64,000 bases of DNA from Entomortierella parvispora E1425 (GCA_020891255.1 BQFW01000011.1:806001-870000), one strand, 5' to 3'. Shown: positions 1 through 64,000, counted from the stretch's first letter. Numbers and translations: made by a program. Notes: generated by a model not told the origin, from the letters alone.

Positions 1-489
1 TCTTTGCACGCTCGAAAAGGATCTGCTCACGATCGACTTCGGCCATGGCCATGAGTTCAGCACGATCCTTAGCATCACCAAAGTACTCTGCATCGTATTC
101 GTCGACAGGTCCTTCGTCCTCGTCCTCGTCCTCGTCTTGATCGTCATCAGATCTCTCAGACATTTCTCCGTCAGAGATTTCTTCGTCGGAGGAATCTCTG
201 TATTGCAAATCAGTGAAAAGAGTCAGGGGTTGGTGAAAGTTGAGTCAGGTTTGGAAATGCAACAATCATCATGTTTGGACATGCGAGATCCAGCTGCTGC
301 CGAGTCGATGAGCAACTTCATCCTGCTTCATGGTGCCGCCACTATGTCCCTGTCTGCTGGGAAATTGACAACTGGATGGACTGATTGGCTAATTGGCATA
401 CTATTTTACCTGGATCTTCTTCTGCGTCTGCCCTTGTTGGAATCAGACGAGTTGGCCAGAAGGCGCAAGATCACGTCGGCGGCTGACAT
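1..489 (-). CDS. RTF1: RNA polymerase-associated protein Rtf1 (PAF1 complex), 5' part only; continues beyond the window start
   Basis: ATG at 489 (MSAADVILRLL...), donor at 409, acceptor near 198. Acidic run followed by EYDAEYFGDAKDRAELMAMAEVDREQILFERAK, resembling the Rtf1 N-terminal motif. Internal exon structure at 200-409 is uncertain. Confidence 0.7.
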
Positions 490-823
490 TGGAAAGACAG
501 GGGGTCAGATAAGTGGGGAGGAATGAGGGAAGAGAGAAGGAGACTCGGGGTGATGAGGATCGAGAGACTGATGCATCGACTCGACCAGCTGGTCCGGTGG
601 AATGAAGCGCAGAGAGGAAAGATGGCACGTGACTCACGCCTCCCTCTCTCGTTGCTTTTTTGGCACGCGGAGAAAGGTTCGATCGTGGCATCGCTGTGCA
701 ACGGACCCGCTCACTTTTCCGCTTTTCGTTGTCTCTTTGCTCGTTCTGCATCTTTCCATTCTGTGCACACCATCGCTCTTCTTCCTTCTCCTCCCTCGCC
801 CTTCTTAATTTCTTAATTTCTTA

Positions 824-3800
824 ATGGCCGCTCCTCATCCGGCCTTCCTCGCAGAGATGCTGGGTTCTATTCCACAGTAATGGCCTGCCCCATGTTGCGC
901 TATTCCCCACATTCATTCATTCGACCGACTGTCTCACCGACCCATCTTTCTTTACTCTTCTAATGCTAGTGCTCCGGAGAGTCCCCATCCTCAAAGCTTT
1001 GTCGCCGCCAAGGAAACAGCCCGTCTTCTCATCGACATTATTATCCACCCGACACAATGGCGCAGACTTGGCTCTGTGGCCTGGGAATCCGGATTGGACC
1101 TGAAGAGCGCCCTTCGCTCTCCCAGCATTCTCTACCTCCCGAACCCTTTTCACTCACAAGCACTCGCCCACTTGCTCCAACACTTGGATTTCGATCTCGT
1201 CGATGTCGAAACGCTGATCGGCTGTATTGACACTGGAGACTGGACCTGTCTACTCAAAGAGGCTTCTGTTGAGACCATGCACGCCCAACTCAGGACCGAG
1301 GTTGTGCAGACGCTTGAAAACCTCTGCCTGCTCTCGTTCTATCTCCGATCGGGCCTCAGGGCCCTTGCGTCCTCTTCGGGCGGGGCATTGTCTACACTGC
1401 AGGATGCTCAGGAGCAAGCAGACGACCGACTGATCCAGGATCTAGTAGCACGGGTCCTGCAGACTGTAAGAACCAAAGGACGACATGAACAGACGAGATC
1501 TGTTACAATAGACCGATGGCGCGCACCACTGATCGCCCGTCCTTTGTCTCCATTGAGCCGGAGCGAAGCAAACCTTAAATGGCCGACTGACATTTGATGC
1601 ATTCTTTACCTTGTGTCTTTTTGCAGCAGCCCCAGCAGACACAGACACAAACACAGACACCCGTTCCTCTCGGCATCACCAGTACTTGGCGACAGGCTTT
1701 TGCTGAACAGGCCTTGCGACTGAATGCGATCCAGGATTCCCAGAACCCAGCACTGTATGCAGAGACTATATCTATATATGCTCATGTCTACCATCCAGTT
1801 GATGAGACTAACCTCTTCCACCTGCTTGGATCCATCGGACTCAATAGCCCTTCGAAATTGTCGGTTCTTTTGAACGAGGTGCTGGAAATCATTCGACTCG
1901 ATAAGATCCGCAAAGAAGGATGGACAGACCCGTATGAACCTTGACTATTGTGGTTTGCGCAGTTGGATTCTTGGAAACCGAAGGGTTGCACCAAGCTAAC
2001 ATACTTTTCATTCTTTTGATATGCTTAGAAATGCCTCTGATAAATTGACAGATGCACAGTTTCAACAATTGGGACGGATTCTCTCCACTAGCTTTTTCAC
2101 TGTTCTGGAGTATGCTGACAGCAGTCTGCTCATGGTAGGATGGACAACCCCCCAGAAAATGCAATCACAATCTAGAAGTCCCTTTTGCAAGTTTCTTTTT
2201 GCTGACCTTTGACCTTGGACTCTTTATTTCATAGCCCGTTGAGAACGCTGCTCTTCTAAGCCGTTATGCTGCTCAATTGCCTGCTTCCTGGTATTCAGAA
2301 GATTTCCTCCGAGCGACCATCAGGATGGCCAAGACATTTATTCTTACAGAAAAGCGCGACAAGATCCGAGTGCCGCTCCAAGTGGGCGGACTCACTGCAC
2401 TGACTACCCTGTGGTCGTTCTGGATGAGAAAGACGGGATCTGGGGATGCCAACGTCTTGGGACAGGATCTGATTGAGTTGATGGGAGAAATTCTGACCAT
2501 CCCTTCCTTGTTCACTGGCCCCGAGTCCAGAGGATTGCTGGGAGCTTGTTTCTCGGGATTGGCCACTGGATTGGACAAGTGGTCAGGGTTGATGGAGCCA
2601 ACAATCGTGGACGGCCTTGTGGCGGGACTGGAACGTGGACGAGTCTCGGCCCAGGACAGGGACCTGGACAGCATTCAAGCCAGTTTGGCCATGGTACTCA
2701 GATCCGAAATTGTGAACGGTGCAGACGGGCAAAAGGCCGGCGTGGAGAATGACGGCAAGAGCTCCATCTCCAAGCTGGTCACTGCCTTTCTTCAATCCTT
2801 TTACGGAGTCTCGTCTTTGGAGAACCCTGTCGACTTGGCAAGCATTGATGAACTTTTCCAGATCCAGCGACTCTTTCAGTTTGTTGTAACGCAAAGGGCT
2901 GGTTTGACACCCGCAAAGGATGACGAGGATGAAAAGAAGAAAAGGCGGAAGCGCAAGGTCAAAAAGGCGGTCGATCTGAAGAAGCAAGAATGGTTCCAGG
3001 CTTTGGTGCACGGCATTCAGGATGTCACTGCACCGGATGCGCTCCCAGCCCTACTTACAACCACCGGTATTCTGTATGTTGGTTATGTTCTCTTTTCTGC
3101 AAAGGCGACGACTGTTACCCAGTTGAAATTCTCCGCCTACTCTGGTTGTCTAACACTCATTTCTTTTTTTCTCTCTCTTCGGTGTGTGAATCTCTAGTCG
3201 TGCGATCCAACATGCAGAGGACGACCCACCAAAGGTCGATGCCGAAAGTTTGGCTCTTGTGCAGGATATTTTTGTCAGCAGGCTGACAGCCTGCGTGGAG
3301 GTTTTGAAACAGGAAGGCGGGGGAACCTTGTTGCCGGGCCATGCTCAAGCTTGCCTCGTATTTGCAACCAGTCAAACGGTCCCCAACTTGCCTCCATGCA
3401 AAATTGACGCAGAGGAATGTGCACTCTTGGCCAACTTGTTGATCGACTCGATGCTCCAGCCAAACGCAGGAATTGTCCCCGTCAATGAAATCCTGCGCGT
3501 GATCACCTATGAGCTCTCCCGAGAGCGAAACCGACTCAAGATTGACGGAGAGGCGGACAAGTTCTTGACCAAGACTGTGAAAGGGCCGTTGTTTTCAGAG
3601 ATGGGCAGGATCGCTCGCACGGTGGCAACGCTTATGGAAGGCATGGCCAAGGCTGGGGATTGGGACCGCATTCAGTCTTTATTGCAAAGGATGCATTCTT
3701 TTGCCGTCAACATGCACGTGGATTGGGCCCGCTGCGGTCTCTCCAAGGCAGACTCGTTTATAGAGGCCAGGGATGGTGACGAGAGTATATCTGTTGTCAA

Positions 3801-5296
3801 GACGTTGGATCAGGATACCAAAAAGGTCGCTTCCATGCTGTTCCAGGTGTTCAAGACTGTCCTCTTTGCTTATACCATGATCTTTGGCGCCGTCGTTGAA
3901 AAATCGTCTTCAGAGCCAGGTAATTTTGATTGTTTATTCCTCTTTTCTTTTATTCTTTTCTTGATTATCATTGAATCATGGGCATCCTATGAAAGAAACC
4001 AGTATGTGCAAGTTATTCATGCCTTTTATTCATTCATTGAAAATAGTACCGACAAGCGTTGTTGCTCAGTTGGACTACCTGATCTTGGACAGCTACGCCT
4101 ACTTGTTCTTTATCACCTACAAACTCGGACCTGGAGGATTCCAAGTGTACGAAGATCTCATTACGACCATCTTGACACGCATCGTCATTTCTGAGGATGT
4201 GGCTTCAGGCACCGTCTCGGCTGCAGAAGCACAACAACAAGACGAAAAGGAAACCAGTGCCTCATTAGGAGTCGACCCTCGTCAGCATGTTCTTTTGAAC
4301 AAGACCTTGAAGGCCATGATGCCCAAGGCCGAACTAGGATTCCATGATCCCGTACTGGAGAGTCGTACCTTGTTCTTTATGAACATGCTGGAAAGGGTCA
4401 TGATGGTCGTGGAAGAGTCGTTCTTGGAACGGGAGCTCTTGCCCATGGTGTACCCTTATTTGCTCAAGAACGATCAAAAGGACCTTTTCGAATCGGCTCA
4501 TTCCGTGGTCATGTCTGTGTTCCTGACCCGTAAACGAGTCGCTCAACAAGTCGGACCTTACTACTCCAACCTGTTGATTCAACATTTCCCAGACCAGATC
4601 AATATTGACCAGTTGAGGGCGGCGTTTACGACCATGATCCGATCCTTGTCCGAGACGGACGATGCCCTGGCCTGGCTCTGTGTCGAGCGGTTGTTGGAAA
4701 GGATCGATCAGTACGATGCTTTGGTCCGCACGGATGTGGAGGCAGCCGGCGCACAGCTAGAGGTCCCGACGTCCATCCAGGAGGTGCGCGAGGCCGCCGT
4801 GGGTGCTGCCCTGACGGTTCAAGAAAAGACATTCCAGAGAGAGCAAGATACAGCGCTGGTGGACGTGGCCACGACGGTCCATCAGGACTTGAGTCCCAAG
4901 GACTCGGCCTCTCAGCTCCCTTCCCTCGCCACCTCCGTGACCCCTACCCGCCTCTCGGCCTCGGACGCTGCGGCCACGTTGCGTCGGGCCAAGGAAAGAG
5001 GAGAACTCTTGTTGGCGCTCTTTGATCAACTCTCGAGCGTCAACTTGGTCTTTGTGGAGACGTTGGGTCAAAAGATCCAGACGCTGATTGCGCAGGAGCA
5101 TTCTTTGGTCGCCCGCAAGGCTCTGTTGAGCTGCTTGTTGGACGTGATTGGCGGTCCCGCAGTCGATCATACGAAACGCGACTGGGCCGTGAAGTGGTAC
5201 TTGGGCTTGGTCAGCGAGTTTGGAACGGCTCGGGATCAAGATGGCAAGGAGGCGGAAGGTGCTGAAAAGCATCGACTTGGACCCAGTCATCTTTAG
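824..5296 (+). CDS. PEX8: Peroxin Pex8-like protein, multi-exon
   Basis: Spliced start MAAPHPAFLAE (ATG 824, intron ending 969) joins ORFs 1076, 1594, 2277, 3250 and 3971. C-terminal region SRTLFFMN...DLFESAHSVVMSVF...PYYSNLLIQHFPDQINIDQLRAAFTTMIRSL resembles fungal Pex8. Ends in -SHL, a PTS1-type tripeptide. Confidence 0.7.
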
Positions 5297-5501
5297 AAAA
5301 ACTCCTTTGTCACATAAACATAGCTTTTGTAAGAACTCTTCCGATGCTTTTTAAACCACTTTGAGTGTCATTGAAATGAAAAAGTCTTTATATTACATTG
5401 TTGATGTGGAAGGATAGGGTCATAAATTGTGAATCGTTGACATAAAAATGCAGCAAACGGAAACTAGATAGAATGAATGGTGAAAAATAAAAACTAGACA
5501 A

Positions 5502-8500
5502 CTAGACAGACAGAGGTGGAGACAAAAGTCGAGTGTCTGCGCCATCCTCCTTCACGTCTTGCTGCTGTTGAAACTGCATGTGCAGTGTAGGCGTGGAGGG
5601 TCTGCTGCTCTCGTCGTCATTGCGTCCTTCGATGCTGCTGCTGTACGAGTACCGAGAAGAGTAGGGTTGAGAATCTCTCTTGGAACTCTCTCGGGTCGAG
5701 TCATGGCTGATACTGTGGTTGCGGCTGTGGGTCTGGTGGTGGGGGTGGTTGTTGCTCTTGGCCAGATCCAGTGCCACCTTCAACTCGAGATTCATCTCCA
5801 TGACCTTCCGAGCCTCCTCCTCTGCTCTCGCAGCTCTTCTGGCCATCAGATCTGCCTGTTCGACCCAGCGCTGACGCTGCTCCTCAAACAAGGCGGCGGG
5901 GGACGACACCTCCTGACCTTCATCCCCCTCTCGACTCTCCTTCTCCTCGTCGTCGGCGGCCTTCTTGGCCGTGGCGGCTGCAGCGGCCAGATTGAGTCCC
6001 GCAAGGATGGCGTTCAATCGCGTCACCTCCTGCTCCAGATTCTCAATCTTGAACACATTCTCTTGCTCTTGCAGATGCTGCATCGAGACATGTCTCTCCA
6101 AGGACCGGTTCGTACGCTCCAAGATGGCCTTTTCTTGCTCACTGGCCTCCAACCGCCTCTGCATCTGGAACAACTCCTCTTCGAGCTGGTCATGACGATC
6201 CGATTGGTCCTCGATACGGTCCCGAAGCACGCGCTCCCGTGCATCGAGCTCCCGTCGTTCTGCTGCAAACGCATCCTCGAGACGGTCCGAATGATGCAAC
6301 AACTCGGCCTCTTTCTCGAACCTATGTCGCTCAGTCAGGTCCGACAAATGGTCTGCATGGTCTTGAACTGTTCTTTCCAAGACATCCGCATGCTCCCGTT
6401 GCATCCTCTGGATCTCACTAGCGTGCTCGCTTTCCACGGCCGCGATTTTGCTCTGCAGGATATCCTTGTGCTCCTCTTGCATCTTTTGGAATTTGGCTGC
6501 ATGCTCGTTCTCCAGGTCCAAGAGCGTAGTCTCCAATGCAACCTCATGGTCTTGCTGCATTTTCTGAACGTCGGTCGCATGCTCGCTCTGCAGGGCCGAA
6601 ACCATGATCTCCAGTGCACCTTCGTGTTCCTGCTGCATCCTCTGGACGACGGTGGCATGTTCGTCTTCCAGGGTCGATAGCTTGGTTTCCAGGTCATCCC
6701 CATGTTCTTGTTGGATTCTTTGAACTTCAGTCGCATGCTCGCTCTCGAGGGTTGAGATCTTGGTCTCCAAGACATCTCCGTGCTCCTGCTGAATTCTCCG
6801 GACCCCGGTCGCATGCTCACTTTGCAAGGCCGAAACCCTGGTGTCCAAGACATCCTCATGTTCCTGCTGCATCCTTTGAACCTCGGCCTCATGTTCGCTC
6901 TCCAAAGCTGAAACCTTGGCGCTAAGTCTCTGGACTGTGTCCTGCAAGATGCGATATTGGACCTCTTCTTGCTCCGACTTTTCACGAGAGGCCTGCAGCT
7001 CGGCTTGCAGCTGCTCAAACCGCTCCTCTTGGAGCTTTTGTTCCTCACGAAGAGTCTGGACAAGTCCCTCCAACTCGGCAGCAGATTGCTCAGCCTTCCT
7101 GACTTTTTCTTCCAAGTCTTGACTCTGGACCGTCAACAGCTCGACCTTGGACGCGTACTCGTCCCGAAGACGATCCTCTTCAGCCTGGAACGCCTGCTCC
7201 TTCTCAAGAGCTGCCCGCTCCAGTCTCTGAGCTTGGTCCTTGGTCGAGCTTAGCTCGTGTTCAAGCGACCGGTGAAGCGCAGTCAGTCGCAGCACCTCCT
7301 CTTCCATGGCCTGTTGCACGCCATGGATCTTTTCAGTATGGCGTGCGCTCTGGATCTGTCCCTGTTCCTGGTGATGGTCGCGCTCCTGTCGCACCTGCTC
7401 CAGTTCCAGCTCCTTGGCCTCCATCTGCTTCTGCAGTTGCTCCAGCTGGGTCACCATCTCGGTCCTGGAGCGGTCCTGACGTTCCATGAGCGCCTCAAAG
7501 AGCACCTCCTTTTCATCTTGGATCTGCCGCACAGCATCCTTCAATTCCTGATCGTGCAACATTTGCAACGATTGGCGATCGAGAGAAGAACGGTCCAGAG
7601 ACTGGGAAGTCTCTGAAGGATCAAGTCCCTTTGAAAAGGAGGCCTGGGCGATCTGAGTCTCTGCCAGCGCAGAAGCGGCCTCGGCCAGTTTGAGCTCGAG
7701 CGAGTTGCGTTCCACAGAGAGGTCGTTCAACTGTGACCGGAGCTCAGATTCGTCGCGGATCCTGGATGAGAGCGCAATTTCGGTGTTGGCGAGCTCCCTT
7801 TCCAGATGACTGATTCTCTTCTTGAGCTGGGCCATCTGCGTGCTCTCCCGACGCATATCCCCCACATGGCTCAACTCGGGGCTCATGGGGAGTGAGGACG
7901 AGGGCGTAGGCAGAGTCATGGCGTGTGCACGATGGTGCGAGTCCAGAACCAGCTGAGGTGCTGGGAATGCCAAATCACTTTCTTCCGAGATGTTTCGGTG
8001 GCTCAGTGGGGGCGATGGTGGAGGCAAGGAGGGCAACGGCGAGGAGGGTGGTGGAGGGGTGGTCATGCGGTCAAACGTAAAACTGCCCATACTGCTGATG
8101 GAGGCCGCTGAACCTGCTCTGGGTCGGGCAGAGCCCTGAGCAAATGGTTGCAACAAATCTCTGGAAGAGGTCGATGAGGACGAATGGCTGCTCTTGTGGC
8201 CCCCGGAGCGCTTTCCAGTAGCATTTGCGGGATTCTTGCGCGAAACCAATGGCGATGTCGCCACAATATTGGCACCAGGAGGAGCAGGACCCGATGGTGG
8301 TTTAATGTTGCCAACGGGAGTGACAGACCTAGAGCGAGGTGCAGGCGTCTGAGACCTTTCAGGTGCGATTGGGTCGTCGCGCACAGAGGATGCAACATTC
8401 CCCGTTTCCTTCTGGTCCTGGTCGTCGTCCTGGATAGGAATCAAAGTAATGATCTCGCTAGTGTCTGGCTGTGACAGGGTCTGACTGAGTCGAAGCTTGG

Positions 8501-10499
8501 ACTTTGCTGGGGGCTTTGGACCGAGATATTGCTGTGATGTCCTGGACTGTGAGTTTTGCTCCTCATGTTGCTGCTGCTGCTGTTGCTCTGACTGATCCTG
8601 GCTCCCTGTTTCTTCCTCAAGATCCTGCCAAGAGCTCTTTCGTTGCGCACTGCTAACTGGACTCTCGAGGGCCTGGGAGGACGAAGGGAGGAGATCGATC
8701 CTTGGCTGGACGCTCTCGTCCTCCCACGAGAAACGCTTGGGCTGCAGTGCTGGGAGGTGAGCATAATCTTGGAGGGAAACTTGTTTCTGAACTTGGTCTT
8801 GAGGCTGCTCAGGAGAGGGAACCGACAATGCATCCGACATGGTTGTGTACTCGACCAAGGTTCGCAACTTTGGACTCTCAGCGCCCGACTTGGGCAACAC
8901 CCGATCGTTGCCACTGTTTCGGCGCTGCAGGTTTGAGAACAGGTTAGGGGATTCTTTGAGTTTGCTGGGGAGACTAGACCGACGCTTGAGCCTCTTCTCT
9001 GCAAACAGTCTGTCCGCTTCCGCTTGAATTGCTCTTTCCTCCTCGTCATCGAGCAAATCTTGCGAGGACACTTGAAGCGGTGCCTGGTGCGGTTCTTGGC
9101 GCTGCTGCTGCTGCTGCTGTTGCTTTGATTCGTCCTGTTTCTTGGTTGGACGAGATCGATCTGTTCGCTCTGCTCTCGGTTCCCGCTCCGGTCGCCGCGT
9201 GGCACCGCGACGTCCGCGAGGACCCATGTTGGGTGAGGTCATCTCCTGGAGCATGGCTTCATAATCATCGAGCGACGGTAACGGTGCCTCATCTTGCACT
9301 GGCTCGCGACGCCGTTGAGCTCTGTGGGAGGATCGAGGTGACTCATTTCGACGCTCATTGAGACTGTCGAGCAGAGGAGGAGGTGCCTGTTGCTGCTCGA
9401 AATGATGAGGTGGCGATTGAGCCGGTGCAAAGGTCTGCTGCTTAATTCCCGTAGAATCGTGGCCACTCTTGGATGCAAGATCAGCAGGTGCAGGTTGCAA
9501 GACCGACCGTTCGTCCTGGTCTTGCTGCTGCTGTTGTTTTTGAAGCTGTTCCTGAAGCTGGTGTTGCTGCAGTTGCTGAAGTTGCTGTGAATAGTGCTGC
9601 TGCAGTTGCTGGGATGGATTGGGGAATGACTCTTGCTGACTGTAAGCACTGTGCTGACTGGAAAAGCTCTGGTGACTATCTGTCTGGTTGTAATGGTCAA
9701 AGTTACTGTGGAGAACGCTGCTGTTGCTCTGAGCATAGCTGTGTTGAGGTGGGGAGCGGCCGTATTGCTGGTGTTGTTGCTGGTGTATGTGGTTCTGGTG
9801 GTACAATGGCGCATTGTTGTTGGCGCTCACATTACTATTGTTGCTGTTGCTTCGGTACCGTCCACCCGTGAAAGAGGCATGAATGGGCGCTGTACTACCA
9901 CCACTGCTGCCAACACCGACACCGACACCAGTGCCGCTGTTGCTAGAAAGAGAGTGACCCCGGGGGGGCGTCTGTTGATGAGGTTGCATCATGGGCGACT
10001 GACGCTGTGCCTGAAACCCCTGGAATTGATTATGCAATGACCCGTACGACGTTTGATGTTGCAGTTGCTGTTGTTGATGATGAGGGTGCGGGTGCTGACT
10101 GTACGAACTCGTGTTCGAGTGCAACGGTGCGTCGGCCGAGGACGAGGTCCAACTCTGGAACGAGGAGACAGAGTCTGTCGTTTGTTTCTAATGATGATCC
10201 GGAATGTGAAAAAACAAAAGAATGCATGAGCCCCCGAGTTTTTTTTCCCGTATGGTGAACAAATAAAAAGTACATGGCCATGAGGCCATGAAGGTGTCGT
10301 GATGGCCAGGGGATGCAAGCGCGATGCAATGCAATGTTAAAAAGCAAGAGTGGTTGCTTACCATAAGGTTGCTCCTAGGGTGTGTCCAGTCTGCGCTATC
10401 GTGACGGGAGTGACCCTCCTGGTAATGCTGGGGCGAGAAAGGGCGCTCATGTGGAGGCGGCAGTTGCTGCTGGTGACTCGGGAAAGGATATCGACTCAT
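5502..10499 (-). CDS. Large protein with Q/S/P/H-rich disordered N-terminus and long C-terminal coiled coil; function unknown
   Basis: 1540-aa ORF plus short first exon (ATG 10499, donor GTAAGC at 10361, probable acceptor at 10155). E/Q/L/K-rich heptad-like C-terminal half. Confidence 0.8.
6370..6915 (-). repeat. Coding tandem repeat, 7 x 26 aa (78 bp), inside the coiled coil
   Basis: Units such as ESEHEAEVQRMQQEHEDVLDTRVSAL / QSEHATGVRRIQQEHGDVLETKISTL / ESEHATEVQRIQQEHGDDLETKLSTL. Confidence 0.85.
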
Positions 10500-11485
10500 A
10501 GCAACCACGGAGAGGCGATGCAGTAGAAGAGGAAAACGAGGAGGGTAGAACGGATAGAATGATGGCGATGAGAGGAAGGGGAGGAGGAGGAGGAAGAGTG
10601 GGCGAATAACAAGGGAGTCAGGTCAAGGTTAAGAAGAAGGAAATGAAAAAGAAAAAGAAAACGAATACAAGGATGAAGAAGAGAACACGAACTTCGAAAC
10701 AAAAGAAAAGGAAACGAATGAATGAATGAATGAATAAAATGAAGAACAAAAACGATAAACCGTCGAATCAGGTCCCGACCGCATCTATGATCTCTTTTCT
10801 CTCTTGTCCTTCCCCTTTTCGTCTCTCGGCCACTCCGCACTCGCCATTTTGATTGCAATGAAACCCAGCCTGGCTGACTGGTTGGCTGGCGTGCCAGCCC
10901 TGGTTGTCGGGTTGTGTTGTGAAAGGGCGTTGGGTGGGGGTGAAAGGAGGAATAAAAAGAGAGGGGGGCAGTGCATTGCGCTGCTGTTGTGTAGTTGTGC
11001 TGGTGTATTGCTTGCCCCTGCAAGAGCAAAGGACACCGTAGGACACCGTTGCGGGTCCATGCAGCCATGCTTGAAATGCCATCTCTTGTTCTCTCCTCTT
11101 TCATAAAAATAGGGTCTTGTTCCGGTGGCGTGGCGGTCAGGTCAACAAACATCACAGACCCGGCAGTGTGTTGCTTTGCTTTGCTTTGCTTTACAAAAAA
11201 ACTTGAGAGCACCGCGGCCATATCGACAACAAACGTAATGCAAGACTCGATGCCACTGTTGAGAGCACAACTCTGGGCCACGTTGATGGCCGATTTTGGT
11301 TTTCTCGGGTGCATTTTCAGTCGCGGTTTGTATCTGTCTTTGTGGACTGGAATGAGAGCAGAGAGATCGACCCGATACGTAAAAACAGTGGCTCCTCTTC
11401 CTGGCCCGTTACCACAGATCAAAGCGCATCTACTGCCTTTTTATTAATGTCATTTCGAAAAAAAAAGGAAACAACCCTCGGTCCA

Positions 11486-14400
11486 TCAGTCCTTGGACTG
11501 CCAGACAAACAGGGCCTTGTCCCTCAGGACCTTGCGTCCCATCAACTCCCATTCTAATGGCTTGATCCACAGCTCATTCGCCGTCTCTAGCTTTCCTAGA
11601 ACAGACGCTCCTTTCCAAACCAATAACCTAGGATCCATCTCCCTTGGTGAGGGCAGGACCTCAACCTTCTCAACTGTCGTCAGCGTTGCGGGTAGCGCTT
11701 GGAAGAGCCGGTCCTCCAAAACGCGGTCGAATCCTTTCACCATTCCTCCACCGCCAACCAAGATAATACTTCCATACAGCTTCTTGGACCGTTCTTCGCT
11801 GCCACAGTTGGAGATACTCTGCGCCACGACAACATCCAATGCCACCAGGCTAGAAAAGTGATCTTTCCCGATAGTGCCTGCGATTTCCCAAGACTTGTCT
11901 GTGGTGGTGACTGAAGGTTCCAATGGAAAAGGAACAACAGCTGGCACGACCGGAGCGACGGGCGCGACTGGGGCCACGGCGCTAGGGGCTGGTGTTTGTA
12001 CAGGTGTCGCCGCACTAGGGGTTCCAACCTGTGGTGTCCCAGCTTCTTCGCCATTTGCGGTCAAAGTGGGTGTTCCTGACCGAGCTGCAGCGGCAACAGC
12101 TGCAGCAGCCGCGGCCGATGCCGTGGCAACAGTTTTCTTTGTGTTCTGATTGACTAGCGAGATCTATTGTTATAATCCAAACGAGATGCATGATGGGTGG
12201 AGATAGTTCATTGTTAGTGGCGTTTCACAATTATTGTGTCTCTCCAAGTACAAAATGCAACAAATTGTCAAACTTACAGCTGGCGCATCCTCGTTGATAT
12301 CCTCATAGTTGGTAAGTTTAGCAAAAGTAGGCGCAATCTCACGTTCCTCAATCCATCGGCGAATGACCCCCGGGAAAAACAGACACTGTAAACGAAAAGG
12401 GAACGCAATAAAAGAAGACACGGTTAGAACGGCTATTGGCTTTGGGTCTGGCAACACCGGAAAAAAACGTACCATTGGGGAAAGAGCAACCTCATCGTAC
12501 ACCTTCATCTGGTACTTTTCGGTCTGCTTTTCTGGCTTGCGCACAAAGAACGAGTACACCTGCACTGTAAGATCGGCTTCGTTCATGGTACACCACTTTT
12601 CCTTAAGCTCTTCCATCAGTCTCCAGTCGTAGGTTTGGGCCAGGTCAAGTTCTTGATAAGGAAAGCCAGTCCTTCGTACCAGTGCAGAGAAGCATCTAGT
12701 AATATCATCTCCTCCATACTTCAAAACTGCACGAGAGTTGGGGATGCAGATACCATCCTCTACGCAGGCAACCTTTGTCACTTCCGCGCCAATATCGACA
12801 ACACATGCAGCAGAGACACCAGCACCAAACGATGCACAGACAGACTCTTGCTGAACCATGACTCCCTTGAACTGCATGGATCTCAAAAGCATCCCTACAA
12901 GTTCAGTGACATAGACCTTGCTGTATAAATCAGGGATAACCAACAAAGCGTAGTGTTTCTAACAATTTTGAAAGAGGATCTCTGGTCAGCTGTTGTCCAT
13001 GGTTTGTAGCCATCGTCTCTGCACACCCATCCTGTGTCCTTACCCTAAAGTTCTTGTGATCAATTCCCAAATCATCCTCAATGACCTTGGTCCATATCGT
13101 CTCCAAATCAGCGACGACCACTCTCGGTGAGGGATAATCCAGATCATTGAGCTTTCCGCCGACGACTGGCCAGCGCAGTTTGAAGGTATGGTTCTTTCCT
13201 GGAGGCAGGTTAAGCGCCTTTTGTCCAATGATGTATTCGCCTTCTGCAGCGGGATCTGTCCATTCGACCTTGTAGGGGTCGTTGTGATCCAAAATCCGCT
13301 CTGGCCTTGTGGAAGAGTTGAATGATCTCACTTGAACCTTTGCGTTCGGGACAGGTCTGCGTTTGGCCGCCTTCATCCGCTGCTTAAGATCATACTCGAT
13401 AATTTGAAGATATTGATCATTGACAACCTATATGAAAAAACAATCACTAGCATTTAGTTGAACGATATTCTCGACTGAAGCTTGTTTGTAAAGGTCACTC
13501 GACGCTTACATCAATCTCCTTGGTTTCGTGCTCGTGCTCCTCATCCTCATCGACATCTACATCCATACCGTTGGATTCTTCTTCTTCTTTCTTCTCCACG
13601 TCGCCTTCAGGTACAGGAGCACCCTCCACTCCATCTGTGACGGTTGTTGTTTCCGTGCTAGTTGTTTCCGTAGGAGCTGCTTCCTGCTTTGTTTCCTTGG
13701 GGGTTGTCGGTACAACAGCAGGTTTCCGCATTCGACGCGCAATACAGTGTGGAATAACAATAGGGTATGCGTCCGAAGCTCGTCCAATCTTCAAAAACTT
13801 TGAGCCAGGATGAATGACAATAATCTTTTTGCCAGCATCGCTTGACTAGAGGATAACAATAATAAAATCGGCTTTGTAAGCCCCATTGCATAGAACATTT
13901 GGACTATGGGCCATCCTTGAAACAACCATATCCATGAAAAGAGAACTTACCGATTTGGTCTCGCCATTCTCATCGGTCTCATTGATGACACTGTGCTCCG
14001 AGTCGCTGTCGCTGGTGAACTCGCTATCGTCCTCATTCTCCTTATCACCCCTATCCTGATCTTCATTCTCCTCTTCCTCTTCTTCCTCGTCTGCAAAGAT
14101 GCCCTTTCGGATAGCTTCCATCTCATCCTGCTTCTTTTTCTTGGCTGCAACAGCTTCTTCTCCATTGTCCTTGGACTCTGGACTTTCACTGTTGCTGTTC
14201 TCCTTGGAATCTCCATCCTTGGAAGGGGACTCTCCTTCCTTGACTTCCTCGTCGCCCACAGCCTTGCGCTTTCTTCGCTTTTGCTTTGAGGCCAAGTCCT
14301 TAAGGACAAAGTTCTTTTCCGTCTTTAAAAAGTTGCTGGTCACATTCCTAATAGGCAAGGGAACCAAAGGCGCAAAGGTCGTAAATTTGAACTGGGGGAC

Positions 14401-15096
14401 ATATCGGATAGCAGGTGCTGCTGGTGCTGGTGCCACGGGTGTTGCCTCCTTGTCCTCGACGCTGTCAAAACTATTGGAAGTTGGCGGTAATTTGGATCCA
14501 TCGGCTTCTGATCCTGCCTCAGTTTTGGACTCTCCTTCGATAACAATGGCCGGCGCCAACGTATGTGCTGATGCTGATGCCTGACTGGACTCTGTTGACG
14601 GTTCTGATGCCTTGGCAGTCTCTGGGGCGATAGGCTGTGAAGCTACTGCATTGGCCTCTGCTTTTTCCGCCTTGATCTCATTGGTTGGTATCGTACTATC
14701 CACATCCATCATCATGGTGGAATCGTCGGCTGGAGGTGCCGTGGAGCTTGCATTTTCGACAGGGGTCTGCTCCTTTTCGGCTGCTGCCGTTGAATCAACA
14801 ACAGCCTGTACACTGGATGGCAATGCGCTTTCCGTGACAGGGTCTTGAACAGCATCATGGGTAGCCGATGGTGCCATTGGATTAGACAATGTCGCATCCG
14901 TTGTCCCTTGAGGAGGATGCTGATCAGTCTTTGTTTCTGGCTGGGATGGTGGCGCGACAGGTGCTGTTGTTTCTGGAGCTGATGTCGAAACTGCTTCTGC
15001 TGGAGCCACTGGAGCCTCTGGCTGAACAGACTGGAGAACAGCAGGCGCAGTGCTCTCCACGCCTTCCATTTGCACGTCCTCCATGGGTGTGTCCAT
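11486..15096 (-). CDS. ARP8: Actin-related protein 8 (INO80 complex), multi-exon, with long acidic N-terminal extension
   Basis: KIGRASDAYPIVIPHCIARR, QESVCASFGAGVSAACVVDIGA, YGGDDIT, DWRLMEELKEK and GGGMVKGF...PREMDPRLLVWKGASV are Arp8-type motifs. Confidence 0.93.
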
Positions 15097-15439
15097 TGGC
15101 TGTGGAAGAGGGGGTGAGGATGGGATTTGGTTGATTAATGGAGAGCATTTTTGAATGGAAGGAACAGCCCGGTGACTGCTTTGTCGATCCCTTCTTTCTT
15201 TTCTCACACATACTTGAACATACATACACACTCGCACACGCACATACACACACCCTTCACTTTAGGAACACGGATAGCAATTGCGTTTCGATGTTATGTA
15301 CAAGAATGTTATTAGAAAAACAATATAAATGAATGAATGAATGAATAAACAAAAGAAAGACTAGTTCTGTCTAGCAGAACACTATTAGCATATCATGCTT
15401 GTCTATGTTTGCCGGGACTTTTTCTCTTCTTTTTTTTTT

Positions 15440-17945
15440 TTACAACTTGACGGCAGACTCAAGAGCAGCCAAGACATCGGCAACCAAGTCCTCAGTGTCC
15501 TCAATACCGACAGAGAGACGGATCAAGTTCTCGGTGATGCCGAGGACAGCACGGTCCTCAGCCGAGACGGATCCGTGGGTCATGGTGGCGGGCAACTCGC
15601 ACAAGGACTCGACACCTCCGAGGGACTCGGCCAAGGTGAAGAACTTGACGCTGCGCAAGAAAGCGTTGGCAGTCTCCAAATCTCCCTTGATGCGGAACGA
15701 GATCATGCCTCCGAAACCCTTCTGCTGACGCTTAGCAAGGGCATGCTGGGGGTGCGAGGGCAAACCGGGGTAGATGACGTTCTCGACACGGGGAGAGGCC
15801 TCAAGAGCCTCAGCAATGGCCTGAGCAGAGGCAGCGTGCTGACGCATACGGAGGTGAAGAGTCTTCAAACCACGGTTGGCGAGGAAGCAGTCAAAGGCGG
15901 AGGGAACGGCTCCGATCGAGTTCTGCAAGAAGGCGAGCTTGGTGTAGATCTCCTCGTCCGAGGTGACGGCAACACCCATGACAACGTCAGAGTGTCCGTT
16001 GATGTACTTGGTGACAGAGTGGACAACGATATCAGCGCCGAGGGAGAGGGGGTTCTGGAAGAAGGGGCTCATGAAAGTGTTGTCAACAACCAACTTGGTG
16101 TTGTGCTTGTGGGCAATGTCAGCAACGGCCTTGATGTCAACGAGGCGCAAGGTGGGGTTGGTGGGGGTCTCGACCCAGATGAGCTTGGTGTTGGGGCGGA
16201 TAACAGTGGCGACGTTGGCGGCATCGGCAAGGTCGACAAAGGTGACCTCAACTCCGAGGGCCGAGGCGACCTTGGTGAAGTAACGGTAGGTGCCTCCATA
16301 GACGTCGTTGACAGAGACAATGTGAGATCCAGCAGGGAGGGAGCTGACAATGGTGGCGGTGGTGGCAGATCCAGAAGAGAAGGCCAATCCGTGCTTGGCA
16401 CCCTCGAGAGCAGCGACGGCGGTCTCGAAAGCGTGGCGGGAGGGGTTTCCGCTGCGAGAGTAGTCGAATCCCTATTGTTTTGAAGAAGCATTGGTTAGTT
16501 AGTCTCTGTCAACTCTGGATGTGCAAGGGGCGACCGTTGTTGGCTCTCTTTCTCTTTTCCTATCGAAATAAGGCTCCTCGTGGAAGGAGGGGACTCTTGG
16601 GCTGCAAGCAAGATTGTTCTCCCACGGATACTTGTACCACCAACACTTTACACTCTTTTTCTCGCTCTCCTTTTTTTTTTTTTTGTTTTTTCTTGGGGGA
16701 ATGAGGGCAAGAACGAGAGGCAAACAGAACGGAGGCCTCGATCCTTGGAGCGAGTGCCCTGGTCCACTTGCTCACGAAGGATGTTGCGATGGCTCCCTTT
16801 GTGTGTCAATCGCAACTTGTTCGCCTTTTGCCCTCTCATTGTCTGGGATTCAAGTCCTGAGTCCGACCTCGAGCACACAATTCTTATTCTAGTGCATAGG
16901 ATTCAATTGAAATTTTTCTTCCTATTCTCGAACCAAACAAAAAAGTCCTTCCAAACTCACTCTCCAAAAACGCCGAGTGGCAGCTTTCTCTCATATCATC
17001 ATCGCTCGTCGTCACCACAGCCAGGGTCCCAGTCGAGTTAGCTGCCTTTGGTCAATCGGTTTTGTGTGTTTCGCTTGTTTGGACACTTGCCGAGTATAGG
17101 TTAGACCCCCCACAGAGCACCCCTGATCCTATTTTTTCCAAGTTGCTCAATGTCTTTGCCTGCGGACGATGGCGCCATCGCATGGATCCACGAGAATGTT
17201 TTCCGTGCGACGTCCCTCTGACAAATCACTCGCCCAATTAATAAATGGCACCTTTGTCTTTTCAAATAGTGCCATCCCAGGAGTGCACTCAGGGGATCGC
17301 TGGCTGCATCCCATGAGCCTCTGTGTGCTTCCTCTCTATTATTCTAGACTCGTGCCCCCTCGCCTATTCCTGTTCTCCCTTTCAAACTCTGCGTGTGATC
17401 GAGGCGTCTTCAACAACAAAGACCCAAAATATAAAAAAAAGGTGTCGATCAAGGAAAAGCTCACACGGGTATCTCAAAACCTGTACTCAAGTTCAGTCCC
17501 CCAAACCCTCCAAACGCGGCGCCTCCAACTGAACCCCACCCAAAGGATGGAATTGAAAACAAAGGAATAGAGACGTACGTTGTGTTCACCAGCGCTGTGC
17601 TGCTTGAAGGTGGTAGAGAGAGACAAGGGAGGGATAACGGCACCTGTGGAGAAAAAAAAACGAGGATATCCTGGGTCAGTCTCACAATAATTGTACTTGA
17701 GGCATGCAAGAGGTTGTTGTCCGACAGATCGAGGCTGATTCTTGTATTCAGATCGATGATTTGATCTGTTCAAACCTATCCAGCACAAACAGCTGCCGGG
17801 CAGCTCACATGCATGGGCGGATCGAGGAATGAGAAGACATACCAGTGACGGGGTCGGGGTGCTGTCCGGCGTGGATGGCACGAGTGCCAAAGTTGGCCTT
17901 GAGGATGTGCTCGGCGTGGTCGTCGGTGAAAAGCTTGGCAGACAT
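15440..17945 (-). CDS. CYS3: Cystathionine gamma-lyase (PLP-dependent transsulfuration enzyme), 3 exons
   Basis: Exon 1 FGTRAIHAGQHPDPVTG, exon 2 AVIPPLSLSTTFKQ, exon 3 FDYSRSGNP...HSVTKYINGHSDV (PLP lysine)...TLAESLGGVESL. Second intron spans 16472-17578. Confidence 0.95.
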
Positions 17946-18501
17946 GGTGAAGGGTATGGGTGTATGTGTTGGAGTTGAGAGGAAGAGTGAAGAGATAAGG
18001 AACAAAGAAAAAAAGAGAAAAAAAAAAAAAAAAAGGGAACCCGCAGTCTCTTTTAAAAGCAGCGAGCCCAGCTGAATAATGAATTTGATGAATAAACACA
18101 GTCGTCAAAAGGAGAAATTTTTTTTTTTCTTTTCTTTTCTTCGTTTCTGACGCGCGTGGCGGGGTTGTTCCCACGGACCCAAAACGGGTAGTCGCTTCAA
18201 GGTACATTGTATCTGTCAGCTTTTTGAGTTGCCTTTTTTTTTCCTTTGCTCTTTTCTTCGGCGTGAGCTTTCCACTCTTGAGGTTATCCTCCCTGGAATT
18301 GGATAGGGGCTGCGGAGACTATTTGTTTATCTTACTGTCTCTGCCTATTCATTCCTTCTTTTTCAATGGGGTTTGCTTAGTGCATTTGTCTATGGTACAA
18401 GTATATGGCGAAAGGGACGAGCGTGATGATGATGACGATGGTGAAGACTACAATGATGCCAGGGGTGTTGACTATGCTAAATTAAGGAAAGTCCGGATCA
18501 T

Positions 18502-19368
18502 TCAAAGGTTCAGATTCCGGGGCGGGGGCGTTGTGTCCAGCTTCATAATTTCGGCCATTGCCTCCAAGACCTAGAAAATATTTGAAAACAGAAAACACTG
18601 TCAGTGCCTCACCTGCATTAGTCTGCATCAAGAGTGTCTCCACTGTCTCCTTACCAGCTTAATGTGGGCTCGGATCTGCGAGGCTTTCTCTGTGTACTTT
18701 TCTGCCCGTCTATAAAAAAACAATTAGGAACCACCCCTTGGTTAGAGTGTGCCCCTATCATCATTCACGTCAAGTCGACTATCGAAATCCTGTCCAAGCA
18801 CGAATATAGTACTTTTGCAAATGTGCCTCTTTCTTTGTGATAAACGCCAGGGCTTCATCCAATGTCAGCTCTGCATGGAATCCAAACCCAACATTGACAA
18901 AGATATGTTTTGTATCAGGACTATGTCAATGAAAAACACAGATATTCAGTTAGAAAGGAGTAAAGTTGCCGTGCGTCCTGCTTAACCGCTGTGCATTTTC
19001 ACCATACATCTTTGCTTGCACATAAAAGTTGGATCCAAGATCGACCTGTGTCTTCATCTCAGTCAACCCGTTGTCCTTGATCACTTCGATATCCTTTGCC
19101 AGCTTCAGACTATGCGTTCAATGGAGAAATTCGGGTTAGAAACTATGTACCTCAGGGGACCCAGACGCAAGAATGTGCACAAAGTATGTACTACAATTAG
19201 GTCCAACGAATTCGTCCAACGACAAAAGAAAAGCACGTACTATTCAGAGATCTGGTCGTAGAGGACGTCTCTTGCATCGAGTGCATCCTTGAGATCCCGT
19301 CTTAGGGTGTCATTAACAAATGTCTCGTAACGGGCGAGCTTCTGCTGAACGGCGGCGTCTGACTGCAT
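18502..19368 (-). CDS. UXT: UXT, prefoldin-alpha-like subunit, multi-exon (not assembled in the ORF track)
   Basis: Manual splicing gives MQSDAAVQQKLARYETFVNDTLRRDL...YDQISEY / QVDLGSNFYVQAK / PDTKHIFVNVGFGFHAELTLDEALAFI / ASQIRAHIKL / VLEAMAEI, which follows the UXT pattern. Confidence 0.85.
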
Positions 19369-19810
19369 CCTGGTAGTACTTTTTATGTCGTCGTTTGTCG
19401 CTTTCGTCTCCGGGTCTGTCCTTGGCTAAGACTTGATTCCTGCGCTGTTTCCAGTTGAGAAAGTCAAAAGAGCTGATTGTAAATGAAAACGAATGTTTCC
19501 AAAAAAAAAATGATCACGTGCTTGTTGCGATCGTCCGTCTAGTTTTTAGCCCTAGAACAAAAAATTCCCAGATCTGGAACCAGCATCATCGTTTGAGGAA
19601 AAAAACGTTTCTTTTTCGCGCTCTTTCGGCTCTGCTGCGCTCCCGCATGGCCCCTTCCGCTCCATCCTTCTCCATCGCTCAACGCCATCAGAGTCCTTAA
19701 AAAGGCTCTAACTCCGTCCCTATCCTTCCTTCTCTACATCTCTCCATCTTTCGCAGCATTCGTTTCCATCTCTCCAACCCGATCCCTTTTCATTCCACGT
19801 TCCCTGCACA

Positions 19811-22088
19811 ATGCCTCCTCCATTGTTGCAACGGCTCTTTATGTACAAGTCCGTTAGGACCGCCACAGTTCTCTCGGGAACGGTCACGGCCCTTTACCTC
19901 ATCGACACTCATAAAAACGCAAAGGCTTTTCAACGGACAGCTCGTACAGCCTGGAATGGGTACTGACCGCACAACACAACGCGCTCCTCCACTGCTCCCT
20001 GTCTTTTCTATCGCTTATCAGATCGAACGCCGCTCTGACCTTCCCGATTTCTCATGAAATAGCGTGCTAGTAGGATGGGACTACAAGTTCAACTTCACCC
20101 CCGGGAAAGCAAATCAGATCAACGAGCTTCATCAACGAGTTGCCAGTCGGATATTAAACGTCTGTCAAACGAATGGGTAAGACCATCTCTTCACCATTGT
20201 ATTGTCTCGTTGTTTTTGGTCGCGTATTAATTCTGATCTACATGTTACCATCTGTTTACCGTTGTCAGTGGCCTTTACATCAAACTAGGTAAGCGGTGTT
20301 AACTTGATGACTCTTGAGCTTCGAAAGAAGACTCCAGGCCACTCCTGATCACAAACACAACGTCATTGCATCGTGTGGTGCACAAGAGCACTTTGTTTTT
20401 AACTCAGTTGTGCGATATTTTTCCTCAGGTCAAGGAATCGCGACACAATCAGCAGTACTACCGCCTTGTTACTTGACGTAAGAGATTGAGAGACTCTTTT
20501 TCCATCATGCTGAGATACCATTCACAGATCACTAACCCCAAATGCCTCTCATAGAACCTTGCGCGCACTCTATGATGATGCCTCTTCAGTCGACTACTCT
20601 GTGGTTGAAAACATCATTCGAAAAGAACTAGGCAAAGAGATTCATGAGGTGTTTAGAACCTTTTCAAAGATACCCGTGGCCGCGGCGTCGATCGCCCAGG
20701 TCCACAAAGCAACACTCTTGGATGGCACTGTAGTAGCGGTCAAGGTTCAGAAACCAGAGATTCAAGTCCAGATCGAATGGGATCTTCGGGCATACCGGAT
20801 GCTGATCAAGGTCTATGAATACCTCTTTGACTTGCCCATGTCCTTTGCAGTCGACTATACCATCAAACATTTGAGGGAAGAGACGGATTTTGTGAATGAG
20901 GCTCGGAACTCGGAAATGTGCAATGAGTACCTGCAGACGGACAGTCGACTCCGGACACAGGTCTATGTACCAAAGATTTTTCATGAGATCAGCACAAAAC
21001 AGATCATGGTCGCGGAATGGGTTGATGGATGTCGGGCCACGGATAAGGAGGCTATTCAGGCAATGGGATTGAGCCCCAAGAAGGTCATGGAATCCGTCGT
21101 GGACGTGTTTGCGCATCAAATCTTTATCTCTGGGTTTGTCCATTGTGACCCACACCCTGGTAATGTTCTCGTTCGAAAACATCCCAACGACCCAAGGCGA
21201 CACCAATTGGTACGTGAAGAGAAAATGAAATGCATGGCCTTGCCAATCTGACTTGATTTCCCTCTCTCTCACACACACTTTGTCTTTTTTTTTCTTTTTT
21301 TTTCTTTTTTTTTTTTTTGTATTGCATGTTGATCATTATAGCTACTCCTCGACCATGGACTCTATATGCGGGAATCAGAAGCATTTAGGAAACAGTATTG
21401 TCTCTTCTGGAAATCGCTCTTCTTGCTGGACCAACAGACGATTAAGGAGATTGCCGACCAGTGGGGCATTGGCGACTCCCAAATGCTGGCCAACGCAACA
21501 CTACTGAAACCCTACAACATTGAACGCTCGCCAAGTATCACCCTCTCCACTAATACCTCGGTCCTGGACGCCTACGAGATTCAGATGAAGCTCAAGACGT
21601 CCCTCAAGGATTTCCTGATCAACTCTGAACTCTTGCCCAAGGAGCTCATCTTTATCGGCCGCAACATGACCATTGTCCGCGCCAACAACAAATACTTGGG
21701 AAGTCCTGTCAACAGGATCAATCGCATGGCTAGATGGGCTGTCATGGGTCTAGGTCATGACCCGGCCTCCTGGGTCACCCATGTTCAAGCCGACTATTTG
21801 AAAAACAACTCGTCGGACCCATCCACCACCGTCTCTGTTCGTCCTCAATTCTCGTTCTGGAAGGCACTTTCGATGACACTGCAGGCTAAGTGGAACTACT
21901 GGATGTTTGAGGCTGCTTTGGCCTTGATGTCCATTGCTTACCATGTAGCTCAGTTCAGGAGCCTCATCGAGCGTAAACTCTTGGGCAAGAAATCGGATGG
22001 ATTTGAGTCTGTACTTGACGAAGCTTTGAAACAGAGGCTTGAGCAGGAATACGGAATCAAGGTTGAAGGCGATCTCTTTGACGCTTAA
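19811..22088 (+). CDS. ABC1/ADCK (UbiB-family) atypical kinase, ADCK1/Mcp2-like, multi-exon
   Basis: GLYIKLG, PVAAASIAQVHKA, VAVKVQKP, DFVNEARN, MVAEWVDG and HCDPHPGNVLV are ABC1-family motifs. The N-terminus looks like a mitochondrial presequence. Confidence 0.9.
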
Positions 22089-22343
22089 AAAGCCCATCCC
22101 TTACACCATGTACAAAATAAAATTCTCGTGTATTTACAAATCAATGGCTGGATTTGATCCGCTAAAGGTATACCAACATGCACGTTGCAATAAAAAAAGA
22201 GGGAAAAAAAAGAAAGGTATGGACAGGTAGTCTGGCTCGATGCTCAGAGACGAACAGGCGGCTATAAGGGGGAGTAATTTTTGCTTCTTTGCAGTCTGCT
22301 GGATCAGCGTCCTACATCAGCTTTTTTCTGTTTGCTCCACTCC

Positions 22344-24741
22344 CTATTCAAAGTAGTCCACCGAACGACTGGCGCACCGACGAGCGTTCCTGTTGTATTC
22401 CCGTCGCTGATCCTTAGTTCCAAAGAGCAACTTGGCAGCCTGTAAAAGAATGCGGACCTTATTGTTAGAAGATCTCTCGCCCTCGCTTTCTCTCTTCCTA
22501 TCTCCCATCAACATAGTGTAATGATGAAATTTAACGTACCTGAGCATTGACGTGGGTTGAGGGGTTTGGAGATGGTTCATCCTCGAGTACAAGGTTGCTA
22601 ATTGCCTCAATATGAGTGCGGACATCCTCTTGCTTCTCCACCATGTAGAACGGAATACCCTCTGGCGTAACATGGACGTGATACATGGGTGTGCAGAACT
22701 TGACTCGCGGTCTCATGTCTGGGAATGAGTCGTGGAAGACCATTTGGATCTTGAACATGCCGCCGTCGTAATTGCTAATTTGCGCAATCGAAAATGTAAG
22801 AAGCTTGATTCGGAAATATTAAAATGACTAAAACAAAAAAGTTGATATAATACAACCCATACCTCATAGGCTTGCCAAAGATCGTAAAGGTCCACACAAA
22901 TGGATTGTTGTCAACCAATTGAACCTCCACTCCTCCAGTGTCGTTTTCGCGATAGTATTCTCGGATTTGTTCAAACTGACGTGCCAAGTTGCTCGACATT
23001 CTGCTCGAGCTGGCAATCCACTGCTGCGACATTTTGATCCAATCCTGTGTCTCCTTTTCAATCGTCTGTCGGATGACTTCCAGTCTCTTGGCAAGTGTCG
23101 CGTACCTATATGTGCCCTCCATCTTGTTGCCACCAAACTCAAAAGGTGCCACATAAAACGGGGTGCCATCACTGACAGTGGCGGACTCTGTCTTGACCGT
23201 GTTTTGGTAAATATCATAGTACGCCATGAAGAGGTACTTTGACAAGTCGCTGAACTCGTCACTGGGAGTGACACAGGTCGAGTAGATAGACTCAACGAGC
23301 GGTGGCTTTGCCTGAACGCCAGAGGCAAATACAGCTGAAGAATTGGGTGTTCCAACTGGGGTCGCCAGAGCATTGTTTCCTGCTGGTGTGACATTGGGGG
23401 GTGAGGGTGGAGACGAAGACGAGGATGAGGTGGCGTCCGAGGATCCGTTGAACATGAATGATGGCTGATTGATACCAAGAAATCCCTCTAATCGGTCACA
23501 GATTGAAATCCTGATGGTCTCTGCAGCATAGAACGAACCAATTTGGTTTCAAGTTAGCAGCTGAAAGAGAATGAACAGCAAACGATTTTCCATAATACTC
23601 ACCATGTCTGATTTTGCGGTTATACGGCTCAATTTTGTTTATCTCGTCCTTTTCGAGATCATGTCCTGGCTCGTTCCGATACTAAAACGTAGTGAAAGAA
23701 CACAAGGCGTCAGTCATGGATGTAGTTGAAATATCAAAACGACGCGTTGCATGTGCTTCTAAAAATATCACGTACAGGCTTATCACTCATCAAGGATTGG
23801 ATACTCAACAAAATGCTGGTAATTCCATGTGCAGATGACCCTAGGGAGGATAGAGAAAAGCGGGTTAGCATAACAGGCCAGATGTCACAATCGCCGCCTG
23901 ACAGCTATATAAAACGTGCAGTCCTGCCTTACATTGTTCTCCTGCAGTGCCACGCCATGTACCAAGGATACTAAGGCAAACTTTGCCACTGGCATAGATC
24001 TAAAAAAACAAAAAAGTCAAAAGAAAACCAAAGCTAGCCCATCAGTAATATAAAAATCAGCTCAGTCTTTGGTAGCAAGTCAGGCATTTCCCCGTACGTT
24101 GGGATTGAATCGAGTCCGCGCCATATTGGTCGTTAACGCAAGTACTACAGAGCAGATGAAGTTAATAGCCTTGTTAGTATGAACTCATTAATCAATTGGG
24201 TGGCCCACGAGATTCCAAACACCACCGTACCTTTCGGTGGATTGGTCGGGTAATCCTTGGGAAACTGGAGACTGAACTCGAACTGACCGAGGCAGTATCT
24301 AACAAGGGAAAAAAGGCAATTGCTTGAATAAGCTTCAAAGAATCCACACCATACTCAAGGCCATTGTCGCCTTGAAACTCTGGTCGTCTGTGCTCCTCTC
24401 CATGTTTTTCTCCTTTTCGCTATTCTCAGTCCAAAGAAGGGTTGGCTGGAGCGGGGGTTGATTGTCTTACGGTGTGTCAGGAGGTCCAGTGATCATGGCC
24501 TTGATGTTCATGATATCAGAATCATCTATGTCAAGAAACAAAAGGCATTCAGTACGAGATACAATCACTCCAATAACAAGCAACGGTACATATGATAGTC
24601 TCCAGAAAAAAGATTCCACAGGCATGAGTCCAGTGACCGCAGTAGCATTGGCTTACCCCATTTCAAAAAGATTTGATGGTCGGGATTCTTTGTAGCCTCC
24701 GAAAGCTCCTTTGTTAGACGCAGCGTTACAGCGTTGGACAT
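22344..24741 (-). CDS. UBE2Z/USE1-like ubiquitin-conjugating enzyme with a second C-terminal UBC-fold domain, many exons
   Basis: ITGPPDTPY...FPKDYPTNPPK...RFNPN...GKVCLSILGTW...SIQSLM...IRHETIRISICD. Second domain: DNNPFVWTFTIFG...GGMFKIQMVFHDSFPDMRPRVKFCTPMYHVHV. Confidence 0.8.
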
Positions 24742-26319
24742 GCTGGCGGGGTTTTTTTCAAAGTATAGTGGGGTCGGGGATGGGTTGCGGTTGCGGCTGA
24801 GGGCAAATGTGAAGGCTCGAGATGTGGCGGACACGAAAAGGGAGATGCAGAATAAGGGAGAAACAAAAAACCAGGCTTTTTTTTTTGTATTTCTCTCAGC
24901 AGGCAGGCACAAGTCAGTTTGCGGCAGGGATGGAGGACGAGCGAGAAAGAGGGCGAGACAAAGGGAAAAGGTCGAGATACAAGGTGGCAGTGGCGGGGAT
25001 GAAAGCAAGAGTCGAGTCGGCCGTGCAAAGGCCGAGTAGCCCCGTCTCTGTTGCACCTCCACAGGCACAGACCCATGTCCTGTCATGGCCCCCTTCACTT
25101 TGCCACCACCTCGTGTTGCACCCTTAAGGTCACGTGGCACCTGATGTGGCGGTGCCACTTGAGTTCTGTCTTCTTGACGCAGCTCTTGGGGCTGTGGAGG
25201 TGGCCACCCCACTATGTCTGTGCGTCGCGGGCATCCTTGCATAGACCTCCCGCTAGGAACCGCGCTTCCAGTGGGGCTGCATGGTCCCAGTCTGTCTCTA
25301 CTGCGCATGAAGGTTGTTCTAGACACCAGAATGGAACGCCTTGTCCACCATGAGCTGACCTGCTGAGTAAAAGTCTTAGCTATCAGAGACTTTGGAGCTT
25401 GTGAACGTCAAGCCTCCACCTTTGATCCTTGGAAGCAACCGATTCAAGCGGAGAATTAAACTCTTCTTGAGTCTCCACCATGTCCGCCCACCCTCTTCTC
25501 CCCCACGCCTTTCTGGATACCTGGGTCCTCGGGAGACGCTTTGGCCAATCGGAAGACGCCTTGGCGCTCTGTGCGACCAAGACCCACTTTTTTGCCCTCT
25601 TGTCCCAGTAGCTTCTTTTTTTTCTTCTCCACCTTCCTCAATTCGCTCACCTCGCCCCTGCATGCTTACCTGGTAGAGAAGGGAAGCAACGGGCAGCATG
25701 AAGGTCATCGTTCTCGGTAAAGAAAAAACAAACATACAAAAAACAAACAAACAAACAAACAAGCAAACTAAGAAAACAGTGGACAGAGGAAGATCGCTAC
25801 TAACGCCATCCTCCACCATCCAAACGGTCAACGGCCATGAGCCATTGCAGCGCTGAGAAACGAGTCAACTCAACTCCAACAACAAAAGATGCAAAAAAAA
25901 CTAGCGTTCCTTCGCCCCACTTTTTTTCTTTTCTGATCTCTAGGACTCCATGTCTACCTTGATTTCTTCCTTGAACCCCCCAATGATCTGACCTCCGAGA
26001 GCTAATCGTTGGTGGGGTGTCAGACACTCGTGGAACCGAAAGCGGGTCCAAGGGTTAGAGAACCTTCTGTTCGTTTGCTTTTTTTGTACCCGCTCCCACG
26101 CAAGTGTCCATCCAAGAGACACGAGTCTTTCCCAATTGAACCCCGACGCCCTTTGCTACTTTTTTTTTCTTTCGTTCTTTCTTTTGTCCTCCTGTTTCCT
26201 TATAAAAGCGTAGTGTCGCCGCTTCACTTTTGTGGTTTTTTCCTTTGACCTTCCTCCTCCAACCAAACAGTCCAAATCAAGTCACCTACTTGCAATCTTT
26301 CTCTCTTTGCAACAACCAG

Positions 26320-27893
26320 ATGGCTTCTCCAGTCCTCCCTAGTGCTCAGGAACGTGCCCCCGCAGGCATGGTCGATTCTTTCAAGGCCGATGCTGCTGAC
26401 AGATGGCACTCCTTCCGCTCAGGGTTCCGCTTGGGTGAGCTCAGTGGATCCCTCGGTGATCTCGGCACTCTCTTGCCCATCATGCTCTCGCTCTCCTTGA
26501 CGGGCCAGGTTGATTTGACGGCCTCTCTTATCTTTGGTGGCATCTGGAACATTGTCACTGGCTTGGCTTTCCGCATGCCCATGTGTGTTCAGCCCATGAA
26601 GTGTAAGTTCTATTTTTTTTTTTTTTTGCTAGTGTAAGTGGTGGTACCTACGTGTGTTGTCTTGGAGTCTATGACACATAATTTAACTCCCGTATCCGCC
26701 TTCTCCTTCCCTATACAAACCATTTAGCCATTGCTGCCATTGCCTTGACCAACCATATGTCCATCGGATCGGTGATGAGTGCCGGTATGGGAGTCTCGGC
26801 CGTCGTCATGTTCCTCGGTATGACTCGCACCATCTACCTCGTTCAAAAGTACACCCCCATGTCCGTCATTCGTGGAATTCAGCTCGGAACTGCCATATCT
26901 TTTGGAGGCAAGGCGGCGGACTTGGTGAAGCAGGCAAAGTCCTTCGGAGGCGAGAACTGGACCTGGGACAACAACTACGAGTGGGCCATCTTTGCTTTCT
27001 TGGTCGTGTTCATCTTCTACTACCGCTCCAAGCGTATCCCAACCGCCATGATCTTGTTCGCCATTGGATTGATCATTGCCTTCATCAAGCTGTACACCAA
27101 CCCCCCGGCCAAGGCCGTCTACCCCAAGATTGGCGTCTATGGCATGCGCGTCACCGTCCCTACCTGGGATGAATTCAAGCATGGATTCGTTTCTGCTTCT
27201 TTGGGTCAGATTCCTTTGACCTGCTTGAACTCGGTCATTGCCCTAGCTGCCTTGGCCAAGGATCTCTTCCCCGAGCGCCCCGCTGGCACGCCCACCATTG
27301 CCGTCTCTGTCGGAATGATGAACTTGGTCGGATGCTTCTTTGGATCGATCCCCTACTGCCACGGATCCGGTGGTTTGGCTGCTCAGTACCGCTTCGGTGC
27401 CAGAACCGAGGTTTCGATCATTGTCTTGGGTCTCCTCAAGATCTTCTTTGGTCTCTTTTTCGGTCCCTCTCTCTCGGGCTTGATTGCCTCTTACCCCAGT
27501 GCCATCTTGGGTGTCATGCTCTTTGTCTCTGGTATCGAGTTGGGTGCCGTGGCCAGAACTGTGAACGATGGTGTGGTCGATGACCAGAAGCGTCACGCCA
27601 ACTTTATCGTCATGATCACCACCGCCGCTATGTTGGTCGGCTTCAAGAACGACGGTATTGGTTTCTTGGGTGGACTCGCTGCCGCCCTTTGCTTCTACAT
27701 TGGAGCCAAGTACATGGGACGCATGGACGATGATGTCCAGGCCATGTCGGAGCAGCAACACCAGGAGACTGCTCTTTCCTCGGTCGACAGCGAGCTCCAC
27801 GACCGCTCTTCTCTTCACAAGGTGCCCGTTCACGAGACTGCCGAGATCTCTGTCGACGGCGCCAACAACAACACTGTTCGTCGCTCGGACTAA
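26320..27893 (+). CDS. Molybdate transporter MOT1 family membrane protein, 2 exons
   Basis: ELSGSLGDLGTLLP, PMCVQPMK, GQIPLTCLNSV, CHGSGGLAAQYRFGAR motifs. Intron at about 26602-26727. Confidence 0.9.
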
Positions 27894-28128
27894 AAATGTG
27901 TGTGTACTTTTTTGCTTCCTTCCTCAATACTTCTTTCCAACCCAAATACCATTTTGTACTTAATATTTTTCATAAAAGAACGCTCTCGTTTTTTTCAGTT
28001 CATCTTTGCTCCTTTGTTTTTTATTGTTTATGTTGATACATGGGTGATGTCTGAGAGAGATACAGAATGCAAGATGCTTTAGAGTTTTTAAATGTTGGCA
28101 AGAAAGGGGGACCCCCCCCCTTTGGCGA

Positions 28129-31100
28129 TCACTGTGAATCGCGCTGTTGAGTAGAAGGTAACGAGGTGTGAGATCGAGTTACGGAGGATTGCGTTTGTGG
28201 GCTAGAGGGAGTCTCGAGAACGTCGAGGTAGGAAGGTAATCCAGCTTCATGTGAGCTGCTCGCATCTGAAGTATGGCTAGGGCGAAGATAGTCAGAGTTC
28301 TAAAAGGAAAAAGAAAAAAAAGGGCATTAGATGATGGTCATGTCCGTACTGAACACAAAATGTTGCTTTCTTTGCTTTCTTACCAGCACTTGGTTCATGG
28401 TGGCTCGGCGATGTGGGTCAGGGTTGAGGAGGATGCGGATCAAACTCCTTGCATTCGCATCCGGAACGGCCGCTTCAAAATGAGGAATTTCCAGTTCGCG
28501 AGCAGACGTCCATTTAAGTCCATTGGCCAACGAAGGTGTATCTGCTGAGGGATGGGCCAAGAAATGCAATACCGTATCATCTGAGAGCGACAAGGGGAAC
28601 AAGGGTCGTGTCGCGAAAAGTTCCTATGAATTGCCAATGAAAACGATGATTAATTTTTTTTTCCATGCCTATTACGCCCACTTGATGATATGAAACAGGG
28701 GGTTTTGGAAATTCACTTACATAGACGAGACAACCAAACGCCCAAAGATCAATGCTGAAATTGGCTGTCACTCCTGAGGAAGCCTCCTTGTCGACTGTTG
28801 TTCCTCTCGCCACCTCGGGCGGGCAGTATCGGACAGTTCCGATACCGATACATTCTTCGTTTGCGACTCGAGACGACTCCAGATCAATGAGCTTCCATTG
28901 TTGGCGAGGATCATCCCGGTTGTGCATCACATTCGAGGGCTTGAGGTCACAATAGACAATCCTCTTGGAATGACACCATGTCAGACAACGAAGCACGCCC
29001 TTGATAATATCCTTGATATAGCCCTCATCCAGCGCGGGTCCTGAGCGATAAAGTCCAGCGCCTGCAAGATCCAAGGGGGGTTCATTCGCCTTGCTCTGTT
29101 CACGCAGAGCTACCTTCTTTGCCTTTCGTGCATTCTTCAACATTTGCGCCAACGTTTCATCCAGACGCTCCAGAATCGTCAAACGAATCTTGGCCGGCTT
29201 GTTGGGATCATCCGTTTCAGACAACACCAGAGTCGCGACATGTTTCAACTCTACAATGCAGGGTCCACGCAGTCGCCTCAAGACCCGACATTCTCGCTCC
29301 CAGGCCTCCTTTCGAGAAAACGACTTGATCACAATCGGTTGCTGTGTATCCGAGTCGATTGCAAACAGGATATCGTTGGCCTCCCCATGAATCGGGCAAG
29401 GCGACTTGGTCAGTTTGTAACGCGCGGGCAGATTCTGAACAAGAGTCACCAAAGCAGGGTGATCTAGGTTGGTATACGTCGTCGAAGATTTGGTGGTGGA
29501 GGTCGAGGTCGTGTCCTTTCGCCTCAAGTCTGTCACCTGGCCTTCGCCGTCGGTCAAATCTGCTGAATCCTTTTGATTAAAATGTTCCAGTTGTTCCTTA
29601 GATCGCTTGTGTAATTGAATGGATCCACTGCTACGATGGCTCAACACCATTCCCTCGTCTTCGCTTGCTCGGCCCATATCCATGCCGGTGCACATCAGAG
29701 TGACCCTGTCGAGAGGACTCACAGAGTTGAACAAGGTCGTATCACGAGGACTAGTGGGACTGTCTCGATTCAACACCTCGGATGAGTTGGCTCCTGTAAG
29801 TGAAATAGATCCAGGCCCAATAGATGATCCTTTTCCAGAAAGAATGGAAATGCCACTGTGATCCCGCCTCGTGCCTCTGGACGGTGGATGGATCATCATG
29901 GGCATCCTTTGAGAGCTGGCTCCTCCTAGACTTCCTGTCGAGTGTCCCAGGGACCGTTGTGTTCCTGAGGTTCCTGGTGCGCCATGGACACGCGTGGGTA
30001 TATAGCGTAACGTGGGCAAGCTCTGATTGTTCTCTCGCTGGTCAAAGGACAAAGACGAGGCAAACGTCCAGCGATCTGCATCCTCCTCGTCGTCTTCTGC
30101 CATGTATGCTGGATAATAGGGGTCGGAGGAAATCGAGCCGACGCGTGCTGCTGCAGTCCCAGGTGTAGACGAATCGGCCTCCTTTTGTGAAGACCCATAT
30201 GTCAGTGAACCACCAAAGACGTTCGATGACCGACTTGAATCACCTGCACTCAACTCTTGCTCTGTACTCGGCTGTGTCAATGCCGCAATAGACTGCATTG
30301 GGTATCCCTGTGCTGGAATGGACCTCCGCACCGCCCTCTGTGATCGTTTTCCAAAGGATGATGCCGAGTCTCTGTCGGCGCTGCTGTAGTTGCTGGGTTT
30401 GTCCTCGGCGACCATATCTTGTGAAAGAGGTTGTTCTCCGTCATTCAAATGACTGTCCGTTCCTTGCGAGTCCTTTGACATGCCTCTCGCTCTTTTGGCT
30501 GATCTGCGACGGAAGAACAAGAAACAGATAAAGGCTGCAATAAGTGCCAAACTGGCACAGATTACTCCTATGGTTAACGGTAGATTCGTGTTACTCGATC
30601 CCGTTCCTCCAGGTAATGAAGGCGCAGGAACTCCTGTGGCTGGTTCACCCAGCTTGGAAGAGGTCCATTGCCATGCCAACGTGTCGAGGATGTAAATGTT
30701 GGTGTCATTCGCTTGTGGTGCGCCATAGCCTCCCCACACAAGCATGTTGGTTCCGTTCAAAAGAGCAGAATGCCCGGTACGAGGCCCAGGCCCCATTATT
30801 TTGTTGGTTGTCATCCTGTTCCAGACCCATTGAGGCTGTGATGCGTCCATCACCCAAACATCATCATCTATCGGCGCATCTGGTCCGCCTCCTAGTTTGT
30901 GTGGTTTACGGATGAGAAAAAAAATCGTTAGAAGAGTTGGAAGTGTGACAGGCGGTGCACATACCATGTGTGTTCTGTGTAACCTATGATCAAAGGAGGG
31001 GCGCAAGGCAGAAAAATCCAGGGATCAGAGGGCGGGAAATGTCAGGGGGGCAGGAGGATTTACCATAGACAATCATAGTGTTGTTCAGGCAGACGGCAGT

Positions 31101-32844
31101 GTGGCCCTTTCTGGCCGACGGTACCGACCCGCCGACACCGGGGTTGACAGGGATGGCGAGTGTCCACGTCTCCAAAGTTAAATCAAAGGTGTGCACGGTG
31201 TTGTAAGCCGGACTGTTTTGATCGCTCCCGCCAAAGATGGCCATGGTGTTGAGGCCCGTGAGTCTGCACATGGTGTGGTACATTAGTGACGGTCCATTGG
31301 CGATCGAGGTCCAACTAAAAGTGCTTTCATCCTAAAAAACATGATAGAAAAAACTGCGTCAATAGATCGCCCTGTTGACATGAGGAAGATGGGGGCTCAA
31401 AAGCACAAAAGAAAGACCATCAGCCGCATAGAAGGCAAACTTGGAAGGATACAGCTCTCAAAAATAGAAATTGGGTTGCGATACACAAAACAGTACGCGA
31501 AAAATGAACAGATGAACATGAACTGGACAAACACAACTGGAGGTGCAGCAGCAACAACAACAACAACAATGACCCATTCCTGACAGTCGACTGCAACGCC
31601 CATGTCTCTCTTTGCTGGCTGGCCTGCCATTTCACTCTGCGCGTGCTCAAGTTGGAGTAGAGGGCGTTGACGGGCGGGATTATATATAGCACACCCAGCA
31701 GGCAACCAGTGGGAAGAAGCTGCAGGCTACAAACAAGGAGCATACCACTTCGACCGACACCGACATGATCATGAACTCGCCCTCTCCCGCTTGCAGTGCC
31801 GTTCAACTTACTAGCTTTGTGAGGTCATTGAGGACTCCTGAGCTGGCAAACCCATTTGAACCTACAGAGGCACCGCCGTGAACAAAGATCAAGCCATCTG
31901 ATACACCCACAGCGGCCCCCAGGCGCAAAGGAGGAGCAACAGCAGGTACAGCTAATAGAGGTCGGGGGTGCATGTAACAAGGATAAAGGCGTTACTGTCT
32001 GTGTCGAAGGTCTTTTTACCCAAAGTCAAGAATCATTGGCGCGTCATCAGCACCGAAACTTACGTGGATTTGGCGTGGACCAGACCCAAAAGTACGTGTC
32101 TAACATTAGCAACTCGGTGGCAGGACTCGAGGTATTGCTGATCAATGATAGTATCTTGCCCTGAGATGGTAAGGAGATAGATCTGAGGAACTTTTGTGGC
32201 AGTGGTGCAGTGGAGGCCGTTCCAGGAAAAGTGGTTGGCGGTTGCGACCATTGCCGCAGAGTCGTGCTCCAGACCCATAGATCGTTCGATCCAAGAACAG
32301 TAGCCCCGTAGGGGTCCTCATTCGCATCAGTGGTGCCACCGAACACGACCATGGAAGTGTCCACAATTGCGGCTCCGTGAAAGGCGCGCCAGGTGGGTGA
32401 AACGGCATCGACAGCAGCCAGGCCAGATGTAAGTGAGGAGAGGAGAGAGAGCCAAGGGAGGCGGCGGCGATGTGGTAGAGGCGTTGATGGTGTGGGTGGA
32501 AGGAGAAACAAGAAAATGCTCCAGAGCACTAAAGCCGGGGTTCTCGCCCTTGTCTTTCGTTTGCAACTTCTCCTACACCCTCCCTTGCAACGCCGATCAT
32601 CATTGAAATCACTGTGGATAGCTCTTTGTGTCGGCACTGTCCAACTAGTGCATCGGCCTATTGTGGAGGGCTGTGTCGGGGGGCTGCTGCACGATACTAG
32701 GCTGTTTGTCGGTAAGGGCGAGTCCAGGTGGAGGGATCCAACTAGATCACGTCTGAGGTCCCTGACATGGTGTTGACAGACGCCCGGGATGTTCTTCCTC
32801 GAACAGCATACATGAGAATAGTTCATGCTGGCAGGGTCCCGCAT
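28129..32844 (-). CDS. Receptor-like protein: N-terminal hydrophobic segment, Kelch repeats, single TM helix, cytoplasmic Ser/Thr kinase
   Basis: Kelch blades (RAFHGAAIVDTSMVVFGG, LIFVHGG, MAIFGG, ARKGHTAVCLNNTMIVYG, PRTGHSALLNGTNMLVWGG); TM IGVICASLALIAAFICFLFF followed by RRRSAKR; kinase IVIK, ERE, YCDLKPSN, DLE, GTVRYCPPE, DLWAFG. The last Kelch blades, TM and most of the kinase lie in one exon. Start codon uncertain. Confidence 0.8.
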
Positions 32845-33717
32845 GCAAGCAGGGTCAAAGAAGGGTAAATGACAAAGCAGAGCAGAGCGTGCGCGGTGAG
32901 AAGGAGAAAGGAAAGAATGGGGAAGAGAGAGGGGAAAAGAGAGAATGCTCTGGTAGGAGTTGTCAATGCATGCAGAAGGACTGAGCGATGGGGGTAAGGA
33001 GCAGTGTCAAAAAGACCAAAACAGTATGTGAATGTGAAAAAAGGGTGACAGGGAAAGAAAGGAAAGATGCGACAGCGAGATCAGTCCCATGTCGCCTTTG
33101 TCCATGGAACAAACAGTGAGGTGCGGCACGGACTCTTTGCTGTGGAAGCCCCTCTTTCCCAGCCTGCCCTGCCTATCTGCCTGTCTGTCTTGCGGTGAAT
33201 TGCACCATGAACATTGTCAAAAATTATAAATAGCCACAAGGCCTTTTGTTGTACGGATGCTTGACCATTCAGGCACACAAAGGTTCGGTGCATCCCGCTG
33301 GGCGCACACGTTTGCGAAATATGTATGCCCGGTCGACCCTCAACCCGCTTGGCGTCGGCACAAGGCATGTCATGCACGGTGCCTGGATGCTTGAAAGATA
33401 GCAGCTTCACCACTTGTGATCTCGCGTCGACCAGGAACGCGTCAGAAATATGCCAAGAAGCCGTTAGAACTGCGATTGCAATTTTCCAGAAACAAAGTGT
33501 TGGAACCGCTATGTCTTATCTGCCGGACACAGAGTGGATCCATACCTTGAAATAGCACAGTGTCGAGGTGTTGACACAAGACCAACACTGAGCCGGTTCA
33601 ACACCAGGGACCTCCCTTACACGCGGCGCTGGCGCCTACGTAAATGGTCACGTGAAATATTGGTTCATTTGAGTTCATTTGGTGCAAGTCTGAAAACAGC
33701 TCTTTTATTCAGGCTAT

Positions 33718-34798
33718 TCAAAAGAAGTCAGAGGCCTGCTTCCGTCCTTTTGCTGGCGTTGATGCAGTCGCCGACTTTTTGGTATCTGATGATGGTGATC
33801 CCTTGACCCCGTTCTTGTGATGTGGATTATGGATGGTGTGGTGTGTCCGGACTTTCAAGGCGCTCTTCACAGGTCGCGTATCAACGGCTGGGATGGGGAC
33901 CAAGGTAATAGGCAAGTTCTTGTCAAATCCTAGGTAGAGAAAAAAAAATAGGAGATGCCCGTTAGTTCAGATGATTAATGTCGAGCCATCGCCGCCATAT
34001 CATTTCCTTTTCCCTTTTAAAAACAAAAGGGTCTGGAGGGCTGGGTATCATATCGGGTAAAGCCTTACTCTTCGTAATGTTCTTTTCAAGGTTCCATTTG
34101 ATAGATCTCTTGACTGCTGCTGAGGCTGCTGCTGAGGCTGCTGCGTCTGTCGTTCCGTTCACAGCCTTGGTACTGGAGACCTTCTTTCCATCTGCCTTTG
34201 CCAATTCCTTTTCCAGAGCCTTGTTTTGCTCCGCCAAGCGATCCTGCACATGTTGCCAGATCTGATGCTGATGAAGCTGTTTTGCTTTCAGTTGTTCATC
34301 CTGCTGCTTCCGCAACAATTCATAAGTCTTTGTGTCGAAGCTAAAATACGAAGGGAAAAAAAAGATGATCAAGTACTAATCAGTAACTAATCCATAATTC
34401 ATAGACTGTCTACTGCAGGGGGGTAGAGTTGTCCTTACCAAATCATGGGAGATCGTGATCTATTCTTGGGGCGTCGTTGACTGTAGAGAATGCTCCAGGT
34501 GCTCCATGGCGCCTGTCTGTAGTGAGAGAGCTTCCACAGGGAGACTAAAGCTGCCATTTGTCTGTTGCTCAGTTGTCTGGGGGGGATGATGATATCCTCC
34601 ATCTATTTGATACATGCGCCACAAGAAAGATATAGAGCAGAAAGTGAGAAGCTGAGAGAATACTGCAATCATCTGAAGCGTCTCCAATGCATGTCATTGA
34701 GTCCTTGAGCACATGGATGGTATGTCACTAATGTTGTGTGTAGCCGTCCTGTTGTAGCTTTCCAATGGCTCGCTCGCACATACCTCAACGTCGGCCAT
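33718..34798 (-). CDS. Small basic protein with RRP1B-like C-terminal PP1-docking motifs, 4 exons predicted
   Basis: MADVE|gtatgt first exon. Later exons give KRSIKWNLEKNITKRFDKNLPITLVP...RPVKSALK...GRKQASDFF*. Canonical splice sites join the exons in frame. Confidence 0.6.
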
Positions 34799-34898
34799 TG
34801 TGTAGGTATGAGTGATTATGGTCGAATGGTGCAAGGGTTAGGATGGCAAGATGCCAGCGTTGTTGTCAAAAAAAAAAATGTGACTGCTGCCATGTTTT

Positions 34899-34930
<32 letters not shown>

Positions 34931-36835
34931 TGCCACCGACCAGACCGTTCGATGCAAAAGAGCCAGGCCAGGTCGAATCTGGAGCGATCTCCACGAACGG
35001 TGCTCACTCGCTCCCACAATTGTCCGGAAATGTAAGTATCTTTTTTGAAAAAGCCATGTTCATGTTCCTAACAACAACACCGTATTGCTCTAACTAAAAA
35101 AAGTCAACCCAGACTGGTCCCTGCTCAATCCACCAACCCAAACTTGTTCACTGTGGCGTTCCTCAGGTACTCCAAGAAAACCCCCGCAAACGTTGTTGTG
35201 TTGCATAAGTTGCCTCAGCACTGACAGCTCAACAGACTCACACTCCTCTCCTCGGTTTTGTTCAGCGATAATTTCGCTGAAACTGTTCAATGATCGCTGG
35301 AAATAGCCCCTCTCCCCATGCAATACAAATATTAATATCCGGCACTCAAGGTATTAATAAATGAATAAAAAGGGGTGAGCAGCTGAGTGCAGGGAGAGCA
35401 GAAAACAAGTGAGCGTCCACCACCAGGCTTTGTTTTATTTTAGTCGAGTTTACCTCATCCGGTAAAGAAACTCATGGACAGAAAAAAAAAAAGAGAACAA
35501 AAAGACGGAAACCGCTGCGTGTAGTTCACTCTTTGCAGATCAGCGAAAGAGGAAGAGAAGGTAACGGCGATAAAACACCTTCATGTATCGACTGATGAAG
35601 GAGAGAGGCCCTGCAGAGAATGGACAAGAAATTCTTAAACGGATTAAAGTTGGGATTGATGACAAAAATTCGTACTTCATCCACACACGCACCACACATG
35701 AGAGGCGAAGGACTTGAGAGTGGGAGGCGAGGCCAGGGTGCGGAAGTAATGTTCATCCCTCCCCACAAACTGCTGCGATTAGAAATTGCACCTAGTCTGG
35801 TGCAATTTGGAGACTTGATCGCACCAGCGCCTCTGGGTCAGCCGACACTGGGGACGAAGCGTGACACAGGCAGATGCCCATTTCCCGTATTTCAGTATAA
35901 ATCGGTTCGATTGAATTGAATAAAAACCGGAGCCAGAGGCAATAACATCACACTCCTTGAAAGACAGAAAGGGTGACAGGGGAAGGTAAGAAGGGCGTCC
36001 ATGGCGTCCCTCTATCCATAAGGAGAAGGCAAAGGAGGGCCGTTAAGATGAGAAACAGTTGAAAGATTGGGTTCGCAGATACAACAATCTGCTATCTGCC
36101 CGCCACCCTTTCCGCTAAACCACTGAGGCTGCACAGTCCGCAAGTGCAAAAGAAAAGAGAGAGTAGAGAGGAACAGAGTTCAAGGCCAGCTCGCGACCGC
36201 GAGTCGGTGTCTGAGGGAGGGGGTGGGTGGTGTCAGTGCCATAGTGAGCATTGACGCGACGGGCGGACCTGACAGAAACATTTACCCTGCACCTCCTCCC
36301 CACTCAGAGGACTTTACGGCAGCAAACAGACTGATTGTCCATGGTAGGCAATGTTGAGGTGATGCGGGGATGATCTTGACCAGCAGCATGCTCTCACAAT
36401 GTCGTGTTTGTTAGACCAAGGTAGTGGGTTGTTAGCAATAACAAAACAAAAAAACAAAAAAAACTAAAGATCCACAACGACGACAAGGGCACCCTTCATG
36501 TTTTGCTGCTCATGCTCTGCACGAGCTCACAAGTCCAAGTCCGACCAGGCTATCGTGGTGAACTAGCGAGCATTGAGTATTTTTATGTTGTTGTTGATTT
36601 GTTACTCTCTACAAAGCACCACATACAGACAGCACAAACATCCATCCCCCTCCCCCCTTCCAACTGCCGTCTGTCCGTCCGTCCGTCCTTGTTTTCTTCT
36701 CTCGTCTTCGTCTCCTTACTTCTTTCCCCTTCTTTCTTCTCTTCTCTTTTTCTCTTCTCTCTTTGTTATCACCTTTGTCTTTTCCCGCTCTCTCTCTCTC
36801 TCTTTCTCTCTCACCTCAACCACCTACATTTCACA

Positions 36836-37834
36836 ATGACTGATACCACCACCACTCCCGTTGTTGACGCTCCCGTCGCCACCCCCGAAGTCGCCACCCC
36901 CGAAGTCGCTGCCGAGGCTAATGCCACCCCTGCCGCTGAGGTCGCCGAGACCCCTGTTGCCGCCACTGAGGAGACTCCTGCTGCCGCTGAGGCTGAACCC
37001 ACCTTCTCCACTGCCGTCGAGCCCTCTGAGAACCCTGTCGAGCATGCCGATGGCACCCCCTTGGAGACTGCTGCTGTCGAAGCCGAGGCTGTCCCTGCTG
37101 TTGTTGTGGAGGAGACCACCACTGAGGTCATTGCTACCCCCGCCACTGAGGAGGCCCCTGCTGCTGCTCTTGCCACCTCCAAGGCCGACAAGAAGAAGTC
37201 CTGGATCTCAAAGTTGACCAGCAACATCAAGAAGCTCACGGACAAGAAGCCCAAGACTGAGAAGCCCGTCGCTGAGAAGCCCGCTGCCGCCACCCCCGTC
37301 TCTGAAGAGGCCCCTGCTGTTCCCGCTGCTGAGGAGACCCCCGCCGCAGTTGAGACCCCCGCCGCTGCTGAGGAGACCCCTGCTGTCGCTGCCGCTGTTG
37401 AGCCCGAGGTTGCCGTTGTTGAGGTTGTTGCTCGCGAGGAGGCCCCTGCTGAGGTTGCTGCTGCTGAGCCCGAGGTCGAGGCTGCCCCTGCCGTTCCTGC
37501 TGCTGAGGAGAAGCCTGCAGTTGAGCTCCCCACCACCCCCGTCGCCACCGAGAAGGCTGAGAAGACTTCCTCTCCCTTGAGCTCCAAGCTCAGCAAGCGC
37601 CTTTCTCTTGGATTCTTCAAGAGCAAGAAGGAGAAGAAGGAGGAGAAGGCTGCCGCCCCTGCCCCCGTTGCTGAGGCTACCGAGACTGAGGCTGCTGCTC
37701 CCCCCACCCCAGCCAAGGATGAGACCCCTGCTGCTGCTGAGGTCGAGGCTGCGAACGAGCCTGACGTCGTGACCCCCGCTGTCGTGACCCCCGCTGTCGT
37801 GGAGGAGGCCCCCGTCGCCGTTGCTGCTCACTAA
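36836..37834 (+). CDS. Acidic Ala/Glu/Pro/Thr-rich intrinsically disordered protein with two basic motifs
   Basis: Single exon, ATG at 36836, strong C/T-ending codon bias like CYS3, low-complexity EETPAA/PAAE repeats. Confidence 0.8.
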   Translation: MTDTTTTPVVDAPVATPEVATPEVAAEANATPAAEVAETPVAATEETPAAAEAEPTFSTAVEPSENPVEHADGTPLETAAVEAEAVPAVVVEETTTEVIATPATEEAPAAALATSKADKKKSWISKLTSNIKKLTDKKPKTEKPVAEKPAAATPVSEEAPAVPAAEETPAAVETPAAAEETPAVAAAVEPEVAVVEVVAREEAPAEVAAAEPEVEAAPAVPAAEEKPAVELPTTPVATEKAEKTSSPLSSKLSKRLSLGFFKSKKEKKEEKAAAPAPVAEATETEAAAPPTPAKDETPAAAEVEAANEPDVVTPAVVTPAVVEEAPVAVAAH

Positions 37835-39363
37835 ACAACGAAAAAAAAACTCTTGAGCTTGGATCGCGACGGACTTTTCGTCTTTGTTTTCTTTTTCCGC
37901 ACCTTCAAAATCGCGTGCAAAAAGAAACATCAATGACCCTCTGAAACCGGTAAGGAACTGTTGAATTCTTCCCTCTCCTCGCAGAGGAGACACAAAGGAC
38001 GCAAAGTCTGGAGGAATCGGATGGAACTCTCGCGTCTTTTTTTCTCTCGTTCTTTTCGTTTTACTTGTGTGTATTGGTTGGAGCCATTGTCACACGAGAA
38101 TTTTTTTTCTTGATCAGCAATGAGCATATGACACCCTCTTGGCTTGGATCGTGCCCGTTTGTGTTCAGTGTCCGCCATGGTTGGTTCGGCAACTTGTTGA
38201 CGGGTCCAAAACCATCCGTGACCAGCCCCAAAGGCGGCTGACACGGTCAATTTTTTTTTTTTTTATTGTTTTTCGTTTGTGAGCGAGGGATTGTCATACC
38301 TCCGAGTCGGCTCACAGGAACACAGAAAAAAAAACATTGTCCTTGACCAGGACGGGACCATTGTTTTTTTTCGTGTCCGCAGTCGAACCCAACCCTAGGA
38401 CCCTTCACCCTTTTCTCTCCCTTCCATGCCCCTTGTCCTCTTGCCCATGGATCGATCCCTGTTACACATTCCTCAATAATCTTGTCATCATTCGCCACGC
38501 GTCATGATTGCTCACTCTTTTTTTTCCCTCTATCCCCTTCTCCTAGGCGCTATCCCCCAAGTTTGCTCGCTAGTTGATTTTCCGTTGGACAAGCATTCAT
38601 TCACACACACACGTACAATCACATTTTGGCCCTCTTTTTTGTTCTTACTCTCCCACCCCCCAAAAAATATCGTTAACTAATACCTAATACAACAATAATC
38701 GATAATATCATTCTCTTACAACAGTTTTGATTTGTTTTTTTGCTCATATGTGGTTCCATGGTAACCTGACCCATGACATGGCGCAAAGCCCAACTGTGGC
38801 GGCAACGGAAAAAGAAAAAAAGAAACATTCTTTGCTGCTGGGTAATGTCCAAGATTTTTTTTTCTTTTTTTTTTTGCTCAATCTCAAACAATTGGGTGCC
38901 TCGCTTTTAGCGGGACCACAGTACAGTACCTGCCTGTGCGTAACCACAGTAGTTCCGTCCCTGCAAAAAAAGCAGAGCAATGCGCATGAATACTTTCTTC
39001 CAGTCCCCCTCCCCCACCCCTTTCTCTTGATTTTCATTGATTTTCTTTCCGGGTTCCGGGTCCTCCTCACCCCCCTCTTCTCTTCTCTTTTCTTCCTTCC
39101 AGCCACATTCAAAACTTAGCGTGAATATCCTGCAACATGCAGTGCCCAATGCGCCGCAACCGTGCAACAAAAGAGGCAAGTGCGCTTTGGCAGGCCAAAC
39201 ACTCGAGGTTGTAGTACTAACACGAGGTGACAAAGCGCAACGGCCCAATTCGGGTTTATACCCTTAAAAACATACCCTTAACTCTGTGTGAGAAATACAC
39301 CCTAAATACACCCTTAAGCGATCCTAGAAATTAGCTCATAGAGATCTGAGAAAATAACTTTCC

Positions 39364-39971
39364 TGTCGTGACTCTCGGTATCACGACTGATCCTTAGGGT
39401 GTGTCGAGCGTGTTCTTCTACACTGGGCACCACAGTCAGCTACCTTGACTGTAATCGAGATGGAAGGGCAAAGAAAGGATATGTTTAATAAGATATTCTG
39501 TGTGTTACTACTGATAGGGTTCTCAAGAGGGTTACCTGTAATCGAGATGGAAGGGCAAAGAAAGGATGCCGTTCTAAGTCTCGATACAGAGCTACTTATA
39601 TACTGAAGGTAGTGAAGTGAGACTATACTGCTGACACTATGGAAATAAATAGTGAAGGGCTTATGACTATTCTGGAATAGGGGCCCTAACGTCCGAGGTT
39701 TCAAAGAGCTTGGTCGACCGGCGTGGAGACAAGCTTTTGATTGGCAACGGTTGGTAGGTTAATGTCGGAGAAACATGAAATGCTCCGTTCGTGAATATAC
39801 ACGGTTGAGGGTAGTCGACCTGGTGATAGTCAACGACGATGACGCGCGGCACAAGTGCAATGAGGGCGCGCAACAAGGGTCCATTCATCAGGCGTGTCGG
39901 CGGTCAGGTGATCGTAAGTCATGTGATCAGACGCGGAGCTGGCGGGGATAAAAGCAGTCTGATTCACGACA
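39364..39971 (-). repeat. 3' LTR (608 bp)
   Basis: Direct repeat of 44898-45505 with no difference found by eye. 8-bp inverted termini. Internal 31-bp duplication at 39450-39480 and 39537-39567. Confidence 0.97.
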
Positions 39972-42900
39972 CTCCCCCCACAGGCTTCAGGCCGTCCTCG
40001 GCCTGCCTGCAACTGATTGACTCTGGGTTCGCGAGTACGTTGGCCACGGCGACGAGGCTTCGGGGCAGAAGCAGCAAGTGCCTGTCTGTACACGCGGGCA
40101 GCTTCAGCGGCGGAACCCATCATAGGCGGTTCGTAAGTGCCAAGTTGATCGCGACGGGCAAGGTAATCTTCATTGGCGGTTCTAAGAGCGAGGGCCTCCT
40201 CCACGCGCTGTTCCTCCTCAGTGCGGCTTTCAATTGGAAGACCATCGTCAGAGTTGTCGTTGGCTTGCTCCATGGTGTGCTTTGTCTTAGTGACCCAAGC
40301 ACGGCGTGCAGATGCTTCATCTGGCGGATAAGCACGCTTAAGACGGTCTTGGTGTACTAAGTCCGTCTTCAACTCACCATCTCCCCAGCGGAGCTGATAA
40401 GTCGACAAGGGCGTAATACGGATCACTTCCAGCGGGCCATAAAAATGGGGTTGAAGCTTCGTACGGCCGAAGTTCTTGACCAGGACAAAATCACCAACTG
40501 CGAACTTATGATCGGTGACCGTGTGTGTCTCTTCATGGTGTGCGGCCATATCATCTGCGGCGGTCTGCTGGGCCTGCAGGTGCTTTTCTCGGAGGGCGTC
40601 GATTTCTCGAAAAGTCTTGCGACGATGTTCTGCAAAATCGTCTTGATCTTGAAAATCAAACAAGAATGGGCGTACTGGATCTTGCGGCAAACGGGGTTCA
40701 AGTCCATAAACAAGTTGAAATGGGCTGACCTTGGTTCGCTGAGAGATGTGTACGCGACAAGCGAACAGACTCTGGTGCAGGTACTGATCCCAGCTGTGGA
40801 TGTGTGTACCCACATACTTGCTCAACATGTGTCCGATAACACCATTGAGACGCTCACACTTTCCATTCGACCTTGGATGGTAAGCAGACGTAGCCTTGTG
40901 TTTGATGTGCAGCTTCTCCAAATGGCGTTGAAGAACGTCAGACATGAAGTTGGCTCCTCGGTCGCTAACGATCTCGCTAGGGCAGCCAAACTGTAAGACG
41001 ATCTCTTCATAGAGAAAAGTAGCAACGGCGTCGGCGGTTGCTTCTGGCAAGGCTCTTGCGATCGGCCAGTTCGTGGCATGGTCGATTGCAGTAATGATCC
41101 AACGGTTTCCCTTCTTGGTGGCTGGCATGCGACCAATAAAATCAATTCCCCAGCGCTCAAACGGACGTGCTGGCGCCAATGGATGCAACGGTGCAACAGA
41201 GCGGTCACCACCGGGCTTGACCAATTGACACGGCTTGCATTCACGTACTACTGCTTTGATATCTGTTCGAAGACTGGGCCACCACATGCGAGTCTTGGCC
41301 AAATCAAACGTTCCAGACTCTCCAAGATGTCCAATGTCGGTGTGCAACTCAATGAGACGATCTGCGCGCTCTGCAAACGGAACGAAGGGAACTGCTCTTC
41401 CTTCAACCATGTAGCGCAATTCGTCGTCATCAGTCGTGAAGTTATGAGCCTCCTTGCGGACTCTCTTCTTGGTGTCTCCATCGGTATGGGGCGGAAAAGA
41501 ACCATCATCCAGAAATGCAGGGACAAGCAACGGCCAATCCCAAGTGTCGATGTGACGTCCTGCTGTCACATTGTTGATTTGCAATCTGGAAAGCGCATCT
41601 GCAGCGATGTTGGTGGCTCCTGCCTTATACTGGATCGACAGGTTGTAGGGGGCCAAAAATTCAACCCAACGGGTCATTCTCGGGCTCAGGTGTGGCTGGG
41701 TCAACAAAAATCGTAGACTTGCATGGTCAGTGTAGACCACGTTTTCGGGGGCGCCAAGAATAAACGTGCGCCATGCTCTGCATGCGTGAACAATGGCGAG
41801 GAGTTCCTTCTCATGGACCGGGTAGTTCTTCTCGGCTGGCTTAAGTTTTCGTGACTCATAGGCAACTGGGTGTCTTTTGCCTTCGTGCATCTGATAAAGG
41901 ACTCCTCCTGTGGCAATGTCGGATGCATCGGTTTCCATATAGTACGGCTCATCGGGGTGTCCAAGGCACAATACAGGGGTAGTCGCTAGAAGTTCTTTGA
42001 TTCCATCGAAAGCGGCTTGTTGAACTGGGCCCCAAGTAGGCACGGGTCGCAACTTTCCTTTGTTTGGGCCTGGACCAGTGGTCAACAAGTCTGTAAGACA
42101 AGCAGTGACTTCGGCATGGTGGAAAATATGACGGCGATGGTAGTTCACAAATCCAATGAATGAACGAAGCTCTTGTACGTTGGTTGGGGTGGGCCAGTTC
42201 TTGACAACTGCGACCTTGGCTGGATCCACTTGAATTCCATCGTAGGATATCACATGTCCGACGAAGGTGATGCTGGATAATCCAAACGCACATTTGCTCT
42301 GCTTGGCATGTAGGTGATGTTTTCGCAGCGTTGATAGCACTGTTCGGATGTGCTTCAAGTGTTCTTCGAAAGTCTTGGAGTAGATCAGGATGTCATCGAG
42401 GTAGACAACAACGAACTGATCCAACTCTTTACTGAAAATCGTATTCATGAAGGCTTGAAACGACGCGGGCGCGTTGGTAAGACCAAAAGCCATGACACAG
42501 TACTCGTAGTGTCCATAACGGGTAGAGAACGCTGTCTTGGGTCTGTCCTCTTCTGCAACTTGAAGTTGATGATATCCCTGCTGGAGATCCAACTTGCTGA
42601 AATAACGGGCTCCTCGCATGCGATCGAAAAATTCATCGGTGTGCGGGAGAAAATACTTGTTCTTGATCGTGACGGCGTTGAGTCCACGATAGTCGATACA
42701 CAGTCTCAATGTTCCATCTTTCTTCTTGACGAACAGGACTGGTGCGGCCCACGGCGACGTTGAGGGCTGGATGTACCCCAACCGTAACAGCTCATCCAAC
42801 TGTTCTTTGAGAGTCTTGAGCTCGAGGGGTGACATCTTATATATCTTCTTGACCACAGGACTTGTTACTCCAGTGGGGATTTGGTGATCGAAACCGGGAC

Positions 42901-44089
42901 GGGCTGGTGGCATCTCTGAGAGTGGAGCGAATACATCCTGCTGGTACTCCTTCACTATCTCATCGATTTGAGCTTGCTGTTCTACTGTCAGGTCCGGGTT
43001 GGTCATGAGCTCTTCTGCTCGGGTGTGTTCTGGAACGTGGGTTTTCATTAACCAAACGATTCCTGCTTCTTGTGTATCATCGGCGGCCATGGTGTGTAAG
43101 AACCGCTGTGCGTTCGTCTGCACATATGCAAGTTCAGGTACCTGTTCGTTCTGCAGAAGGGTACTGGCGGGCTGAGATCTGGCGATGGCTTCGTGTTTTC
43201 GGCCATTGACTTGCCAAGTCAATGAGTAGCGATCCCAATTGATTTGAGGTTTATAGCGGAACATCCATGGAAGTCCAATGAAAACATCGTGAGCTAGGTC
43301 GGGAACAACCGTGGCTGTGAAACGGCAGGTGTGTTCTCCAATAACAACTCGAAGGATGACTTCGCCTAGTGCCTTAGCACCTAGGTCTCCTGCATGGGCT
43401 GTTCGTACAGGGGTCGGCTCATAGATTCGTTTTTCATCGAGGATGGATTCCGGGGATTCTTCACGGATAACTTCGAGGGCACGAGAAGAAATAACGTTGA
43501 CGTTGGCGCCGTTATCAAAAAGGGCGTCGAATTGCCAACCGTCGACGTAGAGGGGTACGACCATCAATGGGCAAGTTTCGGGCTTGAAATCTTGTGGATC
43601 GATATGGGTCATGTTGATGTTCACGTTTGGGCGATTCCTTCGTTGTGGTCGTCCTTGGTTTTGTCCTCCTTGAGGGCAGTCGCGTTTGTAGTGTCCTCGC
43701 TGTCCACAGTTATAACAAGTTTGCGGCTTGGGGCATTCTGCGGCCTTGTGATTGTCTCCGCAATTGTGGCACTCGATGTTGAACACATCAACGTCCATAT
43801 CCATCGAAGATCGACGACCTTGACTTTGATTTTTGGTTTTGGGTGCTGTCTCGTCGATCTGGAGGGCGTGAAAACGGATGACCAGAGAAACTAACGCGTT
43901 TTCCAGTTGAAAAACCAGTAGTGGGGTTTCCAGTAATGTGAGAGGGACGAGGGGGCGGGGCTGTTGCAGCAGCGTGGTGTTGGAAAAGTCTTGGGGAACC
44001 AAAGCGTGATGGAGCAACAAAAGGGCGAGACGGCGGCGTTTGTCTGGCTTGGTTGATTCGGTTCTGCGCGGATTGGGAAATGATACCAA
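39830..44089 (-). CDS. Gag C-terminus (two CCHC zinc knuckles) fused to Pol: protease, RT, RNase H, integrase
   Basis: CHNCGDNHKAAEC and CYNCGQRGHYKRDC; LFDNGAN; LCIDYRGLN and YLDDILI; ETDASD; HTDIGH...CKPC, WGIDFIG, SDRG, NGKCER; GPY/F-like FYGPLEV. Confidence 0.95.
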   Translation of the reverse strand: MVSFPNPRRTESTKPDKRRRLALLLLHHALVPQDFSNTTLLQQPRPLVPLTLLETPLLVFQLENALVSLVIRFHALQIDETAPKTKNQSQGRRSSMDMDVDVFNIECHNCGDNHKAAECPKPQTCYNCGQRGHYKRDCPQGGQNQGRPQRRNRPNVNINMTHIDPQDFKPETCPLMVVPLYVDGWQFDALFDNGANVNVISSRALEVIREESPESILDEKRIYEPTPVRTAHAGDLGAKALGEVILRVVIGEHTCRFTATVVPDLAHDVFIGLPWMFRYKPQINWDRYSLTWQVNGRKHEAIARSQPASTLLQNEQVPELAYVQTNAQRFLHTMAADDTQEAGIVWLMKTHVPEHTRAEELMTNPDLTVEQQAQIDEIVKEYQQDVFAPLSEMPPARPGFDHQIPTGVTSPVVKKIYKMSPLELKTLKEQLDELLRLGYIQPSTSPWAAPVLFVKKKDGTLRLCIDYRGLNAVTIKNKYFLPHTDEFFDRMRGARYFSKLDLQQGYHQLQVAEEDRPKTAFSTRYGHYEYCVMAFGLTNAPASFQAFMNTIFSKELDQFVVVYLDDILIYSKTFEEHLKHIRTVLSTLRKHHLHAKQSKCAFGLSSITFVGHVISYDGIQVDPAKVAVVKNWPTPTNVQELRSFIGFVNYHRRHIFHHAEVTACLTDLLTTGPGPNKGKLRPVPTWGPVQQAAFDGIKELLATTPVLCLGHPDEPYYMETDASDIATGGVLYQMHEGKRHPVAYESRKLKPAEKNYPVHEKELLAIVHACRAWRTFILGAPENVVYTDHASLRFLLTQPHLSPRMTRWVEFLAPYNLSIQYKAGATNIAADALSRLQINNVTAGRHIDTWDWPLLVPAFLDDGSFPPHTDGDTKKRVRKEAHNFTTDDDELRYMVEGRAVPFVPFAERADRLIELHTDIGHLGESGTFDLAKTRMWWPSLRTDIKAVVRECKPCQLVKPGGDRSVAPLHPLAPARPFERWGIDFIGRMPATKKGNRWIITAIDHATNWPIARALPEATADAVATFLYEEIVLQFGCPSEIVSDRGANFMSDVLQRHLEKLHIKHKATSAYHPRSNGKCERLNGVIGHMLSKYVGTHIHSWDQYLHQSLFACRVHISQRTKVSPFQLVYGLEPRLPQDPVRPFLFDFQDQDDFAEHRRKTFREIDALREKHLQAQQTAADDMAAHHEETHTVTDHKFAVGDFVLVKNFGRTKLQPHFYGPLEVIRITPLSTYQLRWGDGELKTDLVHQDRLKRAYPPDEASARRAWVTKTKHTMEQANDNSDDGLPIESRTEEEQRVEEALALRTANEDYLARRDQLGTYEPPMMGSAAEAARVYRQALAASAPKPRRRGQRTREPRVNQLQAGRGRPEACGGSVVNQTAFIPASSASDHMTYDHLTADTPDEWTLVARPHCTCAARHRR
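39972..39979 (-). other. Polypurine tract
   Basis: GGGGGGAG directly abutting the 3' LTR on the element strand. Confidence 0.8.
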
Positions 44090-44712
44090 GGCTTGTGCTC
44101 ATCTCTGTTCGGATTTCACAGTGTTGGCGGACTTGTTGCCAGGTTTTGACTTGGTGCTCGATCAGAAATTTTCGCAAAAATTGTGGACTTCGGGTCTTGA
44201 AGACGTGTACTTTTTTCTCCTTCAGATACATTGGTACCAAGAGGCATCAAAGCAAACTGAAAACGGTGGAAGAAGGTGTTGGGGGTGTCTGTCTTTTCCC
44301 AGACAACACTATCGAGTTCGTTGCGAAGGGTCTCTTCCAAGTCTTCTGAGCTGAACTGACTTAAAAAGGCGGCTGAGAAAGTGTCCCACGTGGCATTGGT
44401 GTGGAGTGAGTTGTAATTCAGGCCCCAGACTCTTGCGTCACCTCGAAGCTTGGCAATCGCGGCTCTGGGCCATTTCGGTCTAGGAATCTCACTGATGTCT
44501 GCAATCAACTCTGTCTGTAGCAACCATGCTCGGGCCTCGTGGTGGGAGCAGGTGCCATTGAAAGTTTCATGATCCGAGGGCAAAAGGTTCTTTTTGGGAC
44601 GATCATTGTGGATCACAGGTTCGGGAACGGTGAAGGTGGAGGCGGCGTGATAGCTTGACGTGTTGGGTTCATCGTCAATATCGTCGTCGAAGTTGTGTTG
44701 ATGTTGATTCAT
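43788..44712 (-). CDS. Gag capsid region, split over frames by two apparent +1 shifts
   Basis: ORF 44712-44116 (ARAWL...AIAKLRGDARVW...TWDTFSAAFLSQF, capsid-like) continues in the 44240-43788 frame. Confidence 0.75.
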
Positions 44713-44748
44713 GATGTAAGGAAGTGGGTAGGGAAGGTGGTCGTCTTG

Positions 44749-44887
44749 AATGGCGTGGCGGTAGGACTACTACTGTCCTTTGAATGGGCGTGGCGGTAGG
44801 ACTACTACTGTCCTTTGGATGGGCGTGGCGGTAGGACTGCTACTGTCCTTTGGATGGGCGTGGCGGTAGGACTGCTACTGTCCTTTG
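44749..44887 (-). repeat. 4 x 35-bp tandem repeat in the retrotransposon leader between PBS and gag
   Basis: Unit (G/A)ATGGGCGTGGCGGTAGGACT(G/A)CTACTGTCCTTTG at 44749, 44783, 44818 and 44853; the first copy is 34 bp. Confidence 0.95.
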
Positions 44888-44893
44888 CTACCA
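44881..44893 (-). other. Primer-binding site, initiator tRNA-Met type
   Basis: TGGTAGCAAAGGA, 4 nt after the 5' LTR. TGGTAGC is complementary to the GCUACCA 3' end of tRNA-iMet. Confidence 0.75.
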
Positions 44894-44897
44894 AATT

Positions 44898-45505
44898 TGT
44901 CGTGACTCTCGGTATCACGACTGATCCTTAGGGTGTGTCGAGCGTGTTCTTCTACACTGGGCACCACAGTCAGCTACCTTGACTGTAATCGAGATGGAAG
45001 GGCAAAGAAAGGATATGTTTAATAAGATATTCTGTGTGTTACTACTGATAGGGTTCTCAAGAGGGTTACCTGTAATCGAGATGGAAGGGCAAAGAAAGGA
45101 TGCCGTTCTAAGTCTCGATACAGAGCTACTTATATACTGAAGGTAGTGAAGTGAGACTATACTGCTGACACTATGGAAATAAATAGTGAAGGGCTTATGA
45201 CTATTCTGGAATAGGGGCCCTAACGTCCGAGGTTTCAAAGAGCTTGGTCGACCGGCGTGGAGACAAGCTTTTGATTGGCAACGGTTGGTAGGTTAATGTC
45301 GGAGAAACATGAAATGCTCCGTTCGTGAATATACACGGTTGAGGGTAGTCGACCTGGTGATAGTCAACGACGATGACGCGCGGCACAAGTGCAATGAGGG
45401 CGCGCAACAAGGGTCCATTCATCAGGCGTGTCGGCGGTCAGGTGATCGTAAGTCATGTGATCAGACGCGGAGCTGGCGGGGATAAAAGCAGTCTGATTCA
45501 CGACA
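44898..45505 (-). repeat. 5' LTR (608 bp)
   Basis: Direct repeat of 39364-39971; the ORF track gives identical translations in both copies. Confidence 0.97.
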
Positions 45506-45520
45506 TTCCATGAATTGTAT

Positions 45521-45603
45521 GGAGAGATGGCCGAGTTGGTCTAAGGCGCCGCGTTAAGGCCGCGGTCTATTCGTAGGCGTGGGTTCAAATCCCACTCTCT
45601 TCA
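45521..45603 (+). tRNA. tRNA-Leu(AAG), intronless, long variable arm
   Basis: GGAGAGA/TCTCTTC acceptor stem, D-arm GCCGAGTTGGTCTAAGGC, anticodon arm CCGCG-TTAAGGC-CGCGG, T-arm GTGGG-TTCAAAT-CCCAC, discriminator A. Confidence 0.96.
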
Positions 45604-45610
45604 CAGATTC

Positions 45611-45615
45611 TTTTT
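45611..45615 (+). terminator. Pol III oligo-T terminator of tRNA-Leu
   Basis: T5 seven nt after the tRNA 3' end, followed by a second T5. Confidence 0.75.
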
Positions 45616-45806
45616 GTTTTTGCTCATCCGCCTCATTGATATGCACTGACAGTGCCTCTGGCCATTTTGGGTTTATCTATTTGACAACCCAGGTTGTTCG
45701 TTTTACCTGACAACCCACTCTATATTTGGTTAGTCTCGTTTTTTATTCGGCAACCCACCTGTCATTCCTCAATTGACAACCCAGGTTGCCAAACAAACGT
45801 TTATTT

Positions 45807-46990
45807 TTATGAGTGCTGTCTAGAATTGTGACCTTCCCCGCTGCACACTCCACACTTCGTTGATTTTTTTTTTGTCTCCATGCTGCTCTTTATCCGAGAA
45901 GTCCTCGGTCTGCCCTTCGTCTTTGTATAGTGAGGATCCTTCATACCTTCTTCGCCTGCCCCCCTCACAATGACACGGTTTAGGCCATCTTTAACTGTTT
46001 CGAATACTTCTGGATTGGAGTTCACGGTGTCCATGATATTCTTCATCAGGCCAGATATCTCTCCAATGCGGCGTTTTTTGGAAAGGTTGCGTTTATCAAC
46101 CCCCGACAGGGATGGCACTGAGGGGAAAACCTTCATGATATCGCTCATGAAAGAAGAAGCAGGCTCTCCCTCTGCACTCCCCACCTGAGCGACCGTCTTC
46201 TGCGTTTTTGCGCTCAAAAACGCCCCTGAGAGATCAAGATCTGTTAGGTCCTGCAGTTCTTCTTTAAACCACCGCATCGGAATAAGCCTGACATGATACT
46301 TGCATCTGTCACTAACTTGCATCAGATGGAAATAGTGTCGACATACAAATCCGCTGTTTTGGAGGAGGAGGCAGGTACAAATGTACGAGCCATCAGCCAG
46401 TAAAAGTATGTGCTGAAGTGACTTTCGCTCCGTGTCCAAGCGGAACGTCACGTCGAAGATTTGTACAATTCGATCAGAACCAACGATTGTCTGGATGGAC
46501 TGGAGAGAGCTCATTTCGCGATTGTCTTTTGACGATCTCTCAATCTAAGGACAAAGAGAAGAATAACGGCTTAGTACCTCTATCTGGTCTTAGGATTGCG
46601 CTTGGGTATTGGAATGATGTACAAGTACTTACTTCCTCGAAATCACCTCCTTCGATTGATCGTGGAGCACAGGCGTCTATACCTGTGTGTGGATTGGACT
46701 GATACAAAACAGAGCGCGACATCTCTAACTTCATCTGACTTTTTGCTGCGATGCCAAGATAGCGATTGTTTGCATCGATAACATCGGCAAACATTTGCTG
46801 AACAAACATCGACGTTGCGGGATCAACCGTTGTATCCGTCTTGTAGAGAATATACTTTGAAGTCTGGGCTTCATTTGATAGCTTCTTTTCAATTGCCTCG
46901 AACAGTGCTGGAAGGGACGTCTTGCCATTGACGGCCCTTTTGATGGCCGCATTCATACTCTCCACACGCTGAGTCGACTGTGGCTGTATT
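45807..46990 (-). pseudogene. FAR1/MULE-type transposase, C-terminal half only (one intron at about 46543-46628)
   Basis: STQRVESMNAAIK motif, SWIM finger YICTCLLLQNSGFVCRHYF, terminal KGRPR and CGVCSGEGHN knuckle. No recognisable upstream DDE region. Confidence 0.85.
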
Positions 46991-48309
46991 GATCTGCCGT
47001 CGGTCAACCCCTCGGTCAAATAAAAAAAAAGCCTTTGCATGCAACAGTAGACCATTCCTAATTGGGACTTCTGGCGACTCGCAAGGACTCGCAAGACGGT
47101 ATGTGTACCATGGTCGGCCAAAAGAAAAAAAAAGATCCATTTTGCCTTCTGTATGCATGCAATTGACAGACATCCCCTAGGTCATAGAGGATGATAGTCC
47201 AGTGGGCTCTGACCTTGTCTGAATCAGAAGACTGGAGCGGGTATCAGCTGTGTTTCTTTCCTCTTGTATTGATCTACCCCCGGGTCAACCCTCGGTCAAA
47301 TAAAAAAAAAAATCCTCTGCATGCAAGTAAACCATTCCTAATTGGGACTTCTGGCGACTCGCAAGGACTCGCAAGACGGTACGTGTACCATGGTCGGCCA
47401 AAAGAAAAAAAAAGATCCATTTTGCCTTCTGTATGCATGCAATTGACAGACATCCCCTAGGTCATAGAGGATGATAGTCCAGTGGGCTCTGACCTTGTCC
47501 GGTCCGGAAGACTGGAGCGGGTATCAGCTGTGTTTCTTTCCTCTTGTATTGATCTACCCCCGGTCAACCCTCGGTCAAATAAAAAAAAAAATCCTCTGCA
47601 TGCAAGTAAACCATTCCTAATTGGGACTTCTGGCGACTCGCAAGGACTCGCAAGACGGTACGTGTACCATGGTCGGCCAAAAGAAAAAAAAAGATCCATT
47701 TTGCCTTCTGTATGCATGCAATTGACAGACATCCCCTAGGTCATAGAGGATGATAGTCCAGTGGGCTCTGACCTTGTCCGGTCCGGAAGACTGGAGCGGG
47801 TATCAGCTGTGTTTCTTTCCTCTTGTATTGATCTACCCCCGGTCAACCCTCGGTCAAATAAAAAAAAAACCTCTGCATGCAACAGTAGACCATTCCTAAT
47901 TGGGACTTCTGGCGACTCGCAAGGACTCGCAAGACGGTATGTGTACCATGATCGGCCAAAAGAAAAAAAAAGATCCATTTTGCCTTCTGTATGCATGCAA
48001 TTGACAGACATCCCCTAGGTCATAGAGGGTGACAGTCCAGTGGGCTCTGACCTTGTCCGGTCCGGAAGACTGGAGCGGGTATCAGCTGTTTTCTTTCCTC
48101 TTGTATTGATCTATCCCCGGTCAACCCTCGGTCAAATAAAAAAAAAGCCTTTGCATGCAACAGTAGACCATTCCTAATTGGGACTTCTGGCGACTCGCAA
48201 GGACTCGCAAGACGGTACGTGTACCATGGTCGGCCAAAAGAAAAAAAGATACAGTTTGCCCTCTGTATGCACGCCATTGACAGACATCCCCTAGGTCATA
48301 GAGGATGAT
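46985..48309. repeat. Tandem array of a ~279-bp unit, about 4.7 copies
   Basis: Marker CATCCCCTAGGTCATAGAGG at 47171, 47451, 47730, 48009 and 48285. Confidence 0.96.
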
Positions 48310-48466
48310 GGTCCCACATGTTCTTCTGGTTCGAAACAAAGGGACTGACTCGACTGACTCGTACATCCAGGCTTCTTGTGTCAGCAACTCCCACATGTAT
48401 AAATATGTGTACTTGCGGCATCCAGTTCTGTATCTTGTCCTCCTCATCGTTCTCACCTCTTCCAAC

Positions 48467-49193
48467 ATGCCTCGTGGTGCTTGCACTTACGGCTATTGCG
48501 CGCTAGGTCTCCTCCCCCCTGCCGAACCCAAGACCAAAAATCAGAAGAACCATGTTGCAGGGTATCACGTCGACAACCCCATCAAGTTCATGTGCGGGTA
48601 CACTGATCGACAAGTCACCTTTAGTCGAATTCCCACAAAACACATGGATTTCGTCTGCTACTGTGGCCTGACGTTCACCCTTAACTCTTCGATCCATCGC
48701 CATTACCATTACTGTGCCGTTGCCAGGGACGCCGCCCTAAATGCAATCGCACATCCACCTCCTCCCTGGTGCAGGTGGTGCAGGCGATGGCAATGGCGTT
48801 ATTGTTGCGCCGGCGCCTCCTTCAACGGCCCTGGTGGTAGCGGAGCGCAGCGTCGGGAGCATTCTGGAGGAAAAGTTGATTGAGCAACATCAAGCCTTCC
48901 TGGAGACGTTCACAGGACAGAGCGCGAAGCTCGTCGAGAGCATGACCCAGTCTCAGTTGTCGTTTCTGAACACCTTCACCGCTTCGTATGCTGAACAAGC
49001 TGTGGCACATCAGCGCAGCATCGCTGAACATAACCGCTTGGCCTTAGAGGAGCAGCGCACGGCCCTCGAGGAGCAGCGAGCTGCCATTGAGATGCAGCGA
49101 GCAGCTGTTGAGGAACAGAGAGTGTTCTACAATCGCCATCAAAACAATCAAGCAGAGATAATGGCCGAGCAGGCTTACAAGGGACGAGGTTAG
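48467..49193 (+). CDS. MULE cargo ORF: Cys/His zinc-finger-like N-terminus and coiled-coil C-terminus, with one apparent +1 frameshift near 48765
   Basis: MPRGACTYGYC...HVAGYH and CYCGLTFTLNSSIHRHYHYC, continuing in the other frame as PGAGGAGDG...LEEQRTALEEQRAAIEMQR. Confidence 0.5.
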
Positions 49194-49565
49194 AAACCTC
49201 ATGTCACTCAAGCGCGATCGATCTTTCACGTTGGAAGTCAGCGAGCGAGCACTCAAAGGCCTTCAGAGTGACCCATCTTACATGGTCAGCCCCTGCCAGG
49301 ACGACGAGGACATGTGAAAGACAGATAGTGCGCAATCCCACGTCGACGAAGTGTAACAGGTTATGTTCGCAATTATTCAATAAAAATATTCTTGCGAAAT
49401 ATCTTCTGATGCTATGGCGGACGCGGTGGACTTTTTTTTTTTTTACATATTATTTGCTATGTCGAGACAGTGAAGCGAAGTGCGAGAACAAACTACTAAC
49501 AATGAAGCCCGAATCCCCGCGCAACAAATGCCACGACTCATCGCTGTTTAATAAAGAATAAAATG

Positions 49566-50024
49566 TTACAAAAGTGTCGATATATGAACCTGGCCACGCA
49601 CACCAGCCAGTAAGCGCTGGTCTGCCAGCTTAGGGTCATCTTGGGCATCTGGGCAACGGCCTTGGTGGTGGCCGGAGTGAGGTTTACCGCATTGGCAGGT
49701 GTCTGGTGGTAAGATCGTACCAGATGCATTGTTCCAAGGTTGGCCTCGCTGTGCTTGCTTCTTCATCTTGGAGCGGATGCCTTGAGTCTTCTCCCAGGCA
49801 ATAGTAACCTCGCCGTGTGTCTTCCGGAAACGTGCAAGAGTATCCCTATCCTGACGACGGATAAGTTGATGAGCAACTGCGACCACGACCGAGTGAGGGC
49901 CTTTAATAATTGGAGTCCAGGCCTTGATCGAAGCGCAGTGTAACACTCCTTGGTAGGCAGTGACGACCGACTGAGCCGATGCCAACGGGGCTGGTGCCAA
50001 CGGGCTGGTGATCTGTCCCCTCAC
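49566..50024 (-). CDS. Possible second MULE cargo ORF or fragment, unknown function
   Basis: 152-codon open frame without an ATG start, containing CQCGKPHSGHHQGRC. Confidence 0.3.
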   Translation of the reverse strand: MRGQITSPLAPAPLASAQSVVTAYQGVLHCASIKAWTPIIKGPHSVVVAVAHQLIRRQDRDTLARFRKTHGEVTIAWEKTQGIRSKMKKQAQRGQPWNNASGTILPPDTCQCGKPHSGHHQGRCPDAQDDPKLADQRLLAGVRGQVHISTLL

Positions 50025-51942
50025 AGGAGGTCAGGTCGTTGGCGAGTCATGGAAGGCAGAGTACAATGATGTCCACAAAGCCGTGTCCGATGGCTGGTAC
50101 CATGGAGGCGGTTTCGGGCGGCAACTTCGGGTTTGCGGGCTTGTTGCGAACGAGGTGGAGCTCACTATCTGACAACCCAGGTTTCCATGCAATTTTCCAA
50201 AGTGTGACTGGTGGGTTGTCAAACAAAACGAACAACCTGGGTTGTCAAATAGATAAATCCGGCCATTTTTTTTGCTTGCTGTGAAAAAATCTATCAACCT
50301 CTTGCATCAGCTGCCCATGCCAGTGATTTGGCAAACATTGGTTCAACAAGTACTCTTACTCGACATCTAGCAAAAAAGTGCGCGCAGCACGCTATCAAAA
50401 CTCGGTCGCGGCTTATCAAACCAAGACCCCAGACATTTTTAAGCAACACGCCCGAAAATCATAGACTGAGTCACCTCAGTCCCCAGTGGCGCCTGATCCA
50501 CCACGATTAACACTACAGTGAGAAAGGGCTCTCCAGAGCTCGACTGGCGCTGATGAAAAGGGCCATGTCGAGGAACTTTAGTGGCAGCACCCCATTTGAG
50601 TTGTAGACGTGGGGACCATCAACGCGAATGTCACTCGAACCTGACTATCTTCTCAACAAGAGGGTGCCGCCGGATATTAGCGGCTACGGCCTGGCAAGAG
50701 CAAAAAATAACTTCACTGGGACAACATAAAGATTGCCGCTGCCTGAAATACGAAAGAATCATCTGCGGATCCTTCGTCAAGCAAACCTCGATCCGAAAAC
50801 CTACGGTAACCACGTATCTCCTACGCGGTTCTATTACGATAGACGGATTCCGCCTTCAGCTACTTGAGTTCAAACTCAAAGAGTTGAGCTGTGTCAATAA
50901 TATCCGGAGGCTACCTCCTGAAAGGTTGCACGACAAAACCAGCGGTCAGAGGTGACATATTTCCACAACTTATAGATCAAACAAAGAGTCAGGTACCAGC
51001 CCATACTTAGCAATGGGAGTTGGTCGCAGCGCCAGAGAGGACGCCCGCCTGCGGGAAGCATATAGTTTCTGGTATTGCGACAGTGATGGCACGCTCTACA
51101 CCGCGTGTCACGCACTTGGTCGTTCTGACCGCCACCAATTCTGGCACTGTGACAAAAATGTCACTAATGTTGTCTGCAGAACAACAGGACAAGAATGAAG
51201 AGTACTCTGGGGGAAATGAAAGGACGCCATCCAAGCAACACCGCTGTACCGTTGTCCATGCCCGACTTTCCAAGGTCAATCTGCCCTTACTTTTGACAGA
51301 AATGAACCTCGAGCGGGAACATTTCTACCACTTGTTCCAAGTGGAAGCCCTGGTCCGTATCACAAGTCAACAATTGCGACGTTGGAAAAGAAGCGGGAAA
51401 TTCAGTATATAGCTGTACCCCTGTGATCGAAGCACAGTACAGTCGATTGTCATAGAGATTCAACAGACAGGTCCGTAACTTCTTTTTGGGCTGTTGTGCA
51501 GATTTTGGGCGAAGGCAGAGAGACATCTAGTCACTTGCAAAAAAAATGAACAGGTCTTTCTCTTGACGGGCCATGGTGTGTTGAAAAATAAAAAAATAAA
51601 AAAAAAGGTCAAGGGGAATGATCTATGTCATCTGCTCTCAAATCCTTTGGTGCACGCACCAGTTGAGCAAGCACGCCAAGAGCTGAACAACAAAACAACA
51701 AGGCGGGTAATCTTCGACATGATCCAGCTTTATCCAGTGTTTCCCGCATTTTGATCCGTCAGAGTTCAGGTTCTCCTCTTAATGCACATCCTCACTCGAT
51801 CTGCTGCACTATCCAAGGGTCGAGCTGCAATCTCTAATGCAGGTGCATTATCATATGGTCATGGTATCCGTTGTCATTAGAGCAAGCTTTATAAGGTGGG
51901 GTGAATAGAAAGAATTGATACAAGGATATGGCAGAACACACG

Positions 51943-53095
51943 CTAAGAACGCAAGCTAAAGAGTAAAGACGGCCGTGGCGACGAGGCAGGTGACCTGCTT
52001 CTCGTCAGGGTTCTTGACCTTGACATTGACAAGGTACTTGCCCTAGGAGAGATGAACAGCAAGACAAAAAAAAAAAAAAAAATAGTGGACAGAACGTTAG
52101 TCACTGCCGGATGGATGGGGGCATTCAGAGTCCTTGCAAAGGATCCAAGACTATCTCTTACTGGAGGGATCTCCTTGGGAAGCTCGACAGAGTGCTTAAG
52201 CGTCTGCTCTCCAGCAAGAAGAGGGCAGGGCTTGTCGACCTTGACAGACTCTTCACAGAAATCAAGTTCCTTGGTCAACAGCTTGATGACTCCAACCCTA
52301 AAAGACGGAAAAAGGCAAGACTTGCGTGTTAATGGGAGTGGTGTGTGTCGACAAATCCTATTCGTCTGTCAAAAAGAACCCTAACACAGCGGATCCTCTT
52401 CCTCCCGTTGTTGCCCCTCCACCCCATGCGCAAACTCCCCCCGCCCCTGACGACAGTATGCTCGACCCCCTTCCTTTGCCACTCCTTTCGAACGTGATAT
52501 GAAATCGTGCGGTTGCGAAGCCGCGCCCCAGCGAAAAAATCGGACGGTGGTTTTCGACATTCTTGGTCAGCGTGACCTCATTCAGACCGAACCCAAAGAC
52601 CTTGGCTCTCAATGCATGTAATTGTTGACCAGCCAGCTCTTGGAGAGAGTCGCTGCGATTATTGCTGAAAGAAGAGGGGGGGGGGGGGGAACAGTAACCA
52701 TGTGTCTGTCTCTATGCAAAAAGCCTTTGGTTCTCCTCTCCTCCTAAGTTTGGGGTTGTAAAAGCGTCTCTGCCTGACAAAAACGGTGCATACTGGTCTC
52801 AAGTGTTTTTCTGATGGGTGAGAGAGAAAGACTGGAGGGCAAAAACTTACTTGACTGTGAGGAAGATCTTTGCGCCTTCGACGACATTCTCTTTCAAGAA
52901 AGCCTTGGCATCAATGTTCAAGACTTGACCCTTCTGAGGAGGGTTGGGGTCCAAGTTGACATAGTCGATTTTGAGAAGGTCGGTATCATCGCCGCACTCG
53001 ACGACAGTTGCATTGGCTGGAGGAGGTAAGAATGGCATGGCAGTGGCCACACCAAGGACGCATGCCAAGGAGAGAAGGACAGTGGTCAAGCGCAT
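51943..53095 (-). CDS. NPC2: NPC2/ML-domain sterol or phospholipid transfer protein, 3 exons
   Basis: Signal peptide; CGDDTDLLKIDYVNLDPNPPQKG; DFCEES...CPLLAG; IPPGKYLV...VTCL. Confidence 0.93.
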
Positions 53096-54814
53096 TGTTC
53101 TGTGGGATGTCTGTAGGAAGGGGCCGAGTTAGGAGGTATAGAAGGGATGGAGAAGGATGGAGGAGAATGAGATAAATGGGGAAAATGGGGAAGAGAATAG
53201 TGTGCAATGAATTACATCGTTGGTTCAGGCTTTGAAGAGGATGCGCACGTGATCAGTCTGGTGACCACAAGGTACGAAATTCACTGCCAATACGACCACC
53301 CCACCCCAAAGGCTTCCCCACTCGGCCCAAGCGCACTCGTCGATAGGCTCGTTGGATGGAGTTGCTGCAGAAAAATGACTTTTACTTCAAGTGCAAGCGA
53401 GTGGTTGACAACATCGTGCCTGACGCCCTCTCCGCCGACTGGACTACGGCGATCATGACCCCGTCGCACCGCACATCCTCATTCTCTCTCTCTCTCTCTC
53501 TCAAGACTACCATAACGACCCTCGTCTATTGATAAGGACTGTCTGGGTGAGAAGATTGCCAATGGGTATCGGTTCCAGAACGACATCCTCTACTTCACTT
53601 GACGAGGAAAATGAGCCCCTGGCGTAGCTCTCTTACCCCTTGACGAGGGTAGTTGCGGTCTTCATTTGAGATATTTTTGATTAGCGGTCCATCAAGAGCT
53701 GAATTCCATCGTTGGCTATAGGTCCAATTTAATGTCCTGTCCGAGTGTATTGCTCGCGTGCACCGTATCGCTAGCCTGGGAGGAGCAAGATTCAGTCGAC
53801 ATTTGCCTCGCACGGAGAGCTCAAAGAAATGTACTGCATACGAATCATTCCTACAAGAACAGAAGGAGTCATTCCCGTGGGAGCTGGCAGACTCGATGTG
53901 ACAACAAGCACAGAGGGCTAAAGGACGATTTCAACTTTTATCCTCCAAATCGAACGATGAAAAGGTGTTCAAGGAAGAAATCTCACCGATCGCCAGAAAA
54001 GGTTTTCGCAAACTGTTGTCCGACAAGACATTGAACGTATAGAGAGCGTTGAACACAGAGCGAAGCCTACAAAACATGGCCAACGAGCCCAAGGACAGAA
54101 TGATTATTTTCATCCATAGTGACTCCCAAATCAAACAATGATACGGGTCAAGGAAGAAAAGTCATCTACTGCCAGAAAAGGTTGGCACAGCTTGCATTCT
54201 TGAAAAAACTTCATAGCAGTAGGAGTGTTGGAAATGTTCTTCTCATTTGAGCAACGAAGCATCGAAGAGGAGACAATTACTAAAGGAGCTGACAAGGACG
54301 TGGAAATGGAAAGCGATTACCCTCATGTTGAGACGACGGGGGTTTGATGGAGACAACGGCTGTAGCACGAGATATCGCGGGAACAATAATAATAATGACA
54401 ATGGACCGAAGCAATGACGGCACAAAGAAAAAGGGAGTTTTGGAGCAAGAGACGCGAGGGTGGCGTGACAAGGATCCAAAAATGGCATTTGGTGGCACGC
54501 TGGAGGTGGCCAGGCTGTGTTGTTTTTGAGTGCTCATGTCAGAAGAGCAGGGACAGGGACAGGGACAGGGACAGGAACACTGCCGGGAACGATGTGGGAC
54601 AGAGAAGAGCGGGAAGAACAAGAAAAAGGGCCTTGCCCTACCTTGCGGCTTTTTCTTTTTTTTCTTCTTTTCTTCTTCTCTTTCTTCTTTTCATCAATCA
54701 CTCAGCACTCATCACTCTTCATCCTCCACTCATCACTTCGTCCTCCATTCCTTGGGTCACTGCCCATTCTCACACTTCCCCATCTCTGTTCTTCCTCTGA
54801 CTGTGTCTTCATCC

Positions 54815-56390
54815 ATGGACAACAGCAATACCTATAGCCACGGGGGCCACCAGCAAACCGCAGAATATTACCCTACAGGGTACGATGGAACCACACAGTA
54901 CGGCAATGCCTCTGTAGGACAGCCTCTCGGCCAAGAGGATCTCGCTGTGCCACAGGACTTTTCCTCCTCCACCCCCTTGCGTCTCCAAGAGAGCAGCCAG
55001 CCCCTCAGCGGCGTCAGCTCGGGATCCTACTTTGGACACGGTGACCAGAACGACGTGGAGGATTACGAAGACTCCTTAGACTATGCTCCTCCCGCCAAGG
55101 CCCTTGCGCTCCAGACCCTGACCACCCTCTCCACCATCGTCTTCACGGTCTTGCCCGTGGTAATCAAAGCCGGAGCCGACGCGACCTGGGGTCATTGGTA
55201 CTCTTGGCGCGATGGATGCCGATTGATCGAGCCGTTTTGCAGTGGGTTGCTTCATACTTGGTTCTTTTACTCTTCTGATCTGATGAGTCGATACCCTTCC
55301 GAAACCGAGATCCTGGCTCAACGACGACAGCAGAGACGGGCTGCCCGAGGTCTCCAGGGAGGCGCCGGTCAAAGGCAAGTCGAGAAGGGAGAGGGGGATG
55401 CCATTCCAATGGGGGATCGGAGGACACGGTATTCTGACACGCTTGTTGGCCACACTAGTCCCAAATATGCCAACGGAAACGGCCCCTCCCCAGCGTTTGC
55501 CCCCAGTCCGAGTCGATCGCCTCTTTTCAAGAGTACGCTGTCGACCGTGTTCACGTTCTTTTTGATCCTTTACGTAACAGGAGCGGGGATCCACACGGCC
55601 GCGGCGTTCTTCAAGAACATCATTGTCTTGTTTCTGGAGGAGCATTCGCAGGGCATCGGTCTTTCAACCCACCCCTTGACGAATGGAGACGGTACCCTCT
55701 CTTTGGCCTTGGCAACTCAATTGAAGGAAGGCTATTTGCTGATCCAGGATACGTTTGAGCACACCGTCTCTCATTACATGTACGCCTTTGGGGCGTTGGG
55801 AATGTCCTGGTGTGAAATCATTGCCTATTCAGGCCAGGTCCTGCCCAAGGGCGTGAACTTGGCACGCGTCGGTCATGGGAAGAGCAACGGCCCCTTCTCT
55901 GCCTCGGGCAAAGCACAGAGCAGCAAGCGCTTGGTCGTCCTTTGGGCTGTCGCCGGCCTCCTTTACGGAGGAATTGTCGCAGGTAAAAAGGCTCGGCATC
56001 TTTTTTTTTTTTTTTTTTTTTTTTTTCATTATTGTGGCGTAAAAAAAAAAAAAGTTATGGAGAAAGTCCTTGACAACAGCCCAGAACCAGAAATTAACGC
56101 CCGCTCATATTTTTTTTTTTTTTTTTTTATTAGGTGTGGCATGCCAGTATCCCAAAGGATTGTACGTCGGACCTGTGTATGTGGTGCTCTTGTTCTTGGC
56201 AGTCTCAGCCTCAATCCTTGCTTCGAGAAAGGGAGGCTACTTTTCGTTGGGACGTCATTATATCTTGCAGACGTACTTGATCGGCATGGTGGTAGCTGCT
56301 GTGGCGATTGTGGCGTACATGGCCATTCATCACTTTGACATGCTCACCAGCAACGACAAGTCTCATCTGGACTCTATTAATCGACCATAA
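54815..56390 (+). CDS. Uncharacterised multipass membrane protein, 2 exons
   Basis: ATG at 54815, polar N-terminus, about 7 hydrophobic segments, intron at about 55983-56133. Confidence 0.75.
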
Positions 56391-56884
56391 GCACTGAACT
56401 CTATCAAAAAGATACCCCGCGTTCGCCTACCAACCTAACAACTTACCGATCTACGGATCTACCGATCCGATCTACCTACCTACTTACCTACCCACCTACC
56501 TACCACTGCATTTCAAGCTCTTCATCAAAAGAAATGTGCATTGCGGAGCAAATTATTTCCAATGTCATCTATGGTCGTCCAATAAACATACCCACCAAAA
56601 GTCCCTCAACCACTGCTAGTTCCCTTCCTTGAAGCATGGTCGCAAAAGACTGATTTGATAGATAATAACTTTTATATTTATTTAACCGCGGAAAAGGATA
56701 TGGAGAGGAAACGCAAAACCCATGTCGCTCATGGTCAATCAAGGAACACGACCAGTTTTTTTTTTTTAAAGATCCTCATTTTCCTCTACTCCCCTGTCAA
56801 CAACTGCACCTCTCAAGATGAAAGGTAGACTTGTTTTTTGATATCGTTGTTTTGTTTTTTGCTTTTGTTTTGCTGCTGTTCTAT

Positions 56885-58368
56885 TTAGAACATGGATCCC
56901 TCTGGGGGCTGGGGAAGCTTTCTGTTGTTGGGCGAAGCCATCTCACTAGAAAGATTTTTTTTTAAAGCAGAGTATAGAAATTCGGGATCTGATGAGTCAA
57001 AACAGTCAAAAGATAAAAAAGCAAAGTCATAGGTCCCATGATATTATACAGCGTCAATCACGTACCGACGAAGTTCAGTCAAAACGGTCTGGAGAGAGTA
57101 ATCTCTCTTCCAGTTGCTTAAGCAGGCGAGCTTGGCGGGGTCAACCTGTAATTTTTTAAAGAAAAAAAAAGTGAACAAAAAGAACGGGGTCAGATCGGCA
57201 ATTGGTCCCGTCGTTTGCCAAGTCGCACAATTATAGAGACTGCAACAATAATGCAGATACCCCTGAAATATCAAAGAGACACTGCGTTCCCCAAAGGACT
57301 TACCTTTCCAGTGGTCTGGTTCACACAGGGAAGGTTAACGCGAGACAAGAATGATACCGTAGGGGGCTGATCGGGGTAGAAATCTCCACAATGGAGCTTG
57401 AGACTGTAGATCCTGTTCTCATGAACAGTCTAAAAATCACACGAGAGAGAAGAGAGATTAGATCCTTTGCGATCAAAAAAAAAAAAAAAATCATGCAATG
57501 AGATCCCATGGTTTCTTTGCGGCAAAACAGAAAGTTGAGATAAGAGGCGGGTAAAAAAATCCTGGGAAACGTGGTCCTTTTGTCCCGTCCTCCCTCCATG
57601 ATCCACTCACTGATATTGCAAACGGCCCTTTGAGTAAGAGCGTCATTCCAGATGTCAAAGCAAATTAAACATGCAAAAAAGACAAAGCCAGAAGGAAAAA
57701 AAAAAAAGCGAATAGAGAACAAATCCGAGCAAGGGCAGTCCTGCAACATACGTGTCCAGGTCCAAGAATGGTTCCGTTCCAGTTAGACATCAACATGTCA
57801 TCGCCGTCCGAAAGTCCATAACTGCAGGTACCGTCGCCAATACCCTTCTCGCCCTTCTCGAGCTCTTCCATCAGCCTGAAGTTACGGGGAACTATTCACA
57901 AGAATACAAGTAGTCGTTAGAATGACTGAACATTTGACTTTGACTTGAGAGAGCAGAGTGAAAAAAAAAGAAGCATGCTTTTCGAGCAAGGTAACTGGCA
58001 CCATGAAAAACAGCATGGCGCGGTCATCTAGTAATCTCTCTGATTAACGTCTCATGTCGATGTGATCCCTCGGCGTTGCCAACGTCCTTGTCCTCAACAT
58101 TGCCACCCGTGTCCTCCCAAATGGGACCACAGAGAGACGAGACCCGGAGATGCAAGAATGAGGCAGAGACTAGACCCTTGACTAGACCCTTGTCAAAGTG
58201 TACCGCGGTTCGTTGGGCTGCTATCCAGGGGCAGACGTTTTTATTGGCTCCAGCGAATGTACTCGTGTGCGCCATTATAGAGTCCAGCCATGCCAGCCGA
58301 TACAAAAGTGTCCAAAGAATAGATACCAATGAAGGGCAAGAGACATGGTAGTACTTACCCTTTGCCAT
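56885..58368 (-). CDS. MMS2: Ubiquitin-conjugating enzyme variant Mms2/UEV1, 5 exons
   Basis: MAK|[27 protein letters not shown]...WNGTILGP|[19 protein letters not shown]...NLPCV|W..DYSLQTVL|[11 protein letters not shown]. Confidence 0.95.
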
Positions 58369-58562
58369 GGTGGGTGATTATATGTGAATGAATGGGTGCA
58401 GGGGTGTCTGAAGAGAGAAAACGAAAATGGGAAACGTCGCGATCGTTTTCTTGACAAGAACAAGAAAAAGCGTGACGTGTGACTGCGGGACTCGATGCTG
58501 GTCCAAGGTGAAGTCTTTTTGATTTTCATTTTTATTGCTGTCTGTCCTCACAGGAGCACCTC

Positions 58563-61552
58563 TCAGCTCTTGGCCATGTCCTCGAGCAGGGACTCGACCT
58601 CGGGCACATCTGCAAGATAGTACTTGGCCTCGGTCTGTTTCTGGCCCACGGTACACGTCATCACATCCTGAACATCAGGACCAACGATGCTCTCGTTGCC
58701 CAAGCACGAGAACACGGCCTCGTCCGTCTTGCCATCTCCAACACACAAGATAAAGTCCACAGGGCCCACATCCGCCTGAATATCCTTCAGGATCGCCTTT
58801 ACACTTGTGGATTTGTCAATGCTGCTGGGTCGAAGCTCCAATGTCTTGTTGCCGAGGATGATCGAAAGCGCCATGTGAGCCAACAGCTTCTCCAAGTTGA
58901 CCTGCAACTCTGTTGCTTGCCAGGTGCCGAATTCAGGATCGGCCTCGCGGTAATGCCAAGTCATGTTGATTTCCTTCTCCTCAATAAAACTGCCAGGCGT
59001 GCGCTCAGTGTAGTGTTTGAACAAGGGTCGGATAGTCTCGCGCCAGCTAGCATCAACCTGGTCCACAGATCGGAACCATCCATTGCCTGCATCCTTGACC
59101 AGCTTGACAGGTTCCTGGGAGTTTGAAGTAGGCATCTCTGATCGGATTTGCTTCATGGCCTTGGCCACGCCTTCAGGATGCTTGAAGAAACAACCATGCT
59201 CTGCGGACAAGCCGACACCACACTCGCCGAACCAAGAGTCCAGGTGCTTTCGGTCGCGACCAGACAGAATATAGACATATGTGTTGGGTTGAGCAGCAAG
59301 GGCTTGCAGGTTGTGGATAATATGGCTGGCGGGATTGGCTAGTTACACATGTCGATTGAATGTTAGTATTGAAATAAACGTGAAAAAAAGCAAAGAGACA
59401 CCCAACTGTCCTGTTCCCTCTTCCTTATTCCATACCAAACTCTGGCAATTTGTGAGTAGCGGTCAAGGTGCCATCGTAGTCGAAAAAGATGACCTTGTTT
59501 TTGGAGGATTGTCTGCGAGCTTTCAGCACATGTTCGATGGTGAGCTTGGGCAACGCCATTCGGTGGTCAAACTCTTCAGAGACCCTACGGAGCTCGTTCA
59601 CGAAGCTCAATCCCCAGTAGGCGGCCGTGTACTTTGTGACATATCTGAACAGTTTTTGGTGGTTGCTCTTTCTCGTGTCCTCGGGCATCGTGACAGCTTC
59701 GAAAATAGCATCAGCAAGCTCGCCCGTGTTCCATGGATTGACGATAATCGATCCTACAGGGCAAAGTCCAAGGAGATACCAGGGCATTAGTCGTTCTGTC
59801 TGTTTTGTCTCGAAGACAGGATATTTCTATAACAGGCTCACTTACCGTTCAAACTCTGGGCAGCGCCTGCAAACTCACTGAGAATCATAACGCCGTGGTT
59901 CTCCTGCTGGCAGCAGATGTATTCGTAACTGACCAAGTTCATACCGTCGCGAGTACTCGAGATCAGGCAAACGTCTGAAACAGCATAAAGCGCAACCAGC
60001 TCTTCAAAGTTGACAGACTTGTGCAGGAAGTGAATGGGCTGGAACTCGATTGTACCATACATGCCATTGATACGACCCACGAGCTCGTTGACGACCGCAC
60101 GCAAATTCTGGTACTCTTCCACATCCTGACGGGAAGGCACTGCGACTTGAACCAAGACAACCTTGCCAATCCACTCTGGGTGCTCTGAGAGGAAGACCTC
60201 CAGAGCGTGCAGTTTTTGAGGAACTCCTTTGATGTAATCCAGACGGTCCACACCTACAATCAGCTTCACGCCTTTGAACTTTTCGCGGAGAGACTGAATT
60301 CGATTGATCACAGAAGGCTCCTTGAGGCCATCAGCAAACTTTTCGGGGTCAATGCCAATGGGGAACGTTCCAACATGGGCATAGCGGCCCTCAAAGTCGA
60401 CACCGTTGGGCATAGTAGAGAGACCCAGAATGCGGGTGCAGGAGGAGAGGAAGTGGCGGGCATAGTCATAGGTGTGGAATCCGATGAGGTCCGAGTTGAG
60501 AACGCCCAGAAGAATTTCCTTGCGTACCGGCAAAATTCTGTTGTGAATTTAGGTGCAGCACAAAAAGGCGCGACACACCGTGGGACCGTAAAGAGGCACC
60601 GACCAACGATAAGATAAAGAGATGGGGAGAAGAGACGAGATTGACGTCATGTCGTGGTTAGTCAATTGAGACGTAACTGAGCATCAAGAGAGATATCGTT
60701 CAATGGGGCAGGGGTGGAAATGCGCGCATCCTCAACAACTGCGCGCCAATCTCTTCAATGCAATCGCTGAACGTGTGGTTTTGAGTCCTTTCTTTCCCTG
60801 CCAAGACGCCAAAAGGGCACGAGTCATTTACCTGTAAACCTCACTACTGGGGAAAGGCGTATGCAAAAAGAAACCAATCTTGATGTTCTTGACGGGTTCA
60901 TTGGCGACGCGCTGGTTGTTGACCTCTTCACGCAAGAGCCTGGGCAAGAGCATCAAGTGATAATCCTGGACCCAGACAAGATCTCCATCGCGAACAATCT
61001 CTGAGATGGCCTTTGCGAACAAGCTGTTGGCTTGCTGGTAGGCGCCCCAGTCCTCCTCGTTAAAAGAGATCTCACCCGGATGATAATGGAACAGGGGCCA
61101 AAGAATGCTGTGTTTGCAAAGAGTGAAAATGAGAGCGTAGAGATAATTATGAGTTACCCAGCAACAGATCAGAAGTGCATCCGGCCAGGAAAGAGGGCCT
61201 GTGCCTGTTAAATAGTACGGTACCTGTTGGAGAAACCATTGTAGTGCATATCAGCAATATCGTCGTCGATAAAAACGGGCAGACACGAGTGCTTCTCGAG
61301 AAGTTCCTTCTGAACGAGAGCGCGATCTTCCTCAGGGATGTTGATACCGGGCCATCCGATCCACTTGAACTTCATCATACGCTTCAGGCCTGAAAGAGCA
61401 GAGACGAGTCCACCACTGCTCATTTTGTATTCATATTTGCCATTGGCGTCCTTGGTGATGGTAACAGGCAGACGGTTGGACACGACGAGGAGACGAAGGT
61501 CGTCCTTGTCGCCACCGGCGGCAGGCTGGGCGGGGGATTCGACCAAAGACAT
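58563..61552 (-). CDS. TPS1: Trehalose-6-phosphate synthase fused to a HAD trehalose-phosphatase domain, multi-exon
   Basis: VSNRLP, SSGGLVSAL, LWPLFHY, DYHLMLLP, FLHTPFPSSE, DRLDYIKG, DGMNLVSYEY; C-terminal FFDYDGTL, LSGR, AEHG, CVGDGKTDE. Confidence 0.92.
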
Positions 61553-62693
61553 GAGCGTTGCAATGGACCGCGAAAGGGGAGAGAGGGAGACTGTGGGAAA
61601 AAAAGAGCGAAGGGGGCAGAGAGGACAGAAGGACAAAGGAGAGAGAGAAAGTGAAGAAGGAAAGGAGGTCGGTGGGAATGAATAAAAAGTCAAAATGAAT
61701 GAATGAACGAATGAATGACCGAATGAATGTGAGGCTGTCTGTCTGTCTGTCTGTCTGTCTGAGTGACGTTGTTTTCGTGCCTTCATTTCTCGCTTCCTTC
61801 CCTCGTGCAACGAGCGGGCGGTGTGGCCGATCCAGCGGTGCTCGAGAGTGTGGGCCATTGTCAGTGCCAGCGGTCGTGATAGTGACCCACATGCCAGCCT
61901 CGATGCTGCAGGTTTCGCACAGGAGGGCCCTGCCTGCCCCTGCTGCAATTGTCTGACTCGGCACTGGATCCCCACTCTTGTGTGCACTCTTTTGCACGTC
62001 TGATCCCAACGCTCATCTGCTGCAGATCTCGGAGAGATTCAGTCTGCTCATCCCGACCACATTCGTTTACCATCAGTCGTCATCTCTAAAGATCGCTGCC
62101 GATTTCAGCTACAGTCTCGCCAGGGCACTCCTATCCACAATTGCACATCAATGACTCCAAAAGAGGACGAGAGAGGGATTTTTTTTTGCTTCCTGCAGGT
62201 TGCGTATTTATTTTGTTATAACGGATACCGGTTAAAATTACAGGTGTCTATGGGTTCATGAACAGGAGGTCTTTGCTACCGCAGAACGAAAGAGGACCAA
62301 GGAAAAGAAAAGAACCAAATAGGGCGAAATGAAAGAAAAGAGAAAAAGAGATAAGACCGGTTTTACAAAGTCGTTCCCTTCTCATGTCGGCTTGATCAAG
62401 GTCGCAATGAGGTTCTTTTGATCCAGGTTTGGGTTCCTTTGGTTTTCTTTCTTTCTTTTGAATCGATTTCGTTTCTCTTTGATTCCGTTCTTTCTTGGAT
62501 GGATTCTTGGGTTCACGGTTCACAAGGAAGTACTCCTGCTGACGATGGATGTTGTTTTTGATGATTGGTTGGATGAAGGGTGTATAATGTCGTTTTTTTC
62601 TTGCTGCTGGGTTGGTTTTCGTGGATCGTGAATATTCACGCTGCGTAAAGGCAGGGTATAACTGCTTTTACAGACATTCTTGGGAGAACTGCT

Positions 62694-63363
62694 TTACAGG
62701 CGGTCGCGGGAGTAGGACTTGGTGAAGCCCTGGTTCTCCTTGACGGTCATGAGCTTGAGCTGAGTCTCCTGGTCAATGTGCAACCAAGGGTGGGGGTTGT
62801 TGCGGCGATCCCAGGTGACATCGGGACCACGGGCAAGGCGGGTAACGTACCAGGCTAAAGGTGGAAAAAAAGGGGAGGAATGGTTAGATGGACTCTCTTT
62901 CTGTTGTGATTGCTCTGTTGTAAAAAAAAAAAAGTGAAGTTGTGCTATTTTTTCATGTGCGTGTTGATTTGATTGATTTGTTTGGGGTGATCCGAGATTT
63001 TCCTTCCTTCCGTTAGGGAAGAGGGAGGGTAAAAAATCAGGCACCAACCAACAAGGGATCACAAGCACTGCACGGACTGTTGTTGTGGCTGTGGACTGGC
63101 TGCTGTGTCTGTGTGCCTATCGCAACGAATGCAGCAGACATGCAGACACATACACACTGGCACACAAGCGGGAGATGGGTGGAGCGATCGAAGTATGGCT
63201 AGGAAGGAGGGGTACTGAGTGAGGAGAGAGAGAGGGGGCAGGGATTCTTACCAGCACCACCGCAAGCAACACCGAGGACGGCGTAGATGGGGATGACCTC
63301 GACACGGAACCAGGTCTGGAACATAGTGGGGGCCTTCTTGGCAGCGTGGGCAGCAGCAGACAT
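62694..63363 (-). CDS. NDUFA4/COXFA4 (MLRQ/B12D-family) small mitochondrial membrane subunit, 2 exons
   Basis: EVIPIYAVLGVACGGA|GWYVTRLARGPDVTWDRRNNPHPW; intron at about 62855-63250. Confidence 0.88.
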
Positions 63364-64000
63364 GGTGGATGGAGTGAGTGGAGAGGGTGAGGGGTGGGTT
63401 GAAGAAGAAGAAGAAAAAAGAGAAGAAAAAAAAAAGAGAGTTCCCGTCAGTTTATATATGTTGGATGCGGAGATCGAATGGAGTCTGAAAATGGCGAAAC
63501 GAAGGAAGAGCAAAGACCGACAGGAAGATTGGAAGGACCGCTCTTCTCAAGAATGGCCAAATGCGAAAAAGGCACTTTGTCCTCGGAGGCAAGCGAGAGG
63601 GACAGGATACGTAGCGTGGTATTCTTACTTGGAGAAAGGTCAATGGACAGGTTCAAGACGCCACGCTACGCTACTCGTCGTCATATTGAGGGGCAAATTA
63701 TTGGTCTGATTCCTCCCCGCAGAATCGGACGAGTGATAAGTGGTTGCTGAGTTGGGGTCCTATATGCGAATTGCGTGTGTGTGGGAGTGGCCCCTGACCA
63801 TGTGCTGACTGGTCGTTGACTCTGGTGGTGTCAGATCGAGGAAGGTCGACGGGTCGGAGGGCAAGACGCCGTCTTAAGGGGTTGCGAAACATTGGTTGTC
63901 ATTTGTCTCTTCTGGCTGGCAGCTGCAACGGCGAGTGGTGGGCAGGGGTAAGAAAAAAAAGCTTTCTCGGGGTGGGGTGCTCGGGCAGAAGGTTCTCCCT

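What the first reader, a model, noticed from the sequence alone, without database searches (positions are those of the whole stretch)
28129..32844. Receptor-like kinase architecture in a fungus: Kelch ectodomain, single TM, non-RD Ser/Thr kinase
Seen: hydrophobic N-terminal segment, at least 5 Kelch blades with several N-x-S/T sequons, one TM (about 30512-30575) with a basic stop-transfer RRRSAKR, a long Ser-rich juxtamembrane linker, then a kinase. The kinase keeps the beta-3 Lys, alpha-C Glu and catalytic D-x-K-x-x-N, but has YCD for HRD, DLE for DFG and a degenerate Gly loop. Kelch, TM and kinase share one uninterrupted exon, so the fusion is not a gene-model artefact. Known: model fungi lack plasma-membrane receptor kinases, and non-RD kinases are enriched among plant and animal pattern-recognition receptors. 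Inference: a surface receptor, possibly sensing carbohydrate or microbial ligands.
Basis: partly seen in the sequence, partly recalled or inferred. Interest (0 to 1): 0.76.

Follow-up and report, generated by a model that had tools for sequence, protein, structure and literature searches.

The report
Kelch-ectodomain receptor-like kinase of early fungi
This Entomortierella gene encodes a membrane protein with a six-bladed Kelch propeller predicted to face outside and an unusual CDK/MAPK-like kinase inside; it belongs to an undescribed receptor-like kinase family found in early-diverging fungi, including mucormycosis agents, and not seen in yeasts or moulds.

Summary
The minus-strand gene at 28129-32844 is Entomortierella parvispora EMPS_07986. 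It has six exons. One 2.17-kb exon carries the last Kelch blades, the only strong TM helix, a 356-aa Ser-rich linker and kinase subdomains I-IX, so the fusion is real.

- **Ectodomain:** models as a six-bladed Kelch propeller. One N-glycosylation sequon is conserved in 30 of 30 relatives. Orthologues have N-terminal signal peptides, and RRRSAKR follows the TM. Kelch outside and kinase inside is therefore well supported.
- **Kinase:** folds confidently and is nearest to CDK/MAPK (about 21% identity), not to plant RLK/Pelle or tyrosine kinases. It keeps the beta-3 Lys, alpha-C Glu, D-x-K-x-x-N and the metal-binding Asp. It is non-RD, has DLE for DFG, and has a one-Gly loop.
- **Distribution:** single copy in this genome. 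The family is present throughout Mortierellaceae, Mucorales (Rhizopus, Mucor, Lichtheimia), Umbelopsis and Endogonales. Distant Kelch-TM-kinase relatives occur in Glomeromycotina, Zoopagomycota and chytrids. None was seen in Dikarya.
- **Literature:** no paper describing the family was found.
- **Unresolved:** the start codon, expression, localisation, catalytic activity and ligand. The carbohydrate or microbial-ligand idea is untested.

The parts
28129..32844 (-). Whole coding span as read from ATG 32844 (1256 codons plus stop at 28129-28131). Six exons: 32844-32064, 31951-31812, 31331-31064, 30891-28721, 28623-28384, 28299-28129.
   Evidence: Residues 165-1256 are identical to deposited EMPS_07986.
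32536..32844 (-). Possible N-terminal extension (residues 1-103). It is poorly conserved and Cys/Arg/Ser/Pro-rich, and its coding status is unresolved. ATG 32844 sits in a short island (CATGYGGGACCCTG) shared with Gryganskiella.
32500..32535 (-). First hydrophobic segment, ALVLWSIFLFLL. It is homologous to the MMAFWSILLLLL start of the Gryganskiella orthologue, but lacks the ATG here.
32404..32460 (-). Signal-peptide-like segment: RRR, then LPWLSLLSSLTSGLAAV, then V-D-A. It fits the -3/-1 rule and ends directly before the conserved start of the propeller (SPTWRAFHG). It aligns with the signal peptides of M. alpina and Mucorales orthologues.
   Evidence: The cleavage-site reading is my inference.
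30653..32403 (-). Six-bladed Kelch beta-propeller ectodomain, interrupted by introns 31952-32063, 31332-31811 and 30892-31063. Sequons start at 32136, 31085, 30757 and 30709. It has only two Cys, both invariant.
   Evidence: Pfam. AF2 model pLDDT 83, pTM 0.84. Foldseek matches to KLHDC3, KLHL12, LZTR1 and Keap1. Conservation.
30584..30652 (-). Short Pro/Gly/Ser stalk between the propeller and the membrane.
   Evidence: Model pLDDT is below 50 at 314-322.
30512..30583 (-). Single transmembrane helix, LPLTIGVICASLALIAAFICFLFF.
   Evidence: Hydropathy 2.8 over 19 residues. Conserved in position in all full-length relatives.
30485..30511 (-). Basic stop-transfer, RRRSAKRAR (positive-inside).
29444..30484 (-). 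Cytosolic juxtamembrane linker, about 356 aa and 17.7% Ser. Three islands are conserved between Mortierellales and Mucorales: EDADRWTFASSLSFD (30041-30085), LPTLRYIPTR (29990-30019) and LFNSVSPLDRV (29702-29734).
28288..29443 (-). Protein kinase domain, with introns at 28624-28720 and 28300-28383. Motifs: beta-3 Lys in IVIKSF (29318-29335), alpha-C EAWERECR (29285-29308), catalytic loop VYCDLKPSN (28931-28957), KLIDLESSR (28868-28894), RYCPPEV (28811-28831), DLWAFGC (28730-28750).
   Evidence: Pfam. PDB sequence hits ERK2 and CDK12. AF2 pLDDT 92.4. Foldseek CDK2, CDK12, Pho85, ERK2. Invariant residues.
28129..28287 (-). Ser/Thr/Gln-rich C-terminal tail and stop codon. There is no KKXX or KDEL-type retrieval motif.

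Best explanation
The gene encodes a type-I single-pass membrane protein that works as a receptor-like Ser/Thr kinase.

**Proposed architecture and mechanism**
- A six-bladed, N-glycosylated Kelch propeller faces the secretory lumen or the cell exterior.
- One helix crosses the membrane.
- A long, disordered, Ser-rich cytosolic linker carries three conserved short motifs.
- The linker leads to a divergent, CDK/MAPK-like, non-RD protein kinase that is most likely catalytically competent.
- Binding of an unknown ligand to the propeller would change the receptor's oligomeric state or conformation. The kinase would then phosphorylate the linker, its own or a partner's, and downstream substrates.

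**Evolutionary setting:** it is the single E. parvispora member of an old, undescribed family. The family is present in Mortierellomycota and Mucoromycota, with distant Kelch-TM-kinase relatives in Glomeromycotina, Zoopagomycota and Chytridiomycota, and is apparently lost in Dikarya.

**Shown here:** the architecture, the folds, the conservation and the distribution.

**Inferred:** topology, catalytic activity, plasma-membrane location, ligand dependence and the signalling mechanism.
For: **One gene**
- A single exon (30891-28721) holds a Kelch blade, the TM and Pkinase.
- The exon junctions match deposited EMPS_07986.

**Propeller**
- The AF2 model has pLDDT 83 and pTM 0.84.
- Its best matches are six-bladed Kelch domains, E 1e-16 to 1e-13.

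**Topology**
- Orthologues P0008 and P0066-P0068 begin with classic signal peptides directly before the conserved PxW(R/K)AxH start of the propeller.
- Gryganskiella has an in-frame MMAFWSILLLLL at the homologous site.
- Sequon N73 is kept in 30 of 30 ectodomains, N278 in 25 of 30 and N226 in 22 of 30. The only two ectodomain Cys are invariant.
- RRRSAKR follows the TM.

**Kinase**
- Pfam Pkinase scores 66 bits. The AF2 model has pLDDT 92.4 and pTM 0.91.
- Nearest structures are CDK2-cyclin, CDK12, Pho85 and ERK2.
- The beta-3 Lys, the alpha-C Arg-Glu, D-L-K-P-x-N, the metal-binding Asp, the PPE Glu and the subdomain IX and XI residues are invariant or nearly so across 47 sequences, from chytrids to Mortierella.
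- The same residues have decayed in the Neoconidiobolus copy and one metagenomic copy. This argues that they are kept elsewhere for catalysis.

**Family**
- A profile search of 1.84 billion representatives gives about 27 core clusters at E below 1e-70. Every full-length member reads Kelch-TM-linker-kinase.
- Source names place the core in Mucorales, Umbelopsis, Jimgerdemannia and Mortierellaceae, and the distant relatives in Paraglomus, Ambispora, Thamnocephalis, Neoconidiobolus and five chytrids. Pfam confirms Kelch plus Pkinase in these distant relatives.
- The gene is single copy in its own genome.
Against: - No transcript data were available: no RNA run was listed. Expression, the 5' end and isoforms are therefore unverified.
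- In this species there is no in-frame ATG between 32826 and the Kelch domain. The signal-like segment would sit about 100-130 residues into the protein, or the true start is something I could not identify.
- No dedicated signal-peptide or topology predictor was available. I used hydropathy and homology only.
- The phosphate-binding loop has a single Gly and an elongated loop, and DFG is DLE. Either change could impair ATP binding or regulation.
- Similarity to CMGC kinases is weak (about 21% identity, E about 1e-12), so group assignment is tentative.
- Nothing identifies the ligand or shows plasma-membrane rather than endomembrane residence.
- Absence from Dikarya rests on named hits and a sample of 30 cluster names, not on an exhaustive taxonomic census.
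Confidence: 0.6

Rival explanations
1. Same protein and topology, but the kinase domain is a pseudokinase. The receptor would signal as a scaffold or allosteric activator of a partner kinase, without phosphotransfer of its own.
For: - The Gly-rich loop is reduced to one Gly inside a longer loop. DFG is DLE or DFE in every member, and HRD is YCD or FCD.
- Two distant members have clearly lost the beta-3 Lys and the catalytic-loop Asn, so the fold can persist without catalysis.
- Non-catalytic signalling by non-RD receptor kinases is documented in plants (abstract of PMC11259431, listed).
Against: - The beta-3 Lys, alpha-C Glu, catalytic Asp, Lys and Asn, and the metal-binding Asp are invariant or nearly so across 47 sequences from several fungal phyla.
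- Tyr in place of the HRD His is also found in active kinases such as PKA (my knowledge).
- The kinase is the most conserved part of the protein: 84-94% identity to close orthologues, against 76-84% for the ectodomain.
Confidence: 0.2
2. A lumenal sensor of the secretory or endomembrane system (ER, Golgi, vacuole) in the manner of IRE1 or PERK, rather than a plasma-membrane receptor for external ligands.
For: - The only widespread transmembrane Ser/Thr kinase known in fungi is ER-resident IRE1 (PMC10463195).
- Sequence alone cannot separate lumenal from extracellular exposure.
Against: - There is no RNase/KEN domain or any other Pfam domain beyond Kelch and Pkinase.
- There is no C-terminal KKXX-type retrieval motif.
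- The kinase is not IRE1-like in PDB searches.
- A short Pro/Ser stalk and conserved sequons are typical of surface proteins (inference).
Confidence: 0.13
3. Reversed or non-receptor topology: translation starts at the deposited Met (32352) or otherwise without a functional signal. The Kelch propeller would then be cytosolic, as in Kel1/Tea1-type proteins, and the hydrophobic helix a membrane anchor.
For: - The deposited models for this species and for Gryganskiella start at MVVFGG with no signal peptide.
- No ATG lies directly before the signal-like segment in this genome.
Against: - The 17 residues upstream of that Met (SPTWRAFHGAAIVDTS) are in frame and conserved to Mucorales, so they are coding.
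- Orthologues with complete models have N-terminal signal peptides.
- A sequon is conserved in 30 of 30 relatives.
- With the Kelch domain cytosolic, the basic cluster and the kinase would lie on the lumenal side, against the positive-inside rule and away from ATP.
Confidence: 0.05
4. Gene-model or assembly artefact: two neighbouring genes (a Kelch protein and a kinase) wrongly joined.
For: Several database entries of the family are split or truncated, giving Kelch-only and kinase-only fragments.
Against: - The last Kelch blade, the TM, the linker and the kinase lie in one uninterrupted 723-codon exon.
- The same order is found in more than 100 proteins from independent assemblies.
Confidence: 0.02

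Closest known systems
Plant receptor-like kinases (RLK/Pelle family), especially non-RD pattern-recognition receptors such as FLS2, EFR and XA21
   Same: Type-I layout: signal peptide, repeat-built ectodomain, one TM, juxtamembrane segment, Ser/Thr kinase. The catalytic loop is non-RD.
   Different: The kinase is not of the RLK/Pelle/IRAK (TKL) lineage. Its best sequence and structure matches are CDK and MAPK. The ectodomain is a Kelch propeller, not LRR, LysM or lectin. The linker is far longer, about 356 aa. The resemblance is convergent.
Kelch-repeat receptor-like kinases reported in green algae (Chlorophyta survey, PMC12757656)
   Same: A Kelch-repeat ectodomain combined with a TM and a kinase. 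That survey annotates 4 of 36 structurally analysed algal RLKs with Kelch repeats.
   Different: Those were collected as plant-type RLKs. The fungal kinase is CDK/MAPK-like with DxE in place of DFG. No direct comparison was made here.
CMGC kinases (CDK2, CDK12/13, Pho85, ERK2)
   Same: They are the best PDB matches by sequence (E about 1e-12) and by fold (Foldseek E about 1e-16, TM about 0.66). Shared features are DLKPSN, an xxRYxxPE P+1 segment, and an insert between helices G and H that aligns with the MAPK insert.
   Different: Identity is only about 21%. There is no PSTAIRE or TxY. The kinase is non-RD, has DLE for DFG and a one-Gly phosphate loop, and is tethered to a membrane receptor. 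No cyclin or MAPK-cascade context is known. Database names such as 'Cyclin-dependent kinase 12/13' for family members are automatic and misleading.
Fungal IRE1 (and PERK-type) transmembrane kinases
   Same: Type-I membrane Ser/Thr kinases with a lumenal sensor domain. IRE1 is the main transmembrane kinase family reported in fungi (PMC10463195).
   Different: There is no RNase domain, the kinase lineage differs, and the lumenal domain is a Kelch propeller.
Extracellular or other Kelch propellers (attractin/MEGF8, LZTR1, KLHDC2/3, KLHL12, Keap1)
   Same: Six-bladed Kelch fold. Pfam hits to Beta-prop_ATRN-LZTR1 and Kelch_KLHDC2_KLHL20_DRC7.
   Different: Identity is about 15-22%. Apart from attractin these are cytosolic peptide-binding adaptors, and none is fused to a kinase.
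Fungal cell-wall integrity sensors (Wsc1-3, Mid2)
   Same: Type-I surface sensors of fungi with a Ser/Thr/Pro stalk and a cytosolic tail that recruits signalling proteins (my knowledge).
   Different: Those have no kinase domain and no propeller. No sequence relation was tested or seen.

Membership tests
Eukaryotic protein kinase superfamily (Pfam PF00069) | Profile match above the curated threshold and a bilobal fold | tested here: met
   Pkinase scores 66.2 bits against a cut-off of 31.7 on exon D alone. The AF2 model has pLDDT 92.4 and its top Foldseek hits are kinases.
Eukaryotic protein kinase superfamily (Pfam PF00069) | Catalytic residues: beta-3 Lys, alpha-C Glu, catalytic-loop D-x-K-x-x-N, metal-binding Asp, APE Glu | tested here: met
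   IVIK, RE in EAWERECR, CDLKPSN, IDLE and PPE are present. They are invariant or at least 90% conserved in 47 sequences.
Eukaryotic protein kinase superfamily (Pfam PF00069) | Gly-rich loop GxGxxG | tested here: not met
   Only one Gly (PIHGEAN). The family consensus is xGxxNxILF.
Non-RD kinases | No Arg immediately before the catalytic Asp | tested here: met
   YCD here, FCD in Mucorales, and HCD, HAD, HLD or HTD in chytrids and Glomeromycotina.
Plant RLK/Pelle (IRAK, TKL group) receptor kinases | Kinase domain belonging to the RLK/Pelle/IRAK lineage | tested here: not met
   The top 60 PDB sequence hits are ERK2 and CDK12. The top 50 structural hits are CDK, Pho85 and ERK. No formal kinome tree was built.
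Receptor tyrosine kinases | Tyr-kinase catalytic loop (HRDLAARN-type) and a P+1 loop of the PxxWxAPE type | tested here: not met
   The catalytic loop is the Ser/Thr-type DLKPSN. The Pfam PK_Tyr_Ser-Thr model did not reach E 1 on the window's exon. The UniRef name 'receptor protein-tyrosine kinase' on the Absidia member is automatic.
CMGC group | Closest similarity to CDK/MAPK/GSK/CLK, plus a CMGC insert and the CMGC P+1 arginine | tested here: inconclusive
   Best hits are CMGC, and the G-H insert aligns with the MAPK insert. Identity is only about 21%, and no group-level phylogeny was done.
Kelch beta-propeller | Repeated Kelch motifs folding into a six-bladed (or seven-bladed) propeller | tested here: met
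   Pfam Kelch families are found in four exons. The AF2 model matches six-bladed Kelch domains at TM about 0.7.
Type-I receptor topology (signal peptide, ectodomain out, kinase in) | Cleavable N-terminal signal peptide | tested here: inconclusive
   Clear in orthologues. In this genome the signal-like segment (32404-32460) has no adjacent ATG. No SignalP-type tool was available.
Type-I receptor topology (signal peptide, ectodomain out, kinase in) | Single TM with positive-inside on the kinase side; glycosylation sites on the ectodomain | tested here: met
   One strong hydrophobic helix plus RRRSAKRAR. Sequon N73 is conserved in 30 of 30 relatives. Actual glycosylation is not testable here.
IRE1-type ER stress sensors | C-terminal KEN/RNase domain after the kinase | tested here: not met
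   No such Pfam hit. The C-terminal 56 aa are low-complexity.

The most novel reading that the evidence does not exclude
Early-diverging fungi retain an ancient cell-surface receptor kinase system, here called Kelch-RLKs. It would have been built independently of animal RTKs and plant RLKs by fusing a CDK/MAPK-like, non-RD kinase to an extracellular Kelch propeller. It would date to before the chytrid-zygomycete split and was lost in the ancestor of Dikarya. That would be a separate invention of receptor Ser/Thr kinase signalling, active today in Mortierella, AM-fungal relatives and mucormycosis agents.
Probability: 0.4. Interest if true: 0.82.

Novelty: new variant of a known kind. Interest (0 to 1): 0.7.

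Why it matters
Textbook fungal signalling is built on Dikarya and relies on GPCRs, histidine kinases and wall-stress sensors. A cross-kingdom survey counted only 54 transmembrane kinases in 18 fungi, mostly IRE1 and histidine kinases (PMC10463195).

A conserved Kelch-TM-kinase family across chytrids, zygomycete lineages and Mortierella would show that single-pass receptor kinases are part of the ancestral fungal toolkit and were later lost. It would also be a case of a receptor built on a CMGC-like kinase.

The family is single or low copy and easy to target genetically. It is present in tractable species (Mucor lusitanicus, Phycomyces, Mortierella alpina) and in pathogens (Rhizopus, Lichtheimia, Apophysomyces, Cunninghamella). 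That makes it a plausible handle on how these fungi sense their surroundings, hosts or endobacteria.

Tried and rejected
- **Transcript evidence:** The look-up of sequencing runs listed no RNA run for the locus, so read laying could not be used. A Logan 'protein' (P0021) that looked intron-free proved to be an ORF read through introns on a genomic contig.
- **Start codon:**
  - I compared the 5' region with Gryganskiella and Haplosporangium. The ATG-ATG that opens the hydrophobic segment in Gryganskiella is replaced by GCT-TTA-GTG here.
  - A hypothetical 50-nt intron joining an upstream ATGATG (about 32603) to the hydrophobic segment keeps the frame. It has an atypical GTGTAG donor, unlike the five GTAAGT-type introns of the gene, so I do not adopt it.
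  - The E. beljakovae locus gave no recognisable first exon.
- **Second paralogue:** Mortierellaceae have two clades, but the own genome has only this locus. The weak kinase hit on contig 12 is a soluble, unrelated kinase.
- **Kelch-only relatives in Dikarya:** the one basidiomycete hit (Naganishia) has no signal peptide or TM and is a cytosolic Kelch protein.
- **RNA hidden in the long intron 2:** no Rfam match and no sequence conservation.
- **Literature:** eight searches found no description of the family or of locus tags RO3G_05567, PHYBLDRAFT_150050 or EMPS_07986. Subscription journals are not covered.
- **Joined model:** Exons were searched by reference, and the deposited protein P0001 stood in for the spliced product. 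Exons were concatenated only inside one script to map coordinates.

Full report
**What is in the sequence**

The feature is a minus-strand gene. Six-frame translation and inspection of splice sites give these exons:
- an exon ending at 32064 (start uncertain)
- 31951-31812
- 31331-31064
- 30891-28721
- 28623-28384
- 28299-28129

All five introns have GTAAGT-like donors and TAG acceptors. Residues 165-1256 are identical to the deposited protein EMPS_07986 of Entomortierella parvispora (P0001, 1092 aa). The window is therefore from that mortierellalean fungus.

Pfam run exon by exon finds Kelch families in the first four exons. It finds Pkinase (E 3.9e-18, 66 bits against a cut-off of 31.7) in the fourth exon, which also holds a Kelch blade and the only strong hydrophobic helix.

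The 809-codon open frame 28577-31006 proves that Kelch, TM and kinase are contiguous in the DNA. The helix is at 30512-30583 and is followed by RRRSAKRAR. A 356-residue linker with 17.7% Ser follows, then the kinase.

**Ectodomain**

An AlphaFold2 model built on 30 relatives has mean pLDDT 83 and pTM 0.84. It matches six-bladed Kelch propellers (KLHDC3, KLHL12, LZTR1, Keap1) at Foldseek E 1e-16 to 1e-13 and TM about 0.7. The propeller therefore has six blades.

In the 30-sequence alignment, the sequon at P0001 residue 73 is present in all 30 sequences, including Mucorales. Two more sequons are kept in 22 and 25 of 30. The only two Cys of the ectodomain are invariant. A short Pro/Gly/Ser stalk links the propeller to the membrane.

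**Topology and the N-terminus**

Orthologues with complete models start with classic signal peptides that end directly before the conserved PxW(R/K)AxH opening of the propeller. Examples are M. alpina P0008 and the Absidia, Chlamydoabsidia and Lichtheimia proteins P0066-P0068.

In E. parvispora the homologous stretch reads RRR, then LPWLSLLSSLTSGLAAV, then V-D-A (32404-32460). It has the shape of a signal peptide, but no ATG precedes it. A second hydrophobic stretch, ALVLWSIFLFLL (32500-32535), is homologous to MMAFWSILLLLL of Gryganskiella, where two ATGs open it. Here those codons read GCT-TTA-GTG.

The only in-frame ATGs are at 32844 and 32826. The first lies in a short island that is conserved with Gryganskiella and is in frame there too. 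The deposited start at 32352 cuts off 17 conserved, in-frame residues of blade 1 and is almost certainly too short.

My reading is that the Kelch domain is extracytosolic and the kinase cytosolic. This rests on the orthologues' signal peptides, the invariant sequon and the positive-inside rule. The true start codon in this species is unresolved.

No RNA run was listed, so I could not test it.

**Kinase**

Against PDB sequences, the best matches are ERK2 and CDK12, at E about 1e-12 and mostly over the C-lobe.

A model built on 47 family members has pLDDT 92.4 and pTM 0.91. Its best structural matches are CDK2-cyclin, CDK12, Pho85 and ERK2, at about 21% identity. The stretch between helices G and H aligns with the MAPK insert. 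No RLK/Pelle/IRAK kinase or tyrosine kinase is among the top hits. The similarity to plant and animal receptor kinases is therefore one of architecture, not descent.

Across the 47 sequences the following are invariant or at least 90% conserved:
- the beta-3 Lys
- the Arg-Glu of helix C
- the catalytic Asp, Lys and Asn
- the metal-binding Asp
- the Glu that replaces the DFG Gly
- the PPE Glu
- the subdomain IX Asp-x-Trp-x-x-Gly
- the subdomain XI Arg

The family signature is a non-RD catalytic loop (H/Y/F, then C/A/L/T, then D) plus D-(F/L)-E-(S/A)-x-R.

Two distant copies have lost the beta-3 Lys and the catalytic-loop Asn: Neoconidiobolus P0160 and the metagenomic P0151. That decay where constraint is relaxed suggests the residues are kept elsewhere for catalysis. 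I put the odds of an active kinase at about 0.6. The one-Gly loop and DLE are the main doubts.

**Family and distribution**

*Core family.* The first word-based search returned 68 proteins. About 60 were from Mortierellaceae at 52-80% identity. Weaker hits came from Mucorales and Jimgerdemannia, all with Kelch plus Pkinase.

A profile of the kinase domain was searched with HMMER against 1.84 billion representatives. It found 47 clusters at E up to 1e-30, with a sharp drop after about 27 core clusters at E below 1e-70. Every full-length core member reads Kelch (about 340 aa), TM, linker, kinase.

Names recovered for core members:
- Cunninghamella, Phycomyces, Mycotypha, Apophysomyces, Pilobolus, Radiomyces, Sporodiniella, Dichotomocladium and Umbelopsis
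- Rhizopus delemar (RO3G_05567), R. microsporus, R. stolonifer, Mucor lusitanicus, Lichtheimia corymbifera, Phycomyces blakesleeanus (PHYBLDRAFT_150050), Syncephalastrum and others

*Distant relatives.* The next tier, at E 1e-49 to 1e-31, is Thamnocephalis, Neoconidiobolus, Paraglomus, Ambispora and the chytrids Phlyctochytrium, Irineochytrium, Dinochytrium, Zopfochytrium and Chytridiales sp. JEL 0842. Pfam confirms Kelch plus Pkinase in the nine that I scanned, and hydropathy shows a TM between the two domains.

*Limits of the family.* Beyond that tier, the hits I could name are generic kinases of algae and protists. No Dikarya protein appeared among the named hits. A basidiomycete Kelch hit is cytosolic and has no kinase.

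*Paralogues.* A FastTree of 78 kinase domains places P0001 with Gryganskiella in one of two mortierellacean paralogue clades, with Mucoromycotina as the sister group. The own genome holds only this copy.

**Most likely mechanism**

*Shown:* a conserved single-pass protein with a six-bladed Kelch propeller on one side of the membrane, and a long linker plus a divergent kinase with intact catalytic residues on the other.

*Inferred:*
- The propeller is extracellular and glycosylated and binds an unknown ligand.
- Binding alters oligomeric state or conformation.
- The kinase phosphorylates the Ser-rich linker and downstream proteins. Three linker motifs conserved from Mortierella to Mucorales may be the relevant sites: EDADRWTFASSLSF, LRYIP and SVSPLDR.

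The nearest structural relatives of the propeller bind peptides, and extracellular Kelch propellers of other kinds bind sugars, so neither ligand class is favoured by the data.

*Rivals:*
- a pseudokinase scaffold (0.2)
- an endomembrane lumenal sensor (0.13)
- a reversed topology (0.05)
- an annotation artefact (0.02)

**Comparison with what is known**

- It works like a receptor-like kinase, but it is not a member of the RLK/Pelle or RTK families.
- It is not IRE1, because it has no RNase domain.
- Its kinase is nearest to CMGC kinases, but group membership is not established.
- Kelch-repeat ectodomains on RLKs have been noted in a structure-based survey of green algae (PMC12757656).
- A cross-kingdom survey reports very few transmembrane kinases in fungi, mainly IRE1 and histidine kinases (PMC10463195).
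- Eight full-text searches found no description of this fungal family or of its locus tags.
- Database names are automatic and misleading: 'F-box only protein 42', 'Cyclin-dependent kinase 12/13', 'Negative regulator of mitotic exit' and 'receptor protein-tyrosine kinase'.

**Surroundings**

- Downstream, and convergent with this gene, lies a MOT1-type molybdate transporter at 26745-27893 on the plus strand.
- ORFs upstream have no Pfam match.
- In two relatives the gene is flanked by an IF-2B family gene and a WD40 gene.
- Nothing suggests an operon-like functional link.
- The earlier notes of this scan near the locus concern a Ty3/Gypsy element and a MULE-like element further along the window, and do not bear on this gene.

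**Verdict**

The gene is a member of an apparently undescribed, ancient family of Kelch-ectodomain receptor-like kinases of early-diverging fungi: a new variant of a known kind.

Exons were searched by reference, and the deposited protein stood in for the spliced product.

Noticed in passing
window 32832-32846 (minus strand); L001 about 3393-3407: A short island, CATG(C/T)GGGACCCTG, around the in-frame ATG at 32844 is conserved with Gryganskiella cystojenkinii, while the flanks are not. In both species that ATG is in frame with the Kelch ORF over 140-185 codons. It could be the true start, a uORF or a regulatory element.
   Followed up: partly
window 31332-31811 (minus strand); L011 about 1160-1660: Intron 2 is unusually long for this gene (480 nt) and carries a (GTT)n/(GCT)n microsatellite near 31545-31575. 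An intron of similar length sits at the same position in a Linnemannia-like contig. There is no sequence conservation and no Rfam match.
   Followed up: yes
window 26745-27893 (+): The convergent downstream neighbour encodes a MOT1-type molybdate transporter of the MFS/sulfate-permease kind (Pfam PF16983, E 4e-37).
   Followed up: partly
own genome G000; tree: Mortierellaceae carry two paralogue clades of this receptor kinase, with M. alpina, Lobosporangium, Linnemannia zychae and E. lignicola represented in both. E. parvispora has only the clade-A copy.
   Followed up: partly
P0160 (Neoconidiobolus thromboides), P0151 (metagenome): These distant family members keep the signal peptide, Kelch propeller, TM and kinase fold. 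They have lost the beta-3 Lys and the catalytic-loop Asn, so they are likely pseudokinase derivatives of the family.
   Followed up: partly
P0134, P0137, P0127, P0135 (37 hits, taxon unknown): Giant predicted proteins (1400-2400 aa) contain four or five partial matches to this kinase profile, interleaved with hydrophobic helices. They look like tandem arrays of TM-kinase genes fused by gene callers. Their organisms were not identified.
   Followed up: no
L004 = G000:C12:1204076-1207450: The only other own-genome match to the kinase (36% identity over 120 aa) lies in a 1033-aa ORF with Pkinase and no hydrophobic helix. It is a soluble, unrelated kinase.
   Followed up: yes
database entries: Family members are deposited as 'F-box only protein 42', 'Cyclin-dependent kinase 12/13', 'Negative regulator of mitotic exit' or 'receptor protein-tyrosine kinase'. 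Many models are truncated at the N-terminus or split into Kelch-only and kinase-only halves.
   Followed up: partly
P0079 (Dictyostelium dimigraforme), P0097 (Mucor velutinosus): Kelch propeller plus a single TM, without a kinase, also exists. These are possible kinase-less relatives or independent Kelch-TM proteins.
   Followed up: no
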